Source of the DNA: Phyllosticta citribraziliensis
Lineage: Eukaryota
Direction: 5' to 3'
DNA length: 64,000 nucleotides
Assembly (NCBI RefSeq): GCF_038025025.1
Contig: NW_027117340.1
Coordinates: forward strand, 62,001-126,000
Under the pieces are notes generated by a model. That model worked only from the letters and a program-made list of their open reading frames with translations. It searched no databases and was not told where the DNA came from. Positions 1 to 64,000 of this stretch are shown in pieces; within the stretch, counting starts at the first letter, position 1, and the number at the start of each line of letters is the position of its first letter. The position numbers and the translations under genes are program-made.

Positions 1-435
1 GCTCCTCAAGCTTTTCAAGCTCCGCAAACTCCGGAGACTCGCCATGTGCTGCACCCTCTTCTTGCCCTCATCACTCCTTTCTTTCTTCTGACACTCCCCC
101 TTGTCCGCCGCCGTATTGCTCTCATCCCCACAAACGCGCACCGGCCGACACGTCTCGGAGCCGCCGGGCGAGCCGCCAAATACGGCAGCCGCGTACGCGG
201 CGTTGGACAGCGACAGCGTGCTCAGGCTGTGCAGCAGGCGGCTGGGGTGGTGCAGGCGGAAGTGGGCGTGCTTTGGCGGGGGCGTGGGGGTGTGGGGGCG
301 CTGCTGTTGCGCGCGGCGGTTGGTGATGGTGCTGGGGTTGTGGTTGGCGATGTGGTGGGAATTTGAGGGGGTGGTGGGGTGCGGGGACTGCCGGTGGGAG
401 CGAGAGCGCCGGGGCGTGGAGTGTGTGCAGCCCAT
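1..435 (-). CDS. Hypothetical protein, 3'-truncated by the window edge; N-terminus MGCTHS (myristoylation/palmitoylation-like)
   Basis: ATG at 435 in tcaaaATGg context; the frame stays open to position 1; absent from the ORF track, presumably because it has no stop in the window. Confidence 0.5.
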   Translation of the reverse strand, partial: MGCTHSTPRRSRSHRQSPHPTTPSNSHHIANHNPSTITNRRAQQQRPHTPTPPPKHAHFRLHHPSRLLHSLSTLSLSNAAYAAAVFGGSPGGSETCRPVRVCGDESNTAADKGECQKKERSDEGKKRVQHMASLRSLRSLKSLRS

Positions 436-2349
436 TTTGATTGGTTTTGGCGTTGGTTTTGAGGTTTGCGTGGAGCGGGCGAGCGGGCGGGTGGCTATTG
501 TGTGTGGTTGTTTTGGGTATTGGAGGTTGGCTGGCTGGGCTGGGTCTGTCTTTCTGTCTGTCTATACTCCTGTCAGTCTTTCCGCCAAATCCGTACCCTA
601 CTCTCCTTTGCAGTAAATGACAGACATACCTTCTTCTTTCTCTCTCCTCTCTTCCCTTCCCTCTCAAGATCCAACAAGCAAGCAAGCAAGCGGCAAAGGC
701 GAGAAAGAGTTGCCAGCGCGCCACAGTGCCTCAGTAGCGTCGTTGCCTTCTCAGACAGCGGCGAGACGAACAGCAGCGCGTGCAAAAGAGAGCCGAGAAG
801 CTGTGCTCCCTTCCAGTATACCTCTCGTTCTTCCTGCGACCGCGCAGTCTTGGTCTTGATTGTCCAACGGGTATTTCTCCAGAGCGGCCGCGAAAGGAGC
901 GCCAGCAGCGACGCGTTGGCAAAAGAGCGGCGAGCAGTGTTGGCCGAGGAGAGGCGCGTGGAGTTGAGCGAGAAGGCCAAGGGACGTGCAAGAGGTTGGG
1001 TTCCAAGATGTAGGTAGGCGGAAGAGGAGCAGAGGTGGCCGTGGAGAGTGGAGGGGACGCGTGAGGCTGTTTTCGGGACAGTGGTGCCGTCAAGTTTTAT
1101 TTGCGCGGGCAGCGTGCGGTGATGCGAGCTATCTCGGCATAGGAGTTGTTTGTCGTCGTGGGTTGGCGGCGGGCGTGGGTGGGCACTGCTGGTTCACACG
1201 GCGATACTGGATACTGAGGCTTCTTTGGTGACTAGGAACCTATCTATCATACACATTCAAGTCCAAATTGGAGGTGATTGAGGGATCTTTAAATGGCGGC
1301 CGAATTTGGGAAGCTCTCAAAAATCGAACATTGTGTGTTGGTTTGATTAGATTTGGCCGTAGCAGTCACCTCAGGACGTCTCCAGCGCAAAATCTCTCAG
1401 TCCGTCCTGAGACTCTGGCATACACAGGCCTATCCATCATCCTTAGATGAGAGAACGCGGCTATCTTCCCAGCCCAGTAGGAAGCAGGAGACTCAGCACC
1501 GGCGGACCTACTTCATCGCAACAGAACCACTGTTGCAGCTTGGTATGCAGCACAAGCGCATCGACCCAAGCATCCGCACTCCAAGGACCAAGCGGCCGAC
1601 CTTGGGCTAAACAAGACGTCAGTGAACGTGTGCCAACTGTTCGACGCCGCCCATTCGCGCATCCAACACTTCTACATCCCGCACCCCACACGTCCTCTGC
1701 GACTCCATCACTTTCAAAAAGCGGCGATTTCTTTGCTCTCGGCGCAGCTGGACGTATTGTTTTGGCACAAGACCCGCGCTGCCTTTTTCTCTTTGCATCT
1801 CTTTTGCCGCGACGTCGACCTGCGCGCTGCCACAACAACACTCGGCAGACGTCAACACCAACACCACCGTCCAAAAAGCGTGGCCCATTTTCGCTTTGAG
1901 CGCACCGTTCCCTGAGCACCGTGGCTCTTGGTGATTGCCGCTTCGAATTTGTCTGGAGCTCCTCTGGTCCAACTCTTACTGGCTGGCAAGTCTCATCCGT
2001 TGCAAGATGGCGCGCCTCGCTGACCTTCTGAAGACCAGTACGACTTCTTGACTTTGGACGAGCTCGTGTGAGCTGTGTGGTCCAAAACGCTGCTCTCAAG
2101 CTCTGCGTTGACGTCTGGCCTTGAGGTTTGTCAATACGCTCCAAAGCTGCGAATAGGCTTACCTCTAAATATTCTTACAGAATTCATCGCCGATTTCGTT
2201 CGCGCATCGCAAACTGTTCGTCAGAAAGGAAGCAAAACTTCTGGACGCTCTCCGCGGTGAACGGCAAACACTTCAACTCCTCCAATCCCAACACCAGGCC
2301 AAAACCCAGGCGCCTCTCAACCACCAAAGCACAACACGCACCCGCCACC

Positions 2350-2982
2350 ATGTGCAAGCGCTACGTCCCCATCTACCAATGCCGCCACCGGGACCACGTG
2401 CCACAACCCGAGCTCTACCTCTGCCAGCGGGCGCTCGCCGCCTTCACGTGGCAGTCGCAAAAAGCGCCGAGCATCAGCCTCACGAATGCATCCTTCGTGC
2501 TGCAAAAGCTCGCCGCGCGCACCGCCGGCTGCCTGCGCGAGTCCACCTCCGAGCTGGCGCTGTACTACCAGGTGCAGCCCGAGTGGTGCGACGCGTGTCT
2601 GGCGAACGGGCAGGCGACGGCGCGCGCGGCCGTGCTGGAGGCGGACGAGCTGCCGTTCAAGCGCGGCGATGTCGGCGCGTGGATTCCGTGGAAGGAGGGC
2701 GTCGAGGTGGCTCGGAGCGAGCGCACTGAGGCGCAGGAGCGCGTGTGGGTCCAGGACTTGCGTGCTAGGCCGGTGCAGACGTATTGGCGGACTGTGGCTG
2801 CTGAGAAGGTGTGCGAGGATGGCGAGGGCATGGATGAAGATGAACATGAGGGTGAGAGCAGCCATTGCAAGTCTGAGAAGAGTGCTTCGATGCTGCCGGA
2901 TCGCTATGCTCAGACCAAGGAGCTGGTGTCGCGCTGTTGTGATCTGATATCGCTGAGTGGCAGCAGCCCGGAGAAGAATTGA
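2350..2982 (+). CDS. Hypothetical Cys/His-rich protein (MC-x8-CxH...C...C...WCxxC), 210 aa
   Basis: Strong gccaccATG context; GC3-rich codons; MCKRYVPIYQCRH...LYLC...GC...EWCDAC. Confidence 0.7.
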   Translation: MCKRYVPIYQCRHRDHVPQPELYLCQRALAAFTWQSQKAPSISLTNASFVLQKLAARTAGCLRESTSELALYYQVQPEWCDACLANGQATARAAVLEADELPFKRGDVGAWIPWKEGVEVARSERTEAQERVWVQDLRARPVQTYWRTVAAEKVCEDGEGMDEDEHEGESSHCKSEKSASMLPDRYAQTKELVSRCCDLISLSGSSPEKN

Positions 2983-4895
2983 GGTGGGAGCTTGACGTTG
3001 CTTCGTGGTAGCGGAATGGGGGAGCACACCAGAAGAGAAGCGTAGGATGTAGATTCTGCGGGCTACAATTGACTTTGGGTCTTGAGATTGGCAGACAAAA
3101 ATCTGGAGTAAGGACCGCGGCGATGTTAGGCGTAGTGGAGTATACAAGTGGCATACTCAATTGGTCAAAATCCCTTCTGCTGTGATGTGTTGTTCCAACG
3201 AGAAAACGTGCAAGAAAGATGTCAAAACGGACAGGATAGCTTAAGAAATTCGGTCTTGGAGTGAAAGGAAGGTCAAGGGCGAGGGAAAAGAAAAAGAGCT
3301 ACAGGTTCTGTAGGTCTTATGCTCTGCTCTAACCAATCGACGTGAGAAAGGCAATATCTAACCACGTCAAAATCTCAACGACGAGATGTTGTATCAGGCC
3401 GCTACTCCGGGCGCTGCCCGGACGAAAGAGGCAGTCAGGAGCACAATCCAGAGGGGGTCAGGGCTGTGAGCGAACCAAAGAGCCCACCAACGCCCGATAT
3501 ATTGCGCAACAGCGACGTCATCATCATAATCGGCCGGTTAGCGCAATGGAACAGGACACAGTCTCAACGTCATTGTCACCGACACCCTTAAGAGTAAAAC
3601 CCCAGGGTGTGTGAGCTAGGGTTGGCGTGCTGCGCGTAGCAGAGCTTGGCCCAGAGTTCGACTCCCGCTTCAGGAAGCGACACAGGTGCGGGTGCGCGTT
3701 TCTTTTTGCTTTTTGTTTTTGTCGTTGTTGTGTCGAGGAGTTGGCTGAGTTTTTGGTGATAGCCACAGAGCACGCTCAGGGAAGCGGAAAGAGCTAAAGA
3801 GGACCGTCAGCAGTGGAGTGGCAGCATCAGCGTCTTCATCAACGCTACCCACCTCGCCTTCTTTCACCAGCAGAGGCAGGGATCGCAGCTGTCGCGAGAG
3901 TCTTTGAGCGGCGCCTCATTCCACCAACAGCATTAGTGCGCGAGCTGCAGACGTTTTTTTGAGCCGATCAGCATTGGGCAGTCTGTCTGAGCTGCTCATC
4001 GACACTGCCGCGGGGACTGCGGCGGAAAGATCAATCAAGCTCATGCGACGACGGGAGCAATGCCGCAGAGACACTCATCATGAATTTGGAGGGCGACGAA
4101 TTGAACGAGTGGATTGGGCTGCACGATCCAGGGCAGGACGTGAGGTTGTTCAGTTCCAGCCGACTGGCAATCGACTCGGATTCGTCGATCTGAATGGACA
4201 GATACCTGAGTTTGAAGTCGAGCAGAACGTCGTCTTCACAAGGATTGCCGAATCAGGCGAACTAATATAGCGCCAGCGATGACAGAACGGTGTCTTGCCT
4301 AGCCGAGGGACGGGCCGGCCAGTACGGCAACGGGGACCAATAGCCGTAACGTGGCGCAAGGGTAGTCTAGCTGAAAAGGCCGACGTAAAGGGCAGTTTTG
4401 TCCTGGTGTGTGGTGGCGGCCGCAGAAGAAGAAAGGTGATGCGAGTAGTCGGTGCGGTGTTCCGGAAAAAGGGTGCGTGGGCTGACCAACAGCGCCCATC
4501 GGAAGAAGCAAAAGTAAAGAGAGAACGACTCTGAATTGGAACTTGCCTTCTTTTTCTCAGAGTTTGTCGTGTCCGGCGCCTAGCCTTGCCGATTTGGACA
4601 TGTGCTTGCGAGGCTAGCGCACGTGCGGCAGAGGAGGAGTCGACGATAGTTTCGCGCCAGTTGCAGATGGTCGAGCCGGCCCGTCAGGGTCTGCGGATCG
4701 GTTGAGCACTGTAGCTCCAACACCTTTGTCTGATGGGGTGTTCGAGGCTGTTGCAATCGAGTCTATCATGGGCTGCGGTCGTGCCCGAGCTTTCATGGTG
4801 CCGTTGTCGAGCGGTTGGGCATGATATAAATCCGTCAACCACATCCAGTGTCCAAGAAGCCGGACTGTCGTTCTACTGGCATCATCTCGCCCATC

Positions 4896-6059
4896 ATGCA
4901 GGAGCAGCCTCTTTCGTCTCCTACTCCCTCGGGTTTTCAGAAACCGAGAGGTACATCGATCCCCCTAACCAACCCGACATCTTTTGCTCCGCTCGTTGCC
5001 CTCGAGAGACTCTCCGCGACGACCTTCACCAACGTTGAGCCGGTGGTTGCAGGAGGAGCGCGCGTCATTCGCGGCAGACATGGGCAGGCCCAGTTGCAGT
5101 TGACGACCTATGGCGGCTTGATGTTTGCACAGGCGGCGTGGGCGGCGGCCGAGACGATAGGAAGCGAATGGGTTATTCACGTAAGTGCCGCGCCTTCCAG
5201 AATTTTCCATGCTCTTGACGCGTGAGTCTAGAACGTCACGGGTACCTTTCTAGCTCCAGGGGTCCATGGCGTGCCGTTCACGTATCATGTCCGCTCCGTG
5301 CTAGAAGGAAAATCTTTTTGTTTGCGAGCCGTCGAAGCGACACAGTCGCACTCAAGACCAGGCTCAGCAACCATCACGAATTGTCGCGTCACCGTCTCTT
5401 TCAAGAAGCTGGTGGCAGCGAATCCGTCGCAGTTTGATCACCAACCGCCGCGTTCGGGTCCTGTTCAGCATGCGCTCGCGCGCTTTCGCGCCGGTGCCTC
5501 GCCACATCCAAATACGCTGACGCGGCGGACGTTTCCAACACTCGAGGCCATGCTGGGCCGTCGACAAACGGCGCGAGAGCCCATCTACACGCCGAGCGTT
5601 GCGGGAGTTGAAGCAGTCTTTATGCCTCTTCCTGCCTCTGGACTGCCGCGGTCGCAGGCTTTCCCTAATCCGCGAGCATGCCGCAAGACGACGGCGCTGT
5701 ACACGGCCGTTGGAAGAGCGTCCGAGTTTGCTGGGGCGTCGGCAAACTTGTCAATTTGCGCACATTTGAATGCCGCAGATGGTATGACGCTGTTTGATGC
5801 AGCGGCGCTGCTGGGGTTTCCGGCGCCGCAGGTCCGCGCGCTGTGCACTCTGGGGTTGAATGTCGTCATTCACGACGCTGGGTCGGTGGGAATCGCTGGC
5901 GATGGACACAAAAAGAAGTGGTATGTGCAGGAGGGCTGGGTTGATCGGTACGCGGATGAAAGAGTCGTCTTTTGCACCAGAGTTTGGGACGAGCGGGGCG
6001 TGTGCGTGTTGAGCTCATGGCAAGAGGGAGTGTTGAAGCTGAGGGAGGCGAGGTTGTAG
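4896..6059 (+). CDS. Acyl-CoA thioesterase II (TesB/Tes1-like double hot-dog), with C-terminal PTS1-like ARL
   Basis: TYGGLMFAQAAWAA motif; intron 5181-5231 (GTAAGT..TAG) joins it to PFTYHVRSVLEGKSFCLRAV; C-terminal WQEGVL; ends -ARL. Confidence 0.8.
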
Positions 6060-6242
6060 GAGCTCGGCTGTAGAGGGAGCTGCCCTGAGCATGTGCCGAG
6101 CTGGTGTTTGGTTTCCGTTCCGCTGTCAACGGAACCTGAACCTGGAGGCGGAGGAGGGCGGGACGGGCGGGTCGGAAAAGGAGGGAGTGGAGAGAGAGAG
6201 GGGAGGGGTCAAAGCGGGGACTCATGTCCCCCGCAATATGCA

Positions 6243-8710
6243 ATGGATCTCACCTTCATCAACAACATCAATCCCTCCTCTCTCTTTCGCCCTCCTGCGC
6301 TCAACATGGCTGCTGTCGAACCTCCGGCGCCCTCGTCGCCCTCGCCCTCGCCGTCGTCCTCTACCCACCCCGTCCAGCCGCCTCCCGAAAAACGCAGGAA
6401 AATCACAAGAGCATGTGACAATTGCAAATCGTACCACCGCCTCGGCCCTCATTCGTTCTCTGCTAATGATGACAGGAAAAAGAAGCGCTGCACCGGAACC
6501 CAGCCTTGTCCGTCGTGCGAAAAGGCTGCAAAACCATGCACCTATCTGGCCAGCTACACGCGCGGCCGCTTCAACACGCCGCCTTCGTCTCGCGGTCTGG
6601 ATGCCCTGGTCCTCGCCGCCGAGTCGCACAACCACCTCTCCGATCGCCGTCGGAGGGGCTCGTCCACCACATGTCCCGAATCAATGTCCGTGTCCGTCCC
6701 CGTTAGCCGAAGGAATGCTTCGTTCAGTTCCGACTACCCTCCGTCTGGCCGCCCCTCTCTGCCGCCGCTTCATGGTCCCCTGCATCCTCTTGCGCCAGCA
6801 AATGTCCAGCTCCCCGCCAGGCCAACCTCCAAACGACCTTCGCCGGAAACGGATCGCCGTCCTGTGGGCCCCAACTCGAATGGAGCGTGGCTCCGCCGCG
6901 CCATGCGGAAGCTGAATCAGGCCCGGCCGAGCGAGGGTACCCTCGGCCCACGCTCAGGAACCACGTCCGAAGCCACCGTCTTTACATTTGGAGACAAACC
7001 CCCGGTGACGACGTCGGGCTTTGAAGCTCCGTTGCCGCCGCCGGCACTGCACGCAGAGTACCTGGTCGGTCGATATTTCGAGTTTGCCATGCCCACGTAT
7101 CGATTCCTGCATCGGCCAAGCCTGACTTCGTGGTTGTGGGAGCTCTCTCAAGACAAGGTCGCCGTGGCTCCTGCAAAAAGGGCCGTTCTGTACATGATTT
7201 TCGCGTATGCCATGCTCTACGAGACTAGCCGAATCAAGGATCAGGAAGCCGACTCGAGGCGGAAAAGCGAGACGTACTTTCGCGAAGCTCAAGTCCTCTT
7301 GGCCCACGAGACTGGTCCCGCAACGCTGGAATCTGTGCAGGCCAGGTTCATCCAGTGCCACTATCTGCTGAGCACTGGCCGGTCAAATCAGGCGTGGTAT
7401 ACTTTTGGGACGACAGTGCAGCTTGCCATGGCTCTCGGCCTCCACCGTAAACGCCCTGGAAATACGTCTCTCGTCGTCCGAGAAACGAGGAGACGGCTGT
7501 TTTGGGCAATATACACGTTGGATCGGTACCTTGCAATCGCCTCTGACCGACCTACAATGCTGCAGGATGACGACATCTCTCAAGAACTCCCCCTTGCCAT
7601 CAACGACGACGACCTGACAGATACCCATGCCGCCCAAGCGAGTCGGGACGACTGTCTAGAGGACGGCCCCATATCTCACTGCCAGCTTGCGCGAATGGTC
7701 GGCAGGATGGCCAAGGAGCAGTCCTCCATGCACACAAAAACAGACAGCGAACGGCGAGCCATTGCAATACAACACAACAAGGCTCTGGACGAGTGGCGCT
7801 CGCAACTGCCTCCCCTCCTCTCTGGCTGCATAAAACCGTCCAGCTTGATTTTGATATTCCGTCGCCAATGCACCGTGCTCAAGCTCGCCCATGCGCACGC
7901 CGTCATGCTTGTAAACCGCCCCTTTCTCCTGTCCAGTAAGACGGACCCCGTCGTCCAAGGCTTCGCTGACGACTGTCTTGCTGCCGCGCGGACGGTGCTC
8001 GAGCTCGTCCTCGCCTTCTTCGCCGAAGGGCAGCCCGTGGCGTCGTTTTGGTTTACGCAGGTGAGTTGGCAGATCCGCTCCGCCGCTTTGACTGACAACG
8101 ATCACAGCACATCGTCTTCAACGCGCTCGCCGTCGTTTACGTGCACCTCCTGCATGCCCGACATCACCACCACGCCACGCTGCACGTGCAGCCGTCGCCC
8201 CCGTCGTCCACCACCGCGGCGGCCGACACTGCGAGCTCGACGTCGCTGCTCGCCCTCGCCGACGCCACGACGCAGCACCTCGCCGCCATCGTCGAGCCGC
8301 ACGCGCCGAGCGGCCGCCACGCCGTCGTCCTCGACGAGCTGCGCCACGACCTGGCGGCCGCTTCGCCGTTCAGCGAGCCCAGCGCCCGCTTCTCGCTGCC
8401 CGCAGACGTCAAGCCGAGCAAGCCGGCCGGCTTGCCGAACGGCGCGTCGACGCTGCTGCTCTCGCCGCCGGACGAGCCGAGTGCGGGGACGCCGAATGGC
8501 CATGGCCATGGTCATGGCCGTGGAGGGGGCGAGACGGGCGGTAGTGGCCGCGGCTCGCCGTACGCGACGAACGGGGCGCACGCGCTTGAAGCGGCGGTGG
8601 CAGAGGGCTGGGACCGCGACGTCGAGATCGGGTCGTCGCTGTTCTGGCAGCAGCTCGATGCGCTGCCGATGGGCGTGGGCGTGGGCGTGGGCGTGGGAGG
8701 GGGCGGTTGA
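6243..8710 (+). CDS. Zn(II)2Cys6 transcription factor with fungal-specific TF (middle homology) domain
   Basis: Removing intron 6431-6475 gives RACDNCKSKKKRCTGTQPCPSCEKAAKPC; LGLHR and RRRLFWAIYTLDR motifs; second intron 8061-8107; start may instead be ATG 6306. Confidence 0.9.
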
Positions 8711-8858
8711 CGCGCAGGAAGAACAAGTTGCTGTGCTGTGCTGCGCTGGCAATTCGCATACATGTACATACGAGAAAGTACACATTAAAACATAAACCAC
8801 AGTGGCACCCCCTCCCCCTCCCCCTAACCCCTTCCCCCCAAAACAACAACAACCGCCC

Positions 8859-9191
8859 CTACAAAAAACTCCCCGGCCGCTCATCCTTCCAACACAATTC
8901 CCTCCCCTCGAACGCGCGCGGATCCCGCTTCCTCTCCTCCACGCACCGCCGGCACCAGCCCTCCTGCAGGATGCGCACGTCCTCGATGTAGGCGCAGGCG
9001 GCCCGCATCTGCGTCTCTCTTGCGAGTCCGGAGGACGAGCCTGCGGTGCCTGCGGTGCTGCTGGGCTCCGCGGCGGCGGCTTGCAGTTCGGCCAGGTTCA
9101 GCTTGCCCAGCGTGCACAGCGCCAGCGTGGGCGCTTCTTGCGGCGTCGCGCCGTGGTTGCACTGCCAGACGCGGGTCCATTCGTGGCACAT
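8859..9191 (-). CDS. Hypothetical small Cys/His-rich protein (MC-x8-CxH...C...C...WCxxC), 110 aa
   Basis: atcgccATG context after a CT-rich leader; MCHEWTRVWQCNH...LALC...AAC...GWCRRC. Confidence 0.7.
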   Translation of the reverse strand: MCHEWTRVWQCNHGATPQEAPTLALCTLGKLNLAELQAAAAEPSSTAGTAGSSSGLARETQMRAACAYIEDVRILQEGWCRRCVEERKRDPRAFEGRELCWKDERPGSFL

Positions 9192-9873
9192 GGCGATATT
9201 CTGGAGATGGGAGGGGAGAGGGAGAGAGAGAGAGAGAAGGGGTGGTTTTGGGGATGGAGGAGGTGGCGGAGAGGGAGAGAGAGAGGTAGAGAAAGAGAGG
9301 GAGGGAGGTGTTGTTCTGGTTCTTGTTGTTGTTTTCCGTGTGCTGTTTCTTTTGCAGCGAGGAGAAAGAAGGGCGGAGAGATGGGATCCAAGGGCTGGTG
9401 GATTCGCAGTCGTAGTGGGTTGGCGGCGAGGAGCCAGAGAGCGGGGGCGGTTGGTTCGTTGTTGTTGGCGGATTTCCAGGTGTGGTGGTAATAGTGGTAG
9501 TGTTGTTGTTGTCTCGATCAACCAGTGGTGCTCGATACGGCGACGGGACGAAAGTACGTATGTATGTGTGCATGTACGTGGCGGGGAGACAGGTAAGGTA
9601 GGTCAAGAAAGAGTCGTTGAAGAACAGAGAGGAGACAGGAAAGGTGATAAATGTTGCAGACTCAGACGGACAATTCAATCAATGACAACACTCAGCTACC
9701 TACCTACCTACCGCAACAACCCGCATCTTATATCCATATCCAACCTCACCGTCTCCGCCACCACGATATCCACCTCCACATCTATTACTGCCAAAACGAC
9801 GCACGCCTACCTACCTTTCATTTTTTCTTTTTTGCACTCGCTCCAGCAGCAGCAGTGGTGGTAGCAGCAGCAT

Positions 9874-9908
9874 CACCACCACCACCACCACCACCACCAC
9901 CACCACCA
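9874..9908. repeat. (CAC)n microsatellite, about 11 units
   Basis: Directly visible. Confidence 0.95.
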
Positions 9909-11868
9909 AACAATAGATGCGCTGCGCTGCACTGCTGACGTCCAGCTGGCGGTGTACCTAGGTGGAGAGGCGAGAGGCGCTTGTCTTTCCTTTGCGTTCG
10001 GTCGAGCAGGCAGGGCGCCGCCGCCGCCAGCCCACCGCAGCCCAGCCCAGCCAAGCCAGGCCAGTCCAGCCGCAGATTCCGGGAGCCAGCGAGCCAATCC
10101 AGCCGCAACCGTTTGCACTGAAACTTAGTGCGTGCGGCGCGCGCGCACATTGGGTGGTTGTGGTGGTCGTGGAGGACTACTTGCCTGCCTGCCTGCCTGC
10201 CTATCATGATGACGAGCAGTGGTGGAGTGGGGCGGGGCGGACAGGGCGCGGCAGGGCGCGGCAGGGCAAGGGCGTCTGAAGAAAGACAGACAGACATAGC
10301 AGCAGCAGCTGAGCGCAGCAGCAGCATTATTGGACGTCCATGCGCGCGTGGGGTGAAAGCCTCCACCACCACGTGGGAGAAATCGGTAGTCGGGTCGAGC
10401 ATGTGTGTATGTGTGTATGTGGTTGTGTCGCTGTGTGAGATATCGATAGACGACGACAGACAGAGAGACAGACAGACGTACAGGAAGGCAGGCCACAGTG
10501 GCTGAAAGGGCCAGCCGGCTGGCCACTCGCGTGACGTGGGTTCCTGCACTATAATGGATGCTGCCGAGGCTGATGAGGCTGACGATGATGATGAGGCTCA
10601 AGTGTATGTACCTGTGTGTGTAGGTAGAGCAACTGTACCGGGCAAGTGAGGTCGTAGAGCTGCCGCCGCGGCCGCAAAACATCACGAGATGTGGAGAAGC
10701 CCTTGCTTTTGCTGGACTGCTTCCATGGACAGACAGACAGACAGACAGGACAGGACAGGCGTGGCGCGCCAAAGACGTCGGTGATTCCAAATCAAATGCA
10801 CCAGCAGGTCAACAATGACAACGACGACGACAGCTGCCGGCGCCGCCCCATTATCGAGACGAGTCGAGAGAGCAGCAGTAGCAGCAGCAGTAGCGGTGCT
10901 ATTGATGGCATACCCACCCACCTACCGCGTGCGTCGAGGCGTAAAAGCAAGACCAAACCGGTCTCATTCATTCGTATCCACACTTTTTTGATTCGCAACA
11001 GTGGAGTCTCTTTTTTTTTTTTTGTTTTTTTTCCTGGCGGCTGTACGACCACCCGGATCTCGCAGCCCATCCATGGCTGCAGCAAGCCTATCCTCCGATC
11101 GCCCGTCTGCCCCACGCCGCAAGGGTGTGTAGAGGTGAGTGCACTGCTATTTTGAGAAGCTACATACCTAGACGGTACTTGCAAAAAGGGTCGTGATGAC
11201 GTGCAGGCGACGGCTTTTGGGGGTGGGGAGGCATTGGTTTGGGGCGCTGCGCGTTCAGACTTGCGACCTTGCGACCCCGTCACGAGCACACGACGGTAGA
11301 GATGACAGTAGTTCGGCATTGCCGGAGCATGACGCCAAGCAAAAGATAATATCAGCGGCAAGCCCTCCCCCCCGCCAGCTGAAGAGCCGAACGCAGAGAG
11401 GGAGGACGGGATGGGAGGCGAATTGACGCGGGCAATTGGTGGCGCCGAGCTGAGCCGCCGCGCACGCTCAAAGTTCGGGGGGAAGGTGGTACGGATTCGG
11501 GCACGCCACGCTGTGTACGACGACGACGACGACGCGACGGGGACCGATGAAGAACGAGCGAGAGAAGGGGACAGAGGACTCGGGACGACGTAGGCCAAGC
11601 AGGGACGAGGAGTTGTAGCCGTGATACGAGGAGGGCACATGATGATGGGGGAGTCAAGAGGGAGAGGGAGAGAGGTCGGTTGCGGCGGTTCTCGGTGGTT
11701 TGGCGGCGGAAGCTGGTGGTGGAGGAGGTGGTGGTGGTTGTTGAGCAGGATGATGAGGTGAGGAGCGGGTCAAACAGCGGCTGTGACGACGGCCGTTACT
11801 GCGGCTCTGGTCAAGGGTCCAAGGCGTACAGCTTTGGGGGGATGGGATGCCGTGAGGAGTGGTTGTGA

Positions 11869-11905
11869 TGGTGGTGGTGGTGGTGGTGGTGGTGGAGGAG
11901 GAGGA
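11869..11905. repeat. (TGG)9 followed by (AGG)3, compound microsatellite
   Basis: Directly visible. Confidence 0.9.
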
Positions 11906-12842
11906 GATGAGATGATGGCCTCCACTGGGGGCAGCGATGACATCGGTCGGAGGGAAACTGGGGCAGGACAGGGCTGGGCTCGAGCGTGGACGGGGGGCTC
12001 ACCGCCGTGCTGTACTGTACTGTAGAGTGTAGATGGAGTGACATTCGTGGTGGAGCAGCCCGGGCCCAGAGGTGGAGTGGGTGCACGTGCTCGGTGGGTG
12101 CGGATCAGAGGCCGAAGCTCGACTCGACGACTCGGCGACTCGACTCGACTCACTCTCCACCTCTTGACAGGCACCACCCAGCTTGCCCTCCTCCACGACG
12201 ACAAGACACGTCGGACGTTCTGCGGGACCCGTTCCCGGTCGTCGACCTGCTCTGCTCCGGCGACCATGGACCACGACGGCTGCGCTGCAGGCACACCAAA
12301 GAAGAGTCGGACGCAGCAAAAGGAAAACAACACCAAATCAACCTGCCGCCGACGCATCTTTTGTTGAAACGCCCTGTCCCGCACAAGCTTGCGCCATAGC
12401 CGGGGCAGCAGGGCATGGATGGCGGGCTGGAGTCGTCCTGAGCGGTCACGGCTGAGCCCCATAACTAAGATAACCGGGGAGCTTGATTCAGAAGCCTTGC
12501 AATTTGTGATGTGCGTGACTTCCAGGCCGTTTCAGCTTCTATATTCGCAAAAGACTGCCCGGCCAATCACCGCCGCCAGCCGGGAACAACGACGCTCCGC
12601 CACGTCGAGCTGCAAAAGGACAGCCTTATATGCCACACTCCCTCCAACACGTCCATCGTCAACCCCCCCCTCCCATCGACTCCCCCTGGCCATCCCATCC
12701 CGATCCCGTTCTGTACTGCAGCTCTTCCCACTTCCAGCCTCTCCCCCGGCCGACGCTACGCTACGCTCCTCCACTCCACCCTCCACTCTGCTCCGGATCG
12801 CCAGATCATCCAGTCCTTTTTCCAGTTCCCATGCCCATGAGA

Positions 12843-13778
12843 ATGTCCCACTACTACTACAACGAGGCGGACCTCGCCATGATGGACATTTTTCCCGCCT
12901 CCGCCTCCGCCTCGTCCTCCTCCTCGGCCCCCTCGTCGACCATCTACGCCCCTCCCTGCCACATGCCTCCTCACCAGCGCTCTGGCTACGACCCGCGCAC
13001 CACCAGCGTCTCCATGACCGGCTACCTCCCGCAACCCTCGGCCATGCCGCACCAATCCTACTCGCACCAAAACTACTGGACCGGCCATCACCAGCACTCT
13101 GTTCCCCACCAGCATCCGCTGCCGCAAGCCACCATGGGCCTGCCCTCCATGGCCCCGTACCCGTCGTCGACCATTGCCTACGCCCACTCGCAACCATTTG
13201 CCCCTGAGACGACCCTCCCCTCGAGTTACTCGCTCCACCACCGCTCCGAGAGGTCGCCCTCGACCGTGTCAACGGGGGCATTCTCGCCCCAGCCGTCGGT
13301 CGACGGAAGCATCGCCGGAGCCGAGTACTCGCGCTCCATCTCGCCGAGCTCAAACTCGCCCGACCTCCGCGCCTACGGGTACCTGAACAAGAACGGCACC
13401 TGGACCTGCGCCTACCCGGGCTGCACCAGCAAGGCCGTCTTCACGCGCGGCTGCGACCTGCGCAAGCACCACAAGCGCCACACAAAGTCCTTCTTCTGCC
13501 GCCAAGAGGGCTGCCCGCAGGCCACGGGCGGCGGCTTCTCCAGCAAAAAGGACCTGGCGCGGCACGAGGCCAAGCACAACCCGGGCGTCATTTGCGAGTG
13601 GGAGGGCTGCGAAAGGATTTTCAGCAGAGTCGACAACATGGTGAGTCGAGTCGCAACCAAGCACATCTTCATCTCTCGCAAAGTGAGACTGACACGGCCA
13701 TGACAGAGAGATCACGTCAAGCGCATACACCTCAAGGGCGCCAGGCCCCAACCGGCCAAGCGCGGCTCGACATCATAA
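12843..13778 (+). CDS. C2H2 zinc-finger transcription factor (three C-terminal fingers)
   Basis: CAYPGC..HHKRH, CRQEGC..HEAKH, CEWEGC..HVKRIH; the last finger is completed across intron 13641-13706; Pro/Ser/His-rich N-terminus. Confidence 0.9.
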
Positions 13779-14693
13779 ACAACGGCCCGCACGTTTTGTT
13801 TTCTCTCAAACTTCTAACATGCCGCGTCTTGATTCAAACCCAGAGTCGGATAAATGCGGATGCTCGCCCCCCGGCACCGTCGATCGCCACGGCTACGTCA
13901 CGGCCTGTCCGCGGCGGTCTAGGCGACTCTTTCCATGTGGATATTTTTCTCCAACCAAAACCCGAAGCATTTTTCTTTTCCTTTGTCAACTGCATGAGTC
14001 GCACGACGGCTCGCACTTTTTTTTTCTTCCTGGCGCATAGACGTTTCTCATAGATGGGGGGTAGGACAGGTTTTTTTTTTTTTTTTTTCTTTTTTTTGCT
14101 CATGGAGGAACACAATTCTTAATTTGGCAGAAAAGCATTGGCATTGTCAAAGCGGGCGTGGGAGGCGTCATTGGCGTTTCTGGTGGGCGGGAAATCATCT
14201 TCACAAAGGGCCCCAGGCAGCATAACTAGCATCGGGGGAAAGGCCGCGGGCCTCTCGAGTCAACACACGCATGCATGGATGCACACATATTTTTGTACAT
14301 GGATTGGACGACTTCTTGGGACAGCCACTTTGCTAGAGTGGGTCAGACGACATCGTTTTCTCTTGCGCGCAACGAAGGAAAAATGGTTCTCCGCTTTGTT
14401 TTGCTGGGGTGATGGTGCGCTCCAGACGGCCGGATACTGTGGCTTGTCTCCTGAAGACGGGGATCATGGACGGCGAGAGACGGTGATGCGACCCTGGCTG
14501 GCGGTGGGAATTATGCTGTCGATCGGGGTTTCTGCGCGTGGTCCCATCAAGAGAGAGCTCGAGCAGCGGGATTGGTGAAACGGGCGAGAGAGGGGCGTGG
14601 CTGGAACACGCACTAGTGGGAGGCCTAAGATTGCAGGGCTGCGTGCAACCCCAGAGGAGAGCAGAGGCCAGAACGTTGGTCGACGATGGTGGT

Positions 14694-14714
14694 GATGATG
14701 ATGATGATGATGAT
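14694..14714. repeat. (GAT)7 microsatellite
   Basis: Directly visible. Confidence 0.9.
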
Positions 14715-17675
14715 GGACGTCGGGCATGATTGCCGACACGGACGGCACGGCGTGAGATGACGGCCCGGCCGAGCAGCGGTGAGAGAGGGTCAAGTCGAAA
14801 GGACGACGGGACACGTCCTCGGGACATTCGCAAAACAACTGCCGACTCGGCATCGGCTCAATTCTCTTCCTCGTCGACCGTTGAACATCCATCATCAACC
14901 TCGAGCACTTGTTCGATAGAGTGTTTGGCTGGCAAACCGGTTTCGTTTTGCGGCCTGCAATCTCCGATTACACCACGAACGCAAACCGTCTTCTCCACCA
15001 AAAACGACTGTCGATTATTGGCCCAGTTGCTTGTTTTGCTGCTTCAGATTGACAATTGTTTCATCGGCCCATCCTTGACTCCCCGTCTCATCATTATGAT
15101 TGCGCGCGTTTCGCCCCCAGTCCCATGGATCCCCTGTCGACACTTAAGCTTTTTGACTCTGTCGGGTCTGCACCAAACCTGAGGACGACCCTCCAGCTTG
15201 GGACGCTGTTGTCGCTGCTGCTGCTGAGAGGAAACGGTTTCGAGCGTCCGGCTGCTCCCGCTGCTACTGCGCCAACTTGTAACGGTTTCTCTCACGATGC
15301 CAGTTCGACAAGTCTGGACTTGGGACTCTTGTGCTCCCCTTGTCACCCCGCCTCATGCACGACCAAATCACGTCCGCCCACCTCAGGGGTCAACAAGGGG
15401 TGGCTCGGCGGTGGAAAAGAGGATCGCCATGTGTCGCCTGGGGTCCTCTACGCCTAGAACATGGTCCAAGACATCTTCATTTGTTGCTCCACCTCCTCCT
15501 CCATATTCCATCAGTCAGGGCTGACACTGACACCGACACTGACACTCTGACAGCTCACAGACAACACGGAGGCGTCGTGCGGATCCGCCGCCGCCGCCGC
15601 CCGCCACAATGATGCGCTTCCAGATTTGCAGCTAGTTCGAAATGGATGCGCGCGTCTCTGCAGGCCAAGACAATGCGAGACTTGCATGTCGCCAAATCCA
15701 GATTAGGACGGCTTATTCATGCCCCCCCCCCGTCCTGCCTCTCCCTTGGTCCGTCGAAAGATTCTCGAATTCTGCAGAAGCTTAGCCCTCAAACACTGCA
15801 CGCAGAGTCAGGACAAACAAGAGCGACACCACGCACACTTGCCGTTTCAGCGCCCCCACAGTCCTCGAACGACAATGGCGGCGGCGACGAGGACGCGCCG
15901 ACGGCGAGAACAATGAGCGCCGTTTTTTTTCCTGATCGTGTCGCACTGACTGCGCTCTCCTCCGCCGTTGCGACAGCGATCATGGCCCGTGGACGAAACA
16001 CGTCCATGACTTGCTCCAGTCCTGGCGGCTGCCGGCCTGGCGTACATCGTACTTCCCAATTGCGCGAATACTTGTCCGCAAACTGTCGTCTGTGCTGGGT
16101 GCTTCTGTTGGCTCCTCCGCCGGCCGACGCAAGAGGGAAGGAGAGAGCAGTACGAGCGCGGGTACGTAAGCCCCCTGTGGATTGACAGGCCGGCCAAGGA
16201 ACCCAGCCCGAGAGACAGACAGGGAAGTGCTGGGCACGGAGGCTATGCGGTGCTGCTGCGAATGCCACTTCGAGGCTGGCTGGCTGCCCGGATCCATTAT
16301 CCCGTTTTTGGGCGCTGCTGCTGGACCTGCTGCTGGGTCCATCACGCAGCAGCATCAACGCCACTCATCCTCATGTCCGAGTCGACGACAGAGCCACCAC
16401 ATGACGACGGATCTGTCGGCGGTACCTACAATGTGGGCACTTCTCAGTCGTTTGATGGTGGCCTCTGCGTCGTCGCGACGACGCTGCAAAGCTCGCGCTC
16501 TGCGCCCTACCCTCTCGCCCTCGTACCACCCGCACACTGATTCGCGCGGGAGACGTCCTCCTGACCGGGAGCAGCCGATGCTGCGGTGATGGCCTGGCTG
16601 GCTGGCTGGCATCCGATGAGCCCTTTGCTCTCCAGCAGATGCCCACAAGTCACGACCGCTCTACAACCACCTTGAGTTCACGCCTCCATCAACCACCATG
16701 TCCAAGTGGCGTGGCGGCCGTATGTACCTGTCCCAGCAACCAAACAAGCTCTCCTCAGTCCCCAGTCCCTCGCTCACATTAGCCTTTCCACCATCGCCAT
16801 CGCCCATCATCATCGCCAGGCACGCCAGTCAGATGCGCCGCCTGTCGCCGCCGCCATCGCCGCCGCCGCCACTCCGCCGTCGAACGACGTCGTCCGCTCT
16901 CCCGCTGCCTGGGTCTCCCCAGCCGACCGGGTTCGCGGCGCTGGAAAAAGACCGCCGCTTGCCCGCTCGCACGCACGCTCGCAACGGCCGTCTTGCTCTT
17001 TGCGGGTGCTCCGATGAGACCGTGTCAGAGTGCTACGTCAGTCAGTCAGTCTGTCAGTCAGTTCGCCGGCGGTCGTGAGTGCGTGAGGTCGCCTCCGTCA
17101 ATCATCCATAATCAACCATCCATGTATGTATTCATGCCTGCCTCTCTCTCCGCCGGCAGTGCTAGGTAGGTCGCCGCGCTCATCCCCCCATCCGTCCATC
17201 CAACTTCCTCCCTCACGTCCTCGTACCTACCGGTAGGTACCGACACCACGCACACCTTCATTTAGCAACAGCAGGCGGCATTCCGTCATCGACGTTGACG
17301 ATCAGCGTCGTCGGTTAGAGTACCGCACCGCACCGCACTGTCGTTGGTTGTTCATGCTGTGTGGTGCTGTCTGTCTTGGATATTTTTGCCTTTCCCCTTT
17401 CCTTACTCTACCTTGTCGTTGACGGGGACCTTCCTCCCTACCCCTACCTTACCCACCCTACACGCCCATCTCTCGTCATTCGCCGAAATGGTGGTGGTGG
17501 ACAAGTACCTATCTACAGTAGTACAGTATTGTCGCCACTCGCGCACGCACGCCCGCACGCCCGCATCCGCTGCTGCTGATCACTCGCCCGCGCTGCGCTG
17601 CGCTGTAGCCGAGCTCTAAGTTTATCCTGCCTGCTACTATACATGCTTCCCCTCTGTACGCTCCCCGTCTTCCTT

Positions 17676-17699
17676 GTCGTCGTCGTCGTCGTCGTCGTC
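17676..17699. repeat. (GTC)8 microsatellite
   Basis: Directly visible. Confidence 0.9.
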
Positions 17700-19299
17700 G
17701 ACGAGATGGAAAGACGTCACGATGCCGACATCATCGTACGAGAGTCTTTGACGACAAGGGCGCTCGGCTTGGCTCTTTGATATGCCTGCATGCTGTACAC
17801 GCTCGGTCGGTTGGTCGGTCGGTCGGTCAATCGGTTGCGGTGGTATTGTTCGGTTGCGGGGCAGCAATGGGCGTGCGCTGCTGCTGCTGCTCTGTCTGGT
17901 CGCCGCGTCGCTGCGTCGTCTATCTGTCTGCGGCAGTGCTCGTCTCCGTTCTTACGTCCTTGTCCTGCTACTGTATCCTACCCGTCTACCTACTTACCTA
18001 CCCGCCGCACCGCTGGACAGCCACTCTACCATCTTTGCATCGAGGTCAGAAAGTGCTCGTGAGGAGACCGCCGCAAGGGAGGACGTGTACAGACAGTGTG
18101 GTGTGTAATGCGAGTCTAGTCTCTCCGATGGCCAGAGTGCCCGAGCCGGCTCTCGCTCTGCTTCCTCTCGGCCCCTTCAAGCGGAGGAGCGGGCCTTGGG
18201 AGTGCCGACTTTGACTACCTGTCACTGTTTGGCTGGGCAGTAGGCCAGGGGTTTAGCAGAGTGATGTCGGCAGCTCTGTAGGCATGTCTATACGTTCAGT
18301 GCGTGTGAACGGCTGCTTGTGTGTGCGTGCGTTAGTTGCTTGTGTAGCTCGAAAGGGCACGTAGGAGGCCGGTAGAGTAGTGCTCTAATATACTACCACA
18401 CTACACAGCAGCCCCTTTTCCATCGTCTCTTCTCACTTCTCCCTATCTTCCATCACTTCACCCTTCCCGCGCTCTACTTGTCTCTCTTTCTCTCTTCTTT
18501 AGTTCCTCTCCTCCTCCTCCAGCTCTCCATAAAACATCGTCTACGCAGTATTTGTCTCCCAGCTTATCTATCCCATGGTCCATCATCATCGCGTTCCTTG
18601 CTTTGCACGTCACTTTCTGCGACAGCGCTGTTGCGCTTCCAAAGCCTTTTTCTCATGCCCCTGCGTGCATTACTCATCTTCTGCCATCCTACGACGTCCA
18701 CCATACCAACACTTCCACGCAGGGCGCGCCTGAGCCATCATTTCCAAAGTCCTGCGTCCGTACCGCCGCGCTGCTAAAGTAAAAGAGGGAAAAGGAGGGA
18801 AACAATAGTGGTGATGTTAGTGGCGACAGTTTAAAGCGGGTAGTTATATCGAGAGATACACATGTAGGTGGAACGCTTTTATACAATTCGGACTATGTGC
18901 CATGCAATTCAAGCTTCTCCTCGCCGTGCCGAAAGCAGACGGATCAGAACGAAGCGTTGGTCCATCTTCGGCGAGACTGGGCTGCTTGTTCAGTGCCATG
19001 TGGCGGTGCCTCCGACGCCAAGCGAAGAGAGAAGAAAAGAAATCGTGGTCTGGTGTGGGAGTGCAGAGAGACTCGAGAGCCGAGAGTCAGCTGCAAAATT
19101 GGCTTGAGGGCTGCTGGAGTGGCCAGATGTGTGTGGTGGCTTGGTTTTGGAGCGCGTTTGCGACGTCTAGTCGGCAATGTTCGCGTTGTGGAGGACGTTA
19201 GGGGACGCTGACTGGTGGAAAGGTCAAGGGGAAAACAATGCTTTGACCTCGTTCGAAAAGCCATGCAAGTGAAGATCAAATCCAACATCAGACAACACA

Positions 19300-21016
19300 C
19301 TACAATTCCTTCACACCCTCGCTCGCGTCTGCCGCCGCACCTGCACTATCACCCCGCGACTCCTTTCCCTTGGCCCACCCGTCGACAACCAGCTTCGCCA
19401 CATTACGACCCATGAGCGCGCTGGTCTCCATGGTCGAGATGAAGCCTTCGATGCCGCCGGTATACCACAGCCCACCAGCAGCGCCGCCGTCGCCGCCCTC
19501 GCAGCCATCAAGACACACGTCGTCGAACGAGACGCGCGGCGACTCGTACGGATACGACTGCCAGACCTTGCGGTAGATCCAGGAGACGTCGTCGTCGGTG
19601 ACGCCTTGGGGGAGGTCGAACAGGCGCGCCAACCACGCATCGTCGGCGGGCTGTGGGCTGAAGATCTTGTACAGATACTCGCGGCGGCCGGTGTGCGGGT
19701 TGGTGGCGCGGCGCAGGGTGCTGATGCTGAAGAAGCCGGCGGGCCCGGGGAACTGGCGGTCGTCGGGGCGCACGTCGGGGGGCAGCGTGGTCAGGACGAC
19801 GGACGGGACGGGCCCGTCGTCGGCGTTGAGCGCGAAGAAGGACGGCGACAGCCGGTGCGGTGACGCGAGCAGCGTGACGTGCAGCGTCACAAAGGCCAGG
19901 TCGGCCGGCTCGGTGTGCGGCGGCGGCGTCAGCGTCACGTTGGACTGGTGGTACGGCGCGGCGAGTATGACCGTGTCGTAGTGCTCCGGGGCCAGCGTTT
20001 GGCCAGATGCCGTCTTCGGGATGACGGTGTAGGTCGAGTCCGACTCTTTTGTCAGGGCTGAGACGGCCGTGTTGAGCCGGGTCGAGAGATTGGGCGTGGC
20101 GGAGAGGAAGGACGAGAAGATGCGCCAGTTGCCGCCTGGCACGGATTTGGCGCCGTCGGTGGCCATGCAGACCATGGTGATGAGGCCGTTGATGAGCGGG
20201 AGGTTTTGGGCGTAGTTGACGCGAGTGCTGGCTGGTCAATTGAATCCCCCAGCGGTCGATACGGGACATACCTCGCCTGCACCACCTCATCCGCAAACAA
20301 CCCTCCCACGCCATTCTCCTTCAAAAACGCCTCTCCCGTCATGGCCATGGGCCTCACCAGCCCCAGCTCCATGGCCTTGTCCGTCAGGCTCCTCCACGGG
20401 AAATGTGGCTCCTCGTACATTTTCAAAAACTGGCCCACCGTCTGGCTCATCAGGCGCCTGGTGCGGATGGGCGCCAACCCGTATTTCCACAGCATCTTGA
20501 GCGTGTCCCACCAGCCCAGCTCGTCGTCCCCGCGGAACACAAACTCGCGTCCGTTCCAGATGCCCACGTAATCTCCTTCCTCCTCCTCTTCCGCTGCTTT
20601 TGCTAGCCCCAAGTCTGGTGTCGCTACCGTCAGGTTGAAGCGCTGCACCGCGTCCATCAGGATGTGGTTGACCTTGACAAAGATGCTGGCGCCCAGCTCG
20701 ACGGGTTCCAACGGGTCGTCCCACGCGTGCACCGTCGTCGAGCGTCCGCCAACGTATGACGAGCGCTCGAACACGGTGATGTTGGTCGTGATGCCCGCCA
20801 TGGACGCATATTGGGAGAGGTGGTACGCGGCGGACGAGCCGGCGGCGCCGGCGCCTGTGATTGAGCTTAGTTGACGGTACACTTTGACGGAGAGATCCTA
20901 CCTATGATGGCAATGTTTCTGACCGGTCCATCGGGGATCGAGAGATCGATTGGCGTTTGAGAGCTGGTGCAGAAGAGTGGCAGCGTCAGGGCTGCCAAAA
21001 GAGAGTTGCGCAGCAT
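19300..21016 (-). CDS. Prenylcysteine oxidase/lyase (FAD-dependent), with signal peptide
   Basis: Signal peptide MLRNSLLAALTLPLF; IIGAGAAGSSAAY FAD motif across intron 20855-20901; VELGASIF; STRVNYAQN across intron 20228-20271; STMETSALMGRNVA; ends -KEL. Confidence 0.9.
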
Positions 21017-21265
21017 GTTGGAGCTGTGGGGTGACGGAGCAGGGGAGCTACCTAGGTTCGAGCTATGGGAAGTAGTCGTAGGAGCTTACAAAGCTACAAC
21101 TTTGTCACGTCATGTCTGCACCCCGACATGAACATCAAGAGAACAATGTCAAGAGGAATGCAAACGGTTGTTGTTGTGCAAGCACGAGTCATGTTGGAGC
21201 TGCTGCACGGACATGTAATTGATTCCCGTCGCCTGTACCGCTATGTAAGAAATCATCTGGTATTT

Positions 21266-22650
21266 TCATGCGCCCTCGCTGCCAAACTCCAGTGTCCAAT
21301 CTGCATTCTTCTTGAGGTCATCCCCGCTGACTGTCGGTCTTGAGCTCTTGATGGCCTTGATGAAGTCTTTGAGCATCAGCGGAGGCTCCATCAGTTGCTC
21401 CGACTCGACATCGGTCCACGTCATTTCCATGGCCCCATTGTCGCCCGGCGAACATGGCGTGAGCTTTTCTTGTCCATCCACGAGAACCTAACACGTCAGC
21501 CAAAGCTTTCTGATTTGATTTCTTTCTCACCTTTTTGTAGTGTGTGGCAGTCTGAATCTTCCTCACGGGCTGCATTAGAGCGTCCTGCACGGCAATACTT
21601 ATGTCGCTGCCAGAGTATCCCTCGCTCAACCTTCCCAGCTCCTTGAAATCCTCGGGCCTGAGCGAACACGGCGTTGAGCCGACAGCGAGCTCAAACATCT
21701 TCATCCTGGCCGGAAGATCCGGCAAGCTAATGTGCACGCGTCTTTGGAAACGTCTCCGAATGGCCGCGTCCAGCTGCCACGGAATGTTTGTGGCACCGAG
21801 AATGAGCACGCCCTTGGAGTCCTTGCCAACGCCGTCCATCTGGACCAGCAGTTCCGTCTTGATACGCCGTGAAGCCTCCGACTCGCCCTCGCCGCGGGGA
21901 CCGCACAGCGCGTCGATTTCGTCGATGAAGATGATTGACGGCTTGTTCTCTCGTGCCATGTTGAAGAGTTGCTTGACGAGCCTGTCCAAGTCAGCTCGGT
22001 CTCTCGGTCGAATCTCAGACCTACCTTTCACTCTCGCCCATCCATTTCGAGACCAAGTCGGAACTGCTGACGCTGAAGAATGTGCTGTTTGCCTCGGTGG
22101 CCACCGCCTTGGCGAGATAACTCTTACCGGTACCCGGCGGTCCGTAAAGTAGGATGCCCTTCCACGGCTGTCTCTTGCCCGTAAAGAGGTGTGGAAACTT
22201 GATGGGTAATATCACGGCTTCTTTGAGAGCTTCCTTTGCCTGCTCCAAGCCTGCCACGTCCTCCCACTTGATGTTTGGCTTCTCGCTCAGAATTGCACCC
22301 GCCAACGCGCCCCTCAACTTCTTGCTGTCGGCATCCTCCTCATCGTCCCCGCTCTTGCCACTGCCGCCGGCGACCTTGCCGTTGGACCCCACCGCGCTCG
22401 GCTTCCGCTTGTTGTCCGTGTCGTTTTGCGCCAGGTGGTTCTTGAGCTTCTCGGCCCGCTCCATGTACTCGCTGACCTTGTTGCGAATCATTTCCTTGGT
22501 CTTTGCATTCTTCTCCCACTTGAGCGCCAGCATGAACAGCTCCAGGGCTCGGTAGTAGAGCTCGTATGCCTCCTTGTAGTTGCCATTTGTGTCCGTCTCG
22601 ATGGCCTTTTTGACCGTGTCGATTCCGCGGCCTAGGAAGTCGGTACTCAT
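21266..22650 (-). CDS. VPS4: AAA+ ATPase Vps4 (ESCRT-III disassembly)
   Basis: N-terminal MIT domain; GPPGTGKS Walker A; IIFIDEID Walker B; C-terminal EFGSEG; introns 21982-22024 and 21488-21530. Confidence 0.97.
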
Positions 22651-23007
22651 GGTGGAGATTGCGCGTGAGGGCTGACGACGGAGCGACGGTGTTTGTCAAA
22701 TGCTCGTGAACTGGTCGTCGAGGGCAACGGCGGGCGCTATCGGTCGCGGACGACTGTGGCGATTGGCTGGCAGCGTGGACAGGACCTCGGGAGTCTCGAC
22801 GAAAGACAAAGCCACCAGAGACAAAGTCTGCCAATCAACGAGGTAGAGTGCGACGGCGAGGGCGGCGTCAAGGTGTTGCGGTCCGTGGGGGACGGTCGAG
22901 GTGCGCCAAGCGGTCCGCCCAATGGCGCCTTCCACCCCGCCAAATCACCCGCCAACCTTCGTCGCGCAACTTTCTCCTCTACCATTCCATAATCACCCAT
23001 CACCGCC

Positions 23008-23561
23008 ATGGCAGAGCAGCAGAAGCAGCTGCAAGATCTCACCGACGAGTTCTCCACGCTCCAGACTGGTACGTTTGCCCACTGCTCAAAAGACGCTCCT
23101 AACGCTAGCAGAGCTCCAAACAATCGTCGACGGCCGCCAGAAGCTCGAATCGCAGCAGCAAGAGAACCAGGGCGTGCAAGCCGTGAGTCAATACCACCAG
23201 GGCATGGACGGCATCTTACATTCTACTAGGAGCTCGACAAGATTCCCAGCGACGCCAATGTTTACAAGCTCGTCGGACCGGTGTTGCTAAAGCAGGACAA
23301 GGGGGAGGCGGAAATGGCCGTCAAGGGCCGGTTGGAGTTTATTGAAAAGGAAATGTGCGTACTCCGGACCCTTCTACGGCCTAGACTAAGACTTCCCAGC
23401 AAGCGCATCGAAAAGCAGATTGGCGAAGTTCAGGAGAGGAGCGAAAGGAAAAAGATGGATGTTAGTCTTCCATCCCAATCCCGAGGCCCATCTGACGACT
23501 GCAGATAATCACCCTTCAGACACAAATGCAACAGCTGGCTCAGCCGCAGGCAGCTTCGTGA
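23008..23561 (+). CDS. YKE2: Prefoldin subunit 6
   Basis: Five exons spliced give RQKLESQQQEN..VYKLVGPVLLKQDKGEAEMAVKGRLEFIEKEI, typical of PFDN6/Gim1. Confidence 0.9.
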
Positions 23562-23916
23562 GTCGAATCGGCCACTCTGCAATCACCAAGACCGCCGAGT
23601 AGCAATACCGAAACAGATCACTATAAGTGTGCGACCGTGGTCACCGAGGTAGGGACAGGCATCGCTTGTCTCTTAGCCGCAGCCAAGCTCAAGACTCTCG
23701 TGTCTTTGCGCAGAGCCCTTGGCATGATCCCTGGATCATTCCCGCAACTTGTCTAGTTCGGGTACTTCCTTCCATTCGTCTGCTAGATTTCATCATCCCG
23801 AGGTTTCACTATTCATCTACTGAAAACTGGTCTATAGGCGTCATTTCTCAGGGTGGGCGCAATGAAGTGCGACTATATATTCATGTCTTTTTCATCTCAC
23901 ATTCATCATCGTCATC

Positions 23917-24773
23917 ATGGAAGAGAAGAAGCCCGTCAAGCGCGTCGTGCCAATGGAGGTGCTGGTCTTGGGTGTTTCCAGGACTGGCACCTCCTCGACC
24001 CGAGAAGCACTCAAAATCTTGGGTTTCCGAGACGTGTACGACTACGACTACATGACATGGCACTGGGGGCACGCGGAATTGTGGAGCAAGGCGATGCGGG
24101 CCAAGTGGGAAGGTGGACCTCCAATGACTGAAGACGACTGGAACACGCTTTTGGGACGCTGTCGGGCGATAGTGGATAATCCAGGTAATTTGTTTGGCAA
24201 AGAATTGGCCGAGCAGTACCCCAACGCCAAAGCAAGTCTCACGATTAAATTGGGGTGCCGTGCTGACCAAATCAGATTGTCCTCAACGTCCGCGACAATG
24301 CAGACGTGTGGTGGAAGTCGTTCAGCGCGACCATCTACCGCAATGTCTCGCAACACTACAGGAACCCGTCCCTCCTCACGCGCTATATACACCACGTCAA
24401 TCCGATGCCCGAGTGGCACAAGTGGGACGATTTGAACAGACTCATGGTCAAATACGGTGCAACTCAAGGCAAACACTACTACGACGAGCACAACGAACGC
24501 GTCAAGAGAGAGGTCCCCAACGACCGGTTGCTTGTGTGGAATGTCAAGCAGGGTTGGGGACCACTATGCAAGCATCTGGAGCGCGACATTCCGGACCAAG
24601 ACTTTCCCCACGTTTACGAAACCAAGGACTACCAAGATAAAGCTCAATACGTCTGGCGGTTGCTTTACTGGATGGCGTTTTGGTACACGTTTTGGACTGG
24701 CTTGTTCTTTTGTGGCGTGGGAGTGATTCTCTACTGGCTGGCCGGGCTTTTCAGACGGACCATTGGCGTGTAA
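23917..24773 (+). CDS. Sulfotransferase-family-4-like P-loop protein with C-terminal hydrophobic helix
   Basis: VLVLGVSRTGTSS, YPNAKIVLNVRD, RLLVWNVKQGWGPLCKHL..FPHV motifs; GC-AG intron 24232-24275. Confidence 0.85.
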
Positions 24774-24802
24774 AAGACTCTAGCTAATTGACTGTAGAAC
24801 AA

Positions 24803-27800
24803 CTATTTCCAACCCTCCTGAACAAAGTATTCGATCATCTTTTGCACGAGCCCCTTGTCCGTTGCCTGCAGCTTAGCCATGGTGGGCGACCACTCCCTCA
24901 CCCGCTCCGTCGCCCACTCCACCTCTAATTCCTTCTTCTCGCCGTTCATCTGCTGCTCCCAGAACGCAAGCAACTTGATGGACGGATTCTTGGCCGGATC
25001 CTTCTCCGACTGCCGCAGCCGCTCCAGCCACTCGACCATGGACACCGTCTCAAACTTCAGCCCGCACTCGCGCAGCATGGGCAGCAAGTCGCGCGTCCAA
25101 TGGATCTTGTGCGGGTTATTAACGTTGTAGACGGCGGCGGGGGCCTCCTCTTCTAACACGCCGACCTCGACGAAAGCGCGCGCGACATCGTCGACCGGCA
25201 GCCAGCGCACGGCGTCGTCCAGCGCAGGCAGTGCACCCAGCGTCATCGCCGTGCGAAGCATCAGCGGCACCGCCTCGCTCGTGTTCCACACGCCCTCCTG
25301 CATGTCGCCAACTATCTGGCCCACGCGCAGCACGCGCGACCGCAGACTCGAAACTTGCGCCGCCGCGCGCATGCACACGTGCTCCGTCACCAGCTTGGAC
25401 TGCCCGTAGCCCATGTTCAGAGCGGCGGCCGTGCTGGGCGGCAGCGCCTCGTCGACGCGCAGCGGGCCGGTCGCCTGCTGTTGCATGGCGGCCAGGTTGC
25501 CCACGACGCTGACGCTGCTGGCGAAGGTGAAGCGCGCGGCTCGCGCGCTGCGGGAGGCAATCTCTAGCAGCCGCCGCACGCCCGCGACGTTTTCGGCTTC
25601 GAATGAACGCAGCGCGACGGTGAAATTGACGGCCCAGCCCACGGCCAGCACGTGGCTGACGTGCTGCTCGATCTGCTCGCGCGTGTCCGCGTCGAGCCCG
25701 AGGTCGTCGCGCGAGAGGTCCGAGGAGAGCGGCGCGAGTTTGGCGCGCGACGCGTCCGACAGCTTGAGGTGGCGCGTCTGGAACGACTCGTCGAGGCGTT
25801 TGGAGGCGTGCTCGGCGTCGTGCGCGCGGACGAGGCAGTAGACGCGCGTGACGGATGGCAGGGCGGCGAGCTGCGCGGCGATGTGGGCGCCGAGGGAGCC
25901 CGTGGCGCCTGTGAGCAGGACGACGTGCCCCTTTTCGGAGGTGTTGGTCTGCGAGGGCGGCGGCAGCGGCGTCGAGTAGCGCTCGATCATGGCCTCCATC
26001 TCTGCAATCTTCTCGGCAGGTATGCCGGCCACGATCTCCGTCGTAGACGAGGCAGCGGTGCGCAGCGAAAAGAGGTGCTGGGCCAGCGCCGCGATGCTCG
26101 GGTAGTCGAAGACGACGTTCAGGCCCAGCTGCTGGCCGCCAATATCGAGGTTCTTGGTGAGGGCCGTCCGCAGCCTGGCCGTCTGCAGCGAGTCCATGCC
26201 GAGGGCGAAGAAGTCGGCGTCGTCGCTCAACTCGTTCTTGTCCGTCAAGGCCGCGACCTGCTTGCGGACGAAGTCTCGCAGTTCGGGCTCCGACAGTGCC
26301 AGCGTCCCTGTTGCCGCTTCGTCGTACATGGCATCGATCTCGGCCGCAAACTGCCTGTAGAACGGCTGCCGGATGACGGTCCCCTTGTCCGTGCAGCGGC
26401 ACTGCGTCTCCGCCGGCAGAATGAGCACCATGTCGCGGTCGATCTTGGCGTACGCCGGCAGCGCGTCGTGCGCGGGCTTAATCACCTTGAAGACGTCGTC
26501 GAGGATCTCGTCGCGAGACTTGTTATCTGCGGCCTTCGTCAGGACCACGGCGAGGCCCAGGCGATCGCGGCCGGCGCCAAACATGAGGGCGTGCTCGACG
26601 AAGCGGCTCTGGCGCGCGTGGCCCTCGACTTGCAGCGGATTGGCCTTTTCCGAGTTGACGAGCGTCAGCGTGTCGTCGATGCGGCAGTAGTACTTCCAGG
26701 CGTTGGGGATGCTGGGGTGCGGCACGAAGCAGTCTTTGGTGTTGTAGTGACCGTCGGGGCGGTTGGTGAGCATTTTGGATTTCCTGCGTCGTCAGTCGAG
26801 CAAGCAGCAAGGGTCTCTCTGGGTGGCTCACCATCCATCTAGAACAACCAACTCGTACAAGCCCTCCTCACGCGCTTCGAAGCGCAGGTACGGCACCGCG
26901 TCCACCGCTGGGCGCAGGTAGTTCCACACCTTGTCCTCTGGCGGCCGCTGCGAAGACATGATCATGCCCGTCTCGGTCCTGCCAACGTCAGTTCAGCCGT
27001 GGAAGATGTTGGTTACTCACGCTCCATAGTACGCCATCAGATTGACGTCTTCGGCCACGAGTCTATCACCCAATGCATCTGGGCACGGCGATCCGCCGAA
27101 CGTGACCATTGAAAACTTCTTCAGACACTGGATGCCCTCTTCCGTCTCGGCCAGTAGGTTGAGCGCATACGGCACGCCAAACAAGATCCTCAAATCATTG
27201 TTCTTGATGATGTCGATCAAGCCCTGTCGAGTTATGGGAAGCTCCGCATTGTACTGGTACACTTTGCACTTGTTGAAGATGCCGCGGAAAGTGCACGATT
27301 TGCCATGGACGTGGAAGAGCGGGCCGAGGATGAGTGCTGTCACACTCAACCCAATAGCGTAGTGGTGCATGCAAGCAGTGTGGGTCAAGGGAACTGCCTT
27401 GGGCAGACTGGTCGACCCGCTCGAGTGGATGATCCACACGGCCTGGTTCCTCAACGTCTCCGGATCCAAATGCGGCGTCAGATTCGTGTCGATGGCAGCT
27501 TCCGCCTCGCTGATGGGTTTCTCGTAGTCGGCACGCGTAGCCATGGGGAGCACTTGCAAGCCTGGCCACTCCTTCGACAGCGCGCTCGCCATGTCACCAA
27601 AGTTGGCGTCAACAACCATGTGCTGCGCCCCCGTGTTCTTGATCAACGACGAGTGCGCCTCTTGCACGATGCGGGTCGACATGAGCAGGCACGTGTGGCC
27701 CAGCTTGGTCAGCGCCAGCATCGTCACAAAGTAGTCGAACGTCGACACACCCAGCATTCCGACAACGGTGGGCTCTTCTGACGCGCTGCGCCGCGGTGGC

Positions 27801-28093
27801 AGGACCTCCGCAAACTTCTTGGCAATCCGGTACGCGTACACATCGAGCTGTCGGAAAGTGTAGTGCGTGTAGGTCGTGCCAGTCCAGGGGTACGCGAAGA
27901 CAGAAAAGTCGGGATCGCTCTTTGCTCTGGCCCGGATCAACTCATCAACGGTGCGCGGGCTGTCCTCTGATAGCAAGATTTTGCCAAAAGAACTCCCAAA
28001 TTGCGACTGTTGCTGTCCTTTTGGGACGATTTCCGCGGCCGAAGCCGTGAGGGTTGGCTTGGCGGGGATAGATGGTGTGATTGTTGACAACAT
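24803..28093 (-). CDS. NRPS-like A-T-R enzyme (carboxylic-acid-reductase type)
   Basis: A domain IIHSSGSTSLPK and YGATETG; PCP FFALGMDSL; terminal reductase VLLTGATGSLG and YGQSK; introns 26979-27020 and 26784-26831. Confidence 0.93.
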
Positions 28094-28179
28094 TTTTCTT
28101 GCTGATTTAGACGTACTCGACGCATAGATGGTGTGATTGTTGACAACATTTTTCTTGCTGATTTAGACGTACTCGACGC
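28068..28179. repeat. Perfect 56-bp tandem duplication spanning the NRPS-like start codon
   Basis: 28068-28123 is identical to 28124-28179. Confidence 0.95.
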
Positions 28180-31100
28180 ATGTAGTTTGACTATATATAC
28201 CCCGCCGTACAGTGCTTTTAGTTTTAGCAGCTATAGGCCGTTGCCGTCTAAGCGATCTGCTTTGCTTAGCATGCGTTACTGCATGTGACATGGAACTCGG
28301 AGTTTATCGTTGACATCATTTGTTTCGTGCGAGAGCGGAAAGCGGATGTGCGTCCATTCCGCCGTAGCAGCCGACTTGGGAGAAAAGAGCTGAACCAAGC
28401 TGATGCAAAATGGGCTATTACTCATCAAAGCGGAAACTTTTAAGAGTGGGGAGGAATGACCCTATCACACCTCCCAATCGAGCAAGGAGGCGACGAGGCG
28501 CGAGTTAGTTGATTCAGGACTCTGGAGTACGAGACATGCTCGGGAGTTGAGTTGAAGGCTTGCCGAACGGAGAGAAGCGGCGGTCAGAAATCCAGTCGAG
28601 GTGCCGCTTCGTCTGCATTAACTTTGTAGTAGCTCGAAACTAGTCTGCGGGGTGTGAGCGCCACAGCCATGCCGCGGGTGAAGTGTGCTCGGCGTCTGTT
28701 TTGGGTCGGGGCGGAAAAGGACGTGTCGGCAGGATTATTATCCGCCTCTCTCCAACTTTGATAGCTGACCGTGAGATTTGTCTCTACTCTTGCATAAGAT
28801 AGTTCTTGAAGTTTAAGAAGAGGATTTCCGTCGTCGAGAGTACGTTTTCCAAAGTAGACAGTAAATACTGACCTACGGTTGCCATGGCATCTCGTCTCAA
28901 GTTTGTTGGCTTTGAATTCGTCCAGGTTCTCGCTTTATCGGCAGTCTTCTCCGTCGTTCATAGCTTTCTCTCAAACATCGTCTCTCTTCATGGGAACAAG
29001 CTTGATGTAAGTTTCCGCTTTCCTGATACCGCTGGAGGTCCTTTCCCGCTCACCGATACGACGTATCATACGGAATCAGTCTCGGATCCATCCCGTACTC
29101 GGGATGTCTCAAGGCGGAGAAACGCGAATGAGAGTAGCTCGTTGCTTGGTATACTCCGCACCAGCAAGCAGACGGAAGAGATAAGAGAATTCACATTGTA
29201 CCCTTTCCTGGCGACAGAAGCTTCCCAGAGCTTGTCTTGGTGGCCCTTTCAGTCGCGGACCGTCTCTCTTCAAGCGCGGTATCGCTGTTGGCACGAGTCG
29301 CGCACCAGTCTTGAGACGTCAGTCTTGTTCTGATTTGAGAAACACCACATGGGCGGTAGTCACAACTAGGGCGTGCAGTCAATCTGTCCCGTCATCTCGG
29401 CGTTGACGGGCTGCCTCCGTTTCTTGTTGGTGGTTTGCTGCGCAACTAGACAGACGCAGTCCGGATGCAGGGTGCCGCTTTACCGCTGCCGCTGCCATGC
29501 CGCCGCCATGCCGCTGCCGAGTTCCGTAGTTGCCAGTAGCGCGGGCACTTATTTGAGCGGTAGCGTGGTGATGGAGAGAATGAGTTCAGCCAGCTGACAA
29601 GACCGTCCTCTTTGGCTTCTTGCACAGCCTGAAAATGGTACCGGTGCAACGCCGTTGAAGCGCTTCTATGGTCGGGTTGTGTCAGTGTTGATGGACTAAA
29701 ATCAAACATCGGACCTTTTCATGTCTTCGCTGCTCGTGTGGGAAATTTGGGTAACAACATGTGTCGGCTTGAACGCAACAAGCGTCATAATTTGCAGCAC
29801 TCATCTGACGTTGAGACGTGTTGACTCTTCGCTGTTAAGCGCATGTACAAAAACGAGAACCAAGCAGAGAAGGACAGAAGCGAAATTAACGGCAAAGTCA
29901 TGAAGACGCGTACCAAGACTGGGAGTTGAAGAGAGCTTGACCCAAGATTTGCCATGTCAGGCTTACCAATCTCCCAAATTGACCGTAAATTGGAATGGTC
30001 CAGTGCGTTCACGTGCACCCGGGACACCGCCAGCGCATTTGGAATAATTGAAAGCTCGACGAAGCAGGTGCAATCATCGATTGAAGAGGGAGAGTTGCAA
30101 GTAGCTCAGAAGGAACTGACGATCAGGAGAATCGTCTGGGGTTAGGATGTGAGATCAGCTGCGGCTCATATGTTGTGGAGCTGCTGTCTTGTGGTTGACT
30201 GCCACGTGGAGATGGCGTCGATGCATAGGCAGCTCGAGCGCCGGATGACGATGGACCGTCCACATGTTTTCATAGAAGCTTCCGCGAGTCGAACACCCAC
30301 AAGGTTTGGTAGGGAGTGCAGGGACACCACGTGGTAGAGCAACGGACCGCACCGCAATCATAGATTCGATATAGACTTTGGAAAAGTGCCGAGCGGCACT
30401 CGAGTTTGTCGACTTGGGAGCATTCATGAGGATGCCCTGAAGGTTAGATGGACATCCGGGGAACCGAGGCGCTTGGGACGCGCTATACGAAGCCGGTACC
30501 CATTTTGGGCTTGTCTCTCGACGGACATGTAGAGCTGGCGAGGTCCGGCGGCGGTGCTGCGCTGGCCATCGTCATGTAGTTGCAGCCCGACCGGACACCG
30601 ATTCTATTGCAATAGAGAGCTTGTCGAAGAAACACCATGGTGTCTCTTGTCTCACCGTGCACTTGTCCTACTCATGACATTGCCACAAGACGTAGCCGCC
30701 CACACGACGGCAGAGATGAAAAGATTGGCCACGTGGGACATGACGCTCGGGCGGTGTGCACGTTCGTCGAGTAGATTTGCGTACTCTGTCAAACACGACG
30801 TTGAGTTGATGCCATTGGCTGTTTTTCGACAAAATATATTTTTGATGGTGTACCTGCGTCAAGCAGTCATCTCAGTCGCGTGGCGCCATGGTTCCCCATG
30901 TGTGCTCTCGCTGATCTGCGCAACGAGGTTCCATCCTCTCGGGGTGACGAATTTTATGCTTTGGCGGTGGGAGCTGGTCAAGGCGGATTGACTGGATTGG
31001 GGCCGGAGCTCGGATTGATACGAGGTGAATGATAGCGAAGCTGGTGTGCGGCACAGTTTGTCGAGATTCAAGAGCGACGATTCCAGCGTCTGAGGGTCCC

Positions 31101-32058
31101 TCGGTCCCAAGCTGGAGCTGGTCGCTGGGCGCCTCGGATCTTCCGGCTGGCGCTTTCAGGGCTGGAGTTGTACACGAGACCCTGGGGAGCCGGCCGTAGG
31201 GGTCGAGGGAAAAAGACCGACTGACGAGTCAGGGTCAATGGGCAATGGCAAGCACTGACCGGAGTCTGCGTAAGGCTTCGATGATCCCTGGCGCGGCGCT
31301 GGGTCTTGGGGCCGAGTTGTGAGCGGAGGAGAGGAGTTGACGTCAAAAGATTTTCCCACGCAACGGCCACGACTTCCCGTCTTCAACCTCTGCTCCTCAC
31401 GATGTTCAGCTCTTCGGACGCACGACCAGGCCCACCAACTCGCATGGGGAAGGCCCTGGGGTCCATCACATCTCTCCGCTTCATCACTGGACGCCCGCCA
31501 ACCTCTGTCAAATCACGCACGCAGGGCCTCCCGTATCGGGAGACTGGACGCTTCCATGTCCGCCACCATTCGATCTAGCCACGCCTGTTTGGGAATATAC
31601 TTTGCAATTCTTGTCCTCTCCACCACGAATGTCGAATGCTCCCAACACCACTCGGTACATGTCGAGTGCTTGCGCGTACGGACCTCTTGGCCCCATGCCT
31701 AACCGAAGCCATGATGGACAGATCCCCCATTGCTAGGGCTCTTCGCCTCAATCTGGTCAAAGTCACGTCTCCACATGTTCAACGACCGAGCGTCCGTTCT
31801 ATTGGGCTTCGTTTGCTGAGCACCCCTGCTTCCATCCTGGAGATGCTGCCATTGGCGTTGCCTTTTAGACGGCGGTGCTCTCTCTTTCTCCTTTCGTGCG
31901 CCGTCTCCGTTGCCTCTCTTCCCTTCCGAGTAACTCTTTTCCGCTCCAATCCTTGTCTCCACATCTCTTCCACAGATTGACAGCTAGGCTAGAACTAGGC
32001 CCATCATAAAGCCCCGGCACGCCGCTGCCGCTTTGCTGTTCTGCACCGTACCGACAAA

Positions 32059-33836
32059 ATGGGCTGGGATGCGGAGCACCAGGTGCTGGTCGAAGGCAGC
32101 ATTGAATGGGCGGTTGCTTTGATCTTCTTTGTGGGCAGACTGTACGGATTTTGCTTCTTTTGATGGACGTTTCTGACGAGTTCCAGGTGGTCCCGGGTCA
32201 TCACCACCGGTAGTTTCAAGCGGTTTATGTGTAAGTTCCCGACTGCTCCCAACACACGCCCGCTAATTCGAGAAAGCGGATGACTATGTCATGATTGTCA
32301 CCTTTGCCTGGTACACCGCCCTGTTAGTCCTCTTGAAGATTACCGCTCAGCACGGGAGCAACCTCGTGCCGGACAGCGAAGTCGCTCGCCTGCTGGCGGA
32401 CCCTCGAGAAGTCAAAGATCGCATCTTTGGCTCCAAACTCACCATTGTCGTCGAGCAATGCATGTTACATACGCAATGGGGAAGCAAAGGTACTACATCG
32501 TTCCCTTTTTTTTTTTTTTTTGCCAATGCTAACCTCCTGTAGCCAGTCTGCTCATCCTCTACCACCGCATGACCCGAGGTCTCCGTGAAAACATCTACAC
32601 CAAAATCATCGCAGGCTACATTCTCTTTTCCTACCTCTTCATCCAAGTCACCTTCTTCGCCGCCTGGTGCCGACCATTCAGCCAATACTGGGCTTTTCCA
32701 GCCAAGAATCCGCAATGCAGTAGCTACGGAAATTACCTTATCACTATCTTAGTCTTCAACGTCACTTCGGACCTGCTGCTCGTGGCCATACCGATCCCGC
32801 TCATTTGGCGGGCTAGCATGAAGAGGGGCAAAAAGGCCATGCTGTACGCAGTGTTTAGCCTTGGAGTCTTCAACATCATTGCCGCCGTGCTCAACAAGGT
32901 CTACAATTGGATACTGCCAGGGGTCCCGGTGTACATTATATGGTACGTCAGGGAAAGCAGTACGTGCATCTACGTCGCAAACGCGACATGCTGCTGGCCG
33001 TAAGTAATCCACTCACCTGCCCCTACCCTGCTGACAGGGACAGACTCTTCCGCCGCTGTCTGACCCTCCTTGGCTGCTCTCACTACTGGACCACGTCTCA
33101 CGCCTCGACGCCGCACGCGCGCAAGCCCGACCCAAACCTCGACATCGCCGACCCCAACGTCCCGCGCTCCACGCGCATGCCGCCGCACGTCCGCTCCAGC
33201 GCCGGCGGCTCGCACGCCTCGACGCGCCTCTCGCGCACCATGCGCTCCTTCAAGGACAAGACGCTGCACAACCTGGCCTCCATATCGACGGCCAGTCCCT
33301 CGGAGGAACGCATCTACGGCATCGACGACGGCGGCGAGAACGGCGGCCGCAGCGGCAGCGGTAGTCGTAACTCGGACCGCTATGGCGGCGGCGACCGCCC
33401 CGTGCCGCTCGAGATATGGCGACACGTCGAGTACGAGATTGACCCGGGGGCGTCGGGGATGACTACGACGGCGACGACCACGACCACGACGACGAGTGTG
33501 TCTGCAGGCCCGACGACGGCGCCGCAGCAGGGCATCGGCATGGCGGTGACCAGCGGCGACGAAGAGGCCGTCGTGGGACTCGATCTCAAGGAGGCGCCGT
33601 ACTACAAGGAGCCACCGCTGTACCTGGGCGACATGGGCGGGTGGTCGGAGACGTGGGTCGAGACTTCGGCGGCGCCGGCAGCCACGAGCAAGGCGCAGAG
33701 CAAAAAGAAGGGCGGCGTCGGCAGCGAGCGGGATCAACCGTCCCAGGGGACTAGCAGAAACGACTCCAAGGGCAGCAGCTCCGTGTCGACGTGGTTGAGT
33801 CGCAGCCGCAGTCGCAGTCGATCGGGGAGTGGATGA
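32059..33836 (+). CDS. PTH11-like (rhodopsin-domain) 7TM protein without CFEM
   Basis: DDYVM, WCRPFSQYW, NVTSDLLLVAIPIPLIW, FSLGVF, WYVRESST motifs; four GT-AG introns (from ~32142, 32231, 32490, 33000); long Ser/Thr-rich tail. Confidence 0.88.
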
Positions 33837-35476
33837 GATGCGTGGCGATATGGAGGGAGGCTAAAAGCGCTGCTGTTTTTGATGATGGGCATGAGATGAG
33901 ACACGATACCCCGGGATTGCATTGCATGGCATATACATAGATTTAGAGGTAGACAGCGATGTGCATGAAGCATTTGTTTGGTTTGATTCTGCACTACCAG
34001 CGCATCGCTGGCAGGAGTCTTCACGACCTAGGGGCGGCATGGACGCAGTTTGATGCACTTGAAGCAGAGCACTTCTGGTTGGTATTCCCTCGTCGACTCT
34101 GTAGCAAGAGTCAGTCTCACAACAAAGAGTTCTGAAAGCCACTTACCGTACCCGCTCACTTCACAAGCCTAACCCTCACACCTCCCCTCACACCCAAGAG
34201 CTCCCCGCCACCATCTCTCCCATAGTGATCCAAAAACGACACCTCGCCTCGCCTACATGCTTTACTTTCTTCTTGCTTTTTCTCCCCGTGCAGTACAGTA
34301 AGTGCCCCGTGTACACTCCCTTTCCCCTCTCGTGCGTACTGCTGTGCCGCGCCGCCGCAGTTCCTTCTCATCTCATTTCCTCTCATCTCCTCTTATCTTG
34401 ATCTGATCCGAACTGGTTGGCTGGCGACCGGAGATAAAGAGGGGCGTGTACGGATAGGTACGCAATTGGATGTGCATATGGCAGAGGTATAAGCGGGCGC
34501 ATCCGCATAGGGCTGGTGGGAGGTGCCGGAGCAGTTGTGGAGATCTCCATGGGTCATGCGTCTGCTGTACCTTTTGCTCTTTTGGCTTGCCCGAGTTCCG
34601 CGTGTGCGGCTACAAGCAAATGCTCGCAGGCATCGGAGAGAAGCGACCTTGTGGGCATAGCTGTAGGATTGAACACAGTCCCCAAAGCATGGCCGTAGTG
34701 GTGGATGAGTGCTCCTCGGACATGGCTGTAATGACGGACGACAGCTCTCCGGCGTCAGTGGTAGTGCCGCGTTGCTTGGAGGTCTCGTTTCTTGGACATC
34801 CACTGTGCCTCCGCGCCGACGCACCGCCATCACCACGGCCATGCAAAAGAAGCACGCATGAAGAAGCAGACACACCAAGCGCAGAACGCACGCAAGGAAT
34901 CAGCCACCAACTAATCCCCAAATCAGTGCAGATGCCAGTAGCACGAACATCCCCGCGATACGAGGCCAAACAATGCGAAGTGATGCATGCAAGCGACATG
35001 ACAGACGCGTGGAAGAACGCCACCGCTTACACCCCTGCCAGGCTGAAGGGGACCCGGGTCCAGTCTGCGGCAAAGCGAGGTGAGCGCAGAGAAGCCGAGG
35101 GGTCAGGAGTAATCGAAGGATGGATGATGGACGCGCGCGTGCTGCGTGCGTGGAAAATTCCATGTCACGATCCTTCCATGCAGGGGACGGTGGTGGTGGC
35201 GTCGGCCAGGGGGGCGAGTATCCGATGCGGTTTCCAGCGTTTGTTGCACTCCGATTGGAGCGGTTTCGCCGGACGGTTGTTTGGGGGCTGGCGACGTCGG
35301 CGGGCTGATCTGCGTGGTGCGTAATTTGTTCTGCTTGGGTTGGAATGTTGGCTATCTGTCTACTCGATGGTTCTGTGGTAAAAATAGAGAGCTGTTCCAA
35401 ACTCATCCAGAGAATAGCGAAGAGGGGGCAACAAAGGAGTTATTTCAGGATAGCGACCTATTCAGGGGCAAAAGGT

Positions 35477-35566
35477 TGCTCCCACTCAGATTTGAACTGA
35501 GGACCTCGGCATGCCTGATGATTATCAAATACTAGTGCCGCGCTCTACCAACTGAGCCATAGGAGC
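35477..35566 (-). tRNA. tRNA-Thr(AGT) with 17-nt intron (35513-35529)
   Basis: Acceptor stem GCTCCTA/TGGGAGC; D-arm TGGCTCAGTTGGTAGAGC; anticodon stem CGGCA/TGCCG with AGT; T-loop GTTCAAATC. Confidence 0.95.
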
Positions 35567-36491
35567 TTTATCACCCGAATCCAGAGTTTTCTCAGCCTGC
35601 TAGACCGGAATGGTGCGAGATTGGTGGCAAACTTTGATTATAACTAACATGATTGTGGCACAGTGGGTGGTCACTCTGCTCGCATCAGCGCAGTGGACTG
35701 ACCCGGCGACAGAGTCCTACTCCCAATGCCTAAGCGAACCGAAGAAGTAAAACTTTTGCGTTCGAGATGGCCACAACTCCAACTGAAAGAGTGGAGCGAG
35801 ATTGGATGTGGCGTAGTGGGTCTATTTGGAATCCCGGAATTCTTGTAAATAGCAATCCTTCCGACAGAAGTCGGGCATCGAGACGCGCTGATGAAGCGAG
35901 AGAAGCGAAGATGGCCCAGTCCAGAAGACAAGACGAGCACTGAGCCGCTTGTGCTCAGAGTAAGGTCGTTACCTAGATGACTACCCACGGAAGTAGTCAA
36001 AGAAGCTTGGTCGGCGGTGGATAAGGCGTTGGATCCTTCCCGGACTGTTTGGAGGATGGAGCATCCTGAGCGAGATTCCTAGCGGAAATAGGAATCCTTA
36101 AACAGATGCAAATGCGATATGATCGAGTGCCTTGCAAGTGTCCAGATTGGATCATTCGCTAGTTGTCATCTCACCCCCAAATGCGGTGAAGAAGGCGTCG
36201 TCCCGAGTCTCTATGAGTGTCGGGGCGATTGCATATTGAAGCTCCCGGCGCTTGTGTAGGTGTAGCGGTCAGTCGCGGCCATTGATTAATTATTGAACGT
36301 AGAGCCATGCAATTCGGAGGCAAACCAAAAATCTAATTGTAAAGCACAATGTGGACGCCAGACGGTCGATCTGTTTTGATTTCTCGTTGACTCGTCTCGT
36401 CTCGCGACGGCGGATCTTGCCTCGCAGGCTTGTGTCAAGTCGACATACACTCGGCGCCCAAATCCGCTCCGTACACCACCCAAAGTCACGT

Positions 36492-37014
36492 CTATTTCTC
36501 CCAGGCAGGATGAACGGTGTTCGGGGTCGCCGCAAACGTCGGCTGGATGAAGCTGCGGCCACAGGATTAGCACCTCGTTCGAAATGCCCCGGCGGGAAAC
36601 GTACCGGTCAGTGTGGTAGACCTTGATTTCCTTGCCCAACAGCTCCTTCTCGCGCGCCTTCTCCGCGTAGTACCGCCTCACCATGTCGCGGTCGGCCTCG
36701 GCCTGCAGCACCGGCATCAGGTGGATGCGGGCCCACATCTTCTCGCGGGCAAGCTCACTGTACGAGAGCATCAGCAATAACACAGACACAAGTCACCATG
36801 CCGTCGAGTCTCATTGCTTGTCCAAACCTCTCCACAGTCAAGCCATAGAACCTTACTTTTTCTCCCGGATTCCGCGACCCATCTGATACCATCCGTAGCC
36901 CATGGCGACGCCGACGGCGAGCAGGTACCAGCGAGTAGCAAACGGGCGGGCGGGTATGTTGCGCTTGTATTGGACCTGCTCGTAGCCGCCCTTGGGAGGC
37001 AAGTCCTGAGGCAT
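36492..37014 (-). CDS. NDUFA13: NADH:ubiquinone oxidoreductase subunit GRIM-19 (B16.6)
   Basis: MPQDLPPKGGY..YKRNIP..ELAREKMWARIHLMPVLQAEADRD..YHTDRF; two introns. Confidence 0.93.
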
Positions 37015-37263
37015 TGTGCCGGTAGGAGGGGGAGATTGAGGTGGATGAACGAGCGGCTTCGTCGCCTGGGGAGAGCTGCGGTGGATGATGTGGAGAGAAG
37101 ATGGACGTGGGGATGTCCGTGGGCTGATTGCGAGCGCTGTGACAGGTCGGTGGATGGGGGTTCCTGGAGACCGGGGTGCGGAGGACCGCGGTTCAGCCGG
37201 CGGGCTTCATCTTTTTTCGAAGGAGCTCCACCTTGGACTTTCCTCCACCAACATCCACCAACG

Positions 37264-38556
37264 ATGGCCGACGACGAGAGACCCAGCAAGATTCAAAAGA
37301 GGGAGCATGACTCTCCGGAAGGCGAGGCTTCATTCGCTCCCTCTGAGCAGCCTCAACCCAGCAGCGAAGCTCAACCCGAGATGGACGTCGACGCGGACGA
37401 AGCCAACGACGGCACCACCGCGGACCCCTCCAAGCCGGGCCCACCGCCGGGCATGACCAAATCAGCATGGAAGAAGCTCCGGCGGCAACAAGAGTGGGAA
37501 GCAGGGCGCGAACAGCGCAAAGTGGTGCGGCGCGAAAAGGCCAAGGCGCGCAAGCAGCGGAAGCGCGACGAATACGCAGCAGCGCGCGCCAATGGCGAGG
37601 CAGACGATGCAGAAGGCTCGGCGCCGCCGCGGCTGCATCCTCACAAGAAGGAGCGGCAGGCGCTGGAGAAGGCGCGCAACCAGCGCGCTACGCAGGTCCC
37701 CGTGACCATTGTCTTTGACTGCAGCTTTGACGACCTCATGATGGACAAGGAGCTCAAGTCGCTGGGGCAGCAGATAACGCGCGCTTACTCGGACAATCGC
37801 AGCGCGCGGTACCGCGCACACCTGGCCGTGTCGAGTTTTGGCGGGAAGCTAAAGGAGCGGTTCGACGGCGTCTTGGGCGGACACTACAAGGCATGGAAGG
37901 GGTTCCGCGTGTGCGAGGAAGACTATGTGGAAGTGGGGGAGCAAGCAAAACAATGGATGGCAGATCCAAAAACGGGCGGAAAGGTGGAGGGCGCGCTGAA
38001 GGGGACGACCGAGGACGGCGGCGAGAAGCCAGCAGCAGATGAGGACGCACCACAAGCAGACCACGACGCCCTCGCACCCCAAGGCGAAACCATCTACCTC
38101 TCCTCTGAAGGCACCGAAACCCTCCACACGCTCAAACCGCACCACACATACATCATCGGCGGGCTCGTCGACAAGAACCGCTACAAGGGTCTCTGCCACA
38201 AGCGTGCGACGGAGCGCGGCATCAAGACGGCCAAGCTGCCCATTGGCGAGTTTCTGCAGATGAACAGTCGCGCCGTGCTCGCCACCAACCACGTCAACGA
38301 GATCATGCTGCGCTGGCTCGAGTGCGGCGACTGGGGCGAGGCGTTCATGCAGGTCATTCCTAAGCGCAAGGGCGGCCAGTTGCGGAGTACCGGCGAGGAG
38401 GACGACGCGGAGGCAGAGCCCGATGCTGGTGAGGAGGCGAAGGAGAAGGACGGGCCCGCGCTGCAGGAGACGGGCGATGCTGGTGAGGAAGCGAAGGGGG
38501 GCGAGGAGGGCGATCTCGCTGCGTCTGAGCCTGCGAAACATGTCGAAGCAGCATAG
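37264..38556 (+). CDS. TRM10: tRNA (guanine-9-N1)-methyltransferase
   Basis: FDCSFDDLM..QITRAYSDNR, YIIGGLVDKNRYKG, TAKLPI..VLATNHV..VIPKRK motifs. Confidence 0.95.
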   Translation: MADDERPSKIQKREHDSPEGEASFAPSEQPQPSSEAQPEMDVDADEANDGTTADPSKPGPPPGMTKSAWKKLRRQQEWEAGREQRKVVRREKAKARKQRKRDEYAAARANGEADDAEGSAPPRLHPHKKERQALEKARNQRATQVPVTIVFDCSFDDLMMDKELKSLGQQITRAYSDNRSARYRAHLAVSSFGGKLKERFDGVLGGHYKAWKGFRVCEEDYVEVGEQAKQWMADPKTGGKVEGALKGTTEDGGEKPAADEDAPQADHDALAPQGETIYLSSEGTETLHTLKPHHTYIIGGLVDKNRYKGLCHKRATERGIKTAKLPIGEFLQMNSRAVLATNHVNEIMLRWLECGDWGEAFMQVIPKRKGGQLRSTGEEDDAEAEPDAGEEAKEKDGPALQETGDAGEEAKGGEEGDLAASEPAKHVEAA

Positions 38557-39452
38557 GTCGGCAGGGCTGAACCTTTCCAATCATATCCGTCATCCAGCCA
38601 GCCAGCCGGTCGGTCAGACCTTTCGCAACAGACATTACCGAAACCATCAACGACGCAGTCACAATGACAAAGCAGCATTGGCTATCCAACGAGATGTTAC
38701 CCTGTCACAGTAGACAAAGCGCTAAGCGGACAAGTGCGAAGAGCTTCTGTTGCCATCATAAGTAAGATAGATATGTCATCTTAGCTACCATACATAGATA
38801 GCCAGGCGTCGAGGCCGTAAGCTCGACGGCAAGCAAAGTAAACGCAACTGGATAAGACGAGGAAAAGTGCAAACCTGACCTGTTTGTCCCTCGCGACCCG
38901 GACCCCTACAAAAAGATCAAAACGCCAGTCCTAATGCCATGCCCACCCCGAGCGCCACGGCGTGCACGACTTGCATGCGTGCCTCAAAAGCGCCACCACA
39001 GAAGAAGGAGAAGGGGACGAAAAGGTTGCAAAAAAAAAGGGGGGGAAATAAGAAGGAAAAGAAAAAGTTGAATGGAAAAGTCGGACGGAGAAAGGGACAT
39101 GGAAGAAGGGGTATGACAACAGAACCAAAAGAAGTGGGAGATGGAGAAAATCACGTACGGCTGTCTGCCCTGCCCGTCTGTGTTGCGCCCGCTGCCAGTT
39201 TGTCCTTGCTTGTTGCCTTTTTGCGGCGTGCGTGTGCCCTTCGAATGATCAAACAGACTAAACGCCTAGATATGCTGTGCCAACTGCGCTTGCGCCGTTC
39301 AGATATGTGTGATAGGAGGGTACGGTAGGACGCTTCCGTCATGACTATCGCTGGCTAAACGAACAAAAGAGGAAGGAGGAAAATCTCCGAATGAGATGGT
39401 TAGAAAAGAAGAAGAAGAGAAGATAATTGTGGGGGTTGTGAGATGTCGATTA

Positions 39453-40663
39453 TTAGATGCCAATGTACCACAGCTCGACGCCCAGGACGTCGAACTTGCT
39501 GCCCTCGTCGCTGAGCGGCTCGTTGCCAAACGTCGGACAAGAGTCGGAGACGCCGTTTTCGAGGTTGTCGTCGAGCCAGAGGCCGTAGTGGCCGTCACTA
39601 CACGCGTCGAGTCAGCACTTTCAATCCCTGTTACGTCATAGGGGACTGCTGCTTACCCTCCTCCTATGCTCAAAAAGCCCTGCTCGCAGAAAATCATGTA
39701 GTCGTTGACGCCGCTGTACGGAAACGCCTTGAAGCGTATGCGCTCGGGGGTGCTGGTGCCGCTGCCGTCCAGACTGCCCGGCCCGCTGCCGTTGAGGTGT
39801 TGTTTGGGCTGGACGACGCTCGTCATGCGGACCGCGTTTGTCGTGTCGGCGCTGGGCGGCGGGGGCAGGCTGGCCAGGGTCGGCAGCGAGGGCAAGACGT
39901 GCGCGCGCCAGAGGAAGCACTCGCCCGTCCCGTAGAAGTGTGGTGATGGGTGCGGCGGGTCTGACAGGTACGCGCCGAAGACGCCGCCGCCGCCGTCGCG
40001 CACCACCAGCACGTAGCCGCCCCGTTTGCCCCGCAGCTCGGACACGGATTGGTATAGCGTTGATAGGCTGACGCCGTCTTGTTCGAGCGAGTATACTAGC
40101 CGCCAGTCTTCGACGAGCTGGAGCCGTGGTGGGATGAGCAGCCGGATTTCCTCGGCGAGCTGGCGCGAGAGCAGGCGGCTGCGTTCGCGTGTCGTGTCAC
40201 TCCAGCCAGACAGCGAGAGCGGGGTCAAGGGCGGTGGCTGAAAGGGCGAGATGTTGCGGCGTGGCGGGGTGTAGAGGCCGGGGATGGTCGAGGTGTTGGG
40301 CTGGAGGCCGCCGTTGGTGTTGTGGCCGCGGGGCGCGGTTGGGTCGGTGCTGATGCGCCGGAGGAGGCCTGTCACGGTCTTGGAGACGGGGTACATGAAG
40401 AACGAGGCGGCGGAGAAGACGTCGGGAGGGTGGAAGGGGAGGGGCAGGGCGGAGGTTGAGCTGGCCGGGGTCAATTCGGCGGGAGATGTCGAGGCGTGTG
40501 CAAGGTGGTCTCGGTCGTATTCGTCGTCGTCGTCGTCTCCAAAGTCAATGAGGTTTTCGGATTCGTCGAGTGGAGGAGGGTGGTGGTGGTGGTCCGGCCT
40601 GGGCTTGGTGGAGAGGTTGCCAGTGGAGATGTCTAAATCTGGTTCTGTGGCCGAGGACGCCAT
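39453..40663 (-). CDS. OXR1: Oxidation resistance protein 1 (TLDc domain)
   Basis: WRLVYSLEQDGVSLSTLY, FGAYLS, YGTGECFLW, GHYGLWLDD..CPTFGNEPL; intron 39598-39656. Confidence 0.93.
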
Positions 40664-40995
40664 GGTGTGAGTGTGCGGTGATCGCTGACTTGCAGAGCAG
40701 TTGGTGCGGAGTACGAGTACTGATGATTGATTGAAGCAGAAGAAGCAATTACAACTGAACGGTGCGTGGCGGGGCTGGAAATGCGTGGTGAGCTTGCGAG
40801 GAGGTGTTGTGCTCGCAGGCAGTTTCACGGCCGCCAAGCAGAGCCACTCCCGTCTCCCGTCGTCCGCTCATAGGGCTGCCTTGAACTCTGTCGTGTGCTA
40901 TTTTGGTCCACTCTGCATCACCTTACTATCAGACTCAATTTCTCAACTATGCCCACTACATTCAAAATCAAGCCGCTTCATTCCAATCACTCAAA

Positions 40996-42665
40996 TTAGG
41001 TATACCACGTCGGCACCGGCACCTCGCCCAACAGCGCAAACCTCCCCAGCTCGCGGTTCTTGTGCGCGACCGGATCGTGCACCGTGTGCGTCCTCAAGTC
41101 TCTCCAGAACCGATCCAAGCCCACCTTGCGGCTCGTCGCCTTGCTTCCCGTCACCTCGAAGATGCCGCTCGTCACTCTGAGGCCCGTATCAGTGGAAACG
41201 ACCTTCACGGCTGCCACCGTCTCGGCAAACTCGCCACGCTCCCGCGGCGTCAGCTCCCCACGATTGTTCTTGGTATAGTTGTACTGCTCGTACAGCTGCG
41301 TGGCGGCGGCATTGGCGCGGTCGGCGAGAGCGGCGGCCGCTGCCAGGTGCGCGTGGAAGTTGCCGTAGCGCTCGAGGATATAAAACTCGTCCAAGGCCGA
41401 CTCCTTTGGGTCGGAACTGAACGGCCACGGACGCGTGTGCTGGCGCGTGTACGCCGCTGCGGTCGACAGAGCGCCCTGCGCAATGCCAATGTAAAAGTTG
41501 GAAAATACGAGCTGGATTCTGTGGCGGAGGCAGTCTTAGCACCGTTCTGCTCATCTAGAATGGGGCTGATTTTCGACGCGTGCAAGAGAGCAACATGGGA
41601 GAGACTAACGAGGGAAGCAACAGGGACACGTATGGAATGTCCGACACTTCAGGGATCGGCCGCTTGGTCTGGGGGTTCCAGCCCAGCGCGTCGGTCCACG
41701 GGCTGACGACGTTTTCAATCTTGACGCTGCCAGACTCGGTGAGACGCATGCCAATGTTGTCCCAGTTGTGCGCAAACTGGATGCCTGGCTGGTTGGTTGC
41801 GACGACGGTGAAGATGTGGTCTTTGGTGCCCTCGAGCACGCCCTCGAGGACCGTCAGGTCCGACACGACACCGCCAGTGTTGAAGTTCTTGAATCCATTC
41901 CAGATCAGGGTGTCGCCGTCGGATTTGACGGTCAAGTCGCTGTCTCGCGGGTTGACGGCGCCGCCTAGGAAGAGATTGTTGGAAATGATGAATTCGTGCA
42001 AGGCTTCCGCTTGCTCTGGAGTCCCGACGACATTGACCGTGGCCGACCAGTAAAGCGAGTAGCCATAAATCATCCCGACGTTCCTGTGACGGTAAGCAGA
42101 CGTTGTTTGATCAAGGCTTGGTCGCGAAAGTTGTGGCATCAGGGGCAGTCTGGGAACACCATACGCCTCAACAGGCATCTGACAGGAGCATTCATGTCAC
42201 TCTGGACCAGAGTACGTGCTCGGGAGCATCCAGGAGCCTGAGAGAGAAATGACAGGGGGCATTGGAACCCTGATTCGCAAATCCCTCAGGATTTTGTATG
42301 CCACAACTCTTCTTACCAAGCCTTGGAAGGGGGAAGACTTACCCATCTCCTTGAGCAACCTCTCGGATGAGCCTGTAGCCAACGTGCCACGGTTTTCCGC
42401 CTCCACCGTAGCGCTTTGGACCGAGCACTTTGAGCAGGCCCGAGTGTTTGAGCAGAGCGACCTCTGCACGAGGCGACCTCCCCTCCTGTTCGCGCTGAGC
42501 AGCGTCTTGCTTCAGCACCTCCTTGACTTCAGAGGCACGAGCAAGCCACTCGTCGTCCGTGTCAGGCAGCTTGGCCCACAGCTCGCGATACTTTTCGTAG
42601 ACGGCGGGGTCAGAAGCAGGAAAGTGGCCATTGGCCGAGCCATTGGAGTGTCCGTTTGAAGCCAT
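40996..42665 (-). CDS. DszC/SfnB-like flavin-dependent monooxygenase (acyl-CoA dehydrogenase fold, desulfurising-enzyme family)
   Basis: GGAVNPRD, KNFNTG, WDNIGMRLTESGSV, GLDRFWRDLRTHTVHDPVAHK..PTWYT; introns 42084-42342 and 41519-41609. Confidence 0.9.
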
Positions 42666-43031
42666 TGTGGTGGGAGCAAGATTGGAGAGGCATTGAACAG
42701 CGGCAGACGTCTATTTACCTCGTCGCGGACCCTGCATGGCTAGCGAGCAGCTCGCAATCTGAGCGGGTTATGGTGCTGCAAAGCCAACAACGACGCCATG
42801 CCTCGACTTCCGCCATTCGATCGGCAGCGTGCCGTTATCGAGAAGTGGAGAGATGTGCCCCTCTGCGGAGCTTGAGCCAAAGTCAAAAGCGAGTGCTGGT
42901 AGGTTGTTGTGTCGTGATTGTCGACGGTGTCCCGCGTTGCGACATGACGCAATTCTCGGCCGGCTTTGCTCATCCATGCCCGTCAGGTCGACACGTGAGA
43001 GGCGCGGTTGATGTTGACATGCATTCTCTGT

Positions 43032-44027
43032 CTAATCCGTTGGCCGTCTGGCAAACGTCACGAACATGTCGTGATATGCGTGGATCTTGGGATCCTTTAT
43101 ATTCTCCCTCAGCTGGTCGATAAAGGCCCTCGCCTTTGCAACCTCCCACCCGAGCGCCCTCGTCGCCAGCGCCAACGTCCAGTCCTCCGACCCGTGCAGC
43201 AAATGCAGCCTGCTCCACCGTCCAATCTCTTTCAACTTCGGATCCGCCGGCCACTGCCCGTTGGGCCACACGTACTCGACCTGCTTGACGTCCTTGAAGC
43301 CGGCCTCGCCCATCCAGTCCTTCATGCGGTAGATGACGTCGCCGGGCTTGCCAGTGACGGCGCAGGCCCGCGCGCTCAGAGACGCCATGCTCGCCATGGC
43401 GCTGCCGGCGGGGATGCTGTCGTCGGGAGACTTGAATTCGTGGGACATTTCGACGTGCTCAATGTAACCACCGGGCTTGAGACAGCGCAGAGCGCGCGCA
43501 TAGAGCGTTGGCCATGAAGCGATGCACCCAAACAGGCTGCGGATGTGGATGAAGTCGAAGCTGTTGGGCGCGTAGGTCCACTCGTCGCTGGCGTCGTCGA
43601 GCTCGAAGCGGCAGTTGGTGGGCACGCATGTCGGCTGAGTGGGCGACAGGTCGGTGCCAATGACTTGTGCGGTTGGATTGCGCTCGGCGAATTCACTGGA
43701 TGGTGAGCAAAATGCAGTGCATGAGAAATTGATGGAGACATACATTGCCCACAGTCCCGTCCCGCATCCAATGTCCAGCACTCTGGATGCTCTCCTCGGA
43801 AGGGGCGCGAGGTGCAGTTTGTCGTCCAGCGTCTTCAACCACAAGTGGTGCGCAAGGTCGAGGTGCTCCTGGGCCTTTTCGTCGTTGGGTCCCCAGTACG
43901 AGCCGTCCTTGTAGGCGTGGTAGCGACGGCCATTCTCAAACCTGTAGTTGCAAGCGCTCGACGCGATGCTCGTCGTGTCGCTCGCGCCGTCGTCGACGTT
44001 GGAGGTCGCCATGGATGGCAATGTCAT
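43032..44027 (-). CDS. SAM-dependent methyltransferase (LaeA-like/TAM-domain family)
   Basis: YRFENGRRYH, PNDE, VLDIGCGTGLW, GTDLSPTQP, FDFIHIR, LKPGGYIE; intron 43696-43743; start may be 44012. Confidence 0.9.
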   Translation of the reverse strand: MTLPSMATSNVDDGASDTTSIASSACNYRFENGRRYHAYKDGSYWGPNDEKAQEHLDLAHHLWLKTLDDKLHLAPLPRRASRVLDIGCGTGLWAMYVSINFSCTAFCSPSSEFAERNPTAQVIGTDLSPTQPTCVPTNCRFELDDASDEWTYAPNSFDFIHIRSLFGCIASWPTLYARALRCLKPGGYIEHVEMSHEFKSPDDSIPAGSAMASMASLSARACAVTGKPGDVIYRMKDWMGEAGFKDVKQVEYVWPNGQWPADPKLKEIGRWSRLHLLHGSEDWTLALATRALGWEVAKARAFIDQLRENIKDPKIHAYHDMFVTFARRPTD

Positions 44028-45237
44028 GGTGCGGCCCGCCTCGACCGTTAAGAAGCGGAGGCCGTCTGCCTGCGGCCATCGCACAGCGAGCCATGGCCCA
44101 AGTCCCTGGGAATAGAAAAGGTCGCTTTATTGAAGCGGCCAGGGTGGCGGAGCGCCGTCGTCGCCCAGCTGGTCGAATAAGCCGTGCGCGTCGCACTGCA
44201 GGGCGAAGAGTGGGAGGACATCATGCCATTCGCACAGCGCGCCTGCTCCGCTTGTTGGCCCCGCCTGCCCTGGACAACAACCGCACTGCAAACCTCGACC
44301 TGGACGCTGCTTCCTTTTTGTTGTTGCTCGCTCATCACCCGAGATCCATCCATCTCGCGACTGACATGACCTCTTCTCGGCCTCTGCATTCTTCGCACGA
44401 CGCTGGGTGTTTTCGCCGTTCTTCCACCAATGCCCGTCGTCACCTTCTCTGTTGGTATAGAAAGAGCTGGGAACCATCGGGCGCTTCAAGGAACCATTCC
44501 TCAACCCACGGAACCAGGACTGGCCTGTTGGACCACTGCAAGGCCTTGAAACACCATGCTGCTTTCCAGCGTTAGGGCTTCGCCATCAAACGACACACCG
44601 CCGTGACGTCTGCGTAGCGAAAACAAAACGAACCTACCATCAACAGTGAGGCGGATTCGTGCAAGTCACGTGAAGGGACAGCTCCCGTCCAGAGACACAA
44701 ATTTCCTTGGTCCCTGACGAGGCTGCAAATCACCGTCGTCTCTGGCAAAATCCCAAAAACAAGGCTCATGGCAAATTGGCCGTCAAAGCTCCCACGACTT
44801 ACTGCGGGAGTACCTGAGCCAACATGGTCAGGGATGGAAGCAAAATCACCGTCCAAATTTAGCACCCTCTCGTCACCACATCTGTATGGCAGAGCGTGCT
44901 AAGACAATTTCCTCTTTGACTTTTGCACATCATGGCTCCTCATACCGGTGGCGCCACAGCTCCACAGCGAGCCGCTCCATCATGTCTTCTGTTGTTGCTC
45001 ACAACAGGTCCAACACACTGCAGTCAATCTCGTAAACCACAGCCGGGACAAACCTTGTCCACATCGACAAACTAAAACAACCGTTGTCGATTGGCCACAG
45101 CCACCAATGTTGAACATGTGGCTGTGAAATGGACACATACACTGCCATTGCTGGCGAGTGAAAATGGTCGCTAGACGCCGACATCATCTACCGTTAAAGT
45201 CGCTCCTTTTTGCTTTTTTGCATCAAAGACGTCCACT

Positions 45238-47173
45238 ATGCCTCTCTTTGCGTTCTTGTCTCTTGTGCACCTCTTATCCGCCACAGCAGTACTAGCCGCA
45301 ACGCCTCCGCCGGGCATATCTTTCCCCCGAGAGGCAGACGCCTTGCCCATCCTCAACCTACCATACGCCTCTTACCGCGCCAAGTCGTACAACAAGGACA
45401 AAGATGTGCGTTTGTGCGTTTCGTTGAATGCTACTGTTGCTCACACACTTCCAGTACTACCGTTTTGCCAATGTCAGGTTTGCCGCTGCGCCGACCGAAT
45501 CCTTGCGATGGCAGAAACCGCAGCCGCCACCCAAGGAATCGACGTTGCAAGATGGAAGCGTGGGGTCACAGTGCCATCAGGCGCAGACTAGCAACTGTAC
45601 TTTGTACCTATCCGGTGATTGAGGGATGTTGATGCTGACTTGAGTAGTTCTCTCGTGGTACTTTGAAAACAACCAGCCAGCTTCAGAAGATTGTCTCTTT
45701 CTCGACGTCTGGGTGCCGGGAAAGGCTGCCAGGGGAGAGGTCAAAGACTTGCCTGTCTTGGATTTCATCTACGCGGGCGGTTATGGTACGTTGACCCGTC
45801 CCCTCTTACTTCCCATACTCACGTGCTTTAGTCTTCGGATCCAAGGATTGGTTCTTGTAAGTCTGATTATTGAGTCTGAGATGCCACTAACTCCAAAAGA
45901 TATGACACCGGGTTGTGGCTCGAAAATTCAGACAACAATTTGATATACGTCGCTGGCAACCACCGAGTAAGTGATGATTTTTCAGCAAGAGTTGATACTG
46001 ACCTTCTAGCTTGGGGCTTTTGGCTTCTTGGCCGGACCAACCGTTGAAAAAGAAGCCACCTCCAATTTGGGCTTGCACGATCAGCGAGCAGTTTTGCAGT
46101 GGATTCAAGATTACATTTATCTGGTCGGCGGTGACAAGAACAGGGTCACTCTTTGGGGACTCTCGTCAGGAGGAAGCTCCATCATGCACCACGTCATCGC
46201 CGAAGGCGGCAAACTCAACCCCCTTTTCCAGCGAGCCGTACTGCACAGTCCGGCCTTCTTACCCATCTACGACCAGACCACCATGGAAACTTCATTCCAA
46301 AACTTTGCAGACAAGGTTCAGTGCCGAGGAAAAGGCATCGAGTGCCTCCGCAAAGTCCCTGTGGATGCTCTCCAAAAAGCCAACCAGGACACTGTCCTAA
46401 ACGCGCCGGTCGGCCAGTTTGGATTCGGCCCAGCCATCGACAATACCTTCATCCGCGACCTTCCACTCAACGAGCTGCGCAAGGGCAACTTTGCGCGCGG
46501 CATCCCGCTGCTAATGTCGCACCACAAAAACGAAGGCCTCACATTTGCGTCGAGCGTCAAATCGGACAAGGACTTTGACAATCTCGTCGCCTCGAACTTT
46601 CCCAATATCACGGCATCCGGCAAGGACCAGCTCAATGCGCTTTACCCAGACAAGCCCGGGCAATCCGCCTTCCGCCGCACCGCGCACTTCGTCGCGCACT
46701 ACGCCGTCAACTGCAACGTGCGCGCCATGGCAGCGGCGTACACGCAAAACGGCGGCTCAGTGCACGTCTACCGTCTCTCCGCCCTGCCCGCTGTGCACGG
46801 GCTGGACACGTTCTTCAACTGGCTGCGGCCGGGTATCTCGGTACACAAAAAGCTCGACTTCAACGCCGTGCTGCACCTGGACGAGAAGCCTGCGCTCTCA
46901 ATTGATATTGACATCAACTTTGACAACCCGCTGCATCGCGGCATCGCGAGCAAGGTCCAAAGCCTCATTGCGAGCTTCGCGCGCGATGCGGATCCAAACC
47001 GCTGGCGGCATAAGGGCATGAAGGAAGTGCCGCCCACCGAGGTCAAGGACGACGGCCTGCAGGTGCTTGACCTGGGGTACGAAGACGAGACGGTGGAGCT
47101 GGATGATCTGGCGCCGAAGAAGGAGTGCGACTTTTGGGCTGGCGACGTGTGGACGGGGCGAGTGCCGGCGTAA
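45238..47173 (+). CDS. Secreted type-B carboxylesterase
   Basis: Signal peptide; FANVRFAAAP, SEDCLFLDVWVP, LGAFGFLAG, NLGLHDQRAVLQW, nucleophile GLSSGG, NEG, HGLD; five short introns. Confidence 0.9.
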
Positions 47174-48862
47174 ACTCTTACCTGCACGCCCTATTCCATT
47201 GTAAGTACATGTCAGTATACAGACGGATAGGTAAGGATCGTACATATACGAGCGCAATAGCAACCTTGAACCTTTACAGCAATCTTGTACACAGCGCGGC
47301 GGCCTATAGGACGCGGTCTTTAGTAATACCTACCCGCTCAACGCCCTTGGGGTAAAGCATGTCACTATTTCTTCTAGAACGAGCATCCGGACGCCGCCTA
47401 CTCGTCCTTCCTTTTACCCTCCGCCGATCGCAACTCTGCTCTCGTCCATCCTGCATCGTCGGGGCTGGCGCGGGAAACACGTTTCCGCCGCAACTTCGCG
47501 TCGAGGACGACGTGCCTCGCAAAGGTATGTTGCATTCGCCTGGCTGCGACTCACGCAAACGAGTGGGCAGGTTTGCTGAAACAACGGTACGCGAGACGAG
47601 CGAGCGCGACGACTCTCGCATACTCTTACGCACATTTTTTCGTATTCCGACCCACGGGTAGCTTCGACGCCGTAGTCAGGCACACCACACCGCTACATCA
47701 TCTCAATCGGCGACAGGACTAGCTGTTGATTACTGTCGCCGCACGAAGTTTACTTGTGTATGCGTCCGCGAGTCGAGAGACGGAGCGAGAGAGAATAAGC
47801 GGCTGTCGCTGTGAATAAGGATTGCACAGCCACGACCCCCGCCAGGCGGTCAGTCTGCTTGTACTTTGAGGTGTATGGGGGTGGTGGGTAGGTGGTGGGG
47901 AGCACGGGCACGCCGTCTCCACGTGGTGCTTGCTTGCTTGCTTGCTTTCCCGCATGCATAGAGTTTGTTTGCTGTGGGCGAGACTTGCCTGTCTGCATGC
48001 CTATCTGCCTGCATGCCTGGCTCAGCCCTACACTCCACGCCCTCGTTCTGGGGAGCGGGCAGGGATGAGCTGGACGGCGCTGCGCGTGGGCCCTCGTGGC
48101 GAAGAAGCGATGAAGCTTCGCAGGCGACGGGGGTGCGCAACTTTAAATCAGGCGTGTGTGCTTATGGGGAGGTGAGTAAGCTGTCACAGGCACCTCTGCA
48201 GCGGAGAAAATCAGGATACAGAGGGACTTGCTGATGCTGATGTGTGGGGCCAGATGTTGCTTGGAGTCGACTTGGTCTTATCGACATTTGCTAAAGCGGA
48301 TCATGTTGGCTATCGACATCGCCATCAATCACGGCTTCAACGCGCCCCGCCCGCCCGCTCCAACCCAACCACCGCACCGCACTGCAGCAGATCGCGGACG
48401 GATGGCATGTGCGCGACAGGGAACAGCAACGAGCCAAACTGTCGCCGGGGGGCGCGAAAGCTAGTTAGAGTCTGGGGGCGCACACTCTCTCCGGGCGGCG
48501 GCACATTCGGAAAGTGCCCGCGGCAGCGGCTCACATGGCGCAATAAAAAAACGCGACGAGCCCATACAAGCTGTCGTGCTGTAGCATTGGCTGCTTTTTG
48601 TTGGAGCTCGATGTGCGCTCTCCCATCGAGAGATCAACTGAACGAGGCATGCTAAGAGTGGGGAGACGACGGCCTTATCGTTCCCGGCACCGCACTTGGC
48701 CTTCCACGCCATGACTATCTCTTGTCTTGATAACGCGCTGGCTGAGCCCGGCAGCGTCATAAAATATGGTATGTTCTCTTGACCTCTCTTTTCCTTCCTG
48801 TCTGCCTGACTGTCGTCCTTTCTCTGCATCGTTTGCTGTTCTCGCTTCTGCGCGCCGTCGTC

Positions 48863-50431
48863 ATGGAAGAAGAAAAGAAGCGCAGCTTGGACATTTCCAA
48901 CGCCCCGTCCCGCGCTAACGGCAGCGTAGAGGATACAAAGGTTTATGTGTACGATGGCGACAAGCCGCAGGACGCGGAGGACTTTGAGGTGTTCAAGAAG
49001 ACGGCGGATGGCGTCGATTTCCGCACCGTGGGATGGGTGAGTTTGCCCCCCTGGAGAAAGGGCAATCACTGACGGATTGCAGGTCAAAGCAACTGTCATC
49101 TTCCTCAAGATCATATTCGCCACCGGTGTCTTGAGCATACCGCTGGCCATGCACGATCTCGGAGCTGTAGGGGGCGCGCTGTGTGTGCTCGCCTTCGGCG
49201 CCTTGAATACGTATACGGCCGTCATTCAGGGGAATTTCCGCAATAACCACGCCCACTGCCATTCCATCGCAGACATGGCCGAGCACGTCGGCGGCGTGGC
49301 TCTGCGCGAGCTCACCGGCGTCATGTTCATCATTGCGTAAGATGCCGTCCTGATCCGATGTTGCCAGGGCTAACAAGACCAGATACATTCTCTGCACCAG
49401 CTCCGGAATCATTGGCGTCGCGACGGGCATCAACGCGCTCTCCGAACACGGTGCCTGTACCGTCTGGTTCGCATTCGTCGCGACAGCCGTCGTCATTGTC
49501 GCGGCATCAGTCCGCAAGTTCGAGCAAATTTCGTGGCTCACCTGGGCGGGCTTCATCAGCATCTTCGTGGCAGTGCTCATTATCGTGGTAGCCGTGACGA
49601 CGCGGGACCGGCCGGCGGCGGCGCCGCAGACTGGGCCGTACGAGCTGGGCTACATGGCGATTGCGCACCCGACGTTTGTGGCGGGCATCACGGCGTCTGT
49701 CAACATCTTTGTGTCGTCAGCCGGCACGTCGGCATTCCTGCCCGTCATTTCGGAGATGCACAATCCGCGGGACTACAAGAAGGCGCTGTTCACGTGCATG
49801 GGGTTCGTGACGGCGGCGTACCTCAGCTTCTCGCTGGTCGTGTACCGGTGGTGCGGGCAGTGGGTGGCGTCGCCGTCGCTGGGGTCGGCCGGGCAAACGA
49901 TAAAGAAAGTGTCCTACGGCATAGGAATGATCGGCCTCATCGTGTCGGCCTGCCTGTACCTGCACGTCGCCGCAAAGTACGTCTTCGTCCGCATCCTGCG
50001 CAACAGCCGGCACCTGCAGCACGGCACCGCCATCCACTGGACCACGTGGCTCGGCTGTAACGTGGTCCTCGGCGCCATCTCGTTCGTCATTTCGCAGGGC
50101 GTGCCCATCTTCAACAACATCCTGGCGCTGGCCGGATCCATCTGCTTTGCCCCGCTCGCCATCGCGCTGCCGGGCTGGCTGTGGCTCTTTGACTACGGCA
50201 GCTGGCGCAAGGGCAACGCGGGACAGCAGGTCGCGTACTGGTTCCACTGGTTCTTGATCGTGCTGGGCCTGTTTTTCCTCGTCGGCGGTGCGTATGGCAC
50301 GATACAGCAGATCATCGACGAGTACAACAACGGCGAGATTGGTAGGTTGACTCCCCTTGAACACCTTGACTAGTCACTGACCACTATCAGGCTCGGCATT
50401 TTCGTGTGCAGACAACTCGGGGTCGACGTAG
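48863..50431 (+). CDS. Amino-acid transporter (Aa_trans, Mtr-like)
   Basis: VDFRTVGW, ATGVLSIP, AFLPVISEMHNPRDY, VASPSLGSAG, AFSCADNS; introns 49037-49082, 49337-49382, 50342-50389. Confidence 0.92.
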
Positions 50432-52471
50432 AAGGAGAAGATGCTTACGAGCGTCGTCGAAGCATTGCAGTCTGTAAGATGAGATGGGGTTTGTGTGTTT
50501 GGCAGCTGGGAAGAACAGCGTAATCGGTGATACCCTGAATCAGCAAATTTGTCTCTTGCATTGATTTGTCCTTCAATTGTTGATGTGCAGAGTCATTTCG
50601 TGACTTGCTCTGGATTCTTGACTTGAACCTTGCGGCTGTCACACGCTACCCCTGAACACTGCCTCCAGTCGGACTCATCAACAGAAAAGCCAGGTAGGAC
50701 CCGCAGGACCGGAGCGTGAGCAACGACTCCTGAGGATGAGAGGAAGCATTCTTCGATGATGCTGCTTCACAACATGCAGCCTACACGGGCAATTGACGCC
50801 ACGAAGGCAGTCCAACTGACCGGACAATTGATGGAGCTCCACGGCGACCACGAACGCGACAGTCATATGGTTCGTCTTCCCCTTTTGCCTTGCAAGTACG
50901 GCAAAGGAGCTTGTCTGCGAATGAACTCAACTCGTCGAGAGGAAAGCGAAATTAATATACTCCCTCCACTCCATCACATGCCGCCAGCATCACTTCTACC
51001 GCGTGGACCACATGCGACACGAGCACGCCACAGCTGTCCCCTAACTCCAGGCAACTGCCCGACAGCGGCGGCGGCAGAAGTACAAAAGCCCTCAACTCGT
51101 CCCTGGATTCTGACTTCTAAGCCAAAGATTTAGCAGTGGTATCGCAGGATAGCCCTAAGTCACGGCGGTTCAAAGAATGCTGGAGGTTCACTGCGAGTTT
51201 ATTGTTTTCTCTGTTTTACTTTCTGCTTTTTGGAGATCGAGGAAAGGAGGGAGACTACTAAGGTTTCTGCGGTACGTGTTGATGGTGAAGCATGGCGTGG
51301 TTGCTTCGTGCTGGCCGCCGCCATCAGCGCCTCAACAAGATGTTGATCATGGGCCTAAGATAGAAAGTGGAAAAGTAGTTTTCGGAGTCAACTTGTCAAC
51401 CGAGCGTAAAACAGCAAAGAAAAGTGGGCAATGTTGATGCTTTGGTCGTGCTCACGATCGAGCAGCAACTGGATGCGGCCCAAAAAGTCGGTGCTGTTCA
51501 TCAAAGACGGCGGCAGAACGAGAGGTTTATATACCAACGACTCAAACCAGGCCGCAGCTTCTGGAAAGCCGTGGATGACTCTGCGGATCACGAGCTTGTT
51601 GCCTATGTAATTGTGCAGCTAACGGGTGGCGGTCTTGGTCCTGGCGTCGAGCAGATGGTATAAAAGCGTCAAGCCTGTTGCAGGAGGCTGCTCGCCATGG
51701 ACTGCAACCAGCTGCTGAAGCGCAGGAGCAGTTTTTCACTGCCACTGCGTCTGAGTACCCCGATTTGTAACGACTACTGCTTGTGGCAGTTGGTCTTGCG
51801 TTGGAACTTGGACACTTAGCCGCGCAGAATTTCTACTACACGCAGCGTCGATGATTGATGCTGCTGCTCTACGTTTTACTGAATTGCTGTATGAAAGCAG
51901 GGGGAAATACTGGATAAAGGGGAATTTAGTAGGAAACTAGGGACTCATGGGTAAGTCACTCTTCCAACCAGCAGACCAAAAGCAGTGTTCCTAAACACAT
52001 GGCATCTCGCATGTCTAACTTCTCTTACCTACTACAGCGTGACTCCCTGACACCACTGTCACGAGCAAAGAGCATTCCAGCAGCCTAGTCGCCGCATCAC
52101 GTGCAAGGAGCATTCGCGCGGCTATGTAAGGCGCACGTCTCCCTTCTCCCTTCATGCTCCCAATCAGCATCAAGATTGTCGCCATCGCCGTCATTTTTGC
52201 CATCGTTGTGTTTGTGTCCTTGTCGTGGTTGTTGCCCTCGCCATGCTCATCCGTCTTTGCCTTCGCGAATCTTAACCGCCTGCCAAAACTCATCATCCGT
52301 TTTCATTTTCTTCAGTCTTTTGTTGACGCGTTCCATGAGCTTCTCCCGGTTAAAATGACTCCGAATATTCTCATCCCACTCCTCAGCAATAGAGCGTTTC
52401 AAGTTGGCCGGTCTTAGTGATTCCATCCTCCTGTTTAGCTGCTCATCGAACTGTTCATCGGCTGTCAGCGG

Positions 52472-53137
52472 TTAATCAGCTAAGTTGGTAGGACTTCCTA
52501 CCTCAGCCATGGTGCAGTAATCTCCAAACTGATTGGCCTGCTTGTCCTTGTCCTGGTCGCCCTGCTTGTCCTGGTCGCCCTGCTTGTTTTGGTCGCCCTG
52601 CTTGTCTTTGTCGCCCTGCTTGTCTTTTTCGCCCAGCTTGTCTTGGTCGTCCTGCTTGTCCTTATCGGGTGGATTGCCGACTTTACGACGCTGCCACCTA
52701 TTCCGCTTACCCTTCTTGTGGACACGCTGCTTCCCCTCGTTTTCCTTCGGTGGATCCTTTGGTCCGTGGTACCAGTCCCTGAAGGGGGGGACAAGCCACC
52801 AATCCGATGTCTGCGAATATTTCATGCGAAGACCAATATCCCAAACGCGTTCCAACGTGAGCTCTGTCTTTGGGGCGCCTTCAAGCCTCAGCACGGCGTC
52901 TCTGATTGCGGGTAACTGCTCCTTGGTCACATCCCCACAACGATCTTTGAGAATTTGGAGAATTTTGATGTCGTCATTGTCGTGATTCGCGGGATTGGAC
53001 TCCTTGTCGAGCTTGTCGGGCTTGTCGGGCTCGTCAGACTCGTCGGTGCTATCAGATTCTTCATGATCATGGTGTTGCGACTGAATGCCCCATTCCTCTT
53101 GGAGTTGCACGTACCACCAACGGAAATAATTGGCCAT
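52472..53137 (-). CDS. Orphan protein with DKQGDQ-type repeats (possibly spliced or frameshifted at the 3' end)
   Basis: aaaATGg start; 221-codon ORF; ~18-bp tandem units at ~52538-52660. Confidence 0.5.
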   Translation of the reverse strand: MANYFRWWYVQLQEEWGIQSQHHDHEESDSTDESDEPDKPDKLDKESNPANHDNDDIKILQILKDRCGDVTKEQLPAIRDAVLRLEGAPKTELTLERVWDIGLRMKYSQTSDWWLVPPFRDWYHGPKDPPKENEGKQRVHKKGKRNRWQRRKVGNPPDKDKQDDQDKLGEKDKQGDKDKQGDQNKQGDQDKQGDQDKDKQANQFGDYCTMAEVGSPTNLAD

Positions 53138-53451
53138 TTTGATTAGAATTTCGGAATTATCGTGGTAAGCGTTGTGGGCCTGGTCGGCGACTCGGACGTG
53201 GTTGTGATCTAGGCGGTTCGGGCCTGGATGATGGTTGTGGTAGAGTGGTTGCGGTGTGGGTGGATCTGCGGAGGAAGTCCAGAAAAGGTGACAAAAAGTA
53301 TAGGTCTACGGGAGTCAGTGGAAGATTTTTATAGATTTGGCGCCGGCTGCTGGTGAATATCGGCAAAGTCACCGGCGGGGAGGGTGTCAAAAACTCAGAA
53401 AAGGGTGTTAAAGGTTGAAAAAGGGCTGTTACTAACCGCGCGGCCGAACCC

Positions 53452-53694
53452 TGGTGATTCTGGTGATTCTGGTGATTCTGGTGATTCTGGTGATTCTGGT
53501 GATTCTGGTGATTCTGGTGATTCTGGTGATTCTGGTGATTCTGGTGATTCTGGTGATTCTGGTGATTCTGGTGATTCTGGTGATTCTGGTGATTCTGGTG
53601 ATTCTGGTGATTCTGGTGATTCTGGTGATTCTGGTGATTCTGGTGATTCTGGTGATTCTGGTGATTCTGGTGATTCTGGTGATTCTGGTGATTC
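53452..53694. repeat. Perfect minisatellite (TGGTGATTC)27
   Basis: 243 bp of identical 9-mers. Confidence 0.98.
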
Positions 53695-54501
53695 GATTCT
53701 GGTTGGTGGTTCTGGACGCTGGTGATGCAATCAATCAGGACATCGAGGACCCCACGAAAAAAAAAGTGTGGAGTGGAGAAGGTTGGAGCAGCTGGAAAAA
53801 TTCCAACGAGCAGGATTTAATAGTGGCGACTGCGAGCTGAATTTCTCAACTTCCCGTCTCAACGACAAATCCGCCGTTTTGTGTCTCCAGAGTCGGCTTA
53901 CAACAAACACTGCATGGCGAGATGATTAAAACCGTATTCTGACGACGCCTGCGAACCGCAACGCTGTCTTTGTTAAGGTAAATGTCAGATCGAGCAGACA
54001 TCTTTCGCCTTGAGATGCACACAACATGGTCCCTGAGCTCTTGAGAATCGCCGCCCGCTGGACGACAGCAAAGTCCGCGTATTCGCCTGTCTGCTCGCCG
54101 TCTGCAACCGACACGTTCCTGGCTGTCGACTACGGAACGAATGTAGCGTCCAAGCCTCCTGGGTTTGGGATTGCGCAAAGAAGATTCGACTCCTCCATTT
54201 GGATTTTGACCGCAGTTCGAAGAAGGGCGGCTAGGGGGCTCGCATTTGCTGCAATGGCTGCTGCGTCCGTGGTCTTCGCACTCATCGTCCTTGTCCTCGC
54301 GGAACCGTCGCTAGTGTTCTCTTCTGCTCCGTGTCCTTGTTGTTCAGCTTCCTAGAAGACAGGATATCGGCAAATATTTGCTTGTAGATTTGTTGTAGTT
54401 GACAGGTTAATGAGAAAGAAAAGCAAATGGTGGTATCATCGTCGTCAGTCAAGCTCCGCGCGCCCGCTCGTCCACCGCAACGCCACAAACACATCACCTT
54501 G

Positions 54502-56561
54502 CTACCGCGCAGCGAACCCTCTCTGCGCACCACTACCATCACCACTCAGCCCTCCCTCCTCGACCGCATACAGCCTTCGATCCAGCAAGCGCTGCTCCTC
54601 GTCGCCGACCTCGACGACGTCGTCGGCCTCGTCGGCGAGCAGCTTCTGATAGGCGACGCGGTCGAGCTTGCGGCGGTAGGCGAGGCCGGCGTAGACGACG
54701 CCCAGGATGGCGGTGGCGAGGGTGCCCAGGCAGATGAGGATGACGAGCGGCGTCGAGTCCGAGTCTTGGATGCGGAAGCCGAAGTAGATCTGCGAGGTCT
54801 CGAATGGCCGTGTGAGCTGGGTTGACCTACGAGAAAGGGGAATGATGGGGAGGACTTACACCCGCCACGTCCACGTCCAGCCGCGTCGTGCCCGGCATGC
54901 TGGCCGCCAGCACGCGGCCGTCCTTGTCGAGCGCCACGACGCGGACGTACTTTTTCACCTCGACGCCGAACCGCAGCTCCGTCTCGAATCCGACCTTTTC
55001 GACCGTCTGTACTGGATACCAGGCCTCGCCGACTTCGCCCTCGAAGCCCTTGACGCTCGCAGCGTCGCCCGCCAGCGCACCGTCAATCTGGACGTAGTCA
55101 GACTCCTCCAGGACCCAGCGGTGCACCTCGGTGGCGCCATTCCAGCTGACGTAGGCGGACGACCCTTCGACGACGAGGTCAGGTTTCGAAGCTGGCCGCC
55201 CGACCCACGCGTGCTTGTGCACCCGGTAGCTTTGCACGTCGCCCGTCTCCCAGCTGCTCTGCGCCGCAAAGTGCACGTCGCACAGCGCCACGCCGTTGGG
55301 GGAGAACTCGGTGTACACGGCGTCGTATCCGAAGCCCACCAAGACGTTGCCATTTTCCATGACTTGCATCGATCCTTGGCTGCTGCTCAGCGTGTGCTGC
55401 GGGTTCACGTACTCGGTGTCGAGCTGCGCCGTCATAGCGTCCGTGTCGATGCGGATGCGCATCCCGCGGCTGAATTCCGACTCAAACAGTCCGGCCTCGG
55501 CACCATTGTCAAACACGGTGATGACAGTGCCGTCTTCGTGGAACTGGGCGTCGTGCTGCCATCTGAAATCGGTCGCTCGACCTTCGGACAGGTCGGTAAA
55601 GTTGTTGCGTTTGCCTCCCAGCTGCCACAGCACCTCGCCAGACCTCCCGTCAATGTAGGTGATGGTGTGCGTGTAGCGGGCGCTGACGAGGTAATTGCCC
55701 TTTTCGTCCTTTTTCACGCTGTTGATGTGGTAATAGTCAAAGGGTCCGCTTGGAGACGTGCCTCCGCCAGTGTACTTGTGGTAGCAGTCCTCGGCCGTGT
55801 AATGACTCGACGATTTCCACTGGAACAACAGCTCGCCGGTTTCGAGGTCGATTTCTTGAAACGAGCCATCCCACACCCAGCCATTTTCGGGGCCGCCGAG
55901 CGGAGAAAGATCAAGCTGGGAGATTTCGTAGACTGACAAAATGGCCGTGCCGTTGTCCGTAAAATAAAACTCGTGCAAGTCGCCATCAATCGAGCCGACG
56001 GACGACAGCTCGCGAATCTGGTTGTAATGAGAGTCAAACTGCGATTGACCGTCAGTCGATTGCCTGGAATGGAAGGATGATTTGCGATGATGGATGGCGT
56101 GCTTCGGCGGCGGGTGCTCCCGCGCGGCTGTTGTAGGGCGCCACACTCACCATGTAGTACTTTCCCTGGCCGTGACCACCAACCGCATCGTTACCGCCCC
56201 AAAAAGTTAGATATTGCTCGCCCTTGTATTCTTGAACTCCGAGGTTGTACGTTTCGCCATGATTTTTGCCGTCCAGCGTCCACACGAGATTTCCGGCCGA
56301 GTCCAGAATCATCGGATTCGCCTCGGGCACCGCGCGCCCGCGAGGATTGAGAAAAATGTACTGTCCATCGTCGTCGCATCGCGGGCTGCTGGCCATGATG
56401 TTGACCCGCGGCGCTCGAATGCGCGTCGACTTGAACTCTTGCATGGGATAGGCTCCATATTCGCCCGCGTCGTAGCCCTTGTCGGCAATGAATGGAATTA
56501 AATCGGCCTGTCCGAGGATTGAAAGCGCCAACAGAGATAAGAGAGAAAACATGGAGAACAT
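54502..56561 (-). CDS. Arylsulfotransferase (ASST)-like protein with signal peptide and C-terminal TM helix
   Basis: GDLHEF, FDYYHINSV, YLVSARYTH, WQHDA, FDNG, SQGSMQV, SYRV motifs; introns 56039-56150 and 54817-54859 (second acceptor inferred). Confidence 0.88.
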
Positions 56562-58285
56562 TAGACGGCAGCGATGACGGAAAAATGGCGTAGGCCGGCC
56601 GTCGCGAGCCTGAAGATGGATATGCGCGAAGAAAGGGAGCGGAGAAGGAATTCAAGCAAATGAGGGCGGCATCGTGGTCGACCGCGGGCAGGGAGTTTTA
56701 TCAAAAGCTGCGATCAGCGAGCAGGACGCACGTGCGGGCGACGCATGCGCAGATGCAGACGTGGACTTTTTCGTAGGTAGGAAATCAGGCAAGGCTCCGC
56801 TAAGGGCGTCGTAAGCCACTCGACATCCCTACGCGAAGCTCCCATACAAAAGCACTTGCGGCGTCAACATGTACGTCAAACCGATTGAGCCACAGGCCAA
56901 CCATTTGGTGCGCTGGGTTGTTTGCGATAAGGCCGCCGGTCGTTTGTGAGGAACCCCGCCGAGCTTGATGTCATTCTTTGCACGACGACGGCAGCAGTGT
57001 TTTCGACCAAGGGGTCACTCCTCCTGTGTCCTCTCGAAGGGCATTGCTTGCGCACAGGCAGTTGATCACGTCTCGCAGGTTGCGCAGGGAGCAGGTGGAC
57101 GTGGGGCAAGCGGCAAATCCTCAGCAAGGCCGCGCGGATGAGGTGTGCCTTTTGGCTGAAGAAAGATTGGTTAGTCATGGTGTTTTGGCAGGCCGGAGTC
57201 CGCAGGTGATGACGTTGGCCATGTTCTTCTTTGTTGATTCTGCGCTGCGCCTTGCGACGCGTCGAGTCGGCGACATTGAAGCTCGGTGTTCGGATCGGAG
57301 AGAGAGGTGACAAGGCGTCGTCGCGTCGAGGGTGGAGGGACGGTCGCGGTCGGTAGAGGCTCGACTCCCCCTGCCAAGCGCCAAGGCTGCCGGCCCGAAA
57401 CCCACAGCGAGCGCGACGTGGACCGACCGACGGGACCGCCTTTCTCTCCATCCTCCAACCATCATCTCCCCAATTCCTCCCCGGGCAACCAAACTCTCCT
57501 CCACATTCAGGGACCCGTCGGCTTGCGCGGTCTTTCGATGCTCGGAATGCGGCTACCACCGTCGCACCGCTTGGATCTGGGGAACCTGTCACAAATCTAG
57601 CCAGTGCTGGACAAACACATTCTTCATCGTCCCTCACCATTTCGGATTTTGCTCAAGATTCGCTTCTCCGCAAAGGCTGCTCGTATCTCCGCTCTTCTCA
57701 CCAAGTCACGTGTCTCTGCAGCTCATCCACTTTGGTTGTAGGCAGCGATGTTTTCTGAAGCCAAAAAGCCGAGGTTGCAATTCAACAGCTCGAATTTGGA
57801 TTTCGATTAGTCGTCGATGATGTTGGGAATTGACATCTCGCTCATTGGGCCATTCTCAACCTGCCAAAAGCTGGCGCCTAGCACTCAACGACCGTGTCCA
57901 GGACACAACGGCCGTACCTACACTGTCAATGCACATTCAAATCCAACAGACGCCTGGGAGACGACAAAATGGTCCATATATGTTCAAACAACAGACAGTG
58001 GTGCACCAATGGCGTGACACCAAAAGGGTTGGGACAGAATGGCCTGACCTCAGCCCTGTAGCCATTGCTCTCAGCCCAGACGCACCCCGGATTTTTAGCC
58101 AGCGTCCTCCCACCTCACCACCGCTATTCCCCAAACGCATCATCCCCACCGTTTTGTTGGGCCGTCGCGAGACCATGATATGAACTTTTGCCACGCATCC
58201 GCCCATCCCATGGCGCCATTGCCCATTTATATGTCCTTGGGGATACTCTAACTTTTGGAAAAGAAGCCCTCTTGCATTTTACATC

Positions 58286-59887
58286 ATGGCACGTCCGCAC
58301 GTCACCGATGCGCCAATTACATTGCGGAATTGGTATCAACATGTCAATTGGCTGAATGTGTTTCTCACCGTCGGCATCCCTCTCTCGGGCTGTGTTGCCG
58401 CCGTCTACGTTCCGCTCTACTGGAAGACTGCCATTTGGGCTTTTGTTTTTTGTAAGTCTTCCAATCTAATTCATTCCGCACATGCTGACTATTGTAGACT
58501 TCTTCACCGGGCTATGTATGCATCACCTTACCCAACAGGGTCCTGACTAATTCTCTCAGCCATCACCGCTGGTTACCATAGACTCTGGTCCCACACGTCG
58601 TACACTGCAACACTCCCACTCCGCATATTCTTGGCCGCGTTTGGCGCTGGTGCTGTCGAAGGTTCGATAAGATGGTGGTCTCGAGACCATCGCGCGCATC
58701 ACCGCTACACAGACACTGAAAAGGATCCCTACTCGGTGACAAAAGGGCTGTGGTACAGCCACGTACGTCTCTCATCTATTTGCAACTTCATCACTGACTT
58801 GAGTAGATGGGCTGGATCCTGATGAAGCAAAACCCAAAACGCATCGGCCGCACCGATATTTCCGATCTCAACGAAGACCCCATCGTCGTCTTCCAGCACA
58901 GGCACTACGTCAAGTGCGCGCTGTTTATGGGAGTCGTTTTCCCCTCGCTCGTCTCGGGCTTGCTTTGGAACGACTGGATCGGCGGTCTGGTGTATGCCGG
59001 CATCTTGCGCATCTTCTTCGTCCAACAGGCCACATTTTGCATCAACAGCTTGGCCCACTGGATTGGCGAGCAGCCATTTGACGACAAGAACAGCCCTCGC
59101 GACCATTGGATCACCGCGCTGGCGACACTGGGAGAGGGTTACCACAACTTCCACCACGAGTTCCCGAGCGACTACAGGAACGCCATTGGTTCGTGTTCCA
59201 ACCAGAGTCTCATACAAAACTAACATCGAAACAGAATGGTGGCAATATGATCCAACAAAGGTACCAAACTCCTGTCTTACGCTCTGAACAAAGCTCACAA
59301 TAGCAGTGGTTCATCTGGGCCTGGAAGCAAGTCGGCCTAGCCTACGACCTCAAGCAATTCCGTCAGTACAACCTAGATTCTTTATCCCATCAACTAATGC
59401 GTCAGTAGGTGCCAATGAGATCGAAAAGGGCCGCCTCCAAATGTCCCAAAAGAAACTCGACCGTGCTCGCTCCACCCTCGATTGGGGCACCCCGCTCGAC
59501 CAGCTGCCCGTCATCTCGTGGGACGAATACGTCGAGATGAGCTCTACCAACACCGAAGATGGCCAGAAGCGCGCTTGGATCCTCGTCGCCGGCGTCGTAC
59601 ACGACGTGACCGACTTCATCGCCGAGCACCCCGGCGGCAAGGCCCTGATCAAGGGCTACGTAGGCAAAGACGCGACGGCGGCATTCAATGGTGGCGTGTA
59701 TGAGCATAGCAACGCGGCACACAATTTGCTCGGCACCATGCGCGTGGGCATCGTGAGAGGTGGCATGGAAGTGGAGATTTGGAAGAGGGAAGCCGGATTG
59801 GAAGCGCGCGAGGGCAAGGGAGAGGACGGCATGGTACGAGCTCGAGCGCTGGAGCAGGTGACGCGAGTGAGGAAGCGCAAGATTTGA
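58286..59887 (+). CDS. OLE1: Delta-9 acyl-CoA desaturase with fused cytochrome b5 domain
   Basis: His boxes HRLWSH, HRAHH, HNFHH; HPGG heme motif; six introns. Confidence 0.92.
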
Positions 59888-60173
59888 AAAGACGCGCTTT
59901 GTGAGGTGCGTTTCGCCCCTTTCCGGCGGCCTCTTTCACAGCCGGTTCTTTACTCTGGCGGAGACGGAATCGCTAACGTGAATAGTAGAGATGGCCCTAC
60001 TCGTCGAGCGACGGGACGGAATCCCTTTGTCCATAACCTCCTTTGTCAATATCATCATGACCCTCCTTTCACGAATGCTTCTTTGAAAATACTATTTGAC
60101 CTTGATATTTCGACTCCTCCACCATGCATCCCGACTCTCTCACCACCACAGCATCCACCAGTACTGACCAGCC

Positions 60174-62024
60174 ATGGATTACTCGATGAAAGACGCCGGC
60201 GAGAGCGAGTATGCGGACGCTGACCTCCAGATGAAAGATGCCTCCGCTCCCTATTCGCGACAGCAGACGAATCGCAGACCGCTCAATCTAGGAGGGTCTC
60301 GGCTGGCAGTCAACCACGTCGGTGCCAACAACCAGGCAGCCGAGCGAGCTTACGCGGAAGACTTCAATGACTTTCTTCTAACATCTTCCAACAATCAATC
60401 GGCCGAGGACGAAGACATGGGAGATGTCGAGGCCCCGTTTTCGCCGCAGCCAACAAATCGCAGACCGACCAGGCTGGGAGACGGGCTGGAATTCAATCGC
60501 ATTGGCGCCAACAACCAGGCGGGCAGTCGAGCGTACAGGGAAGACTTCAATGCGTTCCCTCCAGCGCCTGACCGAAGAGCGCGCTTCACCCCCATCAACG
60601 CTGGAGCGGCGGGCCACCAGGACAGGGACAACGCCGTCTTCTCGCCCAATCCCGCCGTCAACGCCGATGAATGGGACAGCGTCGACTTCCGGACCAAGGA
60701 CAAGAATGCCACGATTCCAGTCATCAATCTCGTGACGCAGTACGACACGGCGCCGTCGCCGCTGAACTTCCATCAGGTCTTTGCCCGCGACGAGCCGCCG
60801 CAGCCGAAGCTCAACGACAAGATCGAAGAAGACTTCAACATCAAGGACGCCGTCTTCCTCGCGCAGGGCGGCGAAGGCAAGGTCTATCTGGCCCACCAGC
60901 ACCGAACCGGCAAGGTCCACGTCGTCAAATACATCAAGCACCACAAGTACCACGCCTCGCGACGGTTTCCCAATGAGATCGAGCGGCTCATAAGCATCGG
61001 GTTGGGCCCCAACGTCAAGCAGACGCACGACAACATCCTGAAGATCCTCCAGTGGTACCCGCCGGTCGACGCGTCGCCGGACTGCGCGTACGTCATGGAG
61101 TTTTGCCCGCTCGACGACCTCGAGAAGTTTACGTGGGCGCACTTCCACGGGTCGCCGAACGGCCACGCCCGCCCTCACGAGGCGCTGCTGCGGTCGCTGT
61201 ACATCGACCTGCTGCAGGGCCTCGAGTACCTGCACGCGACGACGACGGCAACGGGCCAGCAGAAGCCGTCCATCATCCACGGCGACATCAAGCCGCAAAA
61301 CATCCTGCTGACGGCCAACCACGCGCTGCCGGGGCACTGGGCGTACGCCGTGCCGACGGCCAAACTGGCCGACTTTGGCGGCGCGACGGCCAAGCCCGTC
61401 TTCAAGAACCCGCTGCCGTATCCCGACTTCAAGGCGCAGAACTGGCAGTACCGGAGCCTGCGGCAGCTGTACACGCAGAACTGGGCGGCGCCCGAGGCGC
61501 TGCCGAGCGACGGGTACTTTGGCGCCGACGACCTGTACGCGCGGCTGATGCCCAGCACCGACGTGTACAGCGTGGCGGCGAGCATCAACTTCGTGGTGAC
61601 GGCGTCGCCGGCCAAGAAGGGCGGCGGGTTCAAGGACATGAGCCTGTCGACCAACTACTTCAAGAAGCGCGAGTACTGGCACAAGGGCCGCGACAAGGGC
61701 AACGCGTGGTGGGAGCGCAACGTCGGCCTCGTCGCCGACAACGACATCTTGCCGCCCGATGCGCGCATGCCCGAGGGCACGAGCACGACGGAGAGGAGGC
61801 GGGCGTGGCCGGCGGCGCGCGCCAAGGGCATGACGACCGAGTTTTCGCTGCAGCCCAAGAAGGAGTATAGTTTGCTGTTTATGATGGCGTTGAAGAGGGG
61901 CTTTGAGCCGGATGTCGAGAAGAGGGCGGACGTGCAGACGTTGCTGGGCTGGTTGAAGGGCGGGTTTGACCAGTACATCCGCGAGTTGATCTACGGCGAG
62001 GGCACAGTCGGGATTGACGGTTGA
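60174..62024 (+). CDS. Intronless Ser/Thr protein kinase (non-RD, HGD) with duplicated N-terminal segment
   Basis: AQGGEGKV, VVK, HGDIKPQN, DFG, WAAPE, TDVYS. Confidence 0.88.
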   Translation: MDYSMKDAGESEYADADLQMKDASAPYSRQQTNRRPLNLGGSRLAVNHVGANNQAAERAYAEDFNDFLLTSSNNQSAEDEDMGDVEAPFSPQPTNRRPTRLGDGLEFNRIGANNQAGSRAYREDFNAFPPAPDRRARFTPINAGAAGHQDRDNAVFSPNPAVNADEWDSVDFRTKDKNATIPVINLVTQYDTAPSPLNFHQVFARDEPPQPKLNDKIEEDFNIKDAVFLAQGGEGKVYLAHQHRTGKVHVVKYIKHHKYHASRRFPNEIERLISIGLGPNVKQTHDNILKILQWYPPVDASPDCAYVMEFCPLDDLEKFTWAHFHGSPNGHARPHEALLRSLYIDLLQGLEYLHATTTATGQQKPSIIHGDIKPQNILLTANHALPGHWAYAVPTAKLADFGGATAKPVFKNPLPYPDFKAQNWQYRSLRQLYTQNWAAPEALPSDGYFGADDLYARLMPSTDVYSVAASINFVVTASPAKKGGGFKDMSLSTNYFKKREYWHKGRDKGNAWWERNVGLVADNDILPPDARMPEGTSTTERRRAWPAARAKGMTTEFSLQPKKEYSLLFMMALKRGFEPDVEKRADVQTLLGWLKGGFDQYIRELIYGEGTVGIDG

Positions 62025-63315
62025 GGTGGTGTGCGATGCGTGGTTCTTTGTTGTTGTTGGTCTTTTGTCGTTTGGATGCTTGCGTTGGCCGACTGGCTGC
62101 TTCTGGCAGCTCTTACCTTCTTTGTCTGCATAACTTTTGACAGCACGTCGCAATTGGTTCTATGTCAACAGAGTTCTTCTTGTTAGCGAGACGCCACCTT
62201 GGTCGGATACCGCTGACATGCCTTGCGCCCTGTTCTCATCGTCATCCTGGTCAAAATGTCACCACAAGTACGGATGCCAAAAGCTGTTCCCATCCACCAC
62301 CATCACTTGAAAGCCACCTGCCATCACATGCCACCATCACTCCGCAGTTTCTGGCCCAACAAGCAGCAGCCTGTCTATTCTGAACACATGGCACCAAAAT
62401 ATCCACGTGAAGCCGTTTCTGCAGCGATCTGGTTTCGCGGATCGCTCCCGTAGTTCAGTGTCCCTCAGTAAGTCGCCAGGCCCAAAATCACCGAGCTTTC
62501 TCTCCTCGCGATGGCCATGGTATCGTGCGCCACAGCACCGCCAAAGCGTCTCTTCACAAGTGAAGCGGCGTTTCGGCGACGAAAGCACCGCGATGCGAGA
62601 AGTGCGGTTCAGGGACACTGCTAAACCCTGGACGCGAGTGCAGTCCAGTCCAGTCCATCCCTTGCAGAACATGACTTCAGGGTCTTGTGGTACCGCTGCG
62701 CCAGTCTGCGACAATTCGGGGAAAAGGGGGGTGTTGAGGGAGTGTAAATTTGGTCGAAAGGGTCTCATGTCAGTGAAGCCGATTCCTTCAGGGGCACGGA
62801 TGGGAGGCAACGGGGCCTTACACGACGAGGGGAGGTAAGTAGTCTTGCCCATTGGGAGCATTCGTATACTCTAACAGGCGACTGGTGAGGAGCATTCGTA
62901 TGCTGTGACAGATGGCTGATAGGGAGCATTCAAGTGTCGAGCATCGTGATCGAGAGGTCGTGTATGCCACGGCTTTTGCTCCAACCCTCGTATCCTGGGT
63001 CAAAGAAGTGCAACCAGGGACCAGCAACGCCATTAAGGGCGTGATTCCCCGGTTGACTGTCTCCGGTTAAGGGGCCGTAGGGCAAGTTAACATGCCAATC
63101 GGCGGCACCGGAGTCTTGACTACCGACCAACACCTCAACCACAGACCGCGAAATCGTGACCACATATCGCGCATTGTACCACCTTTACTCTTGCATGTGG
63201 TCCGAGTCACTCAAGGTGGTTGAGGTTAGCTAAGTAGGCCAGTGCTCGTCGGAAGGGAGGGTATAAGGCTTGCGCTCCCGCCGCTCAGCTTCTCTCTACT
63301 TCATTTCTCGACATC

Positions 63316-63955
63316 TATCGCCATATCTTCCATCTTCCCCCGCCTTATCCGCCGCCTCCCATCTCTTTCTCTCTTTCTTGTCTCTCTCTCGTCTGTCTCT
63401 TTCCAGTCTCTGTCTTTCTTTCCAGTCCCTGTCTTTCTTTCCAGTCCCTGTCTTTCTTTCCAGTCCCTGTCTTTCTTTCCAGTCTGTCTCTTTCTTTCCA
63501 GTCGCCTGTATATCTTACCATATATCCCATCTACTGTTTCCCACCATCTTCACCATCTCGCGCCATCTCTGCCATCTCCTCCATTTCTTAACATTACCGC
63601 CATCTCACCGCAATCTACCCCCATATCTTCCATCTTCCCCCGCCTTATTCGCCTTCTCCCTAGTCTCTGTCTTTCTTTCCAGTCAGTCTCTTTCCAGTCG
63701 CCTGTATATCTTGCAATATATCCTATCTACTCTCCATTTCTCAATATTGCTGCCATCTACCCCCCCATCTACCGCCATCTCACCTCTCATCTTCCCCCGC
63801 CTTATTCGCCTTCTCCCTAGTCTCTGTCTTTCTTTCCAGTCAGTCTCTTTCCAGTCTCTTACAGTCGCCTGTATATCTTACAATATGTCCCATATGTCCC
63901 ATGTCAACGCCATCTATACCGCCATCTCGTCTCACATTCCCCCGCCTTATCCGCC
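63316..63955. repeat. Nested pyrimidine-rich tandem repeat array
   Basis: ~19-bp TCTTTCCAGTCCCTGTCTT-type units inside larger modules anchored by TTCCCCCGCCTTAT (near 63335, 63635, 63792, 63937). Confidence 0.85.
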
Positions 63956-64000
63956 ACCAGGTCGAGTCGCTGCCTGGCTAAACAAAGCACTGGGCGGGTG

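Follow-up and report, generated by a model that had tools for sequence, protein, structure and literature searches.

The locus described here lies in a 64,000-nt stretch of Phyllosticta citribraziliensis DNA (contig NW_027117340.1, positions 62,001 to 126,000; the whole stretch is referred to below as the window), and it raises the question of how a fungal intron can grow about five-fold and still be spliced. In fungi whose introns are very short, recognition is believed to take place across the length of the intron, and a five-fold enlargement should be poorly tolerated. On balance, we think that an old short intron in a flavin monooxygenase gene carries a repeat-derived insert which is looped out by a stem, and that this intron is still spliced at its old borders but inefficiently.

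The host gene is encoded on the minus strand and consists of three exons and two introns, as follows (positions are those of the window):

42343..42665, minus strand: exon 1, from translation, with the ATG at 42665 and the GG of a split Gly codon at its 3' end
42084..42342, minus strand: intron 1, 259 nt, GTAAGT..CAG, phase 2, splitting the Gly codon GG/G, from sequence and a contig joint
41610..42083, minus strand: exon 2, from translation and an RNA contig that joins exon 1 to exon 2
41519..41609, minus strand: intron 2, 91 nt, GTTAGT..CAG, from an RNA contig joint
40996..41518, minus strand: exon 3, from translation, with the stop codon at 40996-40998

Sequence similarity extends across the N-terminal, middle and C-terminal domains and points to a DszC/MsuC-type monooxygenase with the acyl-CoA dehydrogenase fold. 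The Pfam matches are Acyl-CoA_dh_N in exon 1 (E 3.2e-4, under the curated cut-off), Acyl-CoA_dh_M in exon 2 (also under the curated cut-off) and Acyl-CoA_dh_2 in exon 3 (E 9e-13). Protein Data Bank matches for exon 2 were 8cda (E 3e-14), the methanesulfinate monooxygenase 6u76 (3.7e-12) and DszC (1.9e-10). None of the genes adjoining the monooxygenase is a sulfur gene, and no sulfur gene cluster was found there. A CYS3/MetR-type site is absent from the promoter, the sole match in the window being at 58210.

Intron 1 had been placed at 42084..42342 of this DszC-like gene in a preliminary description of the window, and its borders are confirmed by RNA. In run X1, from the same organism, a contig links 42082/3 to 42342/3 and leaves out exactly the 259 bases in between, whose ends on the plus strand are CT..AC. 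The intron thus has the properties of a spliceosomal (U2-type) intron: GT..AG ends, exact removal from RNA and a restored frame, which reads across the GG/G joint from ...QGDG to NVGMIYGY. Removal is incomplete. The unspliced contig over 42055-42371 has a depth of 299 and the spliced-junction contig one of 304, and the two sum to about the depth of exon 2 (573). Intron 2, which serves as an internal control, is fully spliced in the same run, with a 91-base joint at depth 573 and no contig over the bin 41534-41575; that intron 2 is joined and its middle left uncovered by contigs speaks against a genomic-DNA origin of the unspliced contig. Splicing of intron 1 is therefore inefficient, with about half of the RNA at the junction unspliced in one RNA-type run; the figure is a ratio of contig depths from a single run of unspecified conditions, and rare variants are lost from contigs. 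In the retained intron, the frame of exon 1 meets a TAA stop at its first codon, so retention would truncate the protein at about 108 aa. Any cause of this retention, including those weighed below, is one that we infer. A sense ORF begins inside intron 1; used as a protein query, to pick up ORF calls in relatives, it returned no candidate.

The age of the intron is indicated by its homologues. The comparison set comprised seven fungal loci from metagenomes, representing five distinct sequences that are 63-67% identical over exon 2. All seven carry an intron in phase 2 of the same Gly codon (GG/N), with lengths of 46, 46, 47, 47, 47, 50 and 65 nt, and these introns are unstructured (MFE -4.4 to -10.3). 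Since every homologue has a short intron in the same codon, the extra 214 nt of intron 1 represent an insertion into an old short intron, and for the same reason the insert is not an introner that created a new intron. Without the insert, intron 1 would measure 259 - 214 = 45 nt, against 46-65 nt in the seven homologues. A BLAST search of the insert against the seven homologous loci gave nothing significant (best E 0.19). The spacing of the splicing signals points the same way. Among the branch-site candidates, CUUAC at 42092-42096 is the best placed, with a putative branch point at A250 (42093), 9 nt before the last intron base. When the 3'-most motif is taken, the branch A of each of the seven homologues is 9-12 nt from the 3' end; in the six introns of 46-50 nt, its distance from the 5' end is 35-39 nt. 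Subtracting the insert places the candidate branch A of intron 1 at 250 - 214 = 36 nt from the 5' end, as in the relatives that have no insert.

Intron 1 can be divided into two tails, two arms and an interior, where the insert comprises both arms and the interior:

42326..42342, minus strand: 5' tail, 17 nt, with the 5' splice site GTAAGT at 42337-42342
42298..42325, minus strand: 5' arm of the RNA stem, with the outer helix strand at 42315-42325, the loop AAGAAG at 42309-42314 and the inner helix strand at 42298-42308
42140..42297, no strand assigned: interior of the insert, about four degenerate units of 33-42 nt (plus strand) sharing a GGRGCAT core
42112..42139, minus strand: 3' arm of the RNA stem, with the inner helix strand at 42129-42139, the loop UUCGCG at 42123-42128 and the outer helix strand at 42112-42122
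42084..42111, minus strand: 3' tail, 28 nt, with the 3' splice site CAG at 42084-42086
42112..42325, no strand assigned: the whole insert, 214 nt, bounded by the inverted repeat and with no counterpart in the homologous short introns

The arms are 28 nt each, 82% complementary and 158 nt apart. Together they make the pair of perfect 11-bp Watson-Crick helices, separated by a 6x6 internal loop, that had been proposed earlier, and the 22 pairs have predicted probabilities of 0.89-1.00; as also proposed, 17 + 28 = 45 nt of the intron lie outside the stem. All five mismatches between the arms fall within six adjacent central positions, and the flanking pairs are perfect (22/22). The two-arm duplex has an energy of -38.3 kcal/mol, and the pair probability of the stem stays at or above 0.89 with 0, 40, 80 or 150 nt of exon flank. 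In a scan of the 64-kb window for inverted repeats of at least 20 nt (seed 11, arms at most 600 apart), only three were found, of which the one in intron 1 is the strongest. A sequence resembling a 5' splice site, GGUAAGA, occurs within the 5' arm at 42311-42317.

Comparison with shuffled controls, a check called for in the preliminary description, bore out an excess of structure. The transcribed strand has an MFE of -90.3 (z -3.87), and none of 200 shuffles was as stable; in a separate test (z -3.94) none of 1000 shuffles reached the MFE. The end-to-end duplex energy was matched by one of 1000 shuffles, and a perfect long-range helix of at least 11 bp appeared in two of 1000. The term 'highly structured' nevertheless holds for the long-range stem and not for what it encloses. 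Folded alone, the 158-nt interior has a z of -0.68, with 43 of 200 shuffles folding as well, so the excess structure of the intron comes from the single long-range stem. Among three inner hairpins named earlier, AUGCCU/AGGCGU is well predicted (p 0.87-0.99), ACUCUG/CAGAGU is moderate (p 0.29-0.42) and AAAUCC/GGAUUU has a probability of 0. The non-transcribed strand folds at least as well as the transcribed one (-96.5 versus -90.3), as expected of a DNA-level inverted repeat, and with both strands folding about equally well there is no pointer to selection at the RNA level. Of 12 listed intron substitutions in two related organisms, B and C, from a difference table with 85 further rows, none lies in the 44 helix bases, an outcome with a chance probability of about 0.1.

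A second predicted interaction involves the splice signals themselves. In the isolated intron, the 5' splice site pairs with GCUUAC in the 3' tail at a probability of about 0.9, which falls to about 0.7 with 40-80 nt of exon flank and to about 0.01 with 150 nt.

The source of the insert was sought within the window and in sequencing runs. A copy of part of the insert was located as follows:

62855..62988, plus strand: a diverged second copy of the insert's right 140 nt (units and right arm), from gapped collinear alignment

Positions 42185-42323 are collinear with this copy, and 94 of 127 aligned columns are identical (74%). The alignment score of 32 exceeds a null maximum of 24, and none of 2902 random chunks scored as high. 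The copy, which lacks the left arm, is located in non-coding sequence, about 830 nt downstream of a kinase-like ORF. It emerged only by gapped collinear alignment; a short-word BLAST of the intron against the window gave no significant second copy (best non-self E 1.9), and nhmmer searches of the 64 kb with unit and two-copy profiles gave no further significant match (next best E 0.12-0.39). Tandem Repeats Finder reports a period of 34 and 2.3 copies in the second copy, and units in the insert interior start at 42185, 42223 and 42256, with a weak one near 42141-42151. No inverted repeat comparable to that of intron 1 was found at the second copy, and its folding is not unusual (z -0.41). A later inverted duplication could have given rise to the left arm. 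Beyond the window, parts of the insert are matched by contigs from other loci in three related fungi. Runs X1 and X6 contain a few partial matches to 42197-42271, at roughly 83-86% identity, and several loose ends in run X5 fall within intron 1 sequence; no near-identical copy of the insert was found in any of the four sequencing runs. A literature search on repeats or introns in the genus Phyllosticta gave nothing relevant among the papers listed.

Related runs also contain length variants of the intron. A minor variant in run X5, 84% identical, has 86 letters where the studied locus has 301, which would correspond to an intron of about 44 nt if the exon part is free of indels. Another joint in run X5, from 42124 to 42335, skips 210 bases; judged from record lengths, about 157 other letters would stand there, giving an intron of about 206 nt. 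Run X9 contributed a single 250-nt exon piece identical to the window.

These observations can be combined in the following way. An ancient spliceosomal intron, ancestrally of about 46 nt, would have acquired, in this lineage, roughly 214 nt of a dispersed repeat of low copy number. In the pre-mRNA, base pairing between the arms would give a 'zipper' stem with two 11-bp helices, and the insert would be looped out. With the insert out of the way, the branch A would effectively lie 36 nt away from the intron's 5' end, at its ancestral spacing. The predicted stem would form in vivo and may help splicing, and the spacing that it would restore is most likely the reason why this intron is still spliced at the original borders in a fungus whose introns are usually about 50 nt long. 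The same structure may also hinder splicing, half of the RNA being unspliced.

A plainer account accepts the same insertion but gives the stem no role in splicing. The original sites would be found in spite of the 259-nt length, the perfect helices would mark a young inverted duplication and the retention would follow from length alone. This account is possible, although we doubt it. The helices are purely Watson-Crick and the opposite strand folds at least as well, both as for a DNA-level palindrome. Moreover, the terminal inverted repeats of the proliferated introns of Hypoxylaceae are reported to be unneeded for excision (PMC8469720), and one set of zipper-stem mutants in yeast reduced retention instead of raising it, according to the part of PMC12350175 concerned. 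The near-exact return to the ancestral 36-nt spacing would, however, have to be a coincidence, and the confinement of the mismatches to the centre of the arms, between perfect helices, is unlike random decay. An introner-like element is a different proposal, in which the whole 259-nt intron would be a copy of a proliferating family with its own splice signals that landed at, or replaced, the site. Such an origin is very improbable. Its length beyond that of regular introns and its stable predicted structure are two hallmarks of introner-like elements (ILEs) as given in the relevant part of PMC3609843, related sequence exists at other loci, and one loose end in run X5 reads as a 5' splice site joined to a different exon beside sequence like 42295-42332, with the caveat that both ends may not belong to one contig. 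Against these stand the old position, in the same codon and phase in all seven homologues; the splice sites and candidate branch site, all within the 45 nt that flank the insert; the single further copy in the window, which is partial, non-coding and diverged; and the four runs, with no near-identical copy. What stands of the earlier suggestion of an introner-like or MITE-derived element is that the 214 nt are repeat-derived, on the evidence of the second copy and of the other-locus contigs in three related fungi. The new intron implied by the first term does not stand, and the second meets the obstacles of a missing target-site duplication and a one-armed second copy.

The remaining proposals concern regulation, for which the unspliced half of the RNA word depth in one RNA-type run leaves room. 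The preliminary description had offered a cis-regulatory RNA controlling a sulfur-scavenging enzyme. More broadly, a selected RNA might set retention, and hence enzyme level, according to sulfur status, a metabolite, temperature or a helicase. It would agree with the equal depths of unspliced and spliced contigs beside a fully spliced neighbouring intron, with the stop codon reached immediately on retention, with the predicted pairing, in the closed-zipper state, of the 5' splice site with the probable branch site, and with the occurrence of an intron of the same length in organism C and in a variant from the run of organism B. A selected switch is nonetheless improbable. The Rfam search that had been recommended identified no family: the best of the Rfam 15 covariance-model hits to the intron had E values of 3.5-8 and 13.6-14.6 bits against a gathering threshold of 45, all on the non-transcribed strand, and at the gathering threshold the whole window yielded only a tRNA at 35477-35566. 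Earlier, no TPP-riboswitch core had been recognised either, and this agrees. The interior is no more structured than shuffles, which gives no indication of a ligand pocket. The insert is repeat-derived and missing from all seven more distant homologues, the gene stands in no sulfur gene cluster and has no CYS3/MetR-type promoter site, and the pairing of the 5' splice site with GCUUAC vanishes with 150-nt exon flanks. With Rfam blank, the interior like shuffles, the two strands alike and no sulfur neighbours, the proposal of a cis-regulatory RNA for a sulfur enzyme gained no positive support, and a metabolite-sensing switch has no support. A narrower version, in which the stem acts as a splicing attenuator that holds the 5' splice site on the branch-site region and leaves about half of the transcripts unspliced and untranslatable, is unlikely as well. 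By eye, a box C/D snoRNA was also considered and rejected, there being a CUGA before the 3' stem strand but no C box after the 5' strand.

Under the preferred reading, of an old intron swollen by a looped-out repeat, a single locus displays the ancestral state, represented by lengths of 46-50 nt in most homologues, together with the insert, the source family and the splicing outcome. It illustrates how an intron can be lengthened by repeat insertion without the gain of a new intron. It also constitutes a natural test of whether splicing in filamentous fungi is rescued or throttled by zipper stems, which have so far been studied in budding yeast. Were the attenuator reading true, enzyme output would be tuned as temperature, an RNA helicase or nutrient state opened or stabilised the stem, and the zipper stem would be a regulated brake in a filamentous fungus.

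Several known systems resemble parts of this intron. Zipper stems are known in introns of Saccharomyces cerevisiae, for example RPS17B and RPL7B, as described by Rangan et al. (2025; PMC12350175; 10.1101/2025.03.14.643126). Judged by the yeast rules (PMC12350175), which are modelled on the yeast A complex and depend here on an inferred branch point, the predicted stem of 22 bp, each with a probability of at least 0.89, and the 17-nt spacing conform; the total linker of 35 nt lies below the range of 42-85, and the 18 nt to the candidate branch A are fewer than the minimum of 20. The stem of intron 1 is very stable (22 bp, -38 kcal/mol). It also differs from yeast zippers in occurring outside Saccharomycotina, in a short-intron fungus, in having arisen from a DNA-level inverted repeat and in having a function that is predicted.

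The ILEs of Dothideomycetes (van der Burgt/Collemare; PMC3609843, PMC4457414) are, in the sections concerned, likewise over-long, stably structured and related to sequence elsewhere, and intron 1 resembles them in length and structure (259 versus 46-65 nt, z -3.9). As described in the same sections, ILEs occupy new intron positions and occur in dozens to hundreds of near-identical copies that include the splice signals (PMC3609843, PMC4457414). In contrast, intron 1 has an ancient position, shared by 7/7 homologues, few and diverged copies as far as the window and the four runs go, and splice signals outside the insert. The internally symmetrical sister (stw)introns of Hypoxylaceae share with it long inverted repeats and the absence of both a target-site duplication and an Rfam match, according to Fekete et al. 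(2021; PMC8469720). Their repeats are described there as terminal, 45-55 nt long and inclusive of the intron ends, in a family of dozens at new positions (PMC8469720), whereas the repeat of intron 1 is subterminal, 28 nt long and in an old intron.

The insert is MITE-like in its size of about 200 bp, its non-coding nature, the inverted repeats at both ends (28-nt arms with two perfect 11-mers) and its related copies elsewhere. It is unlike MITEs in that the flanks, read directly, contain no target-site duplication (2-10 nt) next to the arms, in agreement with the earlier observation; in that the second copy in the window does not have the same two ends but just the right arm; and in that tandem units of about 34 nt, in a short array, make up the interior. 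A hAT-like end was considered because the arm begins with CAAGG and was rejected as evidence for lack of an 8-bp duplication.

The closest parallel is found in three other fungi, where repetitive elements inserted within regular introns were reported in 2013 (PMC3609843, in the part that treats them). There, as here, a pre-existing regular intron was swollen by a repeat and kept its old splice sites. The inserts of that report are near-identical and multi-copy, whereas here the only copy in the window is partial and 74% identical. The present insert also carries a stem predicted to restore the old splice-site geometry, a feature that the corresponding part of PMC3609843 does not discuss. The repeat-swollen intron 1 is not a new class of RNA element; it belongs to known kinds.

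Intron 1, the 259-nt intron, lies in a DszC-like gene on the minus strand, and begins directly after exon 1:

42665 (ATG) to 42343, minus strand: exon 1 of the DszC-like gene, from translation
42342 to 42084, minus strand: intron 1, with GTAAGT at its start and CAG at its end, phase 2, splitting a Gly codon as GG/G

By sequence and translation, exon 2 is in frame with exon 1 across the split Gly codon. The N-terminal, middle and C-terminal domains of the acyl-CoA-dehydrogenase fold are spread over the three exons, and exon 2 matched solved structures of a probable monooxygenase (8cda, E = 3e-14), methanesulfinate monooxygenase (6u76, E = 3.7e-12) and DszC (E = 1.9e-10). Because of this three-domain fold and these matches, 'DszC-like' is a fair name. 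The adjoining genes encode a tRNA m1G methyltransferase, a TLDc protein, a SAM methyltransferase, a carboxylesterase and an amino-acid transporter, and these neighbours form no sulfur cluster around it.

Contigs from four public sequencing runs were placed on window positions 41450-42700. Run X1 derives from the same organism as the window (at least 99% alike in four of five placed pieces). One X1 contig links 42082/3 to 42342/3 at depth 304, skipping exactly 259 bases, which bears out the intron of the preliminary description (42084-42342), and another links 41518 to 41610 at depth 573, skipping 91 bases. Both introns of the gene are therefore verified, and X1 contains RNA-derived sequence. 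Intron 1 is also kept in a 317-nt X1 contig (42055-42371, both exon junctions included) at depth 299; the depths of the spliced (304) and unspliced (299) paths sum to approximately that of exon 2 (573). The unspliced form is unlikely to come from genomic DNA, since the middle of intron 2 is uncovered by X1 contigs (bin 41534-41575, depth 0). Read from the contig depths of this single run, with growth conditions unspecified, intron 1 is unspliced in roughly half of the molecules and intron 2 in very few. Retention of intron 1 places a TAA stop as the first intron codon.

The arms of the inverted repeat (28 nt each, 42112-42139 and 42298-42325) were found as previously described. In the transcribed strand they form two helices (intron positions 18-28/221-231 and 35-45/204-214) enclosing an AAGAAG/UUCGCG loop, with predicted probabilities of 0.89-1.00 for every helix pair and an arm duplex of -38.3 kcal/mol. 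The predicted stem is kept when 40, 80 or 150 nt of exon are added on each side. The suggested comparison with shuffled controls also favoured structure: among 1000 dinucleotide-preserving shuffles of intron 1, none had as low an MFE (z -3.94), one matched the end-to-end duplex energy, and two contained a perfect long-range helix of at least 11 bp. Only three such inverted repeats occur within the window, of which these arms are the best. All five arm mismatches lie within six adjacent central positions and the flanking pairs are perfect (22/22), a pattern that does not suggest random decay. The 44 helix bases carry none of the 12 intron substitutions listed for organisms B and C (chance about 0.1, counting those listed only). 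A 5'-splice-site-like GGUAAGA lies within the 5' arm (42311-42317, minus strand), 26 nt downstream of the real site; it is predicted to be partly masked by the stem, and no contig of the placed runs shows its use.

The 158-nt interior (42140-42297) folds as shuffled sequence does (z -0.68; 43/200 shuffles equally good), the fold of the non-transcribed strand is no less stable than that of the transcribed one (-96.5 vs -90.3), and Rfam gave no family at E up to 10 around intron 1 and none at curated thresholds for intron 1 when the whole window was searched. For these reasons the modelled structure is best read as a DNA-level inverted repeat giving one long-range RNA stem, not as an elaborate fold. 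Of the three inner hairpins proposed earlier, folding prediction gives strong support to one, moderate support to a second and none to the third. The earlier suggestion of metabolite-controlled splicing finds no positive support in the empty Rfam search, the shuffle-like interior or the neighbouring genes.

A metagenome contig scan using exon 2 gave seven homologous loci, with five distinct sequences at this site, which are 63-67% identical to exon 2 across all 155 residues. In all seven, the boundary between exons 1 and 2 falls at the same residues as in the window gene, and a GT..AG intron of 46, 46, 47, 47, 47, 50 or 65 nt (MFE only -4.4 to -10.3 kcal/mol) splits the same GG/N codon. Because codon and borders are shared by 7/7 homologues, the position of intron 1 is ancient. 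In size, the usual homologue intron corresponds to the 45 nt (17 + 28) that intron 1 has outside its stem. Each of the six introns of 46-50 nt contains a single branch-site-like motif, whose A is 35-39 nt away from the 5' end and 9-12 nt away from the 3' end; for the 3'-most motif of the 65-nt intron the corresponding distances are 53 and 12 nt. The best-placed candidate in intron 1 is CUUAC; its A (window 42093) is intron nucleotide 250, which leaves 9 nt to the 3' end. When the 214-nt insert bounded by the arms (42112-42325) is discounted, this A would lie 36 nt (250 - 214) from the 5' end.

Evidence from closer relatives is in keeping with this. In run X6 (organism C), a single 9.5-kb contig spans the whole stretch, differing at 54 positions and free of gaps, and the 259-nt intron is therefore also found in organism C. 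In run X5 (labelled organism B), a variant with the intron has 26 differences and one 1-nt gap, and a minor variant, 84% identical, has 86 letters in place of 301 letters of the window sequence, suggesting an intron of about 44 nt provided that the exon part has no indels. Across 41450-42700, X5 holds at least three gene variants (approximately 94%, 87% and 84% identical), with introns at this site apparently of 259, about 206 and about 44 nt; these represent either a mixed sample or a paralogue set. Intron 2 (41519-41609, minus strand, 91 nt, verified by RNA contig) is absent in 6/7 homologous loci, whose exon 2 runs straight on into exon 3; in the remaining locus a gap of about 65 nt separates the two exons. 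Either lineage-specific gain or repeated loss would explain intron 2. Elsewhere in the window, a tRNA gene (35477-35566, minus strand) probably contains an intron, because its 90-nt span exceeds the 71 positions of the model.

A plain BLAST search of the window gave no second copy of the insert. In X1 (one 4.2-kb contig, opposite strand) and X6 (two contigs), contigs from other loci show roughly 83-86% identity to part of the interior (42197-42271), and X5 has several loose ends inside intron 1. A shared word, GGRGCAT, led to a collinear, same-strand alignment of 42185-42323 with 62855-62988, which includes the right arm and has 94/127 identical columns. Its local score of 32 was reached by none of 2902 random window chunks (mean 14.6, sd 2.6, max 24); under stricter scoring, the best segment was reached by 7/1441. 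This second locus is a tandem array (34-nt unit, 2.3 copies) in a non-coding stretch downstream of a kinase-like ORF, has no left arm and folds unremarkably (z -0.41). A loose end in organism C carries 15 nt identical to its third unit. A profile search across the 64 kb gave no significant match to further copies. The second-locus homology and the other-locus contigs thus indicate that the insert belongs to a family of diverged repeats present in few copies. Its left arm may have been there from the start or have arisen later by inverted duplication.

Each unit at 62834-62990 (plus strand) contains branch-site/3'-splice-site-like words (CTAACAG, GTGACAG) and a 5'-splice-site-like GGTGAG; GGTAAGT precedes the array, and the units contain GTATAC and GTATGC. 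Dense tandem arrays also occur at 63362-63927 (periods 19, 38, 57 and 157), their unit being a polypyrimidine run followed by CAG, which is 3'-splice-site-like. A perfect 9-nt repeat (27 copies, 100% matches) is present at 53451-53694, and a perfect 56-nt tandem duplication at 28068-28181.

Closure of the stem would reproduce the geometry of the ancestral intron, and we infer, with about even confidence, that the original splice sites remain functional for this reason. The same closure would bring the 5' splice site beside GCUUAC, with which it could pair; the predicted probability of this pairing drops from about 0.9 for the intron alone to about 0.7 with flanks of 40-80 nt and about 0.01 with flanks of 150 nt. 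Such pairing, together with intron length, could account for the poor splicing in X1. Given that the unspliced fraction equals the spliced one, the stem might have an attenuating role.

An origin from a MITE or introner had also been proposed, and this is partly right. Its repeat-derived part agrees with the second locus and the other-locus contigs; the old intron position and the absence of a target-site duplication at the insert speak against the remainder, and it is on the latter count that the insert falls short of a MITE. Intron 1 resembles introner-like elements in length and stability, but lacks their defining new intron position, and no near-identical copies of the insert were seen in the placed runs or the window. 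Symmetrical introns of Hypoxylaceae, as described in PMC8469720, share inverted repeats and absent duplication with intron 1; unlike it, their repeats are terminal, 45-55 nt long and in newly gained introns. By prediction, the stem would work like a yeast zipper stem (PMC12350175), its paired arms looping the insert out of the pre-mRNA, although it falls outside two of the positional criteria of that source: the total linker is 35 nt where 42-85 nt are asked for, and the distance to the branch A is 18 nt where the minimum is 20 nt. In Collemare et al. (PMC3609843), repetitive elements inserted within regular introns are set apart from true introner-like elements in three fungi, and the former is the closest description of intron 1. 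Intron 1 would be a neat natural case in which a stem restores splice-site spacing and so allows a repeat insertion to be tolerated.
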